Below are positions 1 through 64,000 of a DNA stretch of 64,000 bases, piece by piece (within the stretch, counting starts at the first letter, position 1; every line of letters starts with the position of its first letter). The position numbers and the translations under genes were made by a program. This DNA comes from Desulfosoma sp. (GTDB lineage Bacteria > Desulfobacterota > Syntrophobacteria > Syntrophobacterales > DSM-9756), in NCBI GenBank assembly GCA_037481835.1, contig JBBFKW010000010.1, positions 64,001-128,000 on the forward strand, given 5' to 3'. A model generated the notes under the pieces. The model did no database searches and was not told the origin of the DNA. It saw nothing but the letters and a program-made list of their open reading frames with translations.

Positions 1-1
1 T

Positions 2-1663
2 CTCGACCGCACGGCCGAGTCGCTTGAGGTGTGGGGGATTTCCGTGCGCCTCGTGGATGCGCTGTGTGAACGGGAAACCTTCGCGGAGGAAATGTCGGGA
101 GCTGCACTTGCCGATGTGGAGCGGCTCGTCATCGGCGCCTGTTCGCCCTTTTTGATCGGCGACCTTCTGGAGCAGGCTCTTTGCGATCGATCCCATCTGA
201 GGTGGACTTTGGTGGACATCAAGGACGCCGGGGATGCCCTCGCTTTAAGCGGTATCCTTAAAAGTCGCCTTCATACCCTGGATCCGTCCTTTTCCACAGC
301 GTGCAGATACCCTTCCGCCGGTCTGCCCCACGAGGCCATCCGTCCGCTCGGCGCCAAGGCCCCTCGGCGGGTTTTGGTCATCGGAGGGGGTGTTGGGGGC
401 TGTCAGGCGGCGCTGGACCTTGCGGGCATGGGCATTCCCGTAACCCTCGTGGAAGCCGAAGACTCCCTCGGGGGAAACATGGCCCGGCTGGACAAAACTT
501 TTCCCACCCTGGATTGTTCCATTTGCATCCTAGGGCCCCGGCTGGTGGACGCCGCCTCGCACCCCCATATCACGGTGCTTGCATCGAGCCGGGTGAAGAG
601 AATCAGCGGCCGGCCGGGGCATTTTCTGGCGGAAATCGAACACCGCCCCCGCTACGTGGACATGAATCTCTGTTCCGGGTGCGGGGCGTGCAGCGACGTG
701 TGCCCGGTGATCGTCCCCAGCGCCTGGAACGCCGGACTCCGGCCGCGCAAAGCCATAGGAATCGTGTTCGAACAGGCCGTGCCGCTGCGGGCGGCCATCC
801 GAAAGGACTTTTGCATTGATTGTGGCCTGTGCGAAAAGGCGTGCGAAAGGAAGGCCATCCGCCTGGCCGAGGAGCCTCAGGTGAGCCGCCTGCACACGGC
901 AGCGGTGGTCCTTGCCGAAGGGGCGCGCCTTTTCAAGGCATCGCGGCTCGGCGCCTACGGCTACGGCCGCTTTCCTGAAGTCCTCACCAACTTGGAATTC
1001 GAACGGCTCGTGTGCGCCACGGGTCCCACTCAGGGAGCCCTCATCACCCCCAGCGGGTCGAGACCTCGATCTGTGGCCTTCATTCAATGCGCCGGGTCCC
1101 GCAACCGCCGCTTCCTTCCCTACTGCTCCATCACATGCTGCACGGCGAGCATCAAGGAAGCCATCCTGGTCCTGGAGCACGAACCGGAAGCCGCCGTCAC
1201 GATTTTCTTCAACGACATTCGAACGCCTGGAAAGAGTTTTGAAGGTCTTTTTCTTCGGGCGCGCGAGAGGGGTGTGCGTTTCGTCAAGGCCCTGCCCGAC
1301 CGCGTGGAACGGGCCAAAGACGGCAAGCGACTTTCGGTGCATTATCGGGCGGCGTCCCATCCCGGAGTCCAAAGTCTGGAAGCCGATCTCGTGGTTCTCG
1401 CCGTAGGGGTGGAAGCCCCCAACGCGGACCACCGGTGGGTCTTGCGCGCACCGCCCCGGCGGGACCGTTACGGCTTCTACGAGGAAGCCTACTATTGGGG
1501 CGGCCAGATGCACAGCACCGTGCCCGGGATATTCCTCATCGGCGGGTGTCACGGCCCCCGGGATATCACCCAGACGGTGACCGAAGCCTCGGCCGCGGCG
1601 GCTCACGTGGCCAAGTGGCTTCGGCGCGTTTCGGCATCCTCGTCGGAGGGCTCGGGACCATGA
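2..1663 (+). CDS. HdrA-like FAD/[4Fe-4S] oxidoreductase (heterodisulfide reductase subunit A family), 5'-truncated by window edge
   Basis: Frame is open from the window start. HdrA motifs: 'LVIGACSP', Rossmann 'VIGGGVGG', 'LDKTFPTLDCSICIL', two CxxCxxCxxxC ferredoxin motifs, 'IQCAGSR...YCSITCC', 'GGCHGPRDI'. Stop TGA overlaps the next ATG (ATGA). Confidence 0.9.
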   Translation, partial: LDRTAESLEVWGISVRLVDALCERETFAEEMSGAALADVERLVIGACSPFLIGDLLEQALCDRSHLRWTLVDIKDAGDALALSGILKSRLHTLDPSFSTACRYPSAGLPHEAIRPLGAKAPRRVLVIGGGVGGCQAALDLAGMGIPVTLVEAEDSLGGNMARLDKTFPTLDCSICILGPRLVDAASHPHITVLASSRVKRISGRPGHFLAEIEHRPRYVDMNLCSGCGACSDVCPVIVPSAWNAGLRPRKAIGIVFEQAVPLRAAIRKDFCIDCGLCEKACERKAIRLAEEPQVSRLHTAAVVLAEGARLFKASRLGAYGYGRFPEVLTNLEFERLVCATGPTQGALITPSGSRPRSVAFIQCAGSRNRRFLPYCSITCCTASIKEAILVLEHEPEAAVTIFFNDIRTPGKSFEGLFLRARERGVRFVKALPDRVERAKDGKRLSVHYRAASHPGVQSLEADLVVLAVGVEAPNADHRWVLRAPPRRDRYGFYEEAYYWGGQMHSTVPGIFLIGGCHGPRDITQTVTEASAAAAHVAKWLRRVSASSSEGSGP

Positions 1664-2934
1664 CGCAAAAGACGTTCACGTCCCTTGTGTGCTGCGGCTG
1701 CAGCTGCCTGTGCGATGACATCGACGCCGTCATGGAGGGCGACCGGGTCGTGGAAACGGCCAACGCATGCCGATGGGGAGCGGCCCGATTCCTGGGTTTG
1801 AAGAAGTTCAGCAGGGCGCTCGTTCGAGCCCGTGTCCAAAGCAGCCGGAGGCGTCCGGATGCTCGGGGACGGCTTGATGTCTCCTGTGCGGAAGCCGTCT
1901 CGGTGTGCCGAGATTACCTGTTTTCCGCACGGCGCGTGGTGGCCTACGGGCTGGGCCAAATGTCCATCGAAGCCCTACAGATTCTCATGGCGGGCCTCCG
2001 GGATCGTGAAACCATGTGGATTCCCTCGGACGGTCCCCTTCTTCAAGCCTTCGTGGAAACCTACAGCCGGCATGGCCCGGCCCTCACCAACCTGGAATGC
2101 GTCCGAAACCAGGCTGACCTGGTGGTCTTCTGGGGCGCCAATCCTGTGCGAAGCACGCCGCGCCTTTTGAGCCGCTACGCCCTTTTCCCCCGAGGGCGCT
2201 TTACCGAAAGGGGCGCCGAGGACCGCAAGGCCTGGACTGTGGATATCCAGACGACGGAAATGGAACGGGTCACTCAAATGGTGACCATCCCTCCGGATCA
2301 GGAAAAGGCCTGTATCCAGGCGCTGCGCCGAGCTTACCGCGGCCTGCCCCTGGAAGCCCCGCCCGGAGTTTCCGCTAAAACCTTGTCCATGCTGCTTGGA
2401 GACGTGGAAAAGAGTCGATACCGCGTTTTTTTCTTCGGCCGAGGCCCCCTGTATCACGCGGGCGGGGATGCCGTGCTGGACGAACTGGCGTCCTGGGTCA
2501 CGGAACTGGGCGCCTCCGCCCCAACCTTCCTCATGCCTGTGCCGGGAGACTTCAACAGCATGGGGTTTCTCCAGGTTTTCCTGAGTGGCGGCGGCCTGGC
2601 CGATCCGCTGTGGCGCGTGCAGGGGGATGTGCACGGCTGGGAGCCCCGAACCGGAGATGTTCTGCTCGCCTTGTCCGGCGATTGTTTCTGGTTTTTGACG
2701 GATGATCAAAAGCGCGCCGTCCGTAAGCACCGGATTCCCGTCGTGGCTCTATCGGCCCACGAAACCATGACGACGGCGGAAGCGGACGTGGTTGCGGCCG
2801 TGGGGCTCCAAGGACTGGACGTCACGGGCCGGGCGTCACGGCTGGACGGCGTCACCCTTTGTGCGGAAAAGTTGTGGGACGGGACAGCGGCATCCGACGC
2901 CGCCGTCGTCCGGGATTTGTTCGAACTTATGTGA
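1660..2934 (+). CDS. Formylmethanofuran dehydrogenase subunit B-like protein (FwdB/FhcB family), catalytic motif degenerate
   Basis: ATG 1660 with GGAGG upstream. N-terminal 'CCGCSCLCDDI...NACRWG', 'NLECVRNQADLVVFWGANP', 'PRLLSRY..FPRGRF' and C-terminal 'GRASRLDGV' match FwdB family motifs. Confidence 0.85.
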   Translation: MTQKTFTSLVCCGCSCLCDDIDAVMEGDRVVETANACRWGAARFLGLKKFSRALVRARVQSSRRRPDARGRLDVSCAEAVSVCRDYLFSARRVVAYGLGQMSIEALQILMAGLRDRETMWIPSDGPLLQAFVETYSRHGPALTNLECVRNQADLVVFWGANPVRSTPRLLSRYALFPRGRFTERGAEDRKAWTVDIQTTEMERVTQMVTIPPDQEKACIQALRRAYRGLPLEAPPGVSAKTLSMLLGDVEKSRYRVFFFGRGPLYHAGGDAVLDELASWVTELGASAPTFLMPVPGDFNSMGFLQVFLSGGGLADPLWRVQGDVHGWEPRTGDVLLALSGDCFWFLTDDQKRAVRKHRIPVVALSAHETMTTAEADVVAAVGLQGLDVTGRASRLDGVTLCAEKLWDGTAASDAAVVRDLFELM

Positions 2935-2947
2935 GCCTTAGGACCCC

Positions 2948-4342
2948 ATGCGGCCGAAAACCCTGCTCCTTCAATCCGGCACCGTTTTCGACCCCGTCAC
3001 GGGGTGCGAGGGCACGAGGCGGGATATCGCCGTGTGCGGGGAGACGATCGTCTCCATGGAACACGTTTCGGACGTGGACGAGATCGTGGACGTCTCCGGC
3101 ATGCTGGTCACCGCGGCGGCTGTGGACTGCGCCGCCCACGTGGCCTTTCCCGGGGTGTGGGGTCTTCGCGCCGCGGGGCTCTTTCCGGATGCGCAAACCA
3201 TCGCGCGCCGCTACGCCGAAAGAGGATTCGCCCACGTGCACGAAAGTTGGGCACCCCTTGTGGACTGGGGAACGGTGCAGGCCGAGTGGGACCGGATCCC
3301 CGGCCCGGACGTCTCCGTCGGGTTGTTGCTCCCCCTCTATGATCTGACGGCGGCCATGGACGCTCAGGACGTGACGGTCGCCCACAGCGTCCTGTGGCAT
3401 TTTCACGCCCTCTTGGGAATTCGCGGGTTCTACCTTCCCGAGCCGCGCGTGCGCTTTCGCGATGAAGTGTACAAACACCGGGAAAAAGCGGCAGAGGAGG
3501 TGCTGCCGTTTCTGAAAGCGGCGTGGGAAGGACTGCCGGGGCCCATGGTCCTCCCAGCCCGGTCCCTCAACGCGGAAGATCGTGCCGCTTTGCCTTCCGG
3601 AGCGCACGTGCAACGCGTTACGGACTTGAACGACAGGGAAGCCGGGGGGTCTCTTTCGGCTTTGCTCGAAACGGTGCGTCCGGATCTGAGTGCAGACTTG
3701 GGACTTTCATGGCCGGAAAAGAGCGTGGAGCTCACCTGGGCGGCGCCCGCCGGCGGCATCGGAGGTCGCCTCTGGGATGTGGGGGCTTTTCTCATGCTCA
3801 AGGCGGCACCGGTTCCCAACGAGGATTTTCGCAACGACGCGGAGACGGTCCAAGTCCTGTCGCAGGGGATCGCCGAAGGCTGGGCCTTGTCGTGCCGGCA
3901 TGCCAATCTGGCTCTTGTGGAGGACTGGGAAGGGCTGATTCGGGCATTCTTGGAGGTGTGGACCGTTCGGCAATGGCTCCTGACGACCCGCGCCCATGCC
4001 GCGAAGGCGCTGGGTTTTTCGGATCGAGGCCATCTTGGGCCGGGAGCCCGGGCCAACCTGGCCCTATACCCGGAACCGGCGGACGAGACGCCTGCAGCGT
4101 GGGCGAAAGCCTTGAGCCGATGCCTCCGCCTCTACGTGGGCGGGCGCGAAGTTTACGACGCCCGGCTAGGCGGTTTGAAGCCCTCGGCCCGCATCGGTCG
4201 CGCGCGCGAAACGGCGAAAGCGGCCGCCGATTTGGGGGTGCTCGCCCTTTTTTCGGACGGATTGAGTCTTCGGCCGGAAAGCCTCCGGCGCCTTGCGCCC
4301 AGGGTTGAAGGAGCCATAGGGCATGATTCGCAAGATTCTTGA
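2948..4342 (+). CDS. Formylmethanofuran dehydrogenase subunit A-like amidohydrolase-fold protein, metal ligands degenerate
   Basis: N-terminal 'GTVFDPVTGCEGTRRDIAV...VDVSGMLV' and C-terminal 'TTRAHAAKALGFSDRGHLGPGARANLALY' are FwdA/amidohydrolase signatures. It directly follows the fwdB-like gene. Confidence 0.75.
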   Translation: MRPKTLLLQSGTVFDPVTGCEGTRRDIAVCGETIVSMEHVSDVDEIVDVSGMLVTAAAVDCAAHVAFPGVWGLRAAGLFPDAQTIARRYAERGFAHVHESWAPLVDWGTVQAEWDRIPGPDVSVGLLLPLYDLTAAMDAQDVTVAHSVLWHFHALLGIRGFYLPEPRVRFRDEVYKHREKAAEEVLPFLKAAWEGLPGPMVLPARSLNAEDRAALPSGAHVQRVTDLNDREAGGSLSALLETVRPDLSADLGLSWPEKSVELTWAAPAGGIGGRLWDVGAFLMLKAAPVPNEDFRNDAETVQVLSQGIAEGWALSCRHANLALVEDWEGLIRAFLEVWTVRQWLLTTRAHAAKALGFSDRGHLGPGARANLALYPEPADETPAAWAKALSRCLRLYVGGREVYDARLGGLKPSARIGRARETAKAAADLGVLALFSDGLSLRPESLRRLAPRVEGAIGHDSQDS

Positions 4343-4772
4343 GCACCTGCCCAAAACGGACTGCGGGATGTGCGGGATGACCTGCGCCGATTTCGCAGGT
4401 TTTCTCCTTTCCGGAGACCTCAGCCCGCAGGACTGTCCCGTGCTTCAAGAGGATGCCTATGCGGCCCAGAGGGAGGCCCTGGCGACCCTTTTGGAAAGCC
4501 TCGCGGCGCGCGCCAAATCCGGCCATCTTCTGGATCCGGACAAGTGCACCGGATGCGGCATTTGCCTCATTGTGTGCGAATACCACGTGGCCAACGACCC
4601 TGAAAGCCGCCGCGGCAAAGGGCCGAACAAAGACGCCAAGGTGGTCCTTCGCATCGTCAACGGTCGGGTGGTTTTAGCCGATGAAACCCTGTGCACCCGA
4701 TTGTTGCAGGCGGCGGACAAATGCAGCAAATGCCAAGACCATTGCCCCACCCAGGCCATCGTGCTCATCTGA
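4323..4772 (+). CDS. FwdG-like ferredoxin with N-terminal RnfB-type Fe-S domain
   Basis: 'LPKTDCGMCGMTC...CP' Fe-S domain, then 'CTGCGICLIVC...GKGP...VLRIVNG...C..C..C...CP'. The GKGP insert is typical of FwdG. Confidence 0.75.
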   Translation: MIRKILEHLPKTDCGMCGMTCADFAGFLLSGDLSPQDCPVLQEDAYAAQREALATLLESLAARAKSGHLLDPDKCTGCGICLIVCEYHVANDPESRRGKGPNKDAKVVLRIVNGRVVLADETLCTRLLQAADKCSKCQDHCPTQAIVLI

Positions 4773-4787
4773 AAACTGGGAGCGAGT

Positions 4788-5273
4788 ATGGAAAACACCT
4801 CCTCCGAAATCCCTCTCCTTCAGGGCGATGCCGGTTTTGCCCAAGAAGTCGCGGCGGGTCCCGGCGGGGACACCCTGCCCTTGTGCTATCAGTGCGGGAC
4901 GTGCACGGGCTGCTGCCCTGTGGGGGCGGTGGATGAAGGGTTCAGCCCGGCCCTGATCATCCAGTGGATCCGGCTGGGACTTCGCGAGCGGGTTCTCGGC
5001 TCACCCAAGATATGGCTGTGCCTCCAATGCCATCGGTGTTCCTTCTCATGCCCGCAAGGCGTGCGATTTGCGGACATCAACGGCACGCTTCGACACATGG
5101 CCGTTCGGGAAGGGTTCGTGGATGCCGCGAAGGCGCAAGAGTTTGCGGCTCTGGAGAGGGATCTCAGCGCCTTGCGCTGCGCCGTTTTGGACCGGGCGAT
5201 GCGAGAGGCCCCCAACGCAGCGCTCTCCACGGAGGAACTCGTCCGGGAGGCCCTGAGGGACCTCCATGGCTAG
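4788..5273 (+). CDS. HdrC-like 2x[4Fe-4S] protein
   Basis: 'CYQCGTCTGCCP' and 'IWLCLQCHRCSFSCPQGV'. Confidence 0.85.
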   Translation: MENTSSEIPLLQGDAGFAQEVAAGPGGDTLPLCYQCGTCTGCCPVGAVDEGFSPALIIQWIRLGLRERVLGSPKIWLCLQCHRCSFSCPQGVRFADINGTLRHMAVREGFVDAAKAQEFAALERDLSALRCAVLDRAMREAPNAALSTEELVREALRDLHG

Positions 5274-8200
5274 CGGTCTTCGCCGAAAAGAAAGTCCGTG
5301 CGGGGACCCGCTGCAGACGATCGTCGTCGTGGGCGGTGGTGTGGCGGGAATGCACGCGGCCCTGCAGGCCGCCGACCTGGGACACCCCGTGGTGGTGCTG
5401 GAAAGGGACTTGGCCCTGGGCGGACACATGGCCCAGCTGGACAAGACCTACCCCACGCTGGACTGTTCCCTGTGCATCTTGTCGCCTCGGCTTCTCGCTT
5501 TCGGCCGGCACCCGAGGATTCGCGTGCTCGTGCGGGCTCGGCTGGAAAACGTGGAAGGCTGCGCCGGCTCCTTCGTCTGCACCGTCACCCAGGAACCCGC
5601 TTCCGTCAATGCGGAAAAGTGTATCGGGTGCGGCTCCTGCGCTCGAGCCTGCCCCGTGGAACAGCCCGATCCTTTCAATCTCGATCTCGGCCCGACCAAA
5701 GCCATCCGGACCCTCTACCCCCAGGCCTTTCCTTCCACGCACGCCATAGACCGCCGATACTGCCTGCATTTTCAGGGGAAAGACTGCCGCCGCTGCGCGG
5801 AAGTCTGCCCCACGGGGGCCATCGACTTTGAAGAGCGGCCTCACGTCATGGAACTGGAAGCAGGGGCCGTGATTCTGGCCGGAGGGTTCGATCTTCTCGA
5901 CCGTCGATTCATCGCTCATCCCCATTGGTTCGATTCCCCGCACGTGGTGACCAACCTGGCCTTGGAACGGTATCTCAGCGCCACGGGTCCCACACGCGGG
6001 GTGGTACATCCCCGGGGCCTGATCGCACCACCCCGGCATATCGTCTTCGCCCAGTGCGTGGGATCCAGGGATCCGGTCCACGGCGTCCCGTATTGTTCGG
6101 GGTATTGCTGCACCGCGGCTCTGAAACATATCCAACTCACGGCCGCTCTGCCCCACGTGGAGCGCATCACCCTGTGCGCCATGGACGTGCGGGCCCACGG
6201 CCGGGACTGCGAACCCTTCTTCCGCCGGGTGCAGGCCATGGACAAGGTCCGCCTCCTCCACGGCCGGGTGGCGGACATCGTCCCCTTGGGCACGGACCGC
6301 GGGGTGGAGGTTTTGGCGTCACACGGCGGCAAACCGCTGAGGATGGAAGCGGACCTGGTCGTCTTGGCCATGGGCATGCGCCCGTCCGCGGAGGCCCTTC
6401 GGATCGCCAAGGCTCTGGGACTGCAGACGGATCCCTTCGGGTTCGTTCGGATCAAGGAACATCACACGGTGCACACGTCCCGGGACGGGGTCTATGCCTG
6501 CGGGGCCTTCATGGGGCCCAAGAGTATCCCGTCCACGGTTCAGGAAGCCTGCGCGGCGGCCATCGCCGCCAGCGCCCGATTGACGATCCGGCCCGAAGCC
6601 TCCCTCAGCGATGTTCCCGCCACGGCTCCATCTCCCGCCCCCCAAGCCTCCGTCGCCAAAACTATCCAAGAACCCGACGGGCCCGCGCCGCGTGGGGCGT
6701 CCCAAACCGCCCTTCGGATCGGGGTCTTCGTCTGCCGGTGCGGCACGAACATCGCCGGGGTCATCGATACGGCCGAGGTGGCCCGATGGGTGAAAAAGCT
6801 TCCCGATGTGGCCTACGCCGCCGAAAATCTTTTTTCCTGTTCCACGGACGCCACCACCCGCATGGCCCGCATCATCCGGGAAAAGGGCCTGAACCGCATC
6901 GTCGTGGCGGCTTGTTCGCCGCGAAGCCATCTCCCGGTCTTTCAAGAGGTCTTGGCCAAGGCGGGGCTTCCCCCCGGATACATCCGCATGGTCAACATCC
7001 GGGAACAATGTTCCTGGGTGCATCCGGATAAACCCCACGAGGCCCTGGTGAAGGCCAAGGCGCTCCTCGCCGGCACCCTGGCCCATGTTCGCGCCGCCTG
7101 GGCTGCTCCCCCCATGGCCTTCCCCGTAACGCCGTCGGCCCTCGTGCTGGGAAGCAGCGTCGCAGCCCTGACGGCCGCCCTGCGCCTCGCGGACAACGGG
7201 ATTCGGGTTCTTGTGGCGGAATCCGGAGACACCTTCGGGGGGCGGCTGTCCCAAGCCTATTTCGGACGGCCGGAAGTGAACGTCAACCGGCTCTATCGCC
7301 ATTTCCTCAGCCGCATTCGAACCCAACCGCTCCTGCGCGTGCTCATGCACACCGAACTTGCAGACTGCCGGGGAAGCCTGGGACGTTTTCATGTGGAACT
7401 TCGGCAGCGGCGTCCAGGGGCTGCATCCGCCGCCGAGCGCATTGAAGAAACCGTAGGGGCCATCCTCATCGCCGTAGGGGCCGATGTCTGGAAACCGGAC
7501 AACCTCTACGGGTATGGGCACAGCCCCTTGGTGCTGACCCAAGCCGAACTCGCAACGGCGCTGGAACGCGGGACCGTGGATCTCGCCCGGGCCCGCACCG
7601 TTTTCATGATCCAGTGCGTGGGATCCCGAAACGACGAACGCCCCTACTGCAGCCGCTCATGCTGCCAGCAGGCCGTCTCCCATGCTTTGGAACTCAAGGA
7701 CCACTTCCCGCACCTTCAAATCACCATCGTCCATCGGGATATGCGCACCTACGGGCTGGCGGAAATCACTTATCAAAAAGCGCGGCAAGCGGGGATCCGG
7801 TTCCTGCGCTACGACGAAAAACAGCCGCCCCGGGTGGAACCCACCCGATTCGGTCGACGCTCCACCCTGGATATCCGGTGGGACGATCCCGACACCGGCG
7901 ATTTTTTCCACGAACGCGCCGATCTCCTGGTTTTGAGCACCGCGACGGTGCCCAGCCCGGAAAACCGGCACCTCGCCTCAATCCTTCGGGTGCCGCTCAG
8001 CGCCGATGGCTTTTTCTTGGAACGACACGTCAAGCTCGCCCCGGTGGAAACGGCCGTAGAGGGCATTTTCATCGCCGGTCAGTGCCATTCCCCGAAGACC
8101 ATCACAGAGGCCTTGGTCCAAGGCGATGCGGCGGCGGCCAAGATGCTGGCGGTCCTCCGACAAGGGAGCGTGCGCCGGGCCGCCTTCGTGGCGGTCATCG

Positions 8201-8412
8201 ATCCCGGCCGGTGTTCGCGATGCTTGAGCTGTGCAGCGGTCTGCCCCGCACAGGCCGTAACGGTTCCGGCAGTGGGGCCGCTCCGAGTGGACCCCGGGGC
8301 GTGCCAAGGCTGCGGCCTGTGCGCGGCCGAATGCCCCGCCCGAGCCATCGATGTGGCCGGAGCCGAAGAGGCCGGCTTACTCGGAGGGATGCCGTCCGTC
8401 TTTTGCGCCTGA
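5266..8412 (+). CDS. Large double-module HdrA-like flavo/Fe-S protein (1048 aa)
   Basis: Module 1: 'VVGGGVAG', 'DKTYPTLDCSLC', ferredoxin insert, 'QCVGSRD..YCSGYCC'. Module 2: 'IGVFVCRCGTNIAG', 'VAACSP', 'NIREQCSWVH', 'QCVGSR..YCSRSCC'. C-terminal 2x[4Fe-4S]. Confidence 0.9.
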   Translation: MASGLRRKESPCGDPLQTIVVVGGGVAGMHAALQAADLGHPVVVLERDLALGGHMAQLDKTYPTLDCSLCILSPRLLAFGRHPRIRVLVRARLENVEGCAGSFVCTVTQEPASVNAEKCIGCGSCARACPVEQPDPFNLDLGPTKAIRTLYPQAFPSTHAIDRRYCLHFQGKDCRRCAEVCPTGAIDFEERPHVMELEAGAVILAGGFDLLDRRFIAHPHWFDSPHVVTNLALERYLSATGPTRGVVHPRGLIAPPRHIVFAQCVGSRDPVHGVPYCSGYCCTAALKHIQLTAALPHVERITLCAMDVRAHGRDCEPFFRRVQAMDKVRLLHGRVADIVPLGTDRGVEVLASHGGKPLRMEADLVVLAMGMRPSAEALRIAKALGLQTDPFGFVRIKEHHTVHTSRDGVYACGAFMGPKSIPSTVQEACAAAIAASARLTIRPEASLSDVPATAPSPAPQASVAKTIQEPDGPAPRGASQTALRIGVFVCRCGTNIAGVIDTAEVARWVKKLPDVAYAAENLFSCSTDATTRMARIIREKGLNRIVVAACSPRSHLPVFQEVLAKAGLPPGYIRMVNIREQCSWVHPDKPHEALVKAKALLAGTLAHVRAAWAAPPMAFPVTPSALVLGSSVAALTAALRLADNGIRVLVAESGDTFGGRLSQAYFGRPEVNVNRLYRHFLSRIRTQPLLRVLMHTELADCRGSLGRFHVELRQRRPGAASAAERIEETVGAILIAVGADVWKPDNLYGYGHSPLVLTQAELATALERGTVDLARARTVFMIQCVGSRNDERPYCSRSCCQQAVSHALELKDHFPHLQITIVHRDMRTYGLAEITYQKARQAGIRFLRYDEKQPPRVEPTRFGRRSTLDIRWDDPDTGDFFHERADLLVLSTATVPSPENRHLASILRVPLSADGFFLERHVKLAPVETAVEGIFIAGQCHSPKTITEALVQGDAAAAKMLAVLRQGSVRRAAFVAVIDPGRCSRCLSCAAVCPAQAVTVPAVGPLRVDPGACQGCGLCAAECPARAIDVAGAEEAGLLGGMPSVFCA

Positions 8413-8451
8413 AGATACGGTTTGCACCAAAACGCATGCAAGGAGCCGACG

Positions 8452-9441
8452 ATGCAAACGGAAGCGCCGGAAAGAAATTTGGGACTGGATCTGGTTCGCG
8501 TGACGGAGGCCGCGGCGCTGGCCGCCGCGCGGTGGCTCGGCCGTGGGGACGGAAAAGCCGGAGACAAGGCGGCTGTGGATGCCATGCGGTTGAGCTTCAA
8601 TGCGGTGGATATCGACGGCCTCGTCGTCATCGGCGAAGGGGAAAAGGACAAGGCCCCCATGCTCTACAACGGGGAAAAACTCGGCACGGGACGCGGTCCC
8701 AAAGTGGACGTGGCCGTCGACCCCGTGGAAGGGACGCGCCTCTTGGCTTACGGCAGGCCCAACGCCATCTCCGTGGTGGCCATGGCCCCCCGAGGATCCA
8801 TGTACAACCCGGGCCCCGCCTTCTACATGAACAAGCTGGCGGTTCCGCCCCAGGCACGCGATGCCATCGATCTGGACGCCTCTCCCGAAGATAACCTCAA
8901 GAAGATCGCCAAAGCCCTGGGAAAGGACGTGGACGACCTCACCGTGTTCGTCCTGGACAAACCGCGCCACAAGGACCTCATCGCCCACATCCGAAAAGCC
9001 GGCGCCCGAATCCAGCTCCACACCGACGGCGACGTGGCGGGCGCGCTCATGGCCGTGTTGCCTGACACGAGCGTGGATGTCATGATGGGCACCGGCGGAA
9101 CGCCCGAAGGGGTTCTCGCGGCGGCGGCCATCAAGGTCGTGGGCGGCGAAATGCTGGGGCGCCTCGATCCTCAATCGGCCGCCGAACGGGAGGCGCTGCT
9201 CAAGGCCGGCTACGACCTGCACAGGGTGCTCTCTACCAACGACTTGGTGCGAAGCGACGACGTCTTCTTTGCGGCCACGGGCATCAGCGGGGGCGATTTC
9301 CTCCCGGGCGTGCGCTTCACAGGTCGGGGTGCCGTGACCCACTCCCTGGTCATGCGAGGAAAAACGGGCACGGTGCGCCGCATCGAGGCGTTCCATTCCT
9401 TCGCCCAGCTCATGCAAATCAGCGCCATCAGCTATGATTGA
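8452..9441 (+). CDS. glpX: Class II fructose-1,6-bisphosphatase
   Basis: 'LVRVTEAAAL', 'VIGEGEKDKAPML', 'DVAVDPVEGT', 'GTGGTPEGV', 'FAATGI'. AGGAG precedes ATG 8452. Confidence 0.95.
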   Translation: MQTEAPERNLGLDLVRVTEAAALAAARWLGRGDGKAGDKAAVDAMRLSFNAVDIDGLVVIGEGEKDKAPMLYNGEKLGTGRGPKVDVAVDPVEGTRLLAYGRPNAISVVAMAPRGSMYNPGPAFYMNKLAVPPQARDAIDLDASPEDNLKKIAKALGKDVDDLTVFVLDKPRHKDLIAHIRKAGARIQLHTDGDVAGALMAVLPDTSVDVMMGTGGTPEGVLAAAAIKVVGGEMLGRLDPQSAAEREALLKAGYDLHRVLSTNDLVRSDDVFFAATGISGGDFLPGVRFTGRGAVTHSLVMRGKTGTVRRIEAFHSFAQLMQISAISYD

Positions 9442-9510
9442 AATCCGCCGGATCCAAGGCCTTCGGCCGGAACAGAAGACGGGCGCCATGGATGCCGAAG
9501 GCCGGCCGGC

Positions 9511-11004
9511 TCAACGGAAAGGCCCGGCCGCGGACGACTCCGTTTCTTCCGCCGTCGCGGAGCGTTCCCGGCTTTTGGGCAAAGAAATGGTGAAGACCAC
9601 GTGGGGATCTTCCCGGGAGAATGTAAGCACCCCGCCCATGGTGCGAATCAGGCGGTAACACAAGGGCAGCCCGATGGTTTGACCGCCTTCGTCGAAAGGC
9701 AGAAACAGGGCTTCGGGCTGTGTCGGGATGGGTTTCCGACACGGGTTCTGAAACCGAATGAGGACGTGCTGGGCGCTGGCATAAGCCCGCACCACCAGCT
9801 CGTCCCCTTTGTGCATGGCCTGAATGGCGTTTCGGACCAAGTTGATGAACACCTGCAAGAGCCCATTGGCATCCACGGGCAACGGCCCAAGCCCGGGTTC
9901 CACTTCCAACCGACACCGCATGCCGCGCCGTTCCAGCTCCAAGCCCATGAGCTCCTTGCATCGGCCCAGAATCTCTTCCAGGCAATGCTCCCCCAGGGTG
10001 ATTTCCACAGGGGAAAGATAGTTTCGAATCCGATCCAAGATCCTTTCCAGCCTCCGGCACTCGTCCAGGATGATGGCCGCTTCGGAAGATTCCGGGTGTT
10101 GCATGTGCAGCCGCCGAGCAAACCCGCCGATGGCGACCAAAGGGTTTCGGATTTCATGAGCCACCTCGGCGGCCACGGCGCCCAAGGTTTTTAATTTTTC
10201 TTTCTGGACCAAAGCCTTTTCCAAAAGCACCCTGTCGGTGATGTCCACCGCGATGCCTTCCAAGTGGCGGGGTCTCCCGCCCCGAAACGGACTTGCCGGG
10301 ACGAAAGTTTTCACAAGACAATGAAGGACATGCCCTTCCCGATGCCTGAAACGGCACTCCAAGAAGCCGGCCTCGCAAAGCCCTTCGAAAACGTCCCGAA
10401 CGTGATCCCTCAGCCGAGCCCGATCCTCTTCCACGACTCGTTCGAGCAGCCACCCCTCCCGATCGACGACCTCGTCGGGCTCGTAGCCGAGAACGCTCCG
10501 AAAGGCTTGATTGACAAAGCCGAGGCCGAAATCTTTTCGCAACGAAAAAATCATCATCGGGGCATGCTGCACCAGGTCCGCATAGCGCTGCTCCGCCCTC
10601 CGGATGCGCTCCCGAAAGGCCTGGCGTTCCCGATGCCGGCGAATGCACATGAAGACGTCTTCGATGCTGAAGGGCTTTCGGATGAAATCGGCCACCCCCA
10701 CCTTAATGGCCTGAACGGCGTTGTCCAGGGTCCCGTAACCGGTCATGATGACCACGTCCCGATGGGGATCCTTGGCCTTGAGCCGGGCGGTCAGTTCCAG
10801 TCCCGTCATGCCCGGAAGTTCGATGTCGAGAAACGCCAGGGAAAAGGGTTCCGACTCGCAGAAGGCTAAAGCATCTCGGGGATGGGACGCCAGCAAAGGG
10901 CTGTAGCCTTCTTGCCGCAGCACTTCTCCCATGAGCTCCAAGACACCGGGGTCGTCGTCCACAACCAGGATTTGTTCCCCAGAGGAAAGGCCCTCGTCGT
11001 GCAT
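9511..11004 (-). CDS. Hybrid sensor histidine kinase (REC-PAS-HisKA-HATPase)
   Basis: N-terminal receiver ('ILVVDDD', 'LDIELPG'), PAS, H-box 'AHEIRNPL', N-box 'QVFINLVRNA'. GGAGG RBS. Confidence 0.9.
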   Translation of the reverse strand: MHDEGLSSGEQILVVDDDPGVLELMGEVLRQEGYSPLLASHPRDALAFCESEPFSLAFLDIELPGMTGLELTARLKAKDPHRDVVIMTGYGTLDNAVQAIKVGVADFIRKPFSIEDVFMCIRRHRERQAFRERIRRAEQRYADLVQHAPMMIFSLRKDFGLGFVNQAFRSVLGYEPDEVVDREGWLLERVVEEDRARLRDHVRDVFEGLCEAGFLECRFRHREGHVLHCLVKTFVPASPFRGGRPRHLEGIAVDITDRVLLEKALVQKEKLKTLGAVAAEVAHEIRNPLVAIGGFARRLHMQHPESSEAAIILDECRRLERILDRIRNYLSPVEITLGEHCLEEILGRCKELMGLELERRGMRCRLEVEPGLGPLPVDANGLLQVFINLVRNAIQAMHKGDELVVRAYASAQHVLIRFQNPCRKPIPTQPEALFLPFDEGGQTIGLPLCYRLIRTMGGVLTFSREDPHVVFTISLPKSRERSATAEETESSAAGPFR

Positions 11005-11142
11005 CGGTACCTCCTCATCCCCCGGACGAAAAATCGGGGGACTCTTTCGTCAAACAGGGCGGTGCCGCCAGATGGGTCTGTTAAATTCTTGACGAAAAGC
11101 GAAACAAAAAAAAGGGGGGCCGAGGATTTTTTGTGAATGCGC

Positions 11143-12012
11143 TCAAACTCGGTTGGTGAGGCTAACCCCAATGCAGATCAAGAGAGCGCCGACGATAAAG
11201 GACGGCTCCAGGCGTTCGCCCAAAAAGACCACGCCCATGAGCACGGCACTCAAGGGCACCAGGTTGATGAAAACCCCGGCCCTGGCGGGACCGATGGCTC
11301 GAATCCCTTCGTAATACCAGCGAAATCCCAAAAAAGACCCGAAAAAACCCAGGTAGAACAGGCTCGCCCACGCGGAAGCGCTGTAGGTGAAAAGGTGTTT
11401 CCAGACCCCTTCAATGCCTGCCGGAACGGCGAGAAGCAATGTCCCGACAAGGCAGGAATAGGCGACGGCCGCTTCCGGCGAGACGCTTTTCATGACCGTT
11501 TTGCCCACCAGGGAGTAAGCCACCCAGCTGGCCACACAGCCGAGGATCAGCCCATCGCCCACACCCAGACCGCCGTTCCACGCCGCGGCCGGATGTCCCT
11601 TGGAAATCACGATAACGGCACCGAAAACCGAAAGGAGAATGCCCCCGGCCCGCACCATCCCCAGGCTTTCCTTGTAAATGAGGGACGAAAAGAGGGCGAT
11701 CATGGCGGGGTTGCAGGCGATGATCAAAGAGGCACGACTTGCGGGAATGTGCTTGAGCCCTGAGAAGAAAAAGGCGTTATAGGAAAAAATTCCGGTCGCT
11801 CCCAAGACAAGGAACCACGCCCACTGGGAAAGGGAAAACGACGGCAGGGGGCTTCGGGTGAGCAGGAAGCCGAACAAAAACACGGACGCCCACACGAACC
11901 GAAGAAAGGCGGCCGAAAAGGGAGGCACTTCCAAGGCCAGCATCCTTCCCGCAATAAAGGTGCCTCCCCAGAAAAGGGCGGTCAGTGTCAGTTTGAGATA
12001 GGTCATGCCCAT
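11143..12012 (-). CDS. DMT/EamA family transporter
   Basis: About 10 hydrophobic segments; 'LFWGGTF', 'LRF', 'GVFINLVP', 'FLGERL'. Confidence 0.9.
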   Translation of the reverse strand: MGMTYLKLTLTALFWGGTFIAGRMLALEVPPFSAAFLRFVWASVFLFGFLLTRSPLPSFSLSQWAWFLVLGATGIFSYNAFFFSGLKHIPASRASLIIACNPAMIALFSSLIYKESLGMVRAGGILLSVFGAVIVISKGHPAAAWNGGLGVGDGLILGCVASWVAYSLVGKTVMKSVSPEAAVAYSCLVGTLLLAVPAGIEGVWKHLFTYSASAWASLFYLGFFGSFLGFRWYYEGIRAIGPARAGVFINLVPLSAVLMGVVFLGERLEPSFIVGALLICIGVSLTNRV

Positions 12013-12018
12013 GGAGGG

Positions 12019-15000
12019 TTAGGAGTCTTCCTCCAGGAGTCGGCGCACGAATTCCCTGTCCTCTTCGGTGACACTCTCCAAGTGGATACCCACCAGGTGG
12101 GATCCTCCGTGGCCGTTGGATCCATCGACCCGACACCACACGACCCGCCCTTTGAGGCGCCTGGCGTGTTCCTCTCCGGCCTTCACACTCAGGCAGACCG
12201 GCTCATCGGCTTCCATGGGCACACCGCAGCCGATGAGCAGCCCGTCTTCACTGAGGTTCTTCGCCCGTGCAGGAAACGACCCCCGGTTCGACTCCACGAT
12301 GACTTCCTGATCCACCCTCTTTCTTTCGCGTCGACGCCGTTCGCCGTGAGGCACCACCCGCTGAAGGGTTTCAGCGAGTTTTCGAATGGTGAAAGGTTTC
12401 GTCACCACGCCCGCGAAGCCGTAGTCGCTGTAGCGATCCACGATGTCGTCCTGGATGTAGCCGCTTGAGACGATGGCTTTCACGGCTGGATCCAGAGCGC
12501 GGATCCTTTCCAAAGTCTCTTTGGCGCCCATGCCTCCGCGGACGGTAAGATCCAGAATGGCGGCCGCATAAGGCCTTCCCTGCCTGAGAGCCCTTTCGTA
12601 CTTCTGCACGGCCTCCTGGCCGTCCGTCGCCACGTCCGTTTCATAACCCAGGTGAGTCAGCATCTCCTGGACGATGTTCCTGACGGACTCCTCGTCGTCC
12701 ATGACCAGAATGCGCCCACGGCCCGTGTGCAACGGCTTCGGGTCCTCCTGGACCTTCGGCGCCATGTGATCCGCCGCCGGAAGGTAGAGGTGGAAGACGG
12801 CCCCTTTGCCTTCCTCGGATTCCACGGTGACGCATCCGCCGTGGCGTTTCATGACCGAATAGACGATGGCCAGGCCCAACCCCGTGCCCTTCTCGCTGGT
12901 GCGCGTCTTCGTCGTGAAATAGGGATCGAAGATGCGGTCCAAGTACTCGGCCTTGATCCCCACCCCTTCGTCCCGGACCGCAATGTGCACATAGGAGCCC
13001 TCGGGCAGGGGGAGTCCCGAACCTTCGCGGATGTCACAGTTTTCCGCCGAAATCCACACCATCCCCCCCTTGGGCATGGCGTGCTTGGCGTTGATGAGCA
13101 GGTTGCTGATCACCTGATTCATCTGGGCCACATCCACATCCACCGGCTGGAGATCCTCGGGCAAATCAAACTGCACTTTGACATTGGACCCTGAAAGGAC
13201 GAACTCGGCCCCTTCCCGAAGAATCTGAGCGATGTCCGTGGTCTTCTTGATAGGGGTTCCGCCTTTGGACAAGCTCAGCAATTGCTGGGTGAGTTCCTTG
13301 GCGCGAAGCACCCCTTTTTCCGCCTCGGCGATCCTCGGCTCCAGTTTTTCCGGCTGATTCAAAAACATGCGGGCCAGGTTGAGGTTGCCCAGGATGCCCA
13401 TCATGATGTTGTTAAAGTCGTGGGCGATCCCGCCGGCCAAAATGCGGATGGACTCCAGCTTCCGGGCCCGAAGCACTTCCGTTTCCATCTTCTTCTGATA
13501 AGTGAGGTCGCGCAGCGCGAAGATGACGCCGACGGTTCCGCCATGGTGATCCACAATGGGTGCACCGCACAGGGCCACGGGCTTTAGGGTGCCGTTTCGG
13601 GCCGTCACCGCCAGCTCGTTCGGGTATTCCAAGGGCCCGCCCTTGTCCAGCACCAAGGAAACCGGATCCGGCAAGACTTCTTCCGACGGGGTCCGAACCA
13701 GCCGAAGGATATGACCGGCCGGCTGGCCCACGGCTTCAGCTTCGTCCCACCCGGTGAGCTTTGAAGCCCCTTCGTTGAAAAGAACCACGCGGCCCGCCGT
13801 GTCGGTGGCGATGACGGCTTCGGCGATACTCTTGAGCGTGACGGCCAGGCGTTCCTTTTCATCGCGATAGCGCGCCTGAGCTTCCCGGAGTTCCTTCATG
13901 GTGCGGCCGGCTTGGGCCAGGGCCGCGGAGAGCTTGTCGCTGAGATCCCGGGCTTTTTCGGCGAGCCGGATCTGACGCACACACGAGGACAAAACCCGGC
14001 CCAGCTTTTCGTAGACCGAAACGGGACGGACGGCGTCGGGCTCGTCGTGGTGGAGGGCTTCCTCATGGAGGAGGATCTCCCCGACAACCGCATCGTCCAC
14101 CAGAATGGGCACGGCGATGTAGGGGGGGTGATACTGCACGCGCCGATCCATGGAGGCCCCGCCCGCGGTGAAACTGTAGCGCTTTCGAAAGGCGCCCATG
14201 AGCTGGCGCAGTTCCGGCGGCATGCGGTTCAAGACGTCCCGGCCGTTGCCGCCGTCTTTCGATAAGGCGAAAGGACAGCACGGCTCACCCTCTTTCCACC
14301 AACATCCATGCATTGCCGGGCCCGCATCGTCCCACACATAGACGACGCCGTGGTCCACCCCAAGGATGTCGGCAACGCGCCGTGCCGCCTCTTCAAGCAT
14401 TGTGGGCAGGTCCGCGTTCGGCGCCAAGAACCCTTCCAGAGCATCCAAGGCCTCGCGGTCGCGTTCGCTCCCGCGCCATCGTTCCATGTGCAGGCCTTGG
14501 GACGCCATTCGGGACAAATGCTGATTGGCGCGCTGCAGCGCGCTGAAATAAAAAGACAGTTCGTCCTGTTCAAAGTCCAGAAGAGCCGTTCGGGCGCTGT
14601 AGCGCTTGGCGATCCGGCTCTTGACGTGATCGCAGTCCGAAAGGGTCAAGTGGAAATGGTCCAAGAGCGCGGGATCGGGACTCTGGAACAGTTCCACCGC
14701 CACGGCATCGGCCATGAGCTCGTGGGCCACATGGTCGGAGAGATTGACCAGCAGGCTGAGGTCTCTGATTTCCGGGTCCGGAATGTCCATGAGTTTCAGG
14801 ACATCCGGGCTGTGGTGATGCCACCACAGAGGAAAGGTCAGAATCGGGGGCAGCTCCCACTTTTCCGCAAGCCAGCGCGCCACCGTGGCATGGTCCACGC
14901 CCAAGAGATCCTGCTCCGCAGCCGCCATGGTCATGCCGCTCTCCCGGGCCGCCTTTTCCACCTCTTGATAGGTTTCGGCGGCGCATTCCATGAAAAGGAG

Positions 15001-15486
15001 TTTGCCCACATCGTGGAGCAACCCCAAGACAAAGGCCTCCGACGACCTCTTGGGCAGCACCTTTTCGGCAAACAGCTCGCAGCACACGGCACACGCCAGG
15101 GAATGCTCCCACAAGGCCTGCTGATCCTTGCGGGCACGGCGCCGCAGTTCTTTGATGAGCGATTCGGAAACGGTCACACTGAGGAGCATGCAGCGAAGCT
15201 GTTCCATGCCGAGCAAGGTGACGGCGCGCTGCAAGGTGGCCACTTTCTTTCGAAACCCGTAATAGCTGGAATTGACCAACCGCAGCAGTTTCATGGCCAA
15301 ACCCTGGTCCGTTTCCAAGAGCTTGACCACGCGCTCCATATCCGGGCGGGCTTGCGTCAGGGTGTTGAGGATGTTGGAGGCGACGGCGGGGGCCGATGGG
15401 AGCGCTTCCAGAGTGCGGATGACCTTGCGCACCTCCTCTTTCAAAGACCCGTTGGGATGTTCCAAGGGCGGTCCTTTGTCGCTCAT
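12019..15486 (-). CDS. Multidomain hybrid kinase HDOD-(GAF-like)-PAS-HisKA-HATPase-REC-PilZ
   Basis: HDOD ('LLRLVNSSYYG', 'WEHS', 'GLLHDVGK', 'DHA..LAEKWELP'), PAS, 'GIAHDFNN', 'DPYFTTK', 'GTGLGL', receiver 'ILVMDDE', PilZ 'ERRRRER...NLSEDG'. Confidence 0.9.
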   Translation of the reverse strand: MSDKGPPLEHPNGSLKEEVRKVIRTLEALPSAPAVASNILNTLTQARPDMERVVKLLETDQGLAMKLLRLVNSSYYGFRKKVATLQRAVTLLGMEQLRCMLLSVTVSESLIKELRRRARKDQQALWEHSLACAVCCELFAEKVLPKRSSEAFVLGLLHDVGKLLFMECAAETYQEVEKAARESGMTMAAAEQDLLGVDHATVARWLAEKWELPPILTFPLWWHHHSPDVLKLMDIPDPEIRDLSLLVNLSDHVAHELMADAVAVELFQSPDPALLDHFHLTLSDCDHVKSRIAKRYSARTALLDFEQDELSFYFSALQRANQHLSRMASQGLHMERWRGSERDREALDALEGFLAPNADLPTMLEEAARRVADILGVDHGVVYVWDDAGPAMHGCWWKEGEPCCPFALSKDGGNGRDVLNRMPPELRQLMGAFRKRYSFTAGGASMDRRVQYHPPYIAVPILVDDAVVGEILLHEEALHHDEPDAVRPVSVYEKLGRVLSSCVRQIRLAEKARDLSDKLSAALAQAGRTMKELREAQARYRDEKERLAVTLKSIAEAVIATDTAGRVVLFNEGASKLTGWDEAEAVGQPAGHILRLVRTPSEEVLPDPVSLVLDKGGPLEYPNELAVTARNGTLKPVALCGAPIVDHHGGTVGVIFALRDLTYQKKMETEVLRARKLESIRILAGGIAHDFNNIMMGILGNLNLARMFLNQPEKLEPRIAEAEKGVLRAKELTQQLLSLSKGGTPIKKTTDIAQILREGAEFVLSGSNVKVQFDLPEDLQPVDVDVAQMNQVISNLLINAKHAMPKGGMVWISAENCDIREGSGLPLPEGSYVHIAVRDEGVGIKAEYLDRIFDPYFTTKTRTSEKGTGLGLAIVYSVMKRHGGCVTVESEEGKGAVFHLYLPAADHMAPKVQEDPKPLHTGRGRILVMDDEESVRNIVQEMLTHLGYETDVATDGQEAVQKYERALRQGRPYAAAILDLTVRGGMGAKETLERIRALDPAVKAIVSSGYIQDDIVDRYSDYGFAGVVTKPFTIRKLAETLQRVVPHGERRRRERKRVDQEVIVESNRGSFPARAKNLSEDGLLIGCGVPMEADEPVCLSVKAGEEHARRLKGRVVWCRVDGSNGHGGSHLVGIHLESVTEEDREFVRRLLEEDS

Positions 15487-15768
15487 CGCGTGCCTATCCT
15501 GTCAAGGGATGGTCGGCTCTCACAAGGTCCTCTTTCGGCCTCGTCCCTTTATTCGGCATCCAAACCGTATAACACAAGAAAAAAATCACGGCTCTCGGGC
15601 GACTCAGCTCCTTTTGGGCAAAAAATATCCATGGCGAACCCATTCGGCCGAAGATCTCTCAGAAAGCCGTGACCATTTGAGGGCGATACGGGTATAATTT
15701 ATCCACTCAGGTTTTGTTTCGACAAAGACCATGGCCGTCGTTCGAGGTATTGCGGGGAGCGTGCCTTT

Positions 15769-15784
15769 TGGCGCACTTCTTGAT
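15769..15784 (+). promoter_or_regulatory. Candidate sigma54 (-24/-12) promoter
   Basis: TGGCGC-ACTTC-TTGAT versus consensus TGGCAC-N5-TTGCW. Spacing is correct but -12 is GA rather than GC. It lies upstream of an operon encoding a sigma54 activator. Confidence 0.35.
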
Positions 15785-15897
15785 AAGGTAAAAAAACTGC
15801 ACGTGGAATGATTCGGAGGAGCAGCCAGACCCGCGATCCAAATCGCCGTCGCGCCCGTTCCTCCAGGAAAACCCATCGAATGCCGCGAGGGAGGCTC

Positions 15898-17763
15898 ATG
15901 CCCGCAACCCAAACGAAAAAGCCCACGAAGTCCGCCATCTTGGGGGATCCGCCCTGGCTTTCCCCGTGGCTCATCATCGGTTCCGTGGGCCTTTTGGCCG
16001 TTATCCTGGCCGTGATCGCCTTCCGGCACCTGGATCGGGAAAAGCGTTTCATGGAGACGTCCCTTACTGCCCAAGCCCACATGCTCATGGAGTCTTTGGA
16101 AGCCGGCAGTCGCACAGGCATGATGGGCCGCATGGGCTGGGGACGAAACAACCTGCAAATGCTCATGGAACAAACAGCCCAAGAACCTCACGTGCTTTAC
16201 ATCCGCTTGGTGGATCAAAAGGGCCTCGTCGTCCTTTCCAGCAACCCGGAGGAGATGGGCCGGCAGATGCCACCTCGAAGTCCCGTGGAGGCCGGAGGAC
16301 ATGCCTTTTCGGACTTTCAGGGGAAAAAGGCTTTTGAAGTCAGCCGGCCCTACGAACCATGGGCCCGGTGCTCCGTCCCGGCGCGAGGCCCCTGTTCGGA
16401 AGATCGCGGGGGCCGCGGTCCTGGAATGGGACGCGGGCCGAGCGTGGAAAGAGCCAACCCCTTTCCCGAAGCCGGTCCCTTGCGCCTTGTGGTCGGCCTG
16501 GACGCCACTCCCCTGCAGGGCGCCCTCAGGCAGGATCTGGCCCATAACGTCCTGCTCTTGACCATCCTCTTCCTGCTCGGCGCCACAGGCCTGATCGCCC
16601 TCTTTTGGGCTCACGGGTACCGCCTGGCCCGACAGTCCCTGCGCAGCATGCAGGTCATGACCGAAGCCATCTTCGCTCGAATGCCCGTAGGGCTCATCGC
16701 CACGGACGGACAAGGCACGATCCGCCGGACCAATCCGGCCGCCCGATCGCTCCTCGGCCCCCGCGTCGCCCCAGGGGAAAGGCTCACGGCACTCCCTGCC
16801 CTGGAAGCCCTCCGAGTCCGACTGGAAAAGGGTGAAGACCCCATTGAAGACAACATCGTGTGCGGAACGGAAAGGGAAAAACCCCTGCCCCTTCTTGTCC
16901 ATGCCACCGCCATCAAGGACCCCGGCAGGGAAATGGCCGGATTCGCATTTCTGCTCTCCGACATGACGGCCGTCCACACCTTGGAACAGAAGTTGCGCCG
17001 CCACGAACGTTTGGCCGCCCTGGGCAAACTCGCCTCCGGGGTCGCCCACGAAATTCGCAACCCCCTGAGTTCCATCAAGGGGTTCGCGGCCATCCTGGCC
17101 CGCAAGGCGGGCGAGGATCCCCTGGCGCAGGACGTGGCTCGCACCATGACCCACGAAGTGGATCGACTGAATCGCGTCATTTCGGAACTCTTGGAATTCG
17201 CCCGGCCGGCGGAGCTGGATCCGAAACCGGTCCGCCTCCGGGACATCATCGAGCACAGCCTCAAACTGGTGGAAAAGGACGCCCATCATGCGGGGGTGCA
17301 CCTTGAAGTGGACATCGTGCCCCCCGACTTGGAAGCCGTTTTGGATGCCGATCGGTTCGCCCAGGTGCTTCTGAATCTTTACCTGAACGCCATTCAGGCC
17401 ATGGATCGCGGCGGCTCGCTCACTGTGCGCGCATCCATGGACCGGGGCATGTTGCGCGTCGCCGTGGAAGATACCGGGCCGGGGATCCCACCGGAAGCCC
17501 TGGGGCACATTTTCGACCCTTACTTCACGACGAAACCCAACGGCGTCGGGCTGGGCCTGTCCATCGTGCACAAGATCGTGGAGGCCCACGGTGGAGAGAT
17601 TTCCGTGGACAACAGGGCCGCGGACCACGGAAGCCGGTTCGTCATCCGTATCCCCCAAAAGGAGGCGGTGCCTACCGATCATCGGGAGGTGTACCCAGCG
17701 CAAGAAAAACCCTCACGGGAAGACGGGCTTGCAAGCCGCATATCGGCCGAGGAGGGATTTTAA
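15898..17763 (+). CDS. Membrane sensor histidine kinase, ZraS/HydH-like (2 TM, PAS, HisKA, HATPase)
   Basis: Two TM helices flank a periplasmic domain with Met/Gly-rich patches; 'GVAHEIRNPLSSIKG', 'FDPYFTTK', 'GLGL'. GGAGG precedes ATG 15898. Confidence 0.9.
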   Translation: MPATQTKKPTKSAILGDPPWLSPWLIIGSVGLLAVILAVIAFRHLDREKRFMETSLTAQAHMLMESLEAGSRTGMMGRMGWGRNNLQMLMEQTAQEPHVLYIRLVDQKGLVVLSSNPEEMGRQMPPRSPVEAGGHAFSDFQGKKAFEVSRPYEPWARCSVPARGPCSEDRGGRGPGMGRGPSVERANPFPEAGPLRLVVGLDATPLQGALRQDLAHNVLLLTILFLLGATGLIALFWAHGYRLARQSLRSMQVMTEAIFARMPVGLIATDGQGTIRRTNPAARSLLGPRVAPGERLTALPALEALRVRLEKGEDPIEDNIVCGTEREKPLPLLVHATAIKDPGREMAGFAFLLSDMTAVHTLEQKLRRHERLAALGKLASGVAHEIRNPLSSIKGFAAILARKAGEDPLAQDVARTMTHEVDRLNRVISELLEFARPAELDPKPVRLRDIIEHSLKLVEKDAHHAGVHLEVDIVPPDLEAVLDADRFAQVLLNLYLNAIQAMDRGGSLTVRASMDRGMLRVAVEDTGPGIPPEALGHIFDPYFTTKPNGVGLGLSIVHKIVEAHGGEISVDNRAADHGSRFVIRIPQKEAVPTDHREVYPAQEKPSREDGLASRISAEEGF

Positions 17764-17981
17764 GAAAAACTCATGCCTGGCGGGGGAGCGCCGGCCTCCA
17801 GGCGGATATTCATTGAAAGCGGGTCCCTGATGTTGGAATGGCCGCTTTAACCATAAAGGTCGCTCCTGCGCCGACTCCGCGGGGAGGACAAACCGGGGGC
17901 CGTCTGACACGGCCTTGGTTATCTTGTGTTGAGCGAAGAAAACCCCGACACGACCCCAGCGCAATGCACGTTGGAGGAAGA

Positions 17982-19379
17982 ATGAAACGGATCGCTTCCG
18001 CTCATGTTCTTGTGGTCGACGACGACCCGGCCCATCGCCTCATGCTCACCACACTCCTTTCAGACTGGGGGTATCGGGTCAAGGAAGCCGACGGGGGGGC
18101 CTCCGCCGTGAGCAAGGTTCAGGAAGAACCCTTGGATGCGGTGATCATGGACGTGCGCATGCCGGACATGGACGGCATCGAAGCCACACGGCGCATCCAC
18201 CAATACAACCCGGCCCTGCCGGTGATTATCCTCACGGCCTTTTCTTCCGTCCCGTCGGCCGTGGAAGCCCTCAAAGCCGGCGCCTACGACTACCTCACCA
18301 AACCTCTGGATTTCGATGCCCTGCGTCTGGCCTTGGACCGGGCTCTGGAGCACACCCACCTGCGCACGGAAAATCAAGAACTGCGCGAGCAACTGGCCCG
18401 GCTGCGCCTGCCGGAAATCATCGGCAAGAGCGCCGCCATGGAACGTCTCGTGGAATTGCTGGCTTTGGTGGCCCCCAGTGAAGCCACGGTGCTCATCACG
18501 GGGGAAAGCGGGACCGGCAAAGGTCTGGTGGCCCGAGCCATCCACGCCAACAGCCGGCGCAGCCGAGGGCCCCTCGTGGAAGTGAACTGCGCCGCCATTC
18601 CCGAAAACCTCATGGAAACCGAACTGTTCGGCCACGACAAAGGCGCCTTCACCGGAGCGGACAAGGCCCGCCGGGGACGCTTCGCCCAGGCCGACGGCGG
18701 CACGATTTTCCTCGACGAGGTGGGCGAGCTGTCCCTGCCCATGCAGGCTAAGCTCCTGAGGGTCCTCCAGGACGGGCAGATTCAGCGGGTGGGAAGCGAT
18801 GAGCCCATCAAGGTGGATGTGCGCATTCTGGCCGCCACCAACAAAGACCTGAAACGCATGACCGAAGAAGGCTCATTCCGCGAGGACCTTTTCTACCGGC
18901 TCAATGTGGTCGCCGTGGACGTGCCGCCCCTTCGCCAGCGCAAGGAAGACATCCCGCTGCTGGTGGATCATTTCCTGCGCACCTTCGCCGAAAAGAACAA
19001 AAGAACCGTTCGGGGGATCACCCCTCGGGCCATGGACCTGCTGCTCAAGTACGATTGGCCGGGCAACGTGCGGGAGCTGGAAAACGTCATGGAAAGGGCC
19101 GTCATCCTGCTCCGCGGCGAATACCTCACCGAGGCCGAATTGCCCCTGCACCTTCAAAGACCCGAACCGTCCGGCCCTTCGACGCCTGAAAGCGAAGCCT
19201 CACCGCATGACGCCGCCCTCCTTCCGTCGCTCACCCTGGCGGAAATGGAAAGACGCCTCATCGAAAAGGTGCTGGAAGAAACGGGCGGGAACAAGAGCGA
19301 AGCGGCCCGGCGCCTGGGCATCACCCGCCGAACACTCAAGCTCAAGCTGAAAAAGTACGCGGAAGAAGCCCCGCACTGA
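17982..19379 (+). CDS. Sigma54-dependent response regulator (NtrC/ZraR family)
   Basis: Receiver, Walker A 'GESGTGK', 'GAFTGA', 'FLDEVGE', 'WPGNVRELEN', Fis-type HTH. GGAGG precedes ATG 17982. Confidence 0.95.
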   Translation: MKRIASAHVLVVDDDPAHRLMLTTLLSDWGYRVKEADGGASAVSKVQEEPLDAVIMDVRMPDMDGIEATRRIHQYNPALPVIILTAFSSVPSAVEALKAGAYDYLTKPLDFDALRLALDRALEHTHLRTENQELREQLARLRLPEIIGKSAAMERLVELLALVAPSEATVLITGESGTGKGLVARAIHANSRRSRGPLVEVNCAAIPENLMETELFGHDKGAFTGADKARRGRFAQADGGTIFLDEVGELSLPMQAKLLRVLQDGQIQRVGSDEPIKVDVRILAATNKDLKRMTEEGSFREDLFYRLNVVAVDVPPLRQRKEDIPLLVDHFLRTFAEKNKRTVRGITPRAMDLLLKYDWPGNVRELENVMERAVILLRGEYLTEAELPLHLQRPEPSGPSTPESEASPHDAALLPSLTLAEMERRLIEKVLEETGGNKSEAARRLGITRRTLKLKLKKYAEEAPH

Positions 19380-19520
19380 GCGCCCCCCTTCACTTTCGCC
19401 CTTGATTTGCCCCCCAAAGATACGGTAAGCATTATTTGTATGAAGGGTTTCTCGAGGTATGATCCGGAAGGGCACGGCCCCCAGGCGCACACGATCCCAT
19501 GGGAAAAGGAGCCACGGCTC

Positions 19521-20011
19521 ATGATCACGCTGTCGACACGAAGCCGCTACGGAACCCGCTTCTTGATGTCTCTTGCGCGACACCGCGGCGAAAATTTGGT
19601 GCAAATCGCCGACATTGCCAGGGATCAGGGAATTTCGGCCAAGTACCTGGAGCAGATCGCCCTTGTCTTGAAAAAGGCGGGGATCGTCGAAACCGTGCGC
19701 GGCCGGGGGGCGGTCATCGCCTCGCCAAGGACCCGGAGGAGATCACGCTCGCTGAGGTGGTTTCCGTCCTTGAAGGAGGACGCGGCCTCGTCCGGTGCGT
19801 CAGCCAGCCGAGCCCCTGTACCCGGGCGCCCCGGTGCGCTCCTCGGCTGATTTGGCAGGAAATTTCCCAAACGATTTTCGACAAGCTGAGCTTGTATACC
19901 TTGGGGGACCTCCTCCGGCTGGAAGATAGGCTCATGACTGGAGTAAAGGAGCCTCAAGAAGAACAGCCTGCAACCTTCTACTGCCCTTCCTCGCCCTGGT
20001 CCGTCATGTAA
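19521..20011 (+). pseudogene. Rrf2-family transcriptional regulator split by a one-base frameshift in a G6 run
   Basis: The 5' frame gives 'STRSRYG...IADIARDQGISAKYLEQI...ETVRGRG'. The 3' frame continues 'GGHRLAKDPEEITLAEVV..LEG...C-x5-C-x5-C..IW'. One extra G at 19705-19710 would join them. Confidence 0.85.
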
Positions 20012-20123
20012 TGCAGCAAAAGCCGGTTTACCTTCTCGAACGGCACGGGCGGCCCCCGGCGTCGACAGCTGCGCCGGGGACCGCCGTCCGGACGGTCGGC
20101 CTTGGAGCTTGTCCGTGATGGGT

Positions 20124-20410
20124 GTGGGGGTTCGCTGCGCTCACCCCAACCTAGATCTCGCCAGCCGGTATCATAGGAAAATGCGTAGGTTGGGGTGAGC
20201 GAAGCGAACCCCAACATGCGTCTCGCCGGCCGGTATCATAAACAAACCCGTAGGTTGGGGTGAGCGAAGCGAACCCCAACACACATCTCGCCAGCCGACA
20301 TCATGAAAAAACCCGTAGGTTGGGGTGAGCGAAGCGAACCCCAACGTGCGTCTCGCCGGCCGGTATCATAAACAAACCCGTAGGTTGGGGTGAGTGAAGC
20401 GAACCCCAAC
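20124..20410. repeat. GTAG-type REP array: one inverted copy plus four direct copies at 65-bp period
   Basis: GTAGGTTGGGGTGAGCGAAGCGAACCCCAAC at 20185, 20250, 20315 and 20380 (last copy has one substitution); inverted variant at 20124-20154. The 34-nt linkers resemble each other. Confidence 0.9.
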
Positions 20411-20516
20411 GTGCTTTCGGCCCGGCGAGACAACCAAGCATGAGAGTCCGCCCTTCTAAGACCCTGAGCTCGACTCTCATGCACACATCCCTAATGGACC
20501 CTTGTCGGCCACGGTC

Positions 20517-20816
20517 CTAGTAGGCGCTCAGGAACTCATCGAGGACATCCACGCTCTTTCTTTCCACCACGACGTCGAAGATCTTGTCCTTCACCTGCCT
20601 CGGTAACAACTCAATGCTCTTGGTGGTCGCCGAATCGAACTTGGCGGTGGGAAACACCTTGAGGATCTTGTCTCTTTGCGCAGCGTTGGCATAGACCCGG
20701 ATCACCTTCATCCCAGCCAGCATTTCCTCGCACATGTGGGCCAAACCCGCTTCTTTGAGCTTCTCGTAGCGTTCTTCGTTGACCCAAATGTTAATGGGGT
20801 ATTTTTCCTCGGCCAT
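20517..20816 (-). CDS. Small protein (99 aa) downstream of sat
   Basis: GGAGG RBS; ATG is 14 bp after the sat stop. Resembles, from memory and unverified, the DUF6955-type proteins found beside sat in sulfate reducers. Confidence 0.8.
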   Translation of the reverse strand: MAEEKYPINIWVNEERYEKLKEAGLAHMCEEMLAGMKVIRVYANAAQRDKILKVFPTAKFDSATTKSIELLPRQVKDKIFDVVVERKSVDVLDEFLSAY

Positions 20817-20830
20817 GACCTCACCTCCTG

Positions 20831-22090
20831 TCAGCCCGCCAAAGGCGGAATGGTGAAAACGGGCGTCCTCTTTGCCAGGTATTCGTCGGTGACGAACGGG
20901 GATCCGAAGCCGTATTTTTCGGCGCATTCCATGACCAGATCGAAAACTTCCGGCCGGAAGATGAGCCGAGGCGGCTTGACACCGTCTTCGACGATGCTGC
21001 GGATCAGGGTGCCGCTGAACTTTTGCCATTCGCTCTTGTGGTTGCACAGCCCCTCACTGGTAATTTCCCCGCAATGCGGGCAATAGAGCCAGTTCATGGA
21101 ATAGACAGGGGTGATGTTCAGTTCGTCCTGCACCGTGGCCAGCAGGTGATGGGCGTCATACGGCCCGTAATAGGTTCCGACGCCCGCATGATCTCGGCCG
21201 TACATGTGGTGAGTCAGCCCCAAGTTGGTGCGCAGGGCGGCATGGAAGACGGCTTCCTTGGGCCCGGCATAGCGCATGTCCCAAAACGTCAAGGACGTCA
21301 TGTGGTTGTGATCGCCGAAGTAGCCTGATTTGCGCAGTTCGTCTTGGGTCAAGATGATGGCTTCGTCGATGTAGTCCCCTTTGCGCTTTTCGCCGATGAT
21401 GGCGTTCACCAGCACGCCCACCAAAGGCTTTTCGATGGGCAGTTCCGCGTAGGTCTGGAACCACGCCCCTTTCATGAGCCATTCATGCCCCGTGTGGGGG
21501 ACGTTGCGGGTCTGATGGGCCACAATGCGCTGCCAGCCCTTTTCTCGGAACCGCTTGCGCATCTCCAAGGGGGGGATGAAGTACGGGTCGAACGGGGGGT
21601 TGATCTTGGGCGGCGTGACCAGGGTGATGTCTCCGCCCAGAAATTTATCCTTGTAGGCATACGTCCGCGCGCATCCCGGATGCTTGCTTTCCGCCGTCCC
21701 GAAAATGGACTGGCACATGGCTTCCTTGTCGTAGGTGTAGATTTCCCGGATTTCGAAAATGGCCATGGGGTTGTCATGGTAGGTGAGGCAAATGGTATCG
21801 CCTTCCTTAATGCCGTAGTCGGAAAGCTCCTGGTCGGACATGTCGAACAGGATGGGAATGCTCCATACGGTCCCATCCTTCAGCCGCATCTTCTTCACCA
21901 CCGAATCCAGGTCTTCCTTGCCCATGAAACCCGTCAGAGGGCAAAAGAAGCCGTAGGCGATCCCAATGACTTCGTTGGCGATCTGACTCCGGACCGGCAC
22001 TTGTTTCAGTCCCCGCACCTTGGCGGGAGCCTCCTTGGGGTCCAGAATCCGTTCCACAATCTCTTTTCCGCCGTGCCCGATTTCAGCCAT
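20831..22090 (-). CDS. sat: Sulfate adenylyltransferase (ATP sulfurylase), dissimilatory type
   Basis: 'HQTRNVPHTGHE', 'GEKRKGD', 'MRYAGPKEAVFHA', 'GRDHAGVG', Zn-site-like 'CPHC-x8-CNH', 'SGTLIR', 'RPEV'. Confidence 0.95.
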   Translation of the reverse strand: MAEIGHGGKEIVERILDPKEAPAKVRGLKQVPVRSQIANEVIGIAYGFFCPLTGFMGKEDLDSVVKKMRLKDGTVWSIPILFDMSDQELSDYGIKEGDTICLTYHDNPMAIFEIREIYTYDKEAMCQSIFGTAESKHPGCARTYAYKDKFLGGDITLVTPPKINPPFDPYFIPPLEMRKRFREKGWQRIVAHQTRNVPHTGHEWLMKGAWFQTYAELPIEKPLVGVLVNAIIGEKRKGDYIDEAIILTQDELRKSGYFGDHNHMTSLTFWDMRYAGPKEAVFHAALRTNLGLTHHMYGRDHAGVGTYYGPYDAHHLLATVQDELNITPVYSMNWLYCPHCGEITSEGLCNHKSEWQKFSGTLIRSIVEDGVKPPRLIFRPEVFDLVMECAEKYGFGSPFVTDEYLAKRTPVFTIPPLAG

Positions 22091-22541
22091 GATGCACCTC
22101 TCCTGTCTCGCCGTCCCGTCACTTGTGCCTTGCCTGGAGCAGGCAGGTCCTCCAGCCTGAGAAATCTTCTCGCCCATCACCCCCTTTCCCGGACAATGTG
22201 CCGTCGCCGCGCGCGGCGAGCGGGTCGCTTTGGCCCAGATGCGGGCCTTTGGGCTCTATGGGCCTAGGGCATGATCCCCACGGGCCCCTGGCTGGCTTCC
22301 CGGAAGCGTGCATGAGGGCACCGCGGCCGCACAAGAGACTCGACAAAGAAATCGAACACAGGCATACATAAACGGACGTGGAATTCTCGCTCAGGAGGTG
22401 CCCTCACACCCCCTGGATTCCAGCTTGGTATCATTTTAGTTCTTTTTTTCTCAAATGGTCAACGGCCAAGAACGAGGTTTCTTTCTCAGGGACGACACCT
22501 CAGGCTGGGCGCGGCGGCAAAGGGCGGAAAGGAGGGAGATC

Positions 22542-22964
22542 ATGTTTTTGAAGAAGGTGGACATCTTCGAAGGGCTGAGCGCGGACGTTCTGGAACGGAT
22601 TGAAGCCATGGCCGTGGAAGAACAGGTTCCCGAGGGCCATATCCTTTTTCGAGCGGGGGAACCGGCCGCGTTCCTGTACGTCCTTAAAGACGGTCAGGTG
22701 GCGCTGACCACGGGCGGGGCGGCCCCCATCACATTTCCCATCGGTGAGCCCGGGGCCGTTTTCGGCTGGTCGGCTCTCGTGGAACCCCGCACCTACACGG
22801 CCACCTCGGAAAGCACCATGCCCACTACGGTCCTCAAGCTGGACGGCATGGCTCTGCTGCAGCTTTTTGAAGAACATCCCAAGGACGGCTTGCTGGCACT
22901 GCGCCGGCTGGCCCGGGTGATGGCTTCACGCCTGAAGGCCAGTTACGAGCGCTTCGCCCGATGA
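22542..22964 (+). CDS. Stand-alone cyclic-nucleotide-binding domain protein
   Basis: 'LFRAGE..LYVLKDGQV...PGAVFGWSALV...YTAT'; no HTH. GGAGG precedes ATG 22542. Confidence 0.85.
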   Translation: MFLKKVDIFEGLSADVLERIEAMAVEEQVPEGHILFRAGEPAAFLYVLKDGQVALTTGGAAPITFPIGEPGAVFGWSALVEPRTYTATSESTMPTTVLKLDGMALLQLFEEHPKDGLLALRRLARVMASRLKASYERFAR

Positions 22965-22965
22965 T

Positions 22966-23913
22966 TCAATCGCAGGCGTTGACGGTGCAGCTCCCGCCCG
23001 GCTCACCGGGAAGGAGCAGGGGGTGGGCCTCGGGAGCCTCGAAGGGATCCCGCAAGACGCTCAGGAGGTAGGGGGAAACATCGGAACCCGTTACAATCCG
23101 CCCTCCATGAACGATGAACGGCACGTAAGGAAGCCCCCGTTTCATGCAGAAAGCGTTGTTGGCCCGGACCACGGTCAGCGTGGACAGCAGGCACCGAGCT
23201 CGATCTTTCAAGCCCGTGCAGGTACGACAATGGTCTCGGACCAACGCCCACACGGAAGTGAGGCTCCAGGCCTCGGGGCACAGGCGGACCCGATTGTTCG
23301 CTTCCATTTTTTCGAGCAATTCCAAAACACTGTGGCAGTGCCGGCAGGTGGGTTCGAAGAAAAGGTACAGCGTTTGGTCGTCAGCGCTTACTTGGGAAAA
23401 GGGCGACTCGCTGCAGGCGCACACCGCTCGACTGAGCGGGACGAAGGTCACGGCGGCGCACAGGGTGGCTCCGGCCATGGCCCATGCCGTTTTTTTCGCC
23501 AACGGCCCCATGAGGAACCCGGCCAGGATGACGAAGAGAAGGAATAGGGCCGTGTAGCCCAAACACGCCGGGCAGTAGAGGTTCAGGAGGACCTGGGTGA
23601 GCACCAGAGCGCTTTCCACGGCCATGCCGACAAGGATGATTGCCCCTAGGAAGGTGGGCCGAAAGCGGAAGGCACCGAGGAGCATCAGGGCGTAAGCCGC
23701 CCCGGCCCACCACAGGGCCGGTTTTTGCAGGGCACGGCATCCCAGAGACTCGCACAGAACCTGCCCCGATCCGAGGGCGTTGATGAGGCTGTAGAGGAGC
23801 ATGACGAAGCCCACGGCATAGACGGCGGTCTGTCTCTTGCGCATAACGAGGAACACTCCCGCGATAAGGTTATGGGCGTCTGAGAGGTGGCGCTCTCGCA
23901 AGGATGTTGTCAT
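22966..23913 (-). CDS. VKOR-like membrane domain fused to a thioredoxin-fold domain
   Basis: Loop cysteines 'CESLGC', TM 'YCPACL', then 'YLFFEPTCRHC' and cis-Pro-like 'YVP'. Start uncertain (23913 or the later ATG of MRKRQ). Confidence 0.65.
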   Translation of the reverse strand: MTTSLRERHLSDAHNLIAGVFLVMRKRQTAVYAVGFVMLLYSLINALGSGQVLCESLGCRALQKPALWWAGAAYALMLLGAFRFRPTFLGAIILVGMAVESALVLTQVLLNLYCPACLGYTALFLLFVILAGFLMGPLAKKTAWAMAGATLCAAVTFVPLSRAVCACSESPFSQVSADDQTLYLFFEPTCRHCHSVLELLEKMEANNRVRLCPEAWSLTSVWALVRDHCRTCTGLKDRARCLLSTLTVVRANNAFCMKRGLPYVPFIVHGGRIVTGSDVSPYLLSVLRDPFEAPEAHPLLLPGEPGGSCTVNACD

Positions 23914-24027
23914 CTCAAGGCGTTTATGTCAATCATGCAGCCGCCGAAGGCGCACCGGCGTTATGGAAGTCGGATCTTGGGCCCCAGAACTTAAATCGAG
24001 CGAAAAGCTTAAGGAAGGGAGGTCCTT

Positions 24028-24711
24028 ATGAGCGTCACGGTCACCTGGTACAGCCATGCGTGCATTCTCATCGAAACGCAGGGGACACATCTCTTGGTCG
24101 ATCCGTTTTTGACGGGAAACCCTTTGGCCACCGTGAGCGCGGACGAGGTGCCCGCCGACTACATTTTCGTCTCCCACGGCCATGGCGATCATTTGGGAGA
24201 CACGGTGTCCATCGCCAAGCGCACCGGAGCCACGGTGATTTCCAACTTTGAAATCGCCAACTGGCTGTCGGCCCAGGGGCTGACAAAGCTCCATCCCCAT
24301 CACATCGGCGGCGGATCCAACCACCCGTGGGGGCGGGTGAAACTGACCATCGCCCATCACGGATCGGCCTTGCCCGATGGATCCTACGGCGGCAATCCCT
24401 GCGGGTTTCTTTTCAGCGTAGGCGGTGTCAAGATTTATCATGCGTGCGATACCGGTCTTTTCTACGATATGGCCCTCATCGGCGAAGAAGGGGTCGACCT
24501 GGCGATCCTGCCCATCGGGGACAATTTCACCATGGGGCCTGACGACGCCCTGCGTTCGGTCAAGCTCATCAAACCCGCCAAGGTGTTGCCCATTCACTAC
24601 GATACGTTCGACATCATCCGTCAAGATCCCACCGTGTGGAAGGAACGGGTGGAAAAAGAGACGTCCACGCATGTGGTACTCTTGAAACCAGGAGAAAGCG
24701 TGGTCCTTTAA
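24028..24711 (+). CDS. Metal-dependent hydrolase, MBL fold (UPF0173-like)
   Basis: 'VDPFLTGNP', 'SHGHGDHLGD', 'YHACDT', 'LPIGDNFTMG', 'PIHYDTF'. Confidence 0.92.
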   Translation: MSVTVTWYSHACILIETQGTHLLVDPFLTGNPLATVSADEVPADYIFVSHGHGDHLGDTVSIAKRTGATVISNFEIANWLSAQGLTKLHPHHIGGGSNHPWGRVKLTIAHHGSALPDGSYGGNPCGFLFSVGGVKIYHACDTGLFYDMALIGEEGVDLAILPIGDNFTMGPDDALRSVKLIKPAKVLPIHYDTFDIIRQDPTVWKERVEKETSTHVVLLKPGESVVL

Positions 24712-24887
24712 TCCGGCCTTTCAATGTGTTTGACACGGGCGCGAAGGTGTGTCATGGTCGGCCCACATCCTGGCATACCCCAGGTCGCCAGGGAACCGTC
24801 TTCGGCACGCCTTGAAGATCGCGCCCGCCACGCATGGTTCTCCTCGATCCGTCCGGCTCGCGCCGGGTTTTCCGGGATGCGCAGAAG

Positions 24888-24968
24888 CGTCACCGAGGCG
24901 TTCGGTGATGGGCCGGTCCTTCGTTCTCGTGGTTGGAAACGACCGGCCCTCCATTTCATGAAACCACG
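24888..24968 (+). promoter_or_regulatory. Candidate structured 5' leader (two stems plus pseudoknot) of the RRM gene
   Basis: Stem 24888-96/24902-10; stem 24911-18/24941-48; loop CGTGGTT (24928-34) is complementary to AACCACG (24962-68), just before the RBS. Confidence 0.5.
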
Positions 24969-24984
24969 CGCAAAGGACAAAAGC

Positions 24985-25257
24985 ATGAATCTTTACGTCG
25001 GGAATCTCGCCTACAGTGTCACGGAAGATGATTTGCGGGCTGCCTTCGCCAAGTACGGCGAAGTGAGCAGCGTCAATATCATCATCGATCGACACACCGG
25101 ACAATCCAAGGGGTTCGGCTTTGTGGAAATGCCGCTGAACGCCGACGCCGACAAGGCCATCAAGGGCCTGAACGGCGCGGACCTCAAGGGGCGCACCCTC
25201 AAAGTCAACCAAGCGAAGCCGCGGCCCAGCCGCCCTTCCCGCGGACCGCGCTATTAG
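24985..25257 (+). CDS. RRM-domain RNA-binding protein
   Basis: RNP2 'LYVGNL', RNP1 'KGFGFVEM', 'LKVNQAKPR'. AAGGA RBS. Confidence 0.95.
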   Translation: MNLYVGNLAYSVTEDDLRAAFAKYGEVSSVNIIIDRHTGQSKGFGFVEMPLNADADKAIKGLNGADLKGRTLKVNQAKPRPSRPSRGPRY

Positions 25258-25286
25258 GAGGCGAACGGTTCCCCAAGGATCCTGAG

Positions 25287-25319
25287 AACGCCTCGGTGTG
25301 GCCACACCGAGGCGTTTTT
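25287..25319 (+). terminator. Intrinsic terminator between convergent genes
   Basis: Perfect 30-bp palindrome AACGCCTCGGTGTGGCCACACCGAGGCGTT followed by TTT, 29 bp after the RRM stop. Confidence 0.8.
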
Positions 25320-26544
25320 ATTGGGGGCCCGTGTTGTCCAGGACCCATCGCTCGATGCGGTCCATGGCCTCATCCAGCTCTTCTTCCGTTCCCCCGAAGC
25401 TCAACCGCACATGCCCCTCCCCTCCCGGCCCGAAGGCGTTTCCCGGAATCGTGATGACCTTCGCCTCATGGAGCAGGCGCAGGGCGACGGTCATGGAATC
25501 GCCGGCCTGCGGCGGGGTCTTGACCATGACGTAATAGGCGCCCTGGGGTCGGATGTAGGAAAGGTACGGCGCCATGCGGTCCAGGCGCGAACAGACACGA
25601 TCCCGCCGGGACTGGAGGGTGTCGCGGAAATGCGCCACGCACTCCTGAGGGCCTTCCAGGGCGGCCAGGGCTGCCACCTGGGACGGGGTCGGGGCGCAAA
25701 TGGCGGCGGCATCATGCACCTTCATCACATGATCCAGAATGTCCCGGTCGGCCGTCACCGCGCCGACCCGCCATCCCGTCATGGCGTACTTTTTCGAAAA
25801 GCTGAAAATACCGATGACCTGGCGTCGCAGCTCGGGAACGGAAAGCACACTGAAGTAAGGAAGACCGTCGTAGGTGAGGAAATCGTAGGTTTCGTCGCAG
25901 ATGATGAAAAAGCCGTGTTTCAGGGCTAGTTCGGCCACCTCGCGCAGGACGTCCTCCGGGAAAACGGCTCCGGTGGGGTTGTGCGGGTGACACAGCACGA
26001 GGGCCTTTGTGCGCGGCGAAATCCTTTCGCCAAGGGCCGCCGGGTCCAATTGCCAGTCCTTCGGCTTCAAAGGGAAAAACACCGGTACGCCTTCGGCAAG
26101 GAGCACCTGTTCGATATGGGACGCGTAATTGGGCGAAGGCACGAGGACCTCGTCGCCGGGATCCACCAGCGTGAGCATGGCCGCGCACAGCCCTTCCATT
26201 GCCCCCACGGTGATGCAGACCTCGGTTTCGGGATCCACGTCAAGACCCCGTTCCCGATGCAGCGCGGCCGCAAAGGCCTGGCGCAGGGCGGGAAGTCCCG
26301 GCCCCAGCGTGTATTTTCCCGCCCAGGACTCATCCCGAAGGTGGCGGCACACCGCCTCCACGATGTGGTCGGGGGTGCGAAACGACGGAATCCCCTGCCC
26401 CAAGGAGACACACCCGGGAACGTTCTGGGCCAAAAGGGGCATTTCTTTGATGGCGGAGACGGCGATCCCGCGGACTCTTCGGCTGATGCCCTCCTCTCGG
26501 TATCGTTTCCCCGCTGCCTCAAGCGCCGATCTCTTCAAAACCAC
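25318..26544 (-). CDS. PLP-dependent aminotransferase class I/II
   Basis: 'SLGQGIPSF', 'PHNPTG', 'DETYD', 'SFSKKYAMTGWRVG', 'IPGNAFG..GEGHVRLSF'. Confidence 0.93.
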   Translation of the reverse strand: MVLKRSALEAAGKRYREEGISRRVRGIAVSAIKEMPLLAQNVPGCVSLGQGIPSFRTPDHIVEAVCRHLRDESWAGKYTLGPGLPALRQAFAAALHRERGLDVDPETEVCITVGAMEGLCAAMLTLVDPGDEVLVPSPNYASHIEQVLLAEGVPVFFPLKPKDWQLDPAALGERISPRTKALVLCHPHNPTGAVFPEDVLREVAELALKHGFFIICDETYDFLTYDGLPYFSVLSVPELRRQVIGIFSFSKKYAMTGWRVGAVTADRDILDHVMKVHDAAAICAPTPSQVAALAALEGPQECVAHFRDTLQSRRDRVCSRLDRMAPYLSYIRPQGAYYVMVKTPPQAGDSMTVALRLLHEAKVITIPGNAFGPGGEGHVRLSFGGTEEELDEAMDRIERWVLDNTGPQ

Positions 26545-26658
26545 GTATTGGACCCCTCCGTTTCTCTTTTTCCGAAGCCCTCCATTGCCCCCCTAACGGT
26601 CATGGCGAGGCTCGCCACGCCGCATCGATGAAAGATGTCGACAAGCGAGGGTTTTCCC

Positions 26659-26710
26659 TGTAGGAGCCGGCTCCCCGGCGATGCGGATCGCTGCCGAGGC
26701 CGCTCCTACA
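26659..26710. repeat. Second GTAG-type REP family, inverted doublet
   Basis: TGTAGGAGCCGGCTCCCCGGCGAT-gcgg-ATCGCTGCCGAGGCCGCTCCTACA, with GTAG/CTAC at the outer ends. Confidence 0.65.
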
Positions 26711-26849
26711 AGACTCCGAGAGCGCCATTCTTTTACATTGACCCCCATGGCGGGCCGCCCGTGACAACGAAGAATGAAAGTCTTGTAGTTACGGTATGTT
26801 ACAGAGACTTTCATGTAAAAGATTCTCGGACAAGCTCCAGGGGTTCGAG

Positions 26850-27027
26850 TTTCATCCTTCGTTGTGAGACCGAGACGTGCGAGCGTATGCCCGGTTTTTG
26901 TTGGGGTTCGCTGCGCTCACCCCAACCTACAGTCGGCGGCCCAAAATGTTCAATAAACTCGTAGGTTGGGGTGAGCGGAGCGAACCCCAACCCAGATCAA
27001 TATCCGGCAAGACAACGAACCATGAAA
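26850..27027. mobile_element. MITE/REPIN-like element: 16-bp imperfect terminal inverted repeats enclosing an inverted REP pair
   Basis: TTTCATCCTTCGTTGT (26850-65) and ACAACGAACCATGAAA (27012-27) match at 14/16. Internal REP copies at 26900-26930 (reverse) and 26961-26991 (forward). Confidence 0.55.
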
Positions 27028-27258
27028 GTCCTGCCCTGCCGGATTCCAACCGCGACTTTCACATTAACCCGATCCGCTTGTCCATCAGAGCGGCTTGGCC
27101 GCGGCTTCATTGAACCCCACGGCCGGCTCCCGCTCATTCTCGTCTAACCCTTTCCATGGGGGCTCAGCGCGGGCAAAAGGGACTTTCCCACATCATCCAG
27201 TGCCGGCCGTTGCCCGATCCACCGGGGTACGACAACAAGGCCGGGAAAGCTCCACGGC

Positions 27259-28674
27259 TCAAAGCGCCATGTCCCATGGAAAGATCTTTCCCGGGTTTAG
27301 CACAAAATTGGGGTCGAAGAGGCGCTTCAAGCCCATCTGTACGCGAATGCTTTCCGGTTGCAGTTCCATGGCCAGAAAGCGCTGCTTGGCCACTCCCACT
27401 CCGTGTTCGCCGGAAATGGTCCCGCCGCGGCGCAGCACCTCGGCGAGCACGGCCCGAACCCCTTCTTCCACCCGCTGCGGCCGGCATTCTCGGCATGCCG
27501 TGATGTTCAAATGGATGTTTCCGTCTCCCGCGTGGCCGAAGCAGTAAATCTTCAAGTCGAACCGGTCTTCCACTTCCGGAATGCACTGGATGAATCCGGC
27601 AATTTCCCCCAGCGGGACGACCACGTCTTCAGGAATGTAGACCGCGGCGCTGTGTTCGATGCGAAGCGACACCTCCCTCCGAACGGCCCACATGCGTTCC
27701 CGCTTGGCCGTATCGGGCGCCATGAGCACCTCTTGGGCGCCGCGTTCCAGGCACACCATCCCCATGCGTTCGATTTCCCGGCCGATGACCTCGGGATGTC
27801 CGTCCGCTTCCACGAGAAGGAACGACCCGGCGCCCTGCGCTTCTTCAAACGGCAGAAGATCGCCGACCAGTTCCAGGCAGCGGTGATCGAGGAATTCGAC
27901 GGCGGAGGGCACCAGCCCGGCGTTCAGGATGCCCGTGACGGCGTTCATGGCCTGGGTCATGTCCGGAAAAAGGGCCACCAGGGTTGTCACGGCGGGAGGA
28001 TGGGGAATGAGTTTCAAAATGAGCTTGGTGATGACGCCCAACGTCCCTTCGGAGCCCACAATGAGGCGCGTGAGATCGTAGCCGACAACGCCTTTGCGGG
28101 TGAGCACGCCGGTGCGGATCAGGGACCCCGTGGGAAGGACCACGTGGAGGCCCAAGACGTAATCGCGGGTCACGCCGTACTTGACGCACGAAGGCCCTCC
28201 GGCGTTGGTGGCGGCGTTTCCCCCGATGCTGCACGTCTCCACGCTGGCCGGATCGGGGGGATAGTAGAGCCCTTGGGCTTTGACCGCCCGTTTCAAATCG
28301 GCGGTCACCACGCCGGGCTCCACCACGGCCACCAAGTTTACCGGATCCACGGCGAGGATGCGGTTCATGGCCGAGAGGTTGAGCACCACACCTCCGTGGA
28401 TGGGACTCGCCCCGCCGGCCAAACCCGTACCCATGCCGCGGGGCGTCACGGGAATGCGGTATCGATTGGCCAGTTCCATGAGCCGCACCACGTGGTCCTC
28501 GCAGCGCGCCGTGACCACGACTTCCGGGGCGCCTCGGGTGTGGGAGGCGTCCTCGGCGCATTCGGCCAGCTTGTCCGGATGCGTTGAGACCGCCTCCTCA
28601 CCCAGGGCGTGGCGCAGGGCTTCGAGAATTTCGGGCGTGAGCGCCGAGTAGGCATAATGATTCTTGTCTTTCAC
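27259..28674 (-). CDS. FAD-linked oxidoreductase, GlcD/D-2-hydroxyacid dehydrogenase family
   Basis: 'PRGMGTGLAGG', 'YPPDPAS', 'IGGNAATNAGG..VKYGVTRDYV', 'GSEGTLG', 'GHAGDGNIH', 'SGEHGVG', 'LNPGKI'. GTG start is inferred. Confidence 0.92.
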   Translation of the reverse strand: MKDKNHYAYSALTPEILEALRHALGEEAVSTHPDKLAECAEDASHTRGAPEVVVTARCEDHVVRLMELANRYRIPVTPRGMGTGLAGGASPIHGGVVLNLSAMNRILAVDPVNLVAVVEPGVVTADLKRAVKAQGLYYPPDPASVETCSIGGNAATNAGGPSCVKYGVTRDYVLGLHVVLPTGSLIRTGVLTRKGVVGYDLTRLIVGSEGTLGVITKLILKLIPHPPAVTTLVALFPDMTQAMNAVTGILNAGLVPSAVEFLDHRCLELVGDLLPFEEAQGAGSFLLVEADGHPEVIGREIERMGMVCLERGAQEVLMAPDTAKRERMWAVRREVSLRIEHSAAVYIPEDVVVPLGEIAGFIQCIPEVEDRFDLKIYCFGHAGDGNIHLNITACRECRPQRVEEGVRAVLAEVLRRGGTISGEHGVGVAKQRFLAMELQPESIRVQMGLKRLFDPNFVLNPGKIFPWDMAL

Positions 28675-28823
28675 TGGGAATCTCTTCCGAACAGGGGTTT
28701 GCACCATGGGCAGGCGGTGTGGCCGGGGCACGGGACGCCGTGCCCCGAAGGTGTCGGAGAGCCCAAAGGATGGGGGCCGAAGCCCTCCGGTCTCCCGGCT
28801 CAGGGCCGGCGTCAAAGGAAGGT

Positions 28824-29579
28824 CTAGAGCTGGTACTTTTCTTTGAGCTCCTGCCACTTGGGCGACTTCATGAGTTTCTGCAGGCCCTCGTTCAGGAGAT
28901 TCAGAAGTTCTGTATCTCCCTTTCGGACCCCGTAGGCGAAGGTCTCTTCGGGCATGCCGAAAGTGCCCAAGATTTTCAAGGGTTTTTCCCGGACGACTTC
29001 GTGGGCCGGCGCATCGTCCATGGAGGCGGCGATGATCCGGCCGTTGAGCACGTCCTCGGCGGCCAAGGGGCCCGAATCATAATAGACCAGCTCAAAGTTC
29101 TTGCCCTTGTCGATGAGGTTTTCCTTCATCCATTTGGCTTCCGAGGTACCCCGCTGGACCCCCACCTTGTTGCCGTTGCCCAGGACCTGATCCACCGTGA
29201 GCTGCGCGTCCTTCTTGACGACCAGGACCTGCTTGATTTCCCAGTAAGGAATGGTGAAATCGATCTGCTTCTTCCGCTCTTCGGTGACGCTGAGCCCCGA
29301 AGCGATGACGTCGATCTTTCGCGCCGTGAGGCTCGGAATGATGGCGTCCCAATCGATGGCTTTGTGCTCGACCTTAAAGCCCATCTGCTGGGCGATCCAA
29401 TTCAGCGCTTCCACATCGAAGCCGGCGGGCTTGCCGTCTTTGTCGATGTAGGCGAAAGGCGGGAAATTGGCGTCGATGCCGTTGATGTAAACCTTGTCCG
29501 CAGCCTGGACGCCGCCACCGAACACGCCCGCCATCACCGTCAGAACCACCAGAACCGCACACCAAAGACTTCGTCGCAT
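28824..29579 (-). CDS. Polar amino-acid ABC transporter substrate-binding protein
   Basis: Signal peptide; 'DANFPPF', 'GFDVE', 'ERKKQIDFTIPY', 'GVQRGT'. Confidence 0.92.
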   Translation of the reverse strand: MRRSLWCAVLVVLTVMAGVFGGGVQAADKVYINGIDANFPPFAYIDKDGKPAGFDVEALNWIAQQMGFKVEHKAIDWDAIIPSLTARKIDVIASGLSVTEERKKQIDFTIPYWEIKQVLVVKKDAQLTVDQVLGNGNKVGVQRGTSEAKWMKENLIDKGKNFELVYYDSGPLAAEDVLNGRIIAASMDDAPAHEVVREKPLKILGTFGMPEETFAYGVRKGDTELLNLLNEGLQKLMKSPKWQELKEKYQL

Positions 29580-29690
29580 GCTTTCTCCTCCTTTTTCCAG
29601 TCCTCACCCACTCCGTACCGCACGTCCTTTTTCATTCCCGTTTCGGGCCTCTCCACACCCTGCCGCCCGCAGACGATTCATGGAAGCACA

Positions 29691-29999
29691 TCATTCTTCC
29701 TCGGCCTCGGCCTCCCACCATTCATGGCACGCCTCTTCAATGGCCTCCCGGACCACAGGATCCACCTCGTGGCGCAGCCCCCACGCCATGTCCACCCATT
29801 CTTCCATGAGGCGGTGCGCTTCCGCCTCCTGGCCCCCGTCGTCCAGATCGCTCACCACGTCCATGAGGGCGGCCAAGGCCTCGCCCACGGGACGGGGCCC
29901 GTCGCTGGAGGCGAGCACGACCCCGGCTCGAGTGTATTCCCACGCCAACAGGCCTTTATCGGGCTGCCACGTCCATGTGATGCGCTTCTTCCGAGCCAT
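29691..29999 (-). CDS. Hypothetical acidic protein (102 aa)
   Basis: GAGGA RBS before ATG; sits between two genes on the same strand. Confidence 0.6.
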   Translation of the reverse strand: MARKKRITWTWQPDKGLLAWEYTRAGVVLASSDGPRPVGEALAALMDVVSDLDDGGQEAEAHRLMEEWVDMAWGLRHEVDPVVREAIEEACHEWWEAEAEEE

Positions 30000-30044
30000 G
30001 CAACATCCTCTCAAACCCTGCTCGGCGCACAGCCGGCTCTCACC

Positions 30045-30866
30045 TTACCTCCCGGCTCCATTGCCGTCGTCCTCAAGACTCAAAATGCCCTTGGCCATGG
30101 CTAGAGCTTCGTCCACCGCCTCCACAACGTCGGGGTCATCGCTGTGTTTCAGCGGCTCCAAGACGTCCGGCGCCCTTTCCGGCATGACGGTCGCCACCGC
30201 CTCGATGGTGGCAAACAGGAGGTCCTCGTCGATTTCGTCGGAATCCAAAATTTCTTCCAGGACCGGAGCGGCTTCCGGAATGCCCCAGGCCCCGGCGGCG
30301 CACACGGCCTGGTAGAGGATGTCCGGATCGCGAGATTTCAAGGCCTCCAGGATCTCTCGGTCGAAGCCCTGGATCCAGCGCATGGCGAAAACCGCCGTGA
30401 GCTTCCAGTTGTCGTCTTTGGAGGCATAGGCGGAAGCGACCGCCTCACGGTGCCATTCCTGAGGGGCCCGCACCGACCCTTCCAGGACACTGCGGCGCAC
30501 TTCCGTCGGCGTGCGGGGATCGTGATAGAGTTCGTAAAACTTTTGTTGAATCTTTTGGAAAGTCGCCTCGGAAATCGGATCCTCCTCGGGATCTTCAAAT
30601 CCTTCCACATCGGCGTATTCCAGGGCCGAACCCAAAGCCACGGCGGCTGTCCCTCGAAGGGAAGGATCTTCGCTGGAATCTTCGACGATGTTCAAGAGCG
30701 CTTCGGCGACGCCGTCGTCCATGACAGACACATCGGAAAGGAGCTCGGCGGCCATATCGCGCTCTTCCGCCGCGGCCGCACGGTTTTGCAGCAGGGCCAA
30801 GAGCTTTTCCTTGGTGCCTTCGGGCCACTCCCAAGCCGGCATATCATAGAGGGCTTCCAAATCCAT
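30045..30866 (-). CDS. Acidic HEAT/PBS-repeat protein
   Basis: Helical repeats ('LRGTAAVALG', 'LYQAVCAAG', 'LKHSDDPDVVEAV'). AGGAG RBS. Confidence 0.75.
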   Translation of the reverse strand: MDLEALYDMPAWEWPEGTKEKLLALLQNRAAAAEERDMAAELLSDVSVMDDGVAEALLNIVEDSSEDPSLRGTAAVALGSALEYADVEGFEDPEEDPISEATFQKIQQKFYELYHDPRTPTEVRRSVLEGSVRAPQEWHREAVASAYASKDDNWKLTAVFAMRWIQGFDREILEALKSRDPDILYQAVCAAGAWGIPEAAPVLEEILDSDEIDEDLLFATIEAVATVMPERAPDVLEPLKHSDDPDVVEAVDEALAMAKGILSLEDDGNGAGR

Positions 30867-31014
30867 AACGTCTCTCCTGAGCCTATGGGTTGAAGTGAAG
30901 AAGCTCTTCGCCACTGAAGCCGGAGCCCCTCCTCGAACGAAACGCATCCTACCTATCATAAATCCCAGAAAAACGGGTTGAAAAAGTGGCGTCCAAACGG
31001 CGCTCTTTTTTGGC

Positions 31015-31042
31015 TCAAGTTTCCCGCTTGTTTTGCCGAAAC
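31015..31042 (+). promoter_or_regulatory. Candidate sigma28 (FliA) promoter
   Basis: TCAAGTTT-N12-GCCGAAAC versus TAAAGTTT-N11-GCCGATAA (spacer 1 nt long), about 90 bp upstream of a chemoreceptor gene. Confidence 0.5.
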
Positions 31043-31129
31043 ACGGGATGAGCCTGCGTGCATGGGTTCGGGGGAAAGGACGAAAAGGCTCTGTTTCATG
31101 GAACCCTTGGAAACAAAGGAGTGGCGCCG

Positions 31130-34100
31130 ATGCATCTCAGCCTGAAAATGAAGCTCATGGTTTTCGCCGTCGCCTTGGTGGCCGTGCCGCTGGTCACCAA
31201 CACCGTGGCGAACACCTCCCTTTCCGTTTCTCAGTCCCGAGACATCTCCAAGTACGTAAGCAGGGTCCTGGAAGAAGACGCAGCACAATACCTGACGGCC
31301 CTCCTCGAAGCGGATCACGCCCTGGTGAGTACGGTCGTCTCAAAGGCGGAAGACGATGCGCGGCGCCTTGCCGCATCGCCCAATCTCCACAATTTTATCG
31401 CCACAAAGAAAGGAACCCGGTCGGAGGTGCGCGCCGCTGTGGAAGCCCAGGCCAAGGGCCTCCTCAGCCAAATCAAAGCCCTCTTCGATGCGGAACGCCA
31501 AGCCGTCTCACGCCAGCTCAAAAACGACATCAAGCTGGCCGAAGCCTTGGTGCAACGCTACGGGAAACCGGATTTGTCCGATACCCCGTACCGCTGGAAC
31601 GCCGTCAATCAATTCACCAAGGAAAGCCAGAGCGTGGAGCTGCCCTTGATGCGTTTGGGCTCGCAACTGCTCTATCCTGTGGACGCGTTCGAAACACGCT
31701 CCTTTGTCGTCGATGAACTCACCGAACTCACCGGAAGCACCTGCACCATTTTTCAGAAAATGAACGAGGCCGGAGACATGCTGCGCGTGGCCACCTCCGT
31801 GAAAAACCTCGAAGGAAAACGCGCCGTCGGAACCTTCATCCCCGCCGTCAACCCGGACGGCACACCCAACGCCGTTGTAACCACGGTTTCCTTGGGTACG
31901 CCGTACATGGGCCGGGCCTTCGTGGTCGACGATTGGTACCAGACCATCTACAAACCGCTCAAGAACCCCTTCGACGACATCATCGGGATGCTCTACGTGG
32001 GAGTGCCCGAAAAGAGTTTGGGCACCATTCGCGATCAAGTCGCGGAGGCACGCTTGGGGCAAACGGGTTTTGTCTTCATCGCCGATGAAGACGGCCGGAT
32101 CGTCCTGCACGCCGATCGTACTCTCGAGGGTCAGGACGCGGGGCAAGCGTTGCACATCCCCGACTGGTCCAAACACGTTAAGAACGCCCTCGCCCACAAG
32201 GAAACCTTTGTTCCCGTCAAAGGCGCGGACGGCCGGGAACAATTCCTTTCCCTCCTGCACTATCCCGACTGGAAATGGGTCTTGGTGGCCGTGGGTTCTT
32301 GGGATGAGTTTACAGGAAAAGCCGCGGAAGCTTCTTTCGGCCAGTTCGCCGAGGAACTCAAGGCCTTGTGGCAGGTCGGCGTCATCCAAACCCCTGATGG
32401 GCCGAAAAACCTCTACCCCCAGATTCGTCTCTTGGACGCTTCGGGAATGGAACGCCTGAAACTGGTTGATGGATCGTTGCGGCAGGACCTCGGGTCCCGA
32501 GCGGATGCGGAATGGTTTCAGCACGCTTTGAAAGCGGAATCCTTTTACAACACGGGCGTCCAGATCGCTCAGAACACCGGAAAGCCCGAGCTACGGATCG
32601 CCGTGCCCGTTCGCGACGAAGGCCGTGTGGAAGGCGTCGTGGTTGTGAACTTGGATTGGTCGGTGGTCTGGGACGTCCTCAAAGGCAAAAAGCACGGCAA
32701 GACGGGATACGCCGCCGTCATCGATCCACAGGGCTACATCGTCTCCCATCCCAAGTATTCTTTGGCGGACGGCGTTCGAATCACCGACGACAAATACGGG
32801 CAGCTGGCCGTTCTGGTCAAGACAGGGCTCGGAGGCGCCGCGGGATCGGGAACGTACTCCTTCGAGGGTGTGGCCAAATTCATGGCCTATAAACCTTTCG
32901 CCATGGGATCCAAGACCTATTTGGTCGTCACCACCATCTCCCAGGACGAATTGATGGGGATGGCCCATCAGGTGGCGGAAAAGCTTGACCGGGGTCGATC
33001 CCACGCCGTGAAATGGGCCGTGGGAATCGCCGCCGCCATGATCCTTTTGGGTATCGGCGTGGCGGTGCTCTTCGGGCGGCGCATCGCCGATCCCATCATC
33101 CGGGCCGTGCACGGCCTTAATGAAGGCGCCGATCAGGTGGCTGCGGCATCCTCCCAGGTGGCCGGATCCAGCCAACAGCTCGCCGAGGGGGCCTCCGAGC
33201 AAGCGGCGTCTCTGGAAGAGACGTCTTCCGCCCTGGAAGAGATGGCCTCCATGACCCGACAAAACGCGGATAACGCCGCACAGGCCAACGCCCTCGTCAA
33301 GAGGTCGGGCGAAGATCTGGCAAAGGCCCAAACGGCCATGATCAGCCTGGAAAAGGCCATGGAAGACATCGAAAAGGCGAGCGAGGAGACCCATAAGATC
33401 ATCAAGACCATCGACGAGATCGCCTTCCAGACCAATCTCCTTGCGCTGAACGCCGCCGTGGAAGCAGCCCGGGCCGGGGAAGCGGGCGCGGGATTCGCCG
33501 TGGTGGCCGACGAGGTGCGCAGCCTCGCCATGAGAGCCGCCGAGGCGGCGCGAAACACCTCCGGGATTATCGAGGAAACCGTGCGCAAGGTCCGAACGGG
33601 ACTCGAAGCCGCGACGCTGGTGTCGCGATCTTTTGCCGAGGTGGCCGAATCGGCGGGCAAGATCGGCGAACTTGTGGCGGAAATCGCCGCCGCCAGCGGA
33701 GAACAGGCGGAAGGGATCGATCAGGTGAACCGGGCTGTGGCCGAAATGGACAAAGTGGTCCAGCGCAACGCCGCCAACGCGGAAGAATCGGCTTCCGCCA
33801 GTGAAGAACTGAGCGCCCAGGCCGCCGTGGTCCGGGAATACGTCCAGGAACTCGCCCGGGTTGTGGGGCTGGTGAGTGAGGCCGTCCGTGAAAAAGCAAA
33901 GGATGCCCTCCCCGAGGAGTCTTTGGAATTTCCTGAAGAAACGGACGGTGGAAGCCCGGATCCGGCCCCTCACAGGCCGGAGCGCTTTTCCGGCGCGCAT
34001 GTTGCCACTCCTGCAGCCCCGCGGCGAGCCATGGTCAAAGAGCCACTCCACGGGCCGAAGGCCGCCCTGGTGGCTCTAAACACGCGGCGCATCAAACCGC

Positions 34101-34507
34101 TGATGGAATGGAATCCCGAGTATTCGGTGGGGGATTTCGACATCGACCAACAGCACCAGAAGCTCTTCAAGATGGTCAACCGCCTCAATGAAGCCATGCA
34201 AACGGGGCAAGGCCGGAGCCTCCTGGGGCGGCTCCTCATGGATCTGACGGACTACACCCGGAAACACTTCCAAGCGGAAGAGCAGGCCATGGAGCGGGCC
34301 GGATATCCGGATCTGGAAGCCCACCGGGAAGTGCACGAAAAGCTCACCCGCCAGGTGGCAGACATCGTGGAGCGGTTCCAAAGCGGTGAAACGGGCCTCA
34401 CCCTGGACGTCATGCGGTTTTTGGAACAGTGGCTCAAGAAGCACATTCTCGGCATGGACAAAAAATACGCCCCCTATTTGCATAGCGAAAAGGAAGCAGT
34501 ATTTTAA
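31130..34507 (+). CDS. Methyl-accepting chemotaxis protein with multi-Cache periplasmic region and C-terminal bacteriohemerythrin (DcrH-like)
   Basis: Two TM helices; Cache motifs; MA tip '[32 protein letters not shown]'; hemerythrin 'IDQQH..HFQAEE..HREVH..HILGMD'. Confidence 0.93.
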
Positions 34508-34599
34508 TTTTGAAGCGCGGTGCGGTTGCCTTGAAAGGCCGAGGGCGGCTGCCGAGCCATCTTGAGCGGTTCAGAGGCACGGGGGCAAGGAGGCTCCCC

Positions 34600-35760
34600 A
34601 TGCGCTACTCGAGGCATGGGAAAAGACGGGTTTTACGAGTCCTGGCGGCGGCATTGTGGCTCACCGTGATCGGTGCCGCATGCCAGCGGGAGCCCATAAA
34701 GATCGGGTTTTCGGGAACGCTCACGGGCCCCTTCTCGGATCTGGGCATCCACGGGCGAAACGGCGCCCGCATGGCCGTGGAGGCGATCAACGAAGCCGGG
34801 GGCGTTGTCGGCCGCCCCTTGGAGCTCGTGGTCATGGATGACGAAGGCACCCCGGAAGGGGCGGTCCAGGCGGACAGGAATCTGGCGGCGCTCGGCGTCG
34901 CGGCCATCATCGGCCACATGACCAGCGCCTTGTCCATGGCCGCCCTTCCGATCACCCAGGAAACGGGCGTCCCCCTCGTTTCGCCCACCACCTCCACGCC
35001 GCTCCTCAAAGGGCGCAAGGACCTCTTCTTCAGAGTCCAGCCGACCACAGACGCCACCGCCCGCGCCCTGGCCCGGTGGATTACCGGCAAACCCTCCTTG
35101 AAAACCGTCTGCACCATTCGAGATACCCGAAACGATGCCTACAGCGCGCCGTGGGAAGGGGCTTTCGTCGAAGAATACGTAAGGTTGAACGGTCCCCATG
35201 GGATTTCCTGTCGGCTGACGTATGGAGACACGGGGCCGAAGGTTGTCGAGGCCGTGATGAGTTCTCTCCATGTCGCGCGGCCGGATGCCCTGCTTCTCGT
35301 GAGTTCGGGTCGAGATGCCGCCTTTTTTCTGCGCGTCTTCGCTTCCGAAGGGATCAAGAGTCAAATCTTGAGCTCCGCTTGGGCCCAAACGGAAGCCTTC
35401 CTCGCCGAATCGGGCCCCCTTGCGGAAAACCTTTTTTTTGCCTCCGAAAATATGCCGACGGACAGTTCCTTACGACTCCGCAACTTTTCCTGGCAGTATC
35501 GCAAACGTTTCGGCGTCGCGCCCTCCTTTGCCGCCGTAAGAGCCTACGAAGCCGTGCAGTTGACGGCGTCGGCCTTGAACGAAACGGCGGGACGGCGGGA
35601 CGGCTTGGTCAAAGCGCTCTCAACGCCTCGAACGATTGACGGCCTCTATGGTCCGTTGACCATCGACTCCTACGGCGACGCCTCGGGGCCGTATTTTATC
35701 GTCAGCGTGAAAGAAGGCCGATTCGTGGTCTTGGAATTCTTACCGGGAGCTTCTCCGTGA
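34600..35760 (+). CDS. Branched-chain-amino-acid-type periplasmic binding lipoprotein
   Basis: Lipobox-like 'GAAC'; 'IKIG..TLTGPFSDLG', 'INEAGGVVGRPLEL', 'FFRV'. Stop overlaps the next GTG. Confidence 0.88.
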   Translation: MRYSRHGKRRVLRVLAAALWLTVIGAACQREPIKIGFSGTLTGPFSDLGIHGRNGARMAVEAINEAGGVVGRPLELVVMDDEGTPEGAVQADRNLAALGVAAIIGHMTSALSMAALPITQETGVPLVSPTTSTPLLKGRKDLFFRVQPTTDATARALARWITGKPSLKTVCTIRDTRNDAYSAPWEGAFVEEYVRLNGPHGISCRLTYGDTGPKVVEAVMSSLHVARPDALLLVSSGRDAAFFLRVFASEGIKSQILSSAWAQTEAFLAESGPLAENLFFASENMPTDSSLRLRNFSWQYRKRFGVAPSFAAVRAYEAVQLTASALNETAGRRDGLVKALSTPRTIDGLYGPLTIDSYGDASGPYFIVSVKEGRFVVLEFLPGASP

Positions 35761-38757
35761 GCGCGAAGCCGTCTCTACAGGACCTGGTCCATGCCTTCTT
35801 CTTCAAGCGGCTGCTCCTCCCGTTTGCCCTCGTGACCCTATGCGCCCTGGGGACCGTGGGCGCTTGGCAGATGCGCGAACTGTATCGCGACCATGCCTTC
35901 TTCGTGAAAGTCCTCGATCGCTATGTGACGTCGCTTCTTTCCAGCGCCCATAAGACTCTTCGGGAACAGGCCCTGGCCTATGAAGAGTCGGCGGCCATCG
36001 GAAAGGAATTGTCGTTTTCATCCCCCGTCGGATTTCATCGGGTCTTTGTCTTCCAAGCACCTTGGGATCAGTTTTCAGGCGGGGCGTCCATGGTCCACAC
36101 GCCTCCGGGTGTGGATATTCCACTGTCGTATTTTCCCAAGTGGGACGAATGGCCCATGCTTTCCATTCCCTATTTCAGTGGCCGGCTGAACACCCTGACT
36201 TTGGCCGTCATGGTCCGGGCCGATCATTTCGCCGCCGTGGGAGAATTGAACCTGGAGTCCCTGGAAAAGCTCATCGGAGACTTTTCACAAAGCGCTCCCG
36301 AAAACCTAGTCATCGTCCTCGACCGCTACGGCAACGTCATCTACCATCCCAACCCTCGGATCATGCGCTCTCAGGAAAACCTAAGCTATGAACCTCTCGT
36401 GAAAAGAGCGCTCACTTATTGGCAGCCTCGGGCTCTTTTCGACACCCTGGAGGGTCGGCTCGTCTTCGCTTACTGTTGGCGCGTCGCCCCGTGGGATTGG
36501 ATTCTTTTGGTGGGAAAGCCCGTCAGCCACGCCCTCATCCCGTCCCTTTTCTGGGGGGTCTTGACGGCGGCTTCCGGCTTTTTCCTGCTCTTTTTCGTGC
36601 TCATGAACTTTCGGCGGCGCCTGGGGCATCTCGTCGTCCGCCCCATCACGCTCATGACAAATGTTCTGGAAGCCGTCGCCCGCAAGAGGGACGTCCCGAA
36701 CCTGGAACCGCTGGCCAGGGAGGCCCCTTTTTCCGAGCTTGCCCTTTTTGCCCGGGAGCTGCAGCGCACGTCCCAAGCCGTCAAAGAACGGGAAGCCGCC
36801 CTCACGGCCCAAGGACGGGAAATGAACCGCATCCTGGAATCCATCGGCGACGGTGTGATTCTCGCCGACGCGCAGGGGCGGATCGTCCGCATGAACGCGG
36901 AAGCCGAACATCTCACCGGTTGGCCTCGCACTCAAGCCCAAGGCCGCCCCGTGAAGCGGGTCCTGGCCATCGCCGACGTCAAGACAGGACAACCTGTCGA
37001 AGACCTCACCCATCAGGTGCTCACCACCGGGGCCGCCCGAAAATTCCCCAGGCACGCCGTCATGAGCGCCGCGGACGGATCCACGGCCTTCGTAACCCTG
37101 AGTGCGGCCCCTGTGCGAGACGAAAACGGCACGATCCAAGGGGCCGTCGTCGTTTTTCGGGACGCCGGGGCGGAGTACGAGGCGCAACGGCTTCTCGAGG
37201 AAAGCGAACGCAAATATCGCGAGATCATGGAAAGCATGGAAGAGGCCTACATGGAACTGGCCCCCAACGGTCGGGTCACCTTTAGCAACCCGGCGTTACT
37301 GAAAATCTTGGACTGCTCCTGGGAAGAGCTTCAAACCCGGACCTATCGAGATTTTACCGATGAAGCCACCGCTGAAAGCATGCGGGCATTCTTTTCGGAG
37401 ATCTTTGCCACGGGAAGTTCCCATGGTCTGAAGGATTTCGTCATCCAAGACGCCTCGGGACGTCGCAAGGTCGTGGAAATTTCCGCGGGGGTGCGCCGGG
37501 ACGAAGAGGGCCGGCCCATCGGCTTCCGCGTCCTAGCCCGGGATATCACGGAAAAGACGGAAGCTTTGGAACGCAGTCGCACTCTCGAACGCATGCTCAC
37601 GCACACGCAGAAAATGGAATCCCTCGGCACGCTGGCCAGCGGGATCGCCCATGAATTCAACAACCTTCTCCAGGCCATGTCCGGATACTTGGAAATGGCC
37701 CTGAACAAGACCGACCCCGAGGATCCTCGAAGCCGATGGCTGACCCGGGTTCAAGAAGCGTCCTTCAAAGCACGAGACCTGGTCCGAAGACTGCTGTCCT
37801 TCGCCCGGCAAAGCGAACCCGCCCTGGAATCCATGGACTTCAACCAGGTCGTGGAAGACACTCTGGATCTCTTAAAAAAAGAGCATCCCTCGCATGATCG
37901 AAATCCGCAAGGACTTGGCGCCGGATCTTCCCGTGCTCGTCGCCGATCGTCTCCAGGTCGAACAGGTGGTCATCAACCTCACGGCCAACGCCCGAGACGC
38001 CATCGGGTCGGACAAGTCGGGCGTTATCCGCGTGCGAACGGCCTCGCACAACGACGAGCGCGGTCGGGAGTGGATCCGCCTGGAAGTGTCCGATACGGGA
38101 TCGGGGATCCCGGAAGAGATCCGCGACCGGATCTTCGATCCGTTCTTTACCACGAAGGAGCCGGGTAAAGGAACGGGCCTCGGCCTTTCCACCATCTACG
38201 GGATCGTCACCGCCCACGAGGGGCGGATCGAGTGCGAAAGCCAGGTGGGCCGAGGAACCACGTTTCGGGTGGACTTCCCGGTGAGGGCCTGGATGGAGGA
38301 GGCGGCTAAGCCCGACGAGCGGGATCACGGTTCGCGAGGGCATGAGGCCCCCGCCGGGGGAGGCGTGCTCCTCGTAGACGACGAAGAGTCCCTCCTGGAG
38401 CTTCTTCACAGCCTTCTCGAGATGGCCGGTTACACGGTGCGCACGGCACCGTCGGGGGAAGAAGCCTTGGCTTTATTGGCGCAGAGTAACGGGCGCGTCG
38501 ATGCGGTGATCCTGGACTTGAGCATGCCGGGGATGGGAGGCCGCCGTTGCCTCGAAATCCTCAAGGAAAGATACCCGGGCCTTCCGGTCATCGTGGCCAG
38601 CGGGGATGCGGCTCATGAAATCTTTCGAAACCCGGAAAAATTCGGGGCTCGAGACGTCATCCTCAAGCCGTATCGCCTCAATAACCTCCTCGAGGCCCTC
38701 CAAAAGGTCCTCACACCGTCGGCAGGCGAAGCCGGTGCGGATAAGGGTGCAGCATAA
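35757..38757 (+). pseudogene. Cache-PAS-PAS-HisKA-HATPase-REC hybrid kinase split by a one-base frameshift in an A7 run
   Basis: The 5' ORF has TM, Cache, two PAS and 'GIAHEFNN'. The 3' ORF (37894-38757) has the N-box, 'FDPFFTTK', 'GTGLGL' and a receiver. Removing one A at 37874-37880 gives ...[12 protein letters not shown]... Confidence 0.85.
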
Positions 38758-39778
38758 AATCCGCCAGGGTCAGGAGCACCATGGCTTCGCATACGGGAAC
38801 GATCCGGGGAATGGCCGAAACGTCATGGCGGCCTTCAATCCGAACGGTGGTTTCCCGACCGTCGCGGGTCACCGTTTTTTGAGGCACGGCCACAGACGGG
38901 ATGGGCTTGACGGCCACGCGGATCACCACGTCCATGCCGGTGGAAAGCCCGCCGAGGACACCGCCGGCGTTGTTGGATGCATAGCCTTCAGGCGTGACGG
39001 GATCGTTATGAAGGCTTCCCGGCATAGAGGCCGCCTGGAACCCGGAGCCGATTTCCACGCCCTTGACGGCCCCGATGGACATAAGAGCCGCCGCCAGCCT
39101 GGCGTCCAACTTGTCGAAGACGGGTTCCCCCAACCCGGCGGGGCATCCGGAGGCCATGACGAGGACGACGCCGCCCACCGAGTCCCCGGCGGCTTTGACG
39201 GCCTTGAGGTGCTCCTCCATGGCTCGAGCGGCCTCCGGGTTCGGGCAGAAAACAGGGTTTCTGAGGGCTTCGTCCCAGTCTGTGGGGTCGCAGTGCACCG
39301 GGCCTAAAGCGACGGTTCCGGCACGGACGCGGATGCCCTCCCGCGCCAAGAATTTTCGGGCCACGGCCCCGGCAGCCACCCGGGCCACCGTTTCTCGGCC
39401 GGAACTGCGCCCACCGCCGCGCCAATCGCGGATGCCGTACTTTTGCTCATAGGTGCGATCGGCATGGCCGGGTCGATAGAGATCCTTCAAGGCTTCGTAA
39501 TCGCGGCTGCGAACGTCTTTGTTTTCGATAATGAGGCTGATCGGGGTGCCGGTGGTGAGTCCCTCGAAAACGCCGGAAAGAATGCGCACCGTGTCCGGTT
39601 CCTTGCGGGCTGTGGTGAGCTTCTTTCCGGGCCGGCGCCGTTCCAGGTCGTCTTGAATGTCGGCTTCACAAAGCGGGATGCCCGGGGGGCAGCCATCGAT
39701 CACCGCGCCCAGGGCGGGGCCGTGGGATTCGCCCCAGGTCATCACCCGAAAAAGCCGCCCGAAGGTGTTGCCTGCCAT
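38711..39778 (-). CDS. aroC: Chorismate synthase
   Basis: 'MAGNTFG', 'GESHG', 'RPGHAD', 'GGGRSSGRET', 'DSVGG', 'GRHD'. Confidence 0.97.
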   Translation of the reverse strand: MAGNTFGRLFRVMTWGESHGPALGAVIDGCPPGIPLCEADIQDDLERRRPGKKLTTARKEPDTVRILSGVFEGLTTGTPISLIIENKDVRSRDYEALKDLYRPGHADRTYEQKYGIRDWRGGGRSSGRETVARVAAGAVARKFLAREGIRVRAGTVALGPVHCDPTDWDEALRNPVFCPNPEAARAMEEHLKAVKAAGDSVGGVVLVMASGCPAGLGEPVFDKLDARLAAALMSIGAVKGVEIGSGFQAASMPGSLHNDPVTPEGYASNNAGGVLGGLSTGMDVVIRVAVKPIPSVAVPQKTVTRDGRETTVRIEGRHDVSAIPRIVPVCEAMVLLTLADFMLHPYPHRLRLPTV

Positions 39779-40048
39779 GAGATTTCTCCTCCTCGGTGAC
39801 GGGATGAGCGCGCCGCCATGAAACGCATTCCATGTGGGCGTGGCCTTGTGCTTCAAGGGGCCGGTCGTCCGTTCCAACCCCTGGGTCGACCCGGGCCCTC
39901 AACGCCCCCCGTTCCCGGCCGTCCCGGAGCGCACCCGTCCACGACCGCGCTTGACTCCTCCGCTCAGGGCGTTATTTTTCAGTAGGCTTTTCAGCATAGA
40001 AAAAACATTGCGGGGTTTGAAGGAGAAAGTCGAAGAGGTCGGGGCACC

Positions 40049-40363
40049 ATGAGCGAACACAGGCCGGACATGCGGGAAATCCTCGAAAGCCAATTGGAAG
40101 AGGAGTTGCTGGAACCCCCCATGTTCAAGGTTCTCCTCCACAATGACGATTACACCACCATGGAGTTTGTGGTGGAGATTTTGGAAAAGGTTTTTCACAA
40201 GTCCACGGCCGAAGCCACGGAGATCATGCTCCACGTGCATCGCAACGGGGTGGGGGTCTGCGGCGTTTATCCCGAAGAAATTGCGGAAACCAAGGTGGAA
40301 ATGGTGCACCATTTGGCCCGCAAGAACGGCTTTCCTCTGAAGTGCACCATGGAACACGCCTAA
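40049..40363 (+). CDS. clpS: Clp protease adaptor ClpS
   Basis: '[16 protein letters not shown]', 'IMLHVH', 'AETKV', 'FPL'. Confidence 0.97.
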
Positions 40364-40385
40364 GGCAAGGAGAAAGGTTCCCGCC

Positions 40386-42686
40386 ATGATCAGCCGGGAA
40401 TTGGAGATGGCCTTTTCGGCGGCGGTGCGGGAAGCTAAAGCGCGCCGCCACGAGTTTTTCACTCTGGAACACATCCTCTACGCCATCGTGCACGATGCGG
40501 GAGGCGCCGAGATCCTCTACCACTGCGGCGCGGACCTGGACCGGCTCAAGCAGCAACTGGAAGAGTTTTTCGAGCATCGGTTGGAACGACTGCCCAAAGC
40601 GGTGGAAAGAGACCCCATCCAGACCTTGGCGGTGCAAAGGGTGCTCCAAAGGGCCGTGATGCATGCTCAGGGCGCCGAAAAACGCCACGTGGACGTGGGC
40701 GACATCCTGGCCGCCATGTTCCACGAGGAAAACTCCCACGCCGTCTATTTCCTGAAAACCCACGGCGTGACCCGCCTGGATGTGCTGGAGTACATCTCCC
40801 ATCGCATTTCCAAGGTTTCCGGATCCGTCGATGAAGAGGGGGATCGGCCCGGCGCCGGGCTCGCCCCGCGCCCGCAGCGGCAACCCGCAAAACCGACGGC
40901 CTTGGAACGGTTTACCACGAACCTGACGGAAAGGGCGGCCCAGGGGCTCATCGACCCGCTGATCGGGCGGGAAACGGAAATCCTGCGCACCCTGCAAATC
41001 CTCGGGCGGCGCACCAAGAACAACCCCATCCTCGTCGGGGATCCCGGCGTCGGCAAGACGGCCATCGCCGAAGGTTTGGCCCTGAAGATCCATCGAAAGG
41101 AAGTGCCCGAAAGCTTCCACAAAGCGGAGATTTACGCTCTGGACATGGGCGCTCTTCTGGCCGGGACCAAGTTCCGGGGAGACTTCGAGGCGCGCCTCAA
41201 GGCCGTCATCAACGAACTCAAGAGCAAACCTGGGGCCATCCTCTTCATCGACGAAATCCACACCGTGGTGGGTGCCGGCGCCACCAGCGGCGGCTCCATG
41301 GACGCCTCCAACATCCTCAAACCCGTGTTGGCTTCCGGCATGATCCGGTGCATCGGGTCAACGACTTATGAAGAATACAAGAACCATTTCGAAAAGGATC
41401 GGGCTCTGAGCCGGCGGTTTCAGAAGATTGAAATCCATGAACCCAGCGTGGAAGAAACCTACCAAATCCTTCAGGGGCTTCGGGAGTCTTACGAAAAGCA
41501 CCACAGGGTGAAGTATACCGCCGCGGCCCTGAAAGCCGCCGCAGAACTTTCGGCACGGCACATCAACGACAGGTACCTGCCGGACAAGGCCATCGACGTC
41601 ATGGACGAAGCCGGAGCCAGCTTGCGCCTCAAGGATCACAGCCGCGCGCGGCGCGTGGTGCACGTGAAGGACATTGAAGAGGTTGTGGCCAAGATGGCCA
41701 AGATCCCGCCTCGATCGGTTTCGGCCTCCGACCAGCTAAGGCTCCAAAACTTGGAGGAGGAACTCAAAGGCAAGGTTTTCGGCCAGGACGACGCCATCAA
41801 GGCGTTGACCACGGCCATCAAGAGGTCCCGGGCGGGACTGCGCGTGCCGGATCGCCCCATCGGGTCCTTTCTTCTCATCGGCCCCACCGGCGTGGGGAAA
41901 ACCGAAGTCGCCAAGCAGCTCGCCGCCATTTTGGGGATCCATTTCCTTCGGTTCGACATGAGCGAATACATGGAAAAACACGCGGTAGCCCGACTCATCG
42001 GCGCCCCTCCCGGCTACATCGGCTTCGATCAGGGGGGGCTCCTCACCGATGCCATTCGCAAACACCCGCATTGCGTCCTGTTGATGGACGAAATCGAAAA
42101 AGCCCACCCGGATCTTTTCAGCATCCTCCTGCAGGTGATGGACTACGCCACCTTGACGGACAACAACGGCAAGAAGGCCGATTTTCGAAACGTCGTGCTC
42201 TTGATGACGTCCAACGCCGGAGCCCGGGAAATGAGCAGCAGTTCCATCGGCTTCGGCACCGCCAAGGAAAAGGACGACCGCGCAGCCAAGGGCATGAAGG
42301 CCGTGGAACAGTTGTTCAGCCCCGAGTTCCGCAACCGCCTGGACGGCATTATCCCCTTTGCCGGCTTGGATCTTTCCATCATGGAAAAGATCGTGGACAA
42401 GTTCATGGAAGAACTCAGCCGCCAGTTGGTGGAAAAGAAAATCGCCATCGAGCTTTCCGCCCAAGCCCGCCGATGGTTGGCCGAAAAAGGCTATGACCCC
42501 GCTTTCGGCGCCCGGCCCCTCGCCCGCGTGGTCCAGACGGAAATCAAAGATTTTCTGGCCGAAGAGATCCTTTTCGGCCGTTTGCAGAAAGGCGGCCGGG
42601 TCACGGTCATGCGCCCCTCGGAAGTGCCCGAGGGAGCAGATGCGCTGAGGACCGATTCCATGGCTTTCGTGTTTCAGGGGTCATGA
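40386..42686 (+). CDS. clpA: ATP-dependent Clp protease ATP-binding subunit ClpA
   Basis: Two AAA+ modules ('GDPGVGKT', 'GPTGVGKT'), IGF loop, no middle coiled-coil; follows clpS. Confidence 0.97.
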   Translation: MISRELEMAFSAAVREAKARRHEFFTLEHILYAIVHDAGGAEILYHCGADLDRLKQQLEEFFEHRLERLPKAVERDPIQTLAVQRVLQRAVMHAQGAEKRHVDVGDILAAMFHEENSHAVYFLKTHGVTRLDVLEYISHRISKVSGSVDEEGDRPGAGLAPRPQRQPAKPTALERFTTNLTERAAQGLIDPLIGRETEILRTLQILGRRTKNNPILVGDPGVGKTAIAEGLALKIHRKEVPESFHKAEIYALDMGALLAGTKFRGDFEARLKAVINELKSKPGAILFIDEIHTVVGAGATSGGSMDASNILKPVLASGMIRCIGSTTYEEYKNHFEKDRALSRRFQKIEIHEPSVEETYQILQGLRESYEKHHRVKYTAAALKAAAELSARHINDRYLPDKAIDVMDEAGASLRLKDHSRARRVVHVKDIEEVVAKMAKIPPRSVSASDQLRLQNLEEELKGKVFGQDDAIKALTTAIKRSRAGLRVPDRPIGSFLLIGPTGVGKTEVAKQLAAILGIHFLRFDMSEYMEKHAVARLIGAPPGYIGFDQGGLLTDAIRKHPHCVLLMDEIEKAHPDLFSILLQVMDYATLTDNNGKKADFRNVVLLMTSNAGAREMSSSSIGFGTAKEKDDRAAKGMKAVEQLFSPEFRNRLDGIIPFAGLDLSIMEKIVDKFMEELSRQLVEKKIAIELSAQARRWLAEKGYDPAFGARPLARVVQTEIKDFLAEEILFGRLQKGGRVTVMRPSEVPEGADALRTDSMAFVFQGS

Positions 42687-42723
42687 AAGGCGGGGGCAGA
42701 CCGATGCTCATCCAGAAGGCCCC

Positions 42724-43413
42724 ATGGCGATCTTCAGCCTGAACCAAGAACTGGCGTTTCCGCCGCCGGAATTGGCAGAACCGGACGGTCTTTTGGCCAT
42801 CGGAGGGGACCTCAGCCCCCGGAGGCTTCTGTTGGCCTACCGGCTCGGCATCTTTCCGTGGTACGCCCCGGGAACCCCCATCTTGTGGTGGTCCCCGGAC
42901 CCCCGGCTGGTGCTCTTTCCCGACGAGTTGAAAATCTCCCACAGCCTGAGGCGCGTCCTAAAGAAGGGCCGCTTTCAGGTCACGTTCGATGCGGCTTTTC
43001 GGGAGGTGATCGAGGCCTGCGCCTTGGTCCGGGTGGGCAAAGGGGAAGAAACCTGGTTGGTTCCGGAAATGATCGAAGCCTACCATCGGTTGCACCGCCT
43101 CGGGGCGGCCCACAGTGTGGAATCCTGGCTCGACGGCACACTTGTCGGGGGCCTCTACGGTGTGGCCCTGGGCCGGGTCTTTTTCGGTGAATCCATGTTC
43201 AGCCTGGTCTCGGACGCTTCCAAGGTGGCCTTGGTGCACCTTGTGGAGCGCCTCAAGGCCTTCGACTTTGCTTTCATCGACTGCCAAGTTACCACAGCCC
43301 ATCTCAAGCGCATGGGCGCCCGCGAAATCCCCCGATCGGAATTCCTGAAAAGACTTCAAGGGGCCACGCGCCGGCCCACACCCGCCTTTTGGCGTCCCGA
43401 CCCCTCGCCATAA
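42724..43413 (+). CDS. aat: Leucyl/phenylalanyl-tRNA-protein transferase
   Basis: 'GLLAIGGDL', 'GIFPW', 'WWSPDPR', 'FFGESMFS', 'DASKVA', 'IDCQ'. Confidence 0.97.
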   Translation: MAIFSLNQELAFPPPELAEPDGLLAIGGDLSPRRLLLAYRLGIFPWYAPGTPILWWSPDPRLVLFPDELKISHSLRRVLKKGRFQVTFDAAFREVIEACALVRVGKGEETWLVPEMIEAYHRLHRLGAAHSVESWLDGTLVGGLYGVALGRVFFGESMFSLVSDASKVALVHLVERLKAFDFAFIDCQVTTAHLKRMGAREIPRSEFLKRLQGATRRPTPAFWRPDPSP

Positions 43414-43452
43414 AAGGACTCGGCCACCGACCCCGCCCCTGAATCGGCCAAC

Positions 43453-43540
43453 GCACCGCCCTGCCGTCGTGAGTTGCTCGGCGCACCGCCCTGCCTTCAT
43501 GAGTCGACCGAAGCACCGCCATCCCTGGAGTGAGTTGCCG
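43453..43540. repeat. Degenerate 30-bp tandem repeat (3 copies)
   Basis: GCACCGCC...TGAGT units start at 43453, 43483 and 43513. Confidence 0.6.
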
Positions 43541-43541
43541 T

Positions 43542-43567
43542 GTTGGGGTTCGCGGCACTCAGCCCAA
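43542..43567 (-). repeat. Degenerate copy of the main REP
   Basis: GTTGGGGTTCGCGGCACTCAGCCCAA resembles the reverse-orientation REP GTTGGGGTTCGCTGCGCTCACCCCAA. Confidence 0.65.
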
Positions 43568-43667
43568 ATTCCATCCTTCAGAGAACATTTCCCTTGAATC
43601 ACCCTCATGTTGTGCTAAAAGCGAAACGCCTTAAGGCAGCATCTCACATGAAGGAGGATCCATCGGA

Positions 43668-44921
43668 ATGGCCTTGGTGGTGCAAAAATACGGCGGAACA
43701 TCCGTGGCCGACGTGGAACGCATCCGATCGGTGGCGCGGCGGGTGGTGGAACGCAAGAAGGCCGGAAACGACATGGTCGTGGTCCTTTCGGCCCGCGCCG
43801 GCGACACCGACCGATTGATCGCCTTGGCGCACGAGATGAGCCCCAATCCGGACCCACGGGAATTGGACGTGCTTCTGGCGACCGGAGAACAGGTGACCAT
43901 CGCCCTGTTCAGCATGGCCGTCAAAGACATGGGACTGGAAGCCGTCTCCATGACCGGCTATCAGGCGGGCATTATCACCGACCATCACTACGGGCATGCC
44001 CGGATCAGCTGGATCGAAACCTTGCCCATCACGGAAAAGCTCAACGAAGGAAAGATCGTGGTCGTGGCCGGCTTCCAAGGATACGACGACGAAGGCAACA
44101 TCACGACCTTGGGGCGCGGCGGATCGGACACCACGGCCGTCGCCCTCGCCGCGGCCCTCAAAGCCGACGCGTGCGAAATCTACACCGACGTGGAAGGCGT
44201 CTACACGACCGACCCCAACGTGTATTCCAAGGCTCGCAAGCTTCGACGCATCAGTTACGAAGAAATGCTGGAAATGGCGAGCATGGGCGCCAAAGTGCTC
44301 CACATCCGATCGGTGGAATTCGGCATGAAATACAACGTGCCCATATGGGTGCGCTCCTCTTTTACCGATGATCCCGGAACGCTTGTCACCCAGGAGGATG
44401 CCGATATGGAAAAGGTCGTGGTCTCAGGGATCACGTACAGCAAAAAAGAAGCTCGAGTCACCGTGACCGACGTGCCGGACGTGCCGGGGATGGCCTTCAG
44501 GTTGTTCGATCCCATCGCTCAAAACGGGATCAACGTGGACATGATCATTCAAGGAAGCAGCGCCGTGCCCGGTCGGGCCAACATCTCCTTTACCGTGCCC
44601 AAGGCCGATTACGAAAAGACCCTGGCCCTGGCGGAAAAGCTCTCCAAAGACATCGGGGCGGGCCATGTCCACGGCAACCCCAATATCGCCAAGGTGTCCG
44701 TCATCGGCGTCGGCATGCGCAGCCACACCGGGGTCGCCAGTGTGATGTTCCAGGCGCTGGCCAAGGAAAACATCAATATTCACATGATCAGCACGTCGGA
44801 GATCAAGATTTCGTGCGTCATCGACGAAAAATACACGGAACTGGCCGTTCGGGTGCTCCACGACGCCTTCGAGCTTCACAAGGACCCCCACAACGGCATT
44901 AAGATCAACGAAGAACGCTAA
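43668..44921 (+). CDS. lysC: Aspartate kinase
   Basis: 'VQKYGGTSV', 'TTLGRGGSDTT', 'YTDVEG', two ACT domains, 'STSEIKIS'. Confidence 0.96.
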   Translation: MALVVQKYGGTSVADVERIRSVARRVVERKKAGNDMVVVLSARAGDTDRLIALAHEMSPNPDPRELDVLLATGEQVTIALFSMAVKDMGLEAVSMTGYQAGIITDHHYGHARISWIETLPITEKLNEGKIVVVAGFQGYDDEGNITTLGRGGSDTTAVALAAALKADACEIYTDVEGVYTTDPNVYSKARKLRRISYEEMLEMASMGAKVLHIRSVEFGMKYNVPIWVRSSFTDDPGTLVTQEDADMEKVVVSGITYSKKEARVTVTDVPDVPGMAFRLFDPIAQNGINVDMIIQGSSAVPGRANISFTVPKADYEKTLALAEKLSKDIGAGHVHGNPNIAKVSVIGVGMRSHTGVASVMFQALAKENINIHMISTSEIKISCVIDEKYTELAVRVLHDAFELHKDPHNGIKINEER

Positions 44922-44941
44922 CCCTCGCACGGACCGAACCC

Positions 44942-45466
44942 GTGGCGGCCCGCGGCCTTGTGATAGTGTTTACCGGAAACGGCAAGGGGAAAACCACGGC
45001 CGCCCTGGGGATGGTCCTGCGCGCCGCGGGCCATGACTTGCGAGTGCTGGTGCTGCAGTTCATCAAGGGGGCGTGGAGTCCCGGAGAGGAGGCCGCAGCG
45101 CGCCTCCTCCCCACCGTGGAATGGCAAACCCTGGGCAAAGGCTTCACCTGGCGCCGCGCCGACCCGGAAGAAGACTGCAGGCTAGCCTGGCAAGGTTGGC
45201 AAAAGGCCCTGGAGGCGCTCACCTCCGGCCGCTACGACCTCATCATCCTCGATGAGCTCAACGTCGCCCTGGACCACGGCTTCCTGGAGCTGGATTCCGT
45301 CCTGCAGGGTTTGGCTCAAAGGGCCCCCCACTGTCACGTGGTCATCACCGGCCGAAACGCTCCCGCGGCGCTTTGCGCCGCAGCCGATTGCGTCACAGAA
45401 ATGGTCGCCGTAAAGCACCACTATAGGGACCAGGGCATAAAGGCTCAGCGGGGCGTGGAATTCTAA
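44942..45466 (+). CDS. cobO: Cob(I)yrinic acid a,c-diamide adenosyltransferase
   Basis: 'TGNGKGKTTAALG', 'QFIKG', 'ILDELN', 'VITGR', 'GVEF'. Confidence 0.94.
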   Translation: MAARGLVIVFTGNGKGKTTAALGMVLRAAGHDLRVLVLQFIKGAWSPGEEAAARLLPTVEWQTLGKGFTWRRADPEEDCRLAWQGWQKALEALTSGRYDLIILDELNVALDHGFLELDSVLQGLAQRAPHCHVVITGRNAPAALCAAADCVTEMVAVKHHYRDQGIKAQRGVEF

Positions 45467-45471
45467 CTGAT

Positions 45472-46275
45472 TCAAGCCAGCCTCAAAATCTCCCCCGACT
45501 CCGGAACCACCACCTCCACATCGCGGCATGCTCCGACAATCTGCTCAATGTCCCGCCATTGGGTTCGGCGCACATCTCTTTGGATGTGCACGAGAGCCAG
45601 CCGCCGCACGCCGGCAGCCCCGGCCCATCGAAGGCAGCCCTGGACCGTGCCGTGACCGTGGATGCCGTCGTTCCCGTTGACCGCAAAGGCTTCGTGAACG
45701 GCGCACTCACAGCCTCGGGCCAGGTTTTCCGTTTCGGCCGTCGGGCGCCCGTCCCCACTGTAAAAAAGGCTCCACGAAGGCCCATCGATGCGCACACTGA
45801 GGTTTTTCTGGCCGTGCTCCGTCTGGGCCGCCCGCCAGAGGGTTCCGCGGACTTCTTTGGCATCCCCGGCATCCAGCACCACCTCCTCCAAAGGAAAGGT
45901 GAGTTTGCCGGCAAAGCCGGGATAGGCCAGGTCCAGAGCACGAAGAACGGTATCCATCCCGCCGGGCTGGGAGACGATGATCAGGGGTTTGAGCCTTTTC
46001 ATTTCCCAGAAACGCAGGAGCAACAGAGGGACCCCGAAGAAATGATCCCCATGGAAATGGGACACCCACAGCACGTCAAGCGCGTCGGGATCCGCGCAGG
46101 CTTGAAAATACCGATGCGTCGCCGAAAACCCGCAATCCAAAAGGATCTGGATCGGTGCAGCATCGCCGCCTTCATCCCCCTCGATCAAGAGACTCGTATT
46201 GGGCTGGGTTTCGTCACAGGCTTCCCCCACACCGAGAAACCGCACGGTTGTCGATCTTTTCCGCTCGCTTTCCAT
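45472..46275 (-). CDS. MBL-fold metallohydrolase, RNase Z/BN-like
   Basis: 'FLGVGEA', 'LDCG', 'SHFHGDH', 'YSGDG', 'HEA', 'LVH'. Confidence 0.85.
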   Translation of the reverse strand: MESERKRSTTVRFLGVGEACDETQPNTSLLIEGDEGGDAAPIQILLDCGFSATHRYFQACADPDALDVLWVSHFHGDHFFGVPLLLLRFWEMKRLKPLIIVSQPGGMDTVLRALDLAYPGFAGKLTFPLEEVVLDAGDAKEVRGTLWRAAQTEHGQKNLSVRIDGPSWSLFYSGDGRPTAETENLARGCECAVHEAFAVNGNDGIHGHGTVQGCLRWAGAAGVRRLALVHIQRDVRRTQWRDIEQIVGACRDVEVVVPESGEILRLA

Positions 46276-46375
46276 GAACCGCCACCTCCTGTCTTGACCA
46301 ACCTTTCCCTCGCTCTGTATGATGCGCCGACGTTTTGAGGTCAATGCAAAAGCTACCCGAGAGAGGACAGACACC

Positions 46376-46954
46376 ATGGGTGCCACACTGACGGCAGGCG
46401 ATTTGAGAAAAGGCTTGAAATTGGAAATCGACGGGGAACCGTACCTCATCGTGGACTTCGAATTTTCCAAGCCCGGAAAAGGCCAGGCCCTGTATCGGTG
46501 CCGGCTGCGCAACATGATCACCGGAACCCAATTCGACCGCACTTATCGGTCGGGCGATAAATTCCTGGCGGCGGACCTGGACGAGCAGGAAATGGAGTTT
46601 CTCTACAAAGAAGGCAATCGCTACCATTTCATGAACACCTCCACCTACGAACAGGTGGAACTGGCCGAAGAATCCGTCGGGGAGGCCAAAAACTTTCTCA
46701 CCGAAAACCTGCACGTGGACATGCTCTTTTTCAAGGGATCCCCCATCGGCATTTCGCTGCCCAACTTCGTGGAACTCAAGGTGATCAAGTCCGATCCCGG
46801 CGTCAAAGGCGATACGGCTTCCGGAGCCACCAAGCCGGTCACCCTGGAAACGGGCTACGAAATCCAGGTGCCCTTGTTCATCGAAGAAGGCGATGTCCTG
46901 AAGCTGGACACCCGCACGGGGACCTACGTGGAACGGGTGAAGACCTCCGCCTGA
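46376..46954 (+). CDS. efp: Elongation factor P
   Basis: 'KPGKGQA', 'PGVKGDTA', 'ETG..IQVPLFI', 'DTRTGTY'. Confidence 0.97.
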   Translation: MGATLTAGDLRKGLKLEIDGEPYLIVDFEFSKPGKGQALYRCRLRNMITGTQFDRTYRSGDKFLAADLDEQEMEFLYKEGNRYHFMNTSTYEQVELAEESVGEAKNFLTENLHVDMLFFKGSPIGISLPNFVELKVIKSDPGVKGDTASGATKPVTLETGYEIQVPLFIEEGDVLKLDTRTGTYVERVKTSA

Positions 46955-47883
46955 TGAGCCGCCGGGATGTTCTTTCCGCCAAACGCTGGAGACTGGAAAT
47001 GAGAAGCCGCATCCTCCACGGAATGCGGCTTTTCTTCGTGGATCGGGGCTTCATGGAAGTGCAGACCCCCGTGCGCACCCCGGCCCCCGCTCCCGAACGC
47101 CATATCGACGCCGTGCGCTCCGAGGGCTGGTATTTGCAAACCAGCCCGGAGCTTTACATGAAGCGGCTTCTTGCGGCCGGCTACGAGAAGATTTTCCAAA
47201 TCTGCCCCGTCTTCCGGAAGGGGGAACGAGGTCGCCGCCACCATCCCGAATTCACCCTTCTCGAATGGTACCGACTGGGCTCGGACTACGAGGCGCTCAA
47301 GGCGGACTGCCTGGAGCTCTTGCAGGCCGTCTGCGCTCATGTCGGCCGATACCCCCGCTTCCCTTTCGGCCCTCATTGGCTGACTGTGCTCCCGCCGTGG
47401 GAGCATTGGACGGTGAGGGACATCTTCCTGGATCGTGCCGGCTGGGATCCCTTGAAAAATTACGATCCAGATCGATTCACGGAAGATCTCGTGGAAAAAA
47501 TCGAGCCTACCCTGGGCTTTCCCGCTCCGGCCTTTCTTTCCGACTATCCGCCCGAGGAAGCGGCCTTGGCGAAACTCCGCCCCCATCAGGCCGTCAAGGT
47601 CGCCGAACGGTTTGAACTCTACTGGGCGGGCATCGAATTGGCCAACGGCTTTTCCGAATTGACCGACCGGAAGGAACAGGAAGAACGCTTTCGAGAATGC
47701 CTCGCCCGGCGCCAAGAAGAAGGTCGAGACGTCTATCCCTGGCCCCTTCGGTTCTTGGAAAGCCTGGACGATTTGGAATCCGCCGCCGGCATCGCTTTGG
47801 GCGTCGACCGCCTGGTGATGCTCCTAACCGATGCCTCGTCCCTGGACGATGTGACGGCTTTCGAACCCGAGCATGAACCGTAA
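46954..47883 (+). CDS. epmA: EF-P beta-lysylation protein
   Basis: LysRS-like catalytic domain without an anticodon domain: 'LQTSPELYMKRLLA', 'HHPEFTLLEWYR', 'ELANGFSEL', 'GIALGVDRL'. Overlaps the efp stop. Confidence 0.95.
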   Translation: MSRRDVLSAKRWRLEMRSRILHGMRLFFVDRGFMEVQTPVRTPAPAPERHIDAVRSEGWYLQTSPELYMKRLLAAGYEKIFQICPVFRKGERGRRHHPEFTLLEWYRLGSDYEALKADCLELLQAVCAHVGRYPRFPFGPHWLTVLPPWEHWTVRDIFLDRAGWDPLKNYDPDRFTEDLVEKIEPTLGFPAPAFLSDYPPEEAALAKLRPHQAVKVAERFELYWAGIELANGFSELTDRKEQEERFRECLARRQEEGRDVYPWPLRFLESLDDLESAAGIALGVDRLVMLLTDASSLDDVTAFEPEHEP

Positions 47884-47886
47884 GCC

Positions 47887-49101
47887 TCAGGATTCCTTCG
47901 CCCCTTCGCCGTAATAGGCCACAGCCGCAAAAGTCACGAAAGAGCCTTGACGATCCACCACGGCATGGTCGTGATGAAGCACCCGCCCTCGGGCTTTGCC
48001 GCGAAGTACGCGGCTGAGCACGTAAAGCGGGGGCACGCCGCACACTTTGCGGGCGTTGCCGTCTTTGAGGATTTCAGCCATGAACGCGTCCGGGTCCGGG
48101 GCTTCCAGGGCGGCGAGAAGTTTTCGGTCCGCATCCAAATGCTCTTGGACCGTCAGGCGATTGGGCAGAAAATCATCGCCGTATCGAGGGCCGATATGGG
48201 CCAGGTCCACGCTCGCCAAAACCCCCACGGAGGTCCCGGATCGGTCCAAAACTTCCCGAAGCGCATCGCAAAACCCATCGATGGCCGCGTGGTGCGATTG
48301 CCAGTCCTCCACGCCGAACGAGCACAAAACGGGCACAATCCGAGCCGTCGGCTGCACGGACGCAAGAAACACCGCTTGAAACTCTATGGTGTGTTCCCGA
48401 CTGTGCGCATATTCTCCGGCACACACATCCTGAGGCGCCCGCCGGGCGATTTCTTGGGCCATCTGCCGATCGCACGGCACAAGGCCGAGAGGGGTTTCGA
48501 AATCTTTGAAGGTGAGGGCAAAAAAGTTTTCGATGGGTTCGTGGCCCGTTCCCACAATGACCCAGACAGCCGGCGGAACCGTTTCCCGAAGCGCCCTGTA
48601 GGCGCACCCAAAGGTGGCCGCACCCGCCCGAATGTCAATGTGCGGGGCGACCAGGCCCATGAGGGGGCACGATTCTTTTTGGTTTCGGGGCTCGGGGGTG
48701 ATGAGGGCGTCCAAGAATGCACGCAAATCCTCAGGTTTTTCCGGATAACTCTTTCCCGCATGGCGCATCCGCCTCACGGGATCCTCTCGGAACCTTTGGA
48801 CCTCCCGCTGCACATGGTCCGCGTAACGGGCATTGTCGAGAAAGAGATTTTCGTCCAGGACGCGGATCACTTCCTCGATCTGCTCGCTGTAGATGAGGTG
48901 CCCGGTTCGACGCAGGAAAAACGCCTGGATGTCCCGCACGGAATGCCGTCCATCCATGAGCGCCAGGAATGGGGCGAAGTCGGCGTTGAGGATCACATGA
49001 TTCTCGTTGTAACCGAGACGGTCCCTTAACAGGATGTACGGGCGCCCCTCATGGTGGATCGGCACGGCTTCCAAGCCATAACGCAGTTTCGGGTGTTCCA
49101 T
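47887..49101 (-). CDS. AmmeMemoRadiSam system protein B (MEMO1 family) with N-terminal PqqD/winged-helix-like extension
   Basis: 'HAGKSYP', 'VAPHID', 'GTGH', 'EHTIEFQ', 'ASVDLAHIG', 'VCG'; about 100 extra N-terminal residues. Confidence 0.85.
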   Translation of the reverse strand: MEHPKLRYGLEAVPIHHEGRPYILLRDRLGYNENHVILNADFAPFLALMDGRHSVRDIQAFFLRRTGHLIYSEQIEEVIRVLDENLFLDNARYADHVQREVQRFREDPVRRMRHAGKSYPEKPEDLRAFLDALITPEPRNQKESCPLMGLVAPHIDIRAGAATFGCAYRALRETVPPAVWVIVGTGHEPIENFFALTFKDFETPLGLVPCDRQMAQEIARRAPQDVCAGEYAHSREHTIEFQAVFLASVQPTARIVPVLCSFGVEDWQSHHAAIDGFCDALREVLDRSGTSVGVLASVDLAHIGPRYGDDFLPNRLTVQEHLDADRKLLAALEAPDPDAFMAEILKDGNARKVCGVPPLYVLSRVLRGKARGRVLHHDHAVVDRQGSFVTFAAVAYYGEGAKES

Positions 49102-49203
49102 CGACTCTGCCTCGACGTTGACGGTCCCATGCAAATGTGATACGTGACAACGTCCATAGCTCCCGGATCGAAACATCTCTCGCGCTCGAAGGACAAAGCC
49201 TCC

Positions 49204-50904
49204 ATGCGGCACGCACCGAAGACATGCACCGCCTTATTTTTCCTTCTGTTCATGAGTTCCTGCAGCACCCTGGGTTTACGGACCGGCCCTTCGGCCCCCG
49301 GACCGGAACTGCCCAAGTCTCAAGCGTACGCCGCTTACCTGTTAGCCCAATACTACCTTCGGGTCAACGAGCCGGAAGAGGCTATCAAAGCCTATCGAAA
49401 GGCTTTGGAAATCGACCCCGAAGATCCCACCATCCTCACGGACCTCGCCGTCCTGTACGTGCGTCAGGGCAATGTGCAGGAAGCACTTAATCTTGCTGAA
49501 AAGGCCGCTGAAGTCGACCCCAAATGCGAAAACGCCTTCCTGCTCCTGGGGAGGCTCTACGCCGGCACCGGCAACAATGCCAAGGCCATCAAAGCCTACC
49601 AGTCGGTCATCTCCATCAACCCGTCCAACCACGATGCCTATCTTTTGCTGGGAACCCTGTACGCGCAGGAAAACCGATTCCGCGAAGCCCTGGAGGCCCT
49701 GGAACATCTCAAAGCCCTCTTGCCCGACAACCCCCTGGCCTCCTATTACAAGGCCCGCATCTTTCTCGACATGAAATTCTACGAGCAAGCGGAAGCAGCC
49801 TACCAGGAAGTGCTGCAAATCAACCCGTTTTTCGATAGGGCCATGTTGGATCTGGCCTATATCTATGAAGTCACCGAGCGGTTTTCGGAAGCGGAAGCCA
49901 CCTATCTTCGGCTGCTGGAAATCAACCCTGGCCATGTCCAGGCGCGAAACCGGCTGAGCAACCTCTACATCCGCCAAAAGCTCTACGATAAGGCCTTGGA
50001 GCACCTGCGCATCCTATCCCAACAGGATGCCGAAGACCTGGAAGCGCGCCTCAAGATCGGCATCATCCACCTCCAACAGCGCAAGTACCAGGAAGCCATC
50101 TCCGATTTTCAGGCCCTGTTGAAGGATCGGCCGCAATACGACCAAGCTCTCTATTATCTGGCCACGTCTTACGAAGAAAAGGGCGAGCGCTCCGATCTGG
50201 AACAGGCCGTCGTCAACCTGCGGCTCATTCCCGAAAGCAGCCCCTTGTGGGATCCGGCCCAAATGCGCCTCGGTGTTCTCTTTTCCAAGCTGAATGACCA
50301 CAAGTCCGGGATTCAGTGTTTGGAAAAGGCCATCGCCCTGAAACCGAAGGTCATCGATTTCTACCTCTACCTGGCGTTTCTCTATGAAGAAGTCAAAGAC
50401 TTCGCCAAAGCTCTGGAGACCTTGAACGCCGGCATGGCCGTTGGCGGCGAAACGGTGACGTTGCTTTTCCGCAAGGGCATCGTGCTCGACCGCATGGATC
50501 GCAAGGAAGAAGCCCTGGAGGTCATGAAAAAGATCCTCACACTGGAAAAAGACCATGCGGGGGCTCTCAACTACGTGGGCTACACCTATGCGGACAAGGG
50601 AATCCATCTGGACGAAGCCAAGGAACTCATCGAGCGCGCTCTGCAGAAAGAGCCCGAAGACGGCTACATCATGGACAGCCTGGCGTGGGTTTACTACCGA
50701 CAGGGCAATTACATCAAGGCGTTGGAAGTGATGCGCAAGGCCCTGGAAATCGTGCCCGACGATCCCGTCATTTTGGAACACTACGGCGATATCCTGCAGG
50801 CTTTGGGCCGCTTGGAAGAAGCTCGCAAAGCCTACGAAAAGGCCCTGGAAAAGGGGCATGAAAAGCCCGATACAATCCAGGAAAAGATCCAGCGGGTGCG
50901 ATGA
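49204..50904 (+). CDS. TPR-repeat lipoprotein
   Basis: Lipobox 'MSSC'; many TPR units; 'LNYVGYTYAD', 'MDSLAWVYY'. Confidence 0.88.
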   Translation: MRHAPKTCTALFFLLFMSSCSTLGLRTGPSAPGPELPKSQAYAAYLLAQYYLRVNEPEEAIKAYRKALEIDPEDPTILTDLAVLYVRQGNVQEALNLAEKAAEVDPKCENAFLLLGRLYAGTGNNAKAIKAYQSVISINPSNHDAYLLLGTLYAQENRFREALEALEHLKALLPDNPLASYYKARIFLDMKFYEQAEAAYQEVLQINPFFDRAMLDLAYIYEVTERFSEAEATYLRLLEINPGHVQARNRLSNLYIRQKLYDKALEHLRILSQQDAEDLEARLKIGIIHLQQRKYQEAISDFQALLKDRPQYDQALYYLATSYEEKGERSDLEQAVVNLRLIPESSPLWDPAQMRLGVLFSKLNDHKSGIQCLEKAIALKPKVIDFYLYLAFLYEEVKDFAKALETLNAGMAVGGETVTLLFRKGIVLDRMDRKEEALEVMKKILTLEKDHAGALNYVGYTYADKGIHLDEAKELIERALQKEPEDGYIMDSLAWVYYRQGNYIKALEVMRKALEIVPDDPVILEHYGDILQALGRLEEARKAYEKALEKGHEKPDTIQEKIQRVR

Positions 50905-51704
50905 AACGCCTCGCCCGAATCCTGTCCTGTGCGCTCCTGTGCACGGCGCCCTTTATCCTGTCCTCGTGCGTCCCGGCTCGGGCCCCGATGCCCGGACGGG
51001 AGGGCGTGGCCGCGGCCTGGGACTCCCAGCGGTGGAGCCGCAGCCTCCTTGGCCGCTTCGACCGGTGGCAACGATTCCAAGCCGTCTATCAAGCCAAATG
51101 GACGGATTCCATGGAACGGGTCTGGCGTGCCAAAGCCCTCGTCACCGCCCATTTGCCCGACAAGATGCGCATCGAGATCCTAAACTCCTGGGGACAGATC
51201 CAAGGGCTTTTCGTCCTCAGAGAACCGTCGGCCTCTCTGTGGCTCGTCGGGGAAAAGAGCCTGTATCGATCGCGGCGCAGCGCCGCCCTCTTGGAAAAAC
51301 TCGTGGGCATCGAATTGCCGGGCACGGAATTGGCCCCCATTCTCGTGGGCTTACCCCCCAAGGAGATCCTTGACGGAGCCCCGGCGCGTCGGCTTCGAGA
51401 CGGCACGGTCGTCTTCGGTGAGGCGAACCTCCGGGAGGGCTTTTCGCGCCGGTATGGTCTTTGTCCCGATATGGAGCGCATCTGCAGCATGGAATTCGAC
51501 CTTGCGGGAGCGCCTCTTTCCATTCTCTTGCAATACGACACGCAGGGGGAGATTCGAGAAGTCCCGTCCTCGGTCACCTTCCGAAGCGAGGCGGGTACCG
51601 TGGAACTCACCCGCACCCTCGTGACGCGTCCTGCCAACATCGCTTCGGAAACCTTCGATCCTCCTCCCCTCGGCGACACCGTCCGAATCGTGGAAATCCC
51701 CTGA
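50901..51704 (+). CDS. Lipoprotein, LolB/LolA-like fold (putative)
   Basis: Lipobox 'LSSC'; 'PDKMRIEILNSWG'; ATGA-coupled to the TPR gene, as in TPR-lolB pairs. Confidence 0.6.
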   Translation: MKRLARILSCALLCTAPFILSSCVPARAPMPGREGVAAAWDSQRWSRSLLGRFDRWQRFQAVYQAKWTDSMERVWRAKALVTAHLPDKMRIEILNSWGQIQGLFVLREPSASLWLVGEKSLYRSRRSAALLEKLVGIELPGTELAPILVGLPPKEILDGAPARRLRDGTVVFGEANLREGFSRRYGLCPDMERICSMEFDLAGAPLSILLQYDTQGEIREVPSSVTFRSEAGTVELTRTLVTRPANIASETFDPPPLGDTVRIVEIP

Positions 51705-51728
51705 CCTCACGCGGCAGGAGGAGCCTCC

Positions 51729-52229
51729 ATGGAGCCTCAGGCACGGTTTTTTGTTGATCGCATGCTCGGAAAGGTGGCAAAATGGTTACGAATCCTCGGC
51801 TACGATGCGCGCTACGGATCCATCGAAACCGCCTCTCAGATCGAGACGCTGCATCGCGAGGGGATCGTCGTGGTGACCGGGAACACGCGATGGCGTCATC
51901 TCCCGGGCGTTTTTTTCTGTGAGCCCTTGCGCGTGGAAGAACAGTGTCGAAAGCTGGCACAAGCCGGCCTCATTCGCCGTGAAGAGGTCAGGCTTTTCAG
52001 CCGATGCCTTCGGTGCAATCGGCTCCTGGAAGAAGCCCCCAAGGAGGAGGTCGGCGGCGTCGTTCCGGACTACGTCTACGCCACGGCCCCGTCGTTTTGC
52101 CGCTGCCCTTCGTGCGGCCGCGCGTATTGGCCGGGATCTCATTGGGACAGAATGACGGAACGCTTTCGACGGATCACAGGCTGGAGTCTTGAGGACTTGA
52201 GCGAAAGGAGGACGGAATGGGCGGAGTGA
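51729..52229 (+). CDS. Mut7-C RNase domain protein
   Basis: 'FFVDRMLGKVAKWLRILGYD', 'RCLRCN', 'CPSCGRAYWPGSH'. Confidence 0.9.
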   Translation: MEPQARFFVDRMLGKVAKWLRILGYDARYGSIETASQIETLHREGIVVVTGNTRWRHLPGVFFCEPLRVEEQCRKLAQAGLIRREEVRLFSRCLRCNRLLEEAPKEEVGGVVPDYVYATAPSFCRCPSCGRAYWPGSHWDRMTERFRRITGWSLEDLSERRTEWAE

Positions 52230-52618
52230 TCAACAACGTGATCGCCATGCTGACGAAGATGGGCTACTGGGCTCTGGAATATGCGACGATCGTCTACCAC
52301 TGGAAAATGAAAGTTTTCAGGACCCAAATGAAACGCCTTGCGGTAAGCAGGACACAGAAAAACCTGGCCAAAGCCTACAGCGGCCTCGGCGCCGTGGTCT
52401 ACGGCATGCTGAAAGAGGGCCAGGAGTCCCTCAAAGACGACCCCGCGGTCATGACCCAGATGCGCAACGTGGACGAAGCGGAAGCCAAGGTGAAGAGGAT
52501 CGACGAAGAGATCCAGGAAATCTGCGACGCCTACGAAGCGAAGAAAAGAGCCGTTCGAGAAACCTACGCGGCCAAAAGAAGCGCCGTGGGGGGACGGTCG
52601 GAAACGGAGGAGGCGTAG
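52217..52618 (+). CDS. Hypothetical coiled-coil protein
   Basis: Strong AGGAGG RBS; operonic position; charged helical C-terminus. Confidence 0.7.
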   Translation: MGGVINNVIAMLTKMGYWALEYATIVYHWKMKVFRTQMKRLAVSRTQKNLAKAYSGLGAVVYGMLKEGQESLKDDPAVMTQMRNVDEAEAKVKRIDEEIQEICDAYEAKKRAVRETYAAKRSAVGGRSETEEA

Positions 52619-52697
52619 GTTCGTTTGAAACCGTGTGCCGGAGGGGGCTTGGGCCAGGGCCGAGGGGTCCCGCCGAGACGGGGGAAGGATGTTGGGT

Positions 52698-52725
52698 GTT
52701 GGGGTTCGCTGCGCTCACCCCAACC
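52698..52725 (-). repeat. Single copy of the main REP (GTAG foot lost)
   Basis: GTTGGGGTTCGCTGCGCTCACCCCAACC between convergent genes. Confidence 0.8.
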
Positions 52726-52815
52726 ACCGGGTTTGTTCAAGGATGGGGGCCGGTGCTTTAAAAGAGCCGCGACACGGCGCCTCACAACGCCCCAGGGAAA
52801 TCCTTCCTTCGCTTT

Positions 52816-53316
52816 TCACGTGCCGCAATCCGCCGGGTCGCCTTGGATCTTGGCCAAAGCGTGGGGAAGGGCTGGAAGGATCGCCTCCAGGTTTTCAAGA
52901 CATCCCTTGAGGCTTCCGGGAAGATTGACGATGAGGCTGTCGCCTCGGATGCCGGCCACGGCCCGGGAAAGCATGGCATGGGGGGTCTTCCTGAGGCTTT
53001 CCAACCGCATGGCTTCAGCCATCCCCGGAATGAGTCGGTCACACACCGCAACGGTCGCCTCGGGCGTCACATCCCTTGGGGAAACACCCGTCCCGCCAGT
53101 GGTCACCACGAGAGCCGCGCCGTGCTTTTCCACCGCTTCCAGAAGGGCCTCTTGAATCGCCGATTTTTCATCCGGCACGACCGTGCGCCACACCCCCGTG
53201 AAGCCTTCGGCATGGAGCCTTTCCCAGAGTTGGGCTCCGGAGACATCCTCCCGTTCCCCTCGACTCCCCTTGTCGCTCACCGTAACGACAGCCACTGTCT
53301 TGCGACACCGCTCCAC
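52816..53316 (-). CDS. mog: Molybdopterin adenylyltransferase (MogA/MoaB family)
   Basis: 'VTVSDKG', 'VPDE', 'TTGGTG..PRDVTPEAT', 'LSRAVAG', 'NLPGS'. GTG start with GAGGAGG. Confidence 0.92.
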   Translation of the reverse strand: MERCRKTVAVVTVSDKGSRGEREDVSGAQLWERLHAEGFTGVWRTVVPDEKSAIQEALLEAVEKHGAALVVTTGGTGVSPRDVTPEATVAVCDRLIPGMAEAMRLESLRKTPHAMLSRAVAGIRGDSLIVNLPGSLKGCLENLEAILPALPHALAKIQGDPADCGT

Positions 53317-53336
53317 GGAAAACACCTCCTCGGCCT

Positions 53337-53795
53337 TCACCGCGGGCCGCGCTCCAATTGCCTGCGCGCCGCCTGAACGATAACGCTGGAAACCGATTTG
53401 CTCTTGGCGAGAATTTTCAAATCCTGGGGGTTCAACGTGGCAACCAATTTCAAGGCGATCCCCACGGGGGTTTTGGGGTTTTTCACCAAGGCCAAGCGGA
53501 CGGGATAGAGTTTGAACCATTCCCGGTTATCGGCGATTTTCCGAAGGGCCTCATCGCTGATGTTTCGGGAATTGGCGAACCCCGCCACTTCCGAGGAAGT
53601 GAGCTTGGGATTTTCCAAAACGGCAAGCTGGACGACCCGGTTGGGATCTTGCATGAGAAGCGTGCGGGCTTCCTGGCCGCCCGTCTGCGCCAGCTTGACG
53701 CGCTCGGGAACGGTCATCTTCTGGATTTTCACCGCCAGAGGAAGACGATCGACCTCGTCCTTCGGCGGCCTGTCTTTTTCCTGATCTTCCGTCAC
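53337..53795 (-). CDS. Conserved helical-repeat hypothetical protein
   Basis: 'VKLA..G..EAR..L..DPNR.V..AVLENPK', 'LALVKNPKTP'. GTG start is inferred. Confidence 0.75.
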   Translation of the reverse strand: MTEDQEKDRPPKDEVDRLPLAVKIQKMTVPERVKLAQTGGQEARTLLMQDPNRVVQLAVLENPKLTSSEVAGFANSRNISDEALRKIADNREWFKLYPVRLALVKNPKTPVGIALKLVATLNPQDLKILAKSKSVSSVIVQAARRQLERGPR

Positions 53796-54074
53796 CGATC
53801 TCCCCTCGGCCGAATCCCCAAAAAAAAGACTTTTCCCAAAACGCGGCGGATCTGATCCGTTTCTCATATATCCCGGCGATGCGGCTCATGAAAAGGAAAC
53901 TGCGGCAGGGAACGGCAAGAGGGCCGAATCCCTAAAGAAAGAGTTCGGCCCGCACGACGAGCGGGGCCCGAACCCGAAAGAGCACGTCCGTCCCGAAACG
54001 TTTCGGCGGGCACCCGTCCCCTTGGGTCGTGGGAACGGGAGCCCGCCGCACGGAGGAGCCGAAAAGGCTTAGGC

Positions 54075-56162
54075 CTAAGCCTTTTCGGCCTTTTCGGCCT
54101 TGGCGGCTTCGATGATCTTTTCCTGAAGCTGGGCCGGCACTTCTTCGTAATGGGAAAACTTCATAGTGAACATGCCGCGGCCGGCGGTCATGGAGCGCAG
54201 ATCCGGCGCGTATTTGAGCACTTCCGCAAGGGGAACCTGGGCGCGAACGATCTGTTTGTTGCCCTGGCTGTCCATCCCCAGGACCTTACCCCGCCGGGAA
54301 TTGAGATCCCCGATGACGTCGCCCAGGCAGTCGTCCGGGATGATCACTTCCAGATGGACGATGGGTTCCAACAAGGTGGGCTTGGCCTCCGCCACGGCTT
54401 TCTTGAAGGCCATGGAACCGGCGATCTTGAAAGCCATTTCCGAGGAGTCCACGGCGTGGTAGGAGCCATCCACCAAGTCGACCTTAAAGTCGATCACCGG
54501 ATAGCCGGCCACCACCCCTTCCTGAGCGGCCTCCACAATGCCTTTTTCCACCGCGGGGATGTACTGCCTGGGAATGACACCGCCCACGATCTTGTCCACG
54601 AACTGGAAGCCTTCCCCCCGGGGCAGGGGTTCCATCTCGATCCAGCAGTCCCCGTACTGGCCCCGCCCTCCCGTCTGCTTCTTGTACTTGCCCTGGACCC
54701 GTGCCTTGCCCTTGATGGTTTCCTTGTAGGGCACTTTGGGCAGGCGCAGGTTCACTTCCACACCGAACTTGCGTTTCAGCTTGTCGATGGTCGCCTCGAT
54801 GTGGATTTCGCCCATGCCCGAGAGGATCATTTCCTTGGTCTCGTCGTTGCGTTCCAGCTTGAGGGCCAGGTCCTCTTCCATGAGGCGGGCCAAGGAACTG
54901 AAAATCTTGTCCTCGTCGCCTTTGCTCTTGGGTTCGATGGCCAAGGAATAGACGGCGGCGGGCAGTTCGGGGAAGGGAAAGACGACGGCGTTCTTTTCGT
55001 CGCAGAGCGTGTCCCCGGTGGTGGTTTCCTTAAGCTTGGCCACGGCCACGATATCGCCGGGGCCCGCTTCCTGGAGGCTTTCCTGGGCCTTTCCTTTGAT
55101 GCGCAGCAGTTGCCCGTAGCGCTCCTTGGACTTCTTCGTGCTGTTGAACACGGTGGCATCGGGCTTCATGGTCCCTGAAAAGATGCGCACCACGGAAAGC
55201 CGGCCGGCATAAGGATCGCTGATGGTCTTGATCACCAGTCCCGAATAGGGCGCGGCCGGGTCGGGTTCCCTTTCCACGGAATTTTGCCCATCCAAGGACG
55301 TCCCCTTCTTGGGACCGCGATCCAGAGGCGACGGGAAGCACTCGACGATGATGTCCAAGACTTGGGCCACGCCCACGTTGGCCGTGCCGGAACCGCACGT
55401 GATGGGGATGAGGCGCCCGGCGATCACGGCACTGCGCAAGCCTCCCGTTATCTCGTCCTGGGTGAGCTCCTGGCCTTCCAGGTATTTTTCCAAGAGCGCA
55501 TCGTTGGCTTCGCACACATTTTCCACAAGCATTTCTTTATATTGAGCCGCCAGGTCCAGCACTTCCGCGGGCGCGTCCTTCACGTCGAATTTGCCCGTTT
55601 CTCCATGGGTGTAGAAAAAGGCCTTGCCCGTGAGGACATCGACGACACCTTGAAAATTCTCGGCACTGCCGATGGGTACCGTCAAGGGCACGCACCGGGT
55701 TCCCAGCTGGTGGCGGATGTTGTCCACGGTCTTCACGAAGTCGGCCCGTTCGCGGTCCATCTTGCTGATGAAAACCATGCGCGCCAGGCCCAATTCCTCG
55801 GCGAATTCCCACACCTTTTCCGTCTGCACCTTGACGCCGTCGATGGCATCCACGACAACCAGTGCCGCATCCGCCCCCTGGAGCGAACTCTTGGTTTCGG
55901 CGATGAAATTGAAATCGCCCGGCGTGTCGATCACGGTGCAGGAATGCTTTTTCCAGGGGAAGGTGTTGAAGGCCGTGCTGATGGTGATCTTGCGGCTGAC
56001 TTCCTCGGGTTCGAAATCCATGACGGACGTGCTTTCGTCCACCTTGCCCAGGCGCGTCGTCGCGCCGGCGGTAAAGAGCATGGCCTCCGCCAAAGACGTC
56101 TTTCCCGCGCCTCCGTGGGAAATGATGGCAAACGTTCGGACCTTGCCTACCGATTCACTCAT
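54075..56162 (-). CDS. fusA: Elongation factor G paralogue (EF-G2-type)
   Basis: Full EF-G length; P-loop 'SHGGAGKT' instead of canonical AHIDAGKT; 'RKITI', 'DTPG', 'SKMD', 'KQTGGRGQYG', 'GSYHAVDSS'. Confidence 0.92.
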   Translation of the reverse strand: MSESVGKVRTFAIISHGGAGKTSLAEAMLFTAGATTRLGKVDESTSVMDFEPEEVSRKITISTAFNTFPWKKHSCTVIDTPGDFNFIAETKSSLQGADAALVVVDAIDGVKVQTEKVWEFAEELGLARMVFISKMDRERADFVKTVDNIRHQLGTRCVPLTVPIGSAENFQGVVDVLTGKAFFYTHGETGKFDVKDAPAEVLDLAAQYKEMLVENVCEANDALLEKYLEGQELTQDEITGGLRSAVIAGRLIPITCGSGTANVGVAQVLDIIVECFPSPLDRGPKKGTSLDGQNSVEREPDPAAPYSGLVIKTISDPYAGRLSVVRIFSGTMKPDATVFNSTKKSKERYGQLLRIKGKAQESLQEAGPGDIVAVAKLKETTTGDTLCDEKNAVVFPFPELPAAVYSLAIEPKSKGDEDKIFSSLARLMEEDLALKLERNDETKEMILSGMGEIHIEATIDKLKRKFGVEVNLRLPKVPYKETIKGKARVQGKYKKQTGGRGQYGDCWIEMEPLPRGEGFQFVDKIVGGVIPRQYIPAVEKGIVEAAQEGVVAGYPVIDFKVDLVDGSYHAVDSSEMAFKIAGSMAFKKAVAEAKPTLLEPIVHLEVIIPDDCLGDVIGDLNSRRGKVLGMDSQGNKQIVRAQVPLAEVLKYAPDLRSMTAGRGMFTMKFSHYEEVPAQLQEKIIEAAKAEKAEKA

Positions 56163-56507
56163 GCGTCGTTCCTTTCTGCGCCTGCGCCCCGTGCCCTACG
56201 GGGCAGATCCTTCGATCATCCCCGAAAACCGAAAAGACGGCGAAAAACCGATCTAATCCAATCCCTTACGGGGGCTTCGGAAAAAAGGATCGGTCCCGCC
56301 GCGGACTTTACGAGGAAAAGCACAAGTGACGTTCTTAGATGAAGGGCACGAGAAAAGTCAAGAACAATCCCGACTTGGCTCGTATGGGAAGCGTCCTGGA
56401 ATTTTCTCTATCGCCGCAAGAAAAGACTTCCTCTCGGAGCGCTTTTCTGATTTTTTATAGCTTTTCAAAACGCCGTCACGTTCGGGAGAAAAGGTCGGAG
56501 ATTTTCC

Positions 56508-57491
56508 ATGCCCAAAGAGGCTTCATCGCTGCTCCATCAGGTTTTTCAGGAGTTAGAGGGGCCCGCCGTGGATGCCCTCAAGGACTTCCTCGATTTCCTC
56601 CGGTCCCAGCGGGCGTTGAGTCCGGCTACGGTCAGGAGTTACGGGGCCGACCTGGCCCAGTGGTTTCTTTTCCTGAAGGATCTCCTGGGCCGATCGCGCC
56701 TGGAAATGGACGACCTCTCGGAAACCTCCCTGCGCCGTTTCGTCTTCCACAGGCATCCGCGCCTGGCCAAGAGCAGCCAGGCGCGCGCCTTGGCGACCTA
56801 TCGATCCTTTTTCCGGTTCCTTATGGAAAGGCACGGCCTGGAGCGGAATCCGGCCCGATCTTTGCGGTCCCCCAAGGCGAGCGTCACGGTGCCCGCCTTT
56901 TTGGACGTGGATGATATGACGGCCTTCCTGGACGCCCTGCAAAGAAACGCCCAAGGCCCATCGGCCCCGTGGATCGCCGTGCGCGACTGGGCTCTTTTCG
57001 AAACCCTTTATTCCACGGGGCTGCGGGTCGGAGAATTGGTTCGGCTGAATCACGGGCATATCGACATGCACGAGGGCATGGTGCGCACCGTGGGCAAAGG
57101 CGCCAAGGAACGAATCGTTCCCATCGGATCCAAGGCCCTGGACGCGATCCGCTCCTACCTTGCCGCCTTCAGGAACCAATGGCAGGGCCCCTACGACCAG
57201 GACGCCCTGTTCTTGAACGCCCGGGGTGGGCGCCTGTCCGATCGCTCCGTGCGGCGCCTCCTGACGGAAAGGCTTCGGGATGCGGGGCAATGGCGGCCGC
57301 TCAGCCCCCACGGCATCCGCCACAGTTTCGCCACACACCTTCTGGGTTCGGGAGCCGATCTTCGAAGCATCCAGGAAATGCTGGGCCACGCCGGCCTTTC
57401 CACAACCCAGCGATACACAAAGGTCGATTTGGACCGGCTCATGAGCGTCTATGACGCCGCCCATCCCAGAAGCCGAAAAGAAAGCCCCTAA
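56508..57491 (+). CDS. xerC: Tyrosine recombinase XerC
   Basis: '[11 protein letters not shown]', 'GKGAKER', '[12 protein letters not shown]', 'LGH', 'TTQRYT'; upstream of hslVU. Confidence 0.9.
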
Positions 57492-57508
57492 CTCCCTGTC
57501 GAGAAAGG

Positions 57509-58078
57509 ATGCTCATGCCTTCCGCGCACTTTCCAAAGAGCCGATCCGCCGTCATTCACGGCACCACGATTTTGGCCATCCACAGAGAGCACCAGGTGGT
57601 CATGGCCGGAGACGGCCAGGTGACCTTCGGCGATACGGTGATGAAACAGCAGGCCCGTAAAGTCCGCAAGATGTACCACGATAGGATTCTCGCCGGTTTT
57701 GCCGGTGCCACCGCGGACGCCTTCACCCTGTTCGAAAGGCTGGAGGCGAAGCTGGAACAGTACAGCGGCAATTTGAAAAGAGCCGCCGTGGAACTGGCCA
57801 AGGACTGGCGCATGGATCGGGCCTTAAGGCGCCTGGAAGCCTTGCTCATCGCCGCGGACCGCAGCCAATGCTTGATCCTGAGCGGCACCGGGGATGTCAT
57901 CGAACCGGACGACGGCCTGGCCGCCGTGGGCTCGGGAGGGCCTTACGCCTTGGCCGCCGCCCGGGCCCTGCTCGCCCACACGGGCCTGCCGCTGCGCGCG
58001 GTGGCCGAAGAGGCCATGAAAATCGCCGCCCAACTGTGCATCTATACCAACGAGGCTTTCACCATCGAGGAGCTGTGA
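57509..58078 (+). CDS. hslV: ATP-dependent protease peptidase subunit HslV
   Basis: 'GTTILA', 'GDGQVT', 'GFAGATADA', 'LAKDWRMD', 'GSGG', 'CIYTN'. Confidence 0.96.
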
Positions 58079-58082
58079 CGCC

Positions 58083-61592
<3,510 letters not shown>

Positions 61593-61596
<4 letters not shown>

Positions 61597-62507
61597 AGAG
61601 AGACTTCCTCACCCTGTGGGATGTGAGCGCCGAAGAGATTCATACTCTTATCGAAAATGGCATTCGTCTCAAAAAGGACTGGGCCGCCGGGCGCCTTAAA
61701 CCCGTGCTGCAGCAAAAGACCCTGGGTCTCCTCTTTACCAAGCCGTCCACGAGAACTCGGGTGTCTTTCGAAGGGGCCATGCATCGGCTGGGAGGAAGCT
61801 GTACCTTCCTGAGCGTCCAGGACACGCAGCTGTCTCGAGCGGAACCCCTTTCGGATACGGCCCGGGTGCTCTCACGCTATCTCGACGCCCTGGTCGTGAG
61901 AACCTACGATCACAGCGATGTCGTGACCTTGGCCCGTTACGCCACCATCCCCGTCATCAACGGCTTGACGGACCTCTATCACCCATGCCAGGTGCTGAGT
62001 GACCTCATGACCGTGAAGGAAAAGAAAAACCGCCTTGAAAGCCAGGTGGTGGCCTGGATCGGAGACGGCAACAACATGGCGCATTCCTGGATCAACGCGT
62101 CGGCGCGGCTGGGCTTTCGCCTGAACATTTCGTGCCCGGAAGGCTATTGGCCGTCGGCACACATCCTGGAACGCGCCCGCCGGGAAGGGATCGCCGATAT
62201 CGGGCTCTACGAGGACCCGGCCGAAGCGGTCAAAGACGCCACCGTGATCAACACGGACGTCTGGGCCAGCATGGGACAGGAACATGAAGCGGAAAAGCGC
62301 CGAAGCGTCTTTCGACCGTTCCAGGTGAACGCCGAGCTGCTCGCCAAGGCCCCGACGGACGCCATCGTAATGCATTGCCTGCCGGCGCACCGAGGTGAAG
62401 AAATCACGGAGGAGGTCCTGGAAGGGCCGCGCTCCGTCGTTTTCGACCAGGCGGAAAACCGCCTGCACGCCCAGGCCGCCTTGCTCCATTGGCTCTTGGT
62501 TCCGTAG
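61593..62507 (+). CDS. argF: Ornithine carbamoyltransferase
   Basis: 'STRTRVSF', 'HPCQ', 'WASMG', 'HCLP', 'QAENR'. Confidence 0.97.
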
Positions 62508-62633
62508 TATCTCTTGTCAAAATGCGGGGGCTTCCGTTATGTAGGACCTTTCTGAACGATTTTTCCAAAGCGCCTTGGGCAGAAAACGCGACCGCACAGC
62601 CGCCCCGGCGCCAGTAAGGAGAGACGAGCGATC

Positions 62634-63842
62634 ATGGGCACAAGAAAAGTGGTTTTGGCCTATTCCGGGGGATTGGACACATCCATCATTCTCAAGTGGC
62701 TCATCGAAACCTACGGCTGCGACGTGGTGGCTTTCGCCGCCGACCTGGGCCAGGGCGACGATCTCCACGCCATCGAACAGAAGGCCCTCAACACCGGAGC
62801 CGTCAAAGCCCGCGTGGAAGACCTTCGGGAAGAATTCGTCCGGGATTTCGTCTTTCCCGCGTTCCGGGCCAATGTCATCTACGAAGGCCAGTACCTCCTG
62901 GGGACCGCCATCGCCAGGCCGCTCATTGCCAAACGGCAGGTGGAAATCGCCCGAGAAGAAGGGGCTGATGCGGTCAGCCACGGGGCGACGGGCAAAGGCA
63001 ACGACCAGGTGCGCTTTGAACTCACCTACACCGCCTTGGCTCCAGACCTCAAGGTCATCGCTCCGTGGCGAGAGTGGAACCTCAAATCCCGCCAAGCCCT
63101 CTTGGAATTCGCCCGAAAGCACGGCATCCCCGTGCCGGTGACTCCGGAGAAGCCCTACAGCTGCGACGCCAATCTGCTCCACATCAGTTACGAGGGAGGG
63201 ATCCTGGAAGATCCGTGGCGGGAACCGGACCCGTCCATGTTCACGCTCACGGTGGACCCTCGGGAAGCTCCCGATGAGCCCGAAGTCCTGGAGCTGGATT
63301 TTGTTCGAGGCGATCCCGTGGCGATCAACGGCGAGCCCATGACACCGGCCGCGCTGCTTAATACCCTCAACCGCATCGGCGGTCGCCACGGGGTGGGGCG
63401 GGCCGACGTCGTGGAAAGCCGGTTTGTGGGAATGAAATCGCGAGGAGTCTACGAAACGCCGGGGGGCACCATTTTGAGGATCGCCCACAGGGCGATGGAA
63501 TCCATCACCATGGACCGGGAAGTCATGTTCCTGCGCGACTCCCTTATCCCTCAGTACGCCAAGCTCATCTACAACGGGTTCTGGTACGCCCCGGAACGAC
63601 TCGCCCTCCAAAGCCTCATCGACACATCCCAAGAAAACGTCTCCGGAACCGTGCGCCTGAAACTCTACAAGGGCAGCTGCACGGTCATCGGCAGGAAATC
63701 GGACCGGTCCCTTTACGATCCCCAACTGGCCACCTTTGAAGAAGAAGATGTGTACCGTCAAAGCGACGCCACGGGCTTCATCCGGCTCCAAGGGCTTCGC
63801 CTGCGCGTCCAAAACCTGGTGAGAAGCCGCACACAAGGATGA
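62634..63842 (+). CDS. argG: Argininosuccinate synthase
   Basis: '[10 protein letters not shown]', '[14 protein letters not shown]', '[10 protein letters not shown]'. Confidence 0.97.
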
Positions 63843-63846
63843 AGGC

Positions 63847-64000
63847 ATGTCTGAGAAGATGTGGCAAGGCCGATTCGAACAGCCCACCGACAGCTTGGTG
63901 GAAGACTACACGGGATCCATCCACGTCGACCGGCGCCTTTACCGGTACGACATTCAGGGAAGCATCGCCCATTGCCGCATGCTGGGCGAATGCGGCATCA
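63847..64000 (+). CDS. argH: Argininosuccinate lyase, 5' part (runs off window)
   Basis: Translated by hand: [46 protein letters not shown]; follows argG. Confidence 0.92.

Follow-up and report, generated by a model that had tools for sequence, protein, structure and literature searches.

The Fdh-Hdr-Fmd assembly of Methanospirillum hungatei (7BKB) and the entries 9SFI and 9SW6, which we take from their titles to be single physical complexes, bring together the same types of component as the locus described here: HdrA, an MvhD-type domain, HdrC, FmdB/FmdA-type subunits and a polyferredoxin. In the passages of PMC6926001 that deal with the active sites, the FwdB residues are named Cys/Sec118, His119 and Arg288, the binuclear zinc ligands of FwdA are identified as an HxH motif, a carboxy-Lys, two His and an Asp, and FwdD is described as a fourth domain that caps the tungstopterin and coordinates it. 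The same passages describe FhcABCD of Methylorubrum extorquens (6S6Y), whose FhcB, with Cys118 changed to Ser and His119 and Arg288 also lost, acts as a scaffold. The 'Molybdop' subunit of the type II Hdr clusters is proposed to be a non-catalytic structural component in the text that covers it (PMC12054007), and formate oxidation is proposed for the Fwd-Hdr cluster of Methanonezhaarchaeia strain YNP3N in the corresponding part of PMC12700198. For the tandem or fused asymmetric HdrA of ANME and for MetFV-HdrABC-MvhD of Moorella, the relevant section of PMC9012536 reports that two HdrA modules complement each other in the N-terminal Fe-S domain and the Cys197-type motif, implying a heterodimer.

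The DNA analysed here, a window of 64,000 nucleotides, comes from the heat-loving sulfate-reducing bacterium Desulfosoma sp. Eight tightly packed same-strand genes, two of which (g1 and g2) lie upstream of the window, form an operon-like cluster (Table 1). The sequence-only reading had described the six genes in the window as contiguous, with whole frames and junctions that overlap or span at most 15 nt, and the open reading frame coordinates bear this out: g3 and g4 overlap by 4 nt, g5 and g6 by 20 nt and g7 and g8 by 8 nt, while spacers of 13 and 15 nt separate g4 from g5 and g6 from g7. g3 begins 83 nt before the window does, at contig C10:63918. That reading had also noticed that hdrB, fwdC, fwdD and ftr were missing from view; the upstream flank, once retrieved, contained none of them either, and supplied the polyferredoxin and the HdrA-MvhD fusion, which makes the operon larger than first noted.

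Table 1. Genes of the cluster, with positions in the window
Gene	Product	Position (nt)	Strand	Length (aa)
g1	Polyferredoxin	upstream of window, co-oriented with the other seven		299
g2	HdrA (beta) with fused C-terminal MvhD/FlpD domain	upstream of window		697
g3	HdrA-like flavoprotein, alpha type	2..1663	+	581
g4	FwdB-like	1660..2934	+	424
g5	FwdA-like, amidohydrolase fold	2948..4342	+	464
g6	Fe-S protein, PF04060 + 2x[4Fe-4S] ferredoxin	4323..4772	+	149
g7	HdrC-like / QmoC-N-terminus-like, soluble	4788..5273	+	161
g8	Double HdrA fusion	5266..8412	+	1048

The same genes with the same substitutions were found in about 60 species of Thermodesulfobacteriota, including Desulfosoma, Desulfacinum, Desulfobaccales and some others. 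Among 80 loci fetched, 61 belonged to the family; matches to all eight genes were present in 30 of these 61 loci, the FwdA-like gene adjoined the FwdB-like gene in 55, and g4-g5-g6-g7-g8 constituted the invariant block. Interrupted frames were seen in a few metagenome-assembled loci (L018, L039, L048, L063).

The FwdB-like protein matched TIGR03129 over its full length with 206.7 bits, short of the cut-off of 327.8. It aligns to FwdB nearly gap-free and has the motifs FWGANP..PR..RY, VD, the N of 'H.N' and YR.DG in common with true FwdB, and its predicted model (pLDDT 91) had FwdB as top fold match (TMq 0.83-0.84). The cysteines of the N-terminal [4Fe-4S] cluster are retained (C11, C14, C18, C37) and are shared by all 68 aligned sequences. 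The active site is altered: 'SVCHGP' of FwdB reads 'IPSDGP', the Arg and His of 'RGH' are replaced in 'PGD', and the Cys/Sec-His pair of solved FwdB structures aligns with Ser-Asp (5t5i_B, E 8.9e-38; 9sfi_Q, E 7.6e-44). The Cys/Sec118-His119-Arg288 set by which Fwd membership is recognized is represented in g4 by Ser-Asp and Pro and is variable family-wide. At the former Cys position, all 59 family members in alignment A1 have either Ser (17) or Ala/Gly (42), with Asp or Glu in place of the adjacent His. Across the FwdB-like family the 'RGH' motif has a variable residue instead of Arg and an Asp instead of His; the same substitutions occur in family ORFs extracted from the genome loci. In the tree, a branch with SH-aLRT 92 sets the family proteins (55 rows) apart from true FwdB, and the most conserved motif of the family is RGRFTERG. 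The replaced positions are non-random, being conserved acidic residues, and would fit a re-tooled site too; if the protein serves as a relay or scaffold, the retention of a [4Fe-4S] cluster with no cofactor behind it calls for another explanation.

The FwdA-like protein falls some 100 residues short of FwdA in length and matched TIGR03121 at its two ends only, with 64.6 bits against a cut-off of 392.75. Its relationship to FwdA was evident from a profile-profile alignment (hhalign) of 54 family sequences to five true FwdA (probability 100, E 5e-45), and from its predicted model (pLDDT 88), whose top fold matches were FwdA and FhcA (TMq 0.69-0.73). In the hhalign alignment the HxH of FwdA corresponds to A/H in g5 and R/Q in the family consensus, the carboxy-Lys to Tyr in g5 and Arg in the family, and the catalytic Asp to Arg in g5 and a small residue in the family. 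The binuclear zinc ligand set of FwdA is accordingly lost from g5, where at most H64 and H220 may match zinc ligands, the central part of the FwdA alignment being of low confidence. The family has instead a new, nearly invariant H-x-H-E motif (H96, H98, E99), and D121, S123 and D250 are also conserved. The earlier claim that both large subunits are disarmed while the Fe-S motifs survive thus holds, on the alignments to solved FwdB and to true FwdA.

Structure prediction suggests that the FwdB-like and FwdA-like proteins bind each other: g4 with g5 scored 0.90 (three runs of 0.91, 0.90 and 0.90) and the best control 0.00, with a pLDDT of at least 84 for the partner and at least 84% of contacts agreeing between runs, and the mark applied to complex scores was attained by 116 of 157 solved complexes and by 2 of 215 mismatched pairs. 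Part of RGRFTERG falls within the predicted interface: the listed contacts include residues 179-181 of g4 and residues 170-175 of g5. The pair score may mirror resemblance to solved FwdA-FwdB structures and not binding by these copies.

The HdrA genes had HdrA2 (NF040770) as top match, without reaching the NCBIfam equivalog cut-offs, and their FAD motif, Cys197-type motif and Fe-S domains were recognized by sequence motifs. g3 has an intact GGGVGG FAD motif, a DKTFPTLDCSIC motif (Cys197-type) and an inserted 2x[4Fe-4S] ferredoxin domain, and it has no C-terminal ferredoxin domain. The first module of g8 (residues ~17-440) is of this alpha type, with the inserted ferredoxin domain and the Cys197-type motif, and the second (residues ~484-1030) is of the beta type, with an N-terminal Cys domain and a C-terminal 2x[4Fe-4S] domain; in our own alignment the alpha and beta modules carry complementary domain sets. 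The FAD motif is GGGxxG in g2, g3 and the first module of g8 and GSSVAA in the second, a degeneration limited to this lineage (3 of 39 aligned orthologues). g7 contains two CxxCxxCxxxCP motifs and scored 77 bits against TIGR03290 and 78 bits against the QmoC N-terminus, below both cut-offs; it covers just positions 2-95 of the 360-position QmoC model and has no QmoC membrane cytochrome b domain. The label 'fwdG-like' given earlier to g6 had to be abandoned, as g6 combines PF04060 with its ferredoxin domain in the manner of the RnfB N-terminus and its likeness to FwdG is one of position beside FwdB only; in 9 of 15 archaeal loci, a g6 homologue comes directly before a FwdB-like gene.

The missing partners were also sought elsewhere in the genome, which is 99.4% complete. 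It contains no true FwdA or FwdB: no other match to TIGR03129 or TIGR03121 above cut-off was found, the best FwdC score was 20 bits and Ftr had 0 matches. A stand-alone FwdD was not found in the genome, all nine Molydop_binding domains lying within open frames of 543-1085 aa, and FwdD is absent from the operon and from the cluster in 61 of 61 family loci; fwdD follows FwdB in eight archaeal loci. HdrB is absent from the operon: of 21 CCG domains in the genome, none lies in or beside it on contig C10, and PF02754 occurs in none of g1-g8. Membership of Fhc was considered and rejected, g5 having lost its zinc ligands, with 0 Ftr matches and no FhcC/FwdC.

We consider the cluster to encode, with reasonable probability, an HdrA-based and probably electron-bifurcating complex in which the Fwd-derived pair serves as iron-sulfur relay or scaffold and not as a formylmethanofuran enzyme. 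Gene order suggests that all eight products would join in a single soluble complex with multiple flavins and iron-sulfur clusters. The HdrA modules, four in number, would make up two asymmetric pairs, one of g2 and g3 and one of the two halves of g8, and going by HdrA architecture at least the alpha-type flavins would be sites of flavin-based electron bifurcation or confurcation. Linked to g6, g7 and the polyferredoxin by way of the [4Fe-4S] cluster that it retains, the FwdB-like/FwdA-like heterodimer would be a structural core and an electron relay or docking platform, and within the g4-g5-g6-g7-g8 block it appears to occupy the place where HdrB usually comes after HdrC. Roles of this kind have been ascribed to FhcB, to NuoG and to 'Molybdop' in the type II Hdr clusters of archaea. 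Residue replacement, genome absences and synteny across many species agree with the earlier proposal of a repurposed Hdr-Fwd assembly that is neither Fwd nor Fhc.

The loss of catalytic residues from both Fwd-like subunits, the missing HdrB, FwdC and FwdD, the lineage-restricted FAD motif of g8 and the interrupted frames in some metagenome-assembled loci could be read as decay of a transferred archaeal Hdr-Fmd gene set under relaxed selection, an alternative the sequence-only reading had left standing. We regard it as very improbable, as every frame is whole in this copy, dN/dS against the nearest species is 0.14 for g4 and 0.20 for g5 (0.08-0.19 for the other six genes) and against Desulfacinum 0.24-0.27, like neighbouring genes, and the substitutions, fixed family-wide, are common with the gene order to dozens of species down to 33% identity. 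Purifying selection maintains the cluster in Desulfosoma, Desulfacinum and Desulfobaccales, and in some further Thermodesulfobacteriota. Still harder to credit is a genuine formylmethanofuran dehydrogenase or Fhc-type formyl-methanofuran hydrolase in a C1 pathway: it would agree with the sequence and fold homology to FwdB and FwdA and with the canonical fwdD-fwdB(Sec)-fwdA-ftr-fwdC cluster present in one genome of the same order, but the FwdB of that cluster is only 28% identical to g4 and the scores here stay under the NCBIfam cut-offs. Judged from sequence, the cluster cannot be either enzyme, because the catalytic residues of both subunits are replaced family-wide and FwdC, FwdD and Ftr are absent.

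A re-tooled catalytic module, in which the FwdB-like and FwdA-like proteins convert some substrate, deserves more weight than these two, though we think it unlikely. It might hold a Mo/W-bis-pterin with Asp, Glu, Ser or no protein ligand, or another metal, and what it catalyses would take over from the heterodisulfide site of HdrB as one of the arms of an electron-bifurcating complex. The new residues are conserved and not drifting (P-[SA]-[DE] for Cys-His, [DE]-F-N for His-x-N), motifs of true FwdB and the electron-entry cluster persist, the FwdA-like family has its own near-invariant residues, and the flavins are the only other candidate substrate sites in the cluster; molybdoenzyme lineages with an Asp ligand or no protein ligand (AioA) provide a precedent in the pertinent text of PMC10100899. 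Yet FwdD is missing throughout and Cys, His and Arg are all three replaced, the same Cys-to-Ser change in FhcB goes with cofactor loss in the account given in PMC6926001, and a comparable Cys-less molybdoenzyme subunit beside archaeal HdrA is deemed non-catalytic in that of PMC12054007. The specific form in which the pair is a new enzyme, with a pocket rebuilt from acidic P-[S/A]-[D/E] and [D/E]-F-N, an amidohydrolase partner with H-x-H-E and a redox or condensation reaction replacing the HdrB site, is somewhat less likely again; if true, it would define a new bacterial flavin-based electron-bifurcating system in acetyl-CoA-pathway sulfate reducers.

Our literature search found no description of such a bacterial system, and the conserved eight-gene set points to an undescribed redox complex of four HdrA modules and disarmed Fwd subunits. 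Chains of 7BKB, 9SFI and 9SW6 are sequence matches of g4, g5 and g8. Compared with these entries, the cluster has no HdrB, FmdC, FmdD or Fdh, its FwdB triad and FwdA zinc ligands are replaced, its four HdrA modules would form asymmetric pairs and its host is a bacterium without Ftr. FhcABCD, as portrayed in PMC6926001, is likewise a bacterial Fwd-derived complex with a disarmed B subunit and no FwdD; however, FhcB also lost the N-terminal [4Fe-4S] domain whose cysteines g4 keeps, FhcA is active with all the zinc ligands that g5 has lost, and this cluster lacks the FhcC and FhcD (Ftr) of Fhc. Hdr partners, present in this cluster, are missing from Fhc, and FhcB gave no sequence match to g4 at E 0.01 and ranks 15th by fold. 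In the part of PMC12054007 on the type II HdrA-MvhD-FdhB-'Molybdop' clusters of Methanosarcinales and ANME-2/3, a Cys-less molybdoenzyme-family subunit accompanies HdrA as it does here, but 'Molybdop' groups near FdhG/FhcB and not FwdB, and those clusters are archaeal, contain HdrBC and FdhB and have no FwdA-like partner. In YNP3N, Hdr genes lie together with a second copy of FwdB and with FwdF and FwdG; that cluster, as described in PMC12700198, has FwdBD and HdrABC and, unlike the one here, no FwdA-like gene. The HdrA domain complementarity matches the ANME and Moorella pattern described in PMC9012536, whereas the fusion order of g8 is reversed, with the Cys197-type module first, a second, unfused pair occurs in the same operon and the partners are Fwd-like.

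Six intact plus-strand frames lie between positions 2 and 8412 of the window, and their junctions are as the sequence-only reading had described them, overlapping or at most 15 bp long. The six genes that it joined into one operon were retained, and the full unit was found to comprise eight genes (g1 to g8), as the upstream flank adds two more. That flank, where the missing Hdr and Fwd genes might have lain, encodes an MvhD domain and a FwdF-like polyferredoxin, and hdrB, fwdC, fwdD and ftr are absent there.

Genes of the Hdr-Fwd-type cluster of Desulfosoma sp. and neighbouring genes (window positions; C10, contig positions)
Gene	Product	Length (aa)	Position	Strand	Remark
g1	Polyferredoxin (FwdF-like)	299	before g2, upstream flank		
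g2	HdrA with C-terminal MvhD/FlpD domain	697	before g3, upstream flank		PF02662, E 4e-46
g3	HdrA-like		window 2-1663	+	start at C10:63918, outside the window
g4	FwdB-like	424	window 1660-2934	+	
g5	FwdA-like	464	window 2948-4342	+	
g6	Fe-S protein	149	window 4323-4772	+	
g7	HdrC-like	161	window 4788-5273	+	
g8	Two fused HdrA modules	1048	window 5266-8412	+	
glpX	Class II fructose-1,6-bisphosphatase		window 8422-9441	+	9 nt past g8
	Divergent protein upstream of the operon	972	C10:57782-60700 (L006:7782-10700)	-	sole recognisable domain: PPDK N-terminal (ATP-grasp)

The g4 product gave a full-length match to the FwdB model TIGR03129 with 206.7 bits, below the cut-off of 327.8, and its nearest homologues in a database search were from Desulfosoma species with identity of up to 85%. 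The g5 product reached 64.6 bits against a cut-off of 392.75 with the FwdA model TIGR03121, only its two ends matching, and its protein atlas clusters are annotated solely as "amidohydrolase family", mainly from Thermodesulfobacteriota. HdrA2 was the best match for every HdrA gene of the cluster, and g7 matched HdrC and the N-terminus of QmoC, both under cut-off. The gene previously named fwdG-like (g6) encodes no recognisable FwdG and consists instead of a PF04060 Fe-S domain and a two-cluster ferredoxin. The neighbours in the source genome (the PPDK-N-domain protein, FabH, glpX and sensor kinases) gave no functional hint; glpX likewise follows the operon in the nearest Desulfosoma species (L007) but not in Desulfacinum. 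Scans of the locus found no sigma-70-like promoter site and no prominent intergenic terminator, and the search for RNA sequencing runs with the locus found none, its matches being DNA runs only, several of them labelled as hot-spring or sediment metagenomes.

Both large Fwd-type subunits had been suspected to be disarmed while their Fe-S motifs survive, and the alignments bear this out. In FwdB the catalytic residues are Cys118, His119 and Arg288, and the tungstopterin is capped by a fourth domain, FwdD (PMC6926001). When g4 was aligned with solved FwdB chains (9sfi_Q, E 7.6e-44; 5t5i_B, E 8.9e-38), its "IPSDGPL" fell opposite the Sec/Cys-His of "..SVCHGPS..". We aligned 68 of 70 database homologues, omitting a fragment (P0013) and a weak match (P0070), and among these the cysteine was absent from all 59 members of the g4 family, its site reading P-S-[D/E]-G in 17 and E-P-[A/G]-D-L in 42. 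The Arg of the "RGH" motif was variable in the family and the next His was replaced by Asp; the canonical "SVCHGP ... RGH.N" was kept by P0061 alone among the 68. The four [4Fe-4S] cysteines were invariant in 68/68. The ORFs from genomic loci of relatives showed the same replacement pattern, in an alignment that excludes rows of less than 380 aa and those truncated at contig ends (L012, L018, L038, L044, L048, L063, L064, L081). The predicted model of g4 (pLDDT 91) had FwdB as its best fold match (TMq 0.83-0.84).

A profile of 54 g5-family sequences matched FwdA 5t5i_A with E 4.6e-49 and aligned over the whole length with five archaeal sequences of true FwdA (hhalign probability 100, E 5e-45). 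In this alignment the metal-site residues were replaced: HxH by A62 / H64 in g5 (family consensus R / Q), the carboxylated Lys by Tyr (family consensus Arg) and the Asp of "TTDHPN" by Arg (family consensus a small residue). Relative to FwdA, the g5 product lacks about 100 residues in the barrel. Its nearly invariant H220 may be the counterpart of a FwdA ligand, the middle of the alignment being weak, and the family has gained a new near-invariant H-x-H-E (H96, H98, E99). The predicted model (pLDDT 88) best matched the folds of FwdA and FhcA (TMq 0.69-0.73). A FwdA-like paralogue of only 495 aa from an alkane-oxidising archaeon (L092 / L095:10338-11825, minus strand, in the genome of L077), located at a contig end, resembles the bacterial family ("...HVATYGL...") yet keeps the HxH motif.

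The four HdrA modules of the cluster, aligned together and, for g8, with HdrA of M. wolfeii, fall into two complementary types. The alpha modules (g3 and the first half of g8) carry an inserted two-cluster ferredoxin domain and the DKT[F/Y]PT.DC motif and lack a C-terminal ferredoxin domain, whereas the beta modules (g2, there joined to MvhD, and the second half of g8) have an N-terminal cysteine domain and a C-terminal ferredoxin domain and lack both the motif and the insert. Such complementarity is described for tandem or fused HdrA of ANME archaea and for the Moorella MetFV-Hdr complex, where it is interpreted as asymmetric heterodimers (PMC9012536). The operon therefore encodes two pairs, g2 with g3 as separate genes and g8 as a fusion. 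In the second module of g8 the FAD glycine motif (window 7140-7190, residues 625-640) reads GSSVAA instead of GGGxAG; this was the case only in the source genome, L007 and Desulfacinum hydrothermale DSM 13146 (L008), the other 36 of 39 aligned orthologues keeping GGGxAG, and may represent a lineage-specific loss of one flavin.

A scan of one genome per species gave 192 relatives, and the 80 loci kept from these were classed as 61 family loci, 15 archaeal loci and four loci of a third type, which is bacterial. When the eight proteins were used as tblastn queries, all eight genes were matched in 30 of the 61 family loci, the FwdA-like gene followed the FwdB-like gene in 55, and g6, g7 and a g8-type gene were present in 54, 50 and 49, respectively, the counts for g2, g3 and g8 being unspecific because HdrA paralogues cross-match. 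Incomplete family loci were mostly on short contigs. The order g1-g2-g3-g4-g5-g6-g7-g8 occurred in six loci, including those of Desulfosoma and D. hydrothermale, and g4-g5-g6-g7-g8-(DUF3795)-g1-g2 in 28, mostly from Desulfobaccales, the block g4-g8 being constant across both. The only further recurrent genes were one for a DUF3795 protein of about 140 aa between the double-HdrA and polyferredoxin genes in the Desulfobaccales order (25 loci, e.g. L011:14454-14873), which is absent from the operon of the source genome, and one for a cyclophilin-type peptidyl-prolyl isomerase between the FwdB-like and FwdA-like genes (11 loci, e.g. L015:11297-11833). In four metagenome-assembled loci (L018, L039, L048, L063) the FwdB-like gene or its neighbours appeared fragmented or as short frames, which may reflect faulty assembly or genuine decay. 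A quick-search tree of 86 FwdB-type sequences, midpoint-rooted for drawing only, placed 55 family rows on one side of a branch (SH-aLRT 92), apart from true FwdB, the Archaeoglobi/alkanotroph group and the third bacterial type.

Relaxed selection had been offered as the alternative to repurposing. Against L007, dN/dS was 0.14 for g4 and 0.20 for g5, with 0.08-0.19 for the other six cluster genes and 0.06 for glpX; against Desulfacinum, where dS was saturated, it was 0.27 for g4 and 0.24 for g5. The low ratios and the gene set conserved across family loci rule out simple decay, and this alternative was rejected. The gene set is conserved and selected, with room for as many as four flavins and considerably more than twenty Fe-S clusters; its sole non-flavin "catalytic" homologues lack the residues on which CO2 reduction and formyl-MFR chemistry depend.

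The source assembly (3.63 Mb, completeness 99.4%) lacks MFR/H4MPT enzymes. A genome search for fwdC, stand-alone fwdD, ftr and intact fwdA or fwdB returned none: other matches near cut-off to the FwdB and FwdA models were missing, the best FwdC score was 20 bits, Ftr had no match whatever, and all nine Molydop_binding (FwdD-type) domains were inside open frames of 543-1085 aa. MvhD was present as the domain fused in g2, and none of the 21 CCG (HdrB-type) domains was at the operon. The genome encodes dsrA (577 bits, above cut-off), with an adjoining weaker match that we read as dsrB, and an ACS beta subunit. As the ACS beta subunit (PF03598) was found in 108 of 122 species genomes of the class and the FwdB-like gene in 12 (four of four in the genus, one of 81 in the largest family), comparing their co-occurrence has no discriminating power. 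PMC13101534, considered as a lead for an ACS-like variant, was unrelated.

Other Fwd-type loci were also encountered. A complete genome from the same order holds canonical-looking fwdD, fwdB, fwdA, ftr and fwdC (L096, G120:C1:767001-785000, about 7636-12743), with FwdA, Ftr and FwdC scoring 719, 403 and 233 bits, each above cut-off. Its FwdB has an intact "RGH", and precisely where Cys118 is expected it shows an in-frame TGA ("SSY*HGPG"), probably selenocysteine; the locus would amount to an apparently complete formylmethanofuran dehydrogenase plus a formyltransferase in a Syntrophobacterales-type bacterium. The third bacterial FwdB-like type (L067 at about 800-13400, L083 at about 1000-6900, and L069) is long-branched ("WLPWAFP", "FWRADPL.THHRH") and has the order g6-like, FwdB-like, FwdA-like with no HdrA genes; its neighbours in L067 and L083 are an ACS-beta-like (CdhC) gene immediately upstream and a TetR regulator downstream, and L067 also contains a CooC-like ATPase. 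In Archaeoglobi, Syntrophoarchaeum and related archaea (L054, L078, L082, L086 and others) a g6-type Fe-S ferredoxin directly precedes a FwdB paralogue that keeps the Cys, has His119 replaced by Leu or Gln and is followed by FwdD, with CODH/ACS beta and CooC genes within a few kb. FwdD after the FwdB gene was found in eight loci, archaeal only.

The complex prediction for g4 with g5 scored 0.90 (runs 0.91, 0.90, 0.90; best control 0.00), with partner pLDDT of 84 or higher and a minimum of 84% of contacts common to the runs. The score passes a mark that 116 of 157 solved complexes attained, as did two of 215 mismatched pairs; these counts apply only approximately here as our own alignments were used, and the pass may reflect likeness to solved FwdA-FwdB complexes. 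The predicted interface includes g5 residues 170-175 and part of the RGRFTERG loop of g4 (residues 179-181 as contacts), which is its most conserved loop and has low confidence in the monomer model.

We somewhat favour the view that the products assemble into a single soluble complex of the HdrA type in which electrons would be bifurcated or confurcated, and in which the FwdB-like/FwdA-like dimer would serve as structural core and as Fe-S relay or docking site. Within the invariant block g4-g5-g6-g7-g8 the pair would occupy the place of HdrB after HdrC, and precedent for the donor would be a hydrogenase or formate dehydrogenase docked on the MvhD domain. The main rival, a re-tooled pocket in the Fwd-like pair, draws on the conserved acidic residues at the replaced positions, the H-x-H-E of the FwdA-like family and the retained entry [4Fe-4S] cluster; with FwdD missing everywhere and FhcB as a precedent to the contrary, we regard it as rather unlikely.

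HdrA-based complexes are the main route of anaerobes to very low-potential electrons, and to our knowledge most HdrA paralogues of sulfate reducers have no assigned partner reaction. The cluster is conserved in Desulfobaccales and the Desulfosoma/Desulfacinum line, among them one or more cultured strains, and is a well-delimited candidate for purification with four HdrA modules, no HdrB and a Fwd-derived pair whose catalytic residues are exchanged in a fixed way. If the pair is catalytic, a new reaction would be coupled to electron bifurcation; if it is a scaffold, it would be a second, bacterial case beside the non-catalytic Cys-less molybdoenzyme subunit ("Molybdop") proposed next to HdrA in Methanosarcinales and ANME (PMC12054007).

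No description of the bacterial eight-gene system was found in the literature searched, most subscription journals lying outside it. A Fwd-Hdr cluster with apparently active FwdBD is reported in Methanonezhaarchaeia (PMC12700198), and Wells et al. (PMC10100899) mention bacterial FwdB homologues, some of them Cys-less, in passages that do not take up this cluster. We file the system as an HdrA complex type with a non-catalytic, or re-tooled, molybdoenzyme-family module. The methanogen Hdr-Fmd assemblies, of which 7BKB and newer entries are sequence matches, have similar wiring, known here from genes. The proposal of a repurposed Hdr-Fwd assembly that is neither Fwd nor Fhc, the methylotroph formyltransferase/hydrolase complex derived from Fwd, is supported: every catalytic feature that would place the cluster with Fwd is lacking, and, though it resembles Fhc in a B subunit with Cys-to-Ser replacement and in the absence of FwdD, it differs in keeping the Fe-S domain, in the lost A-subunit site and in having neither FhcC nor FhcD. 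Beside active Fwd and hydrolytic Fhc, it represents a third, independent outcome of the evolution of the Fwd machinery, in which both large subunits are altered and the iron-sulfur entry cluster is kept.
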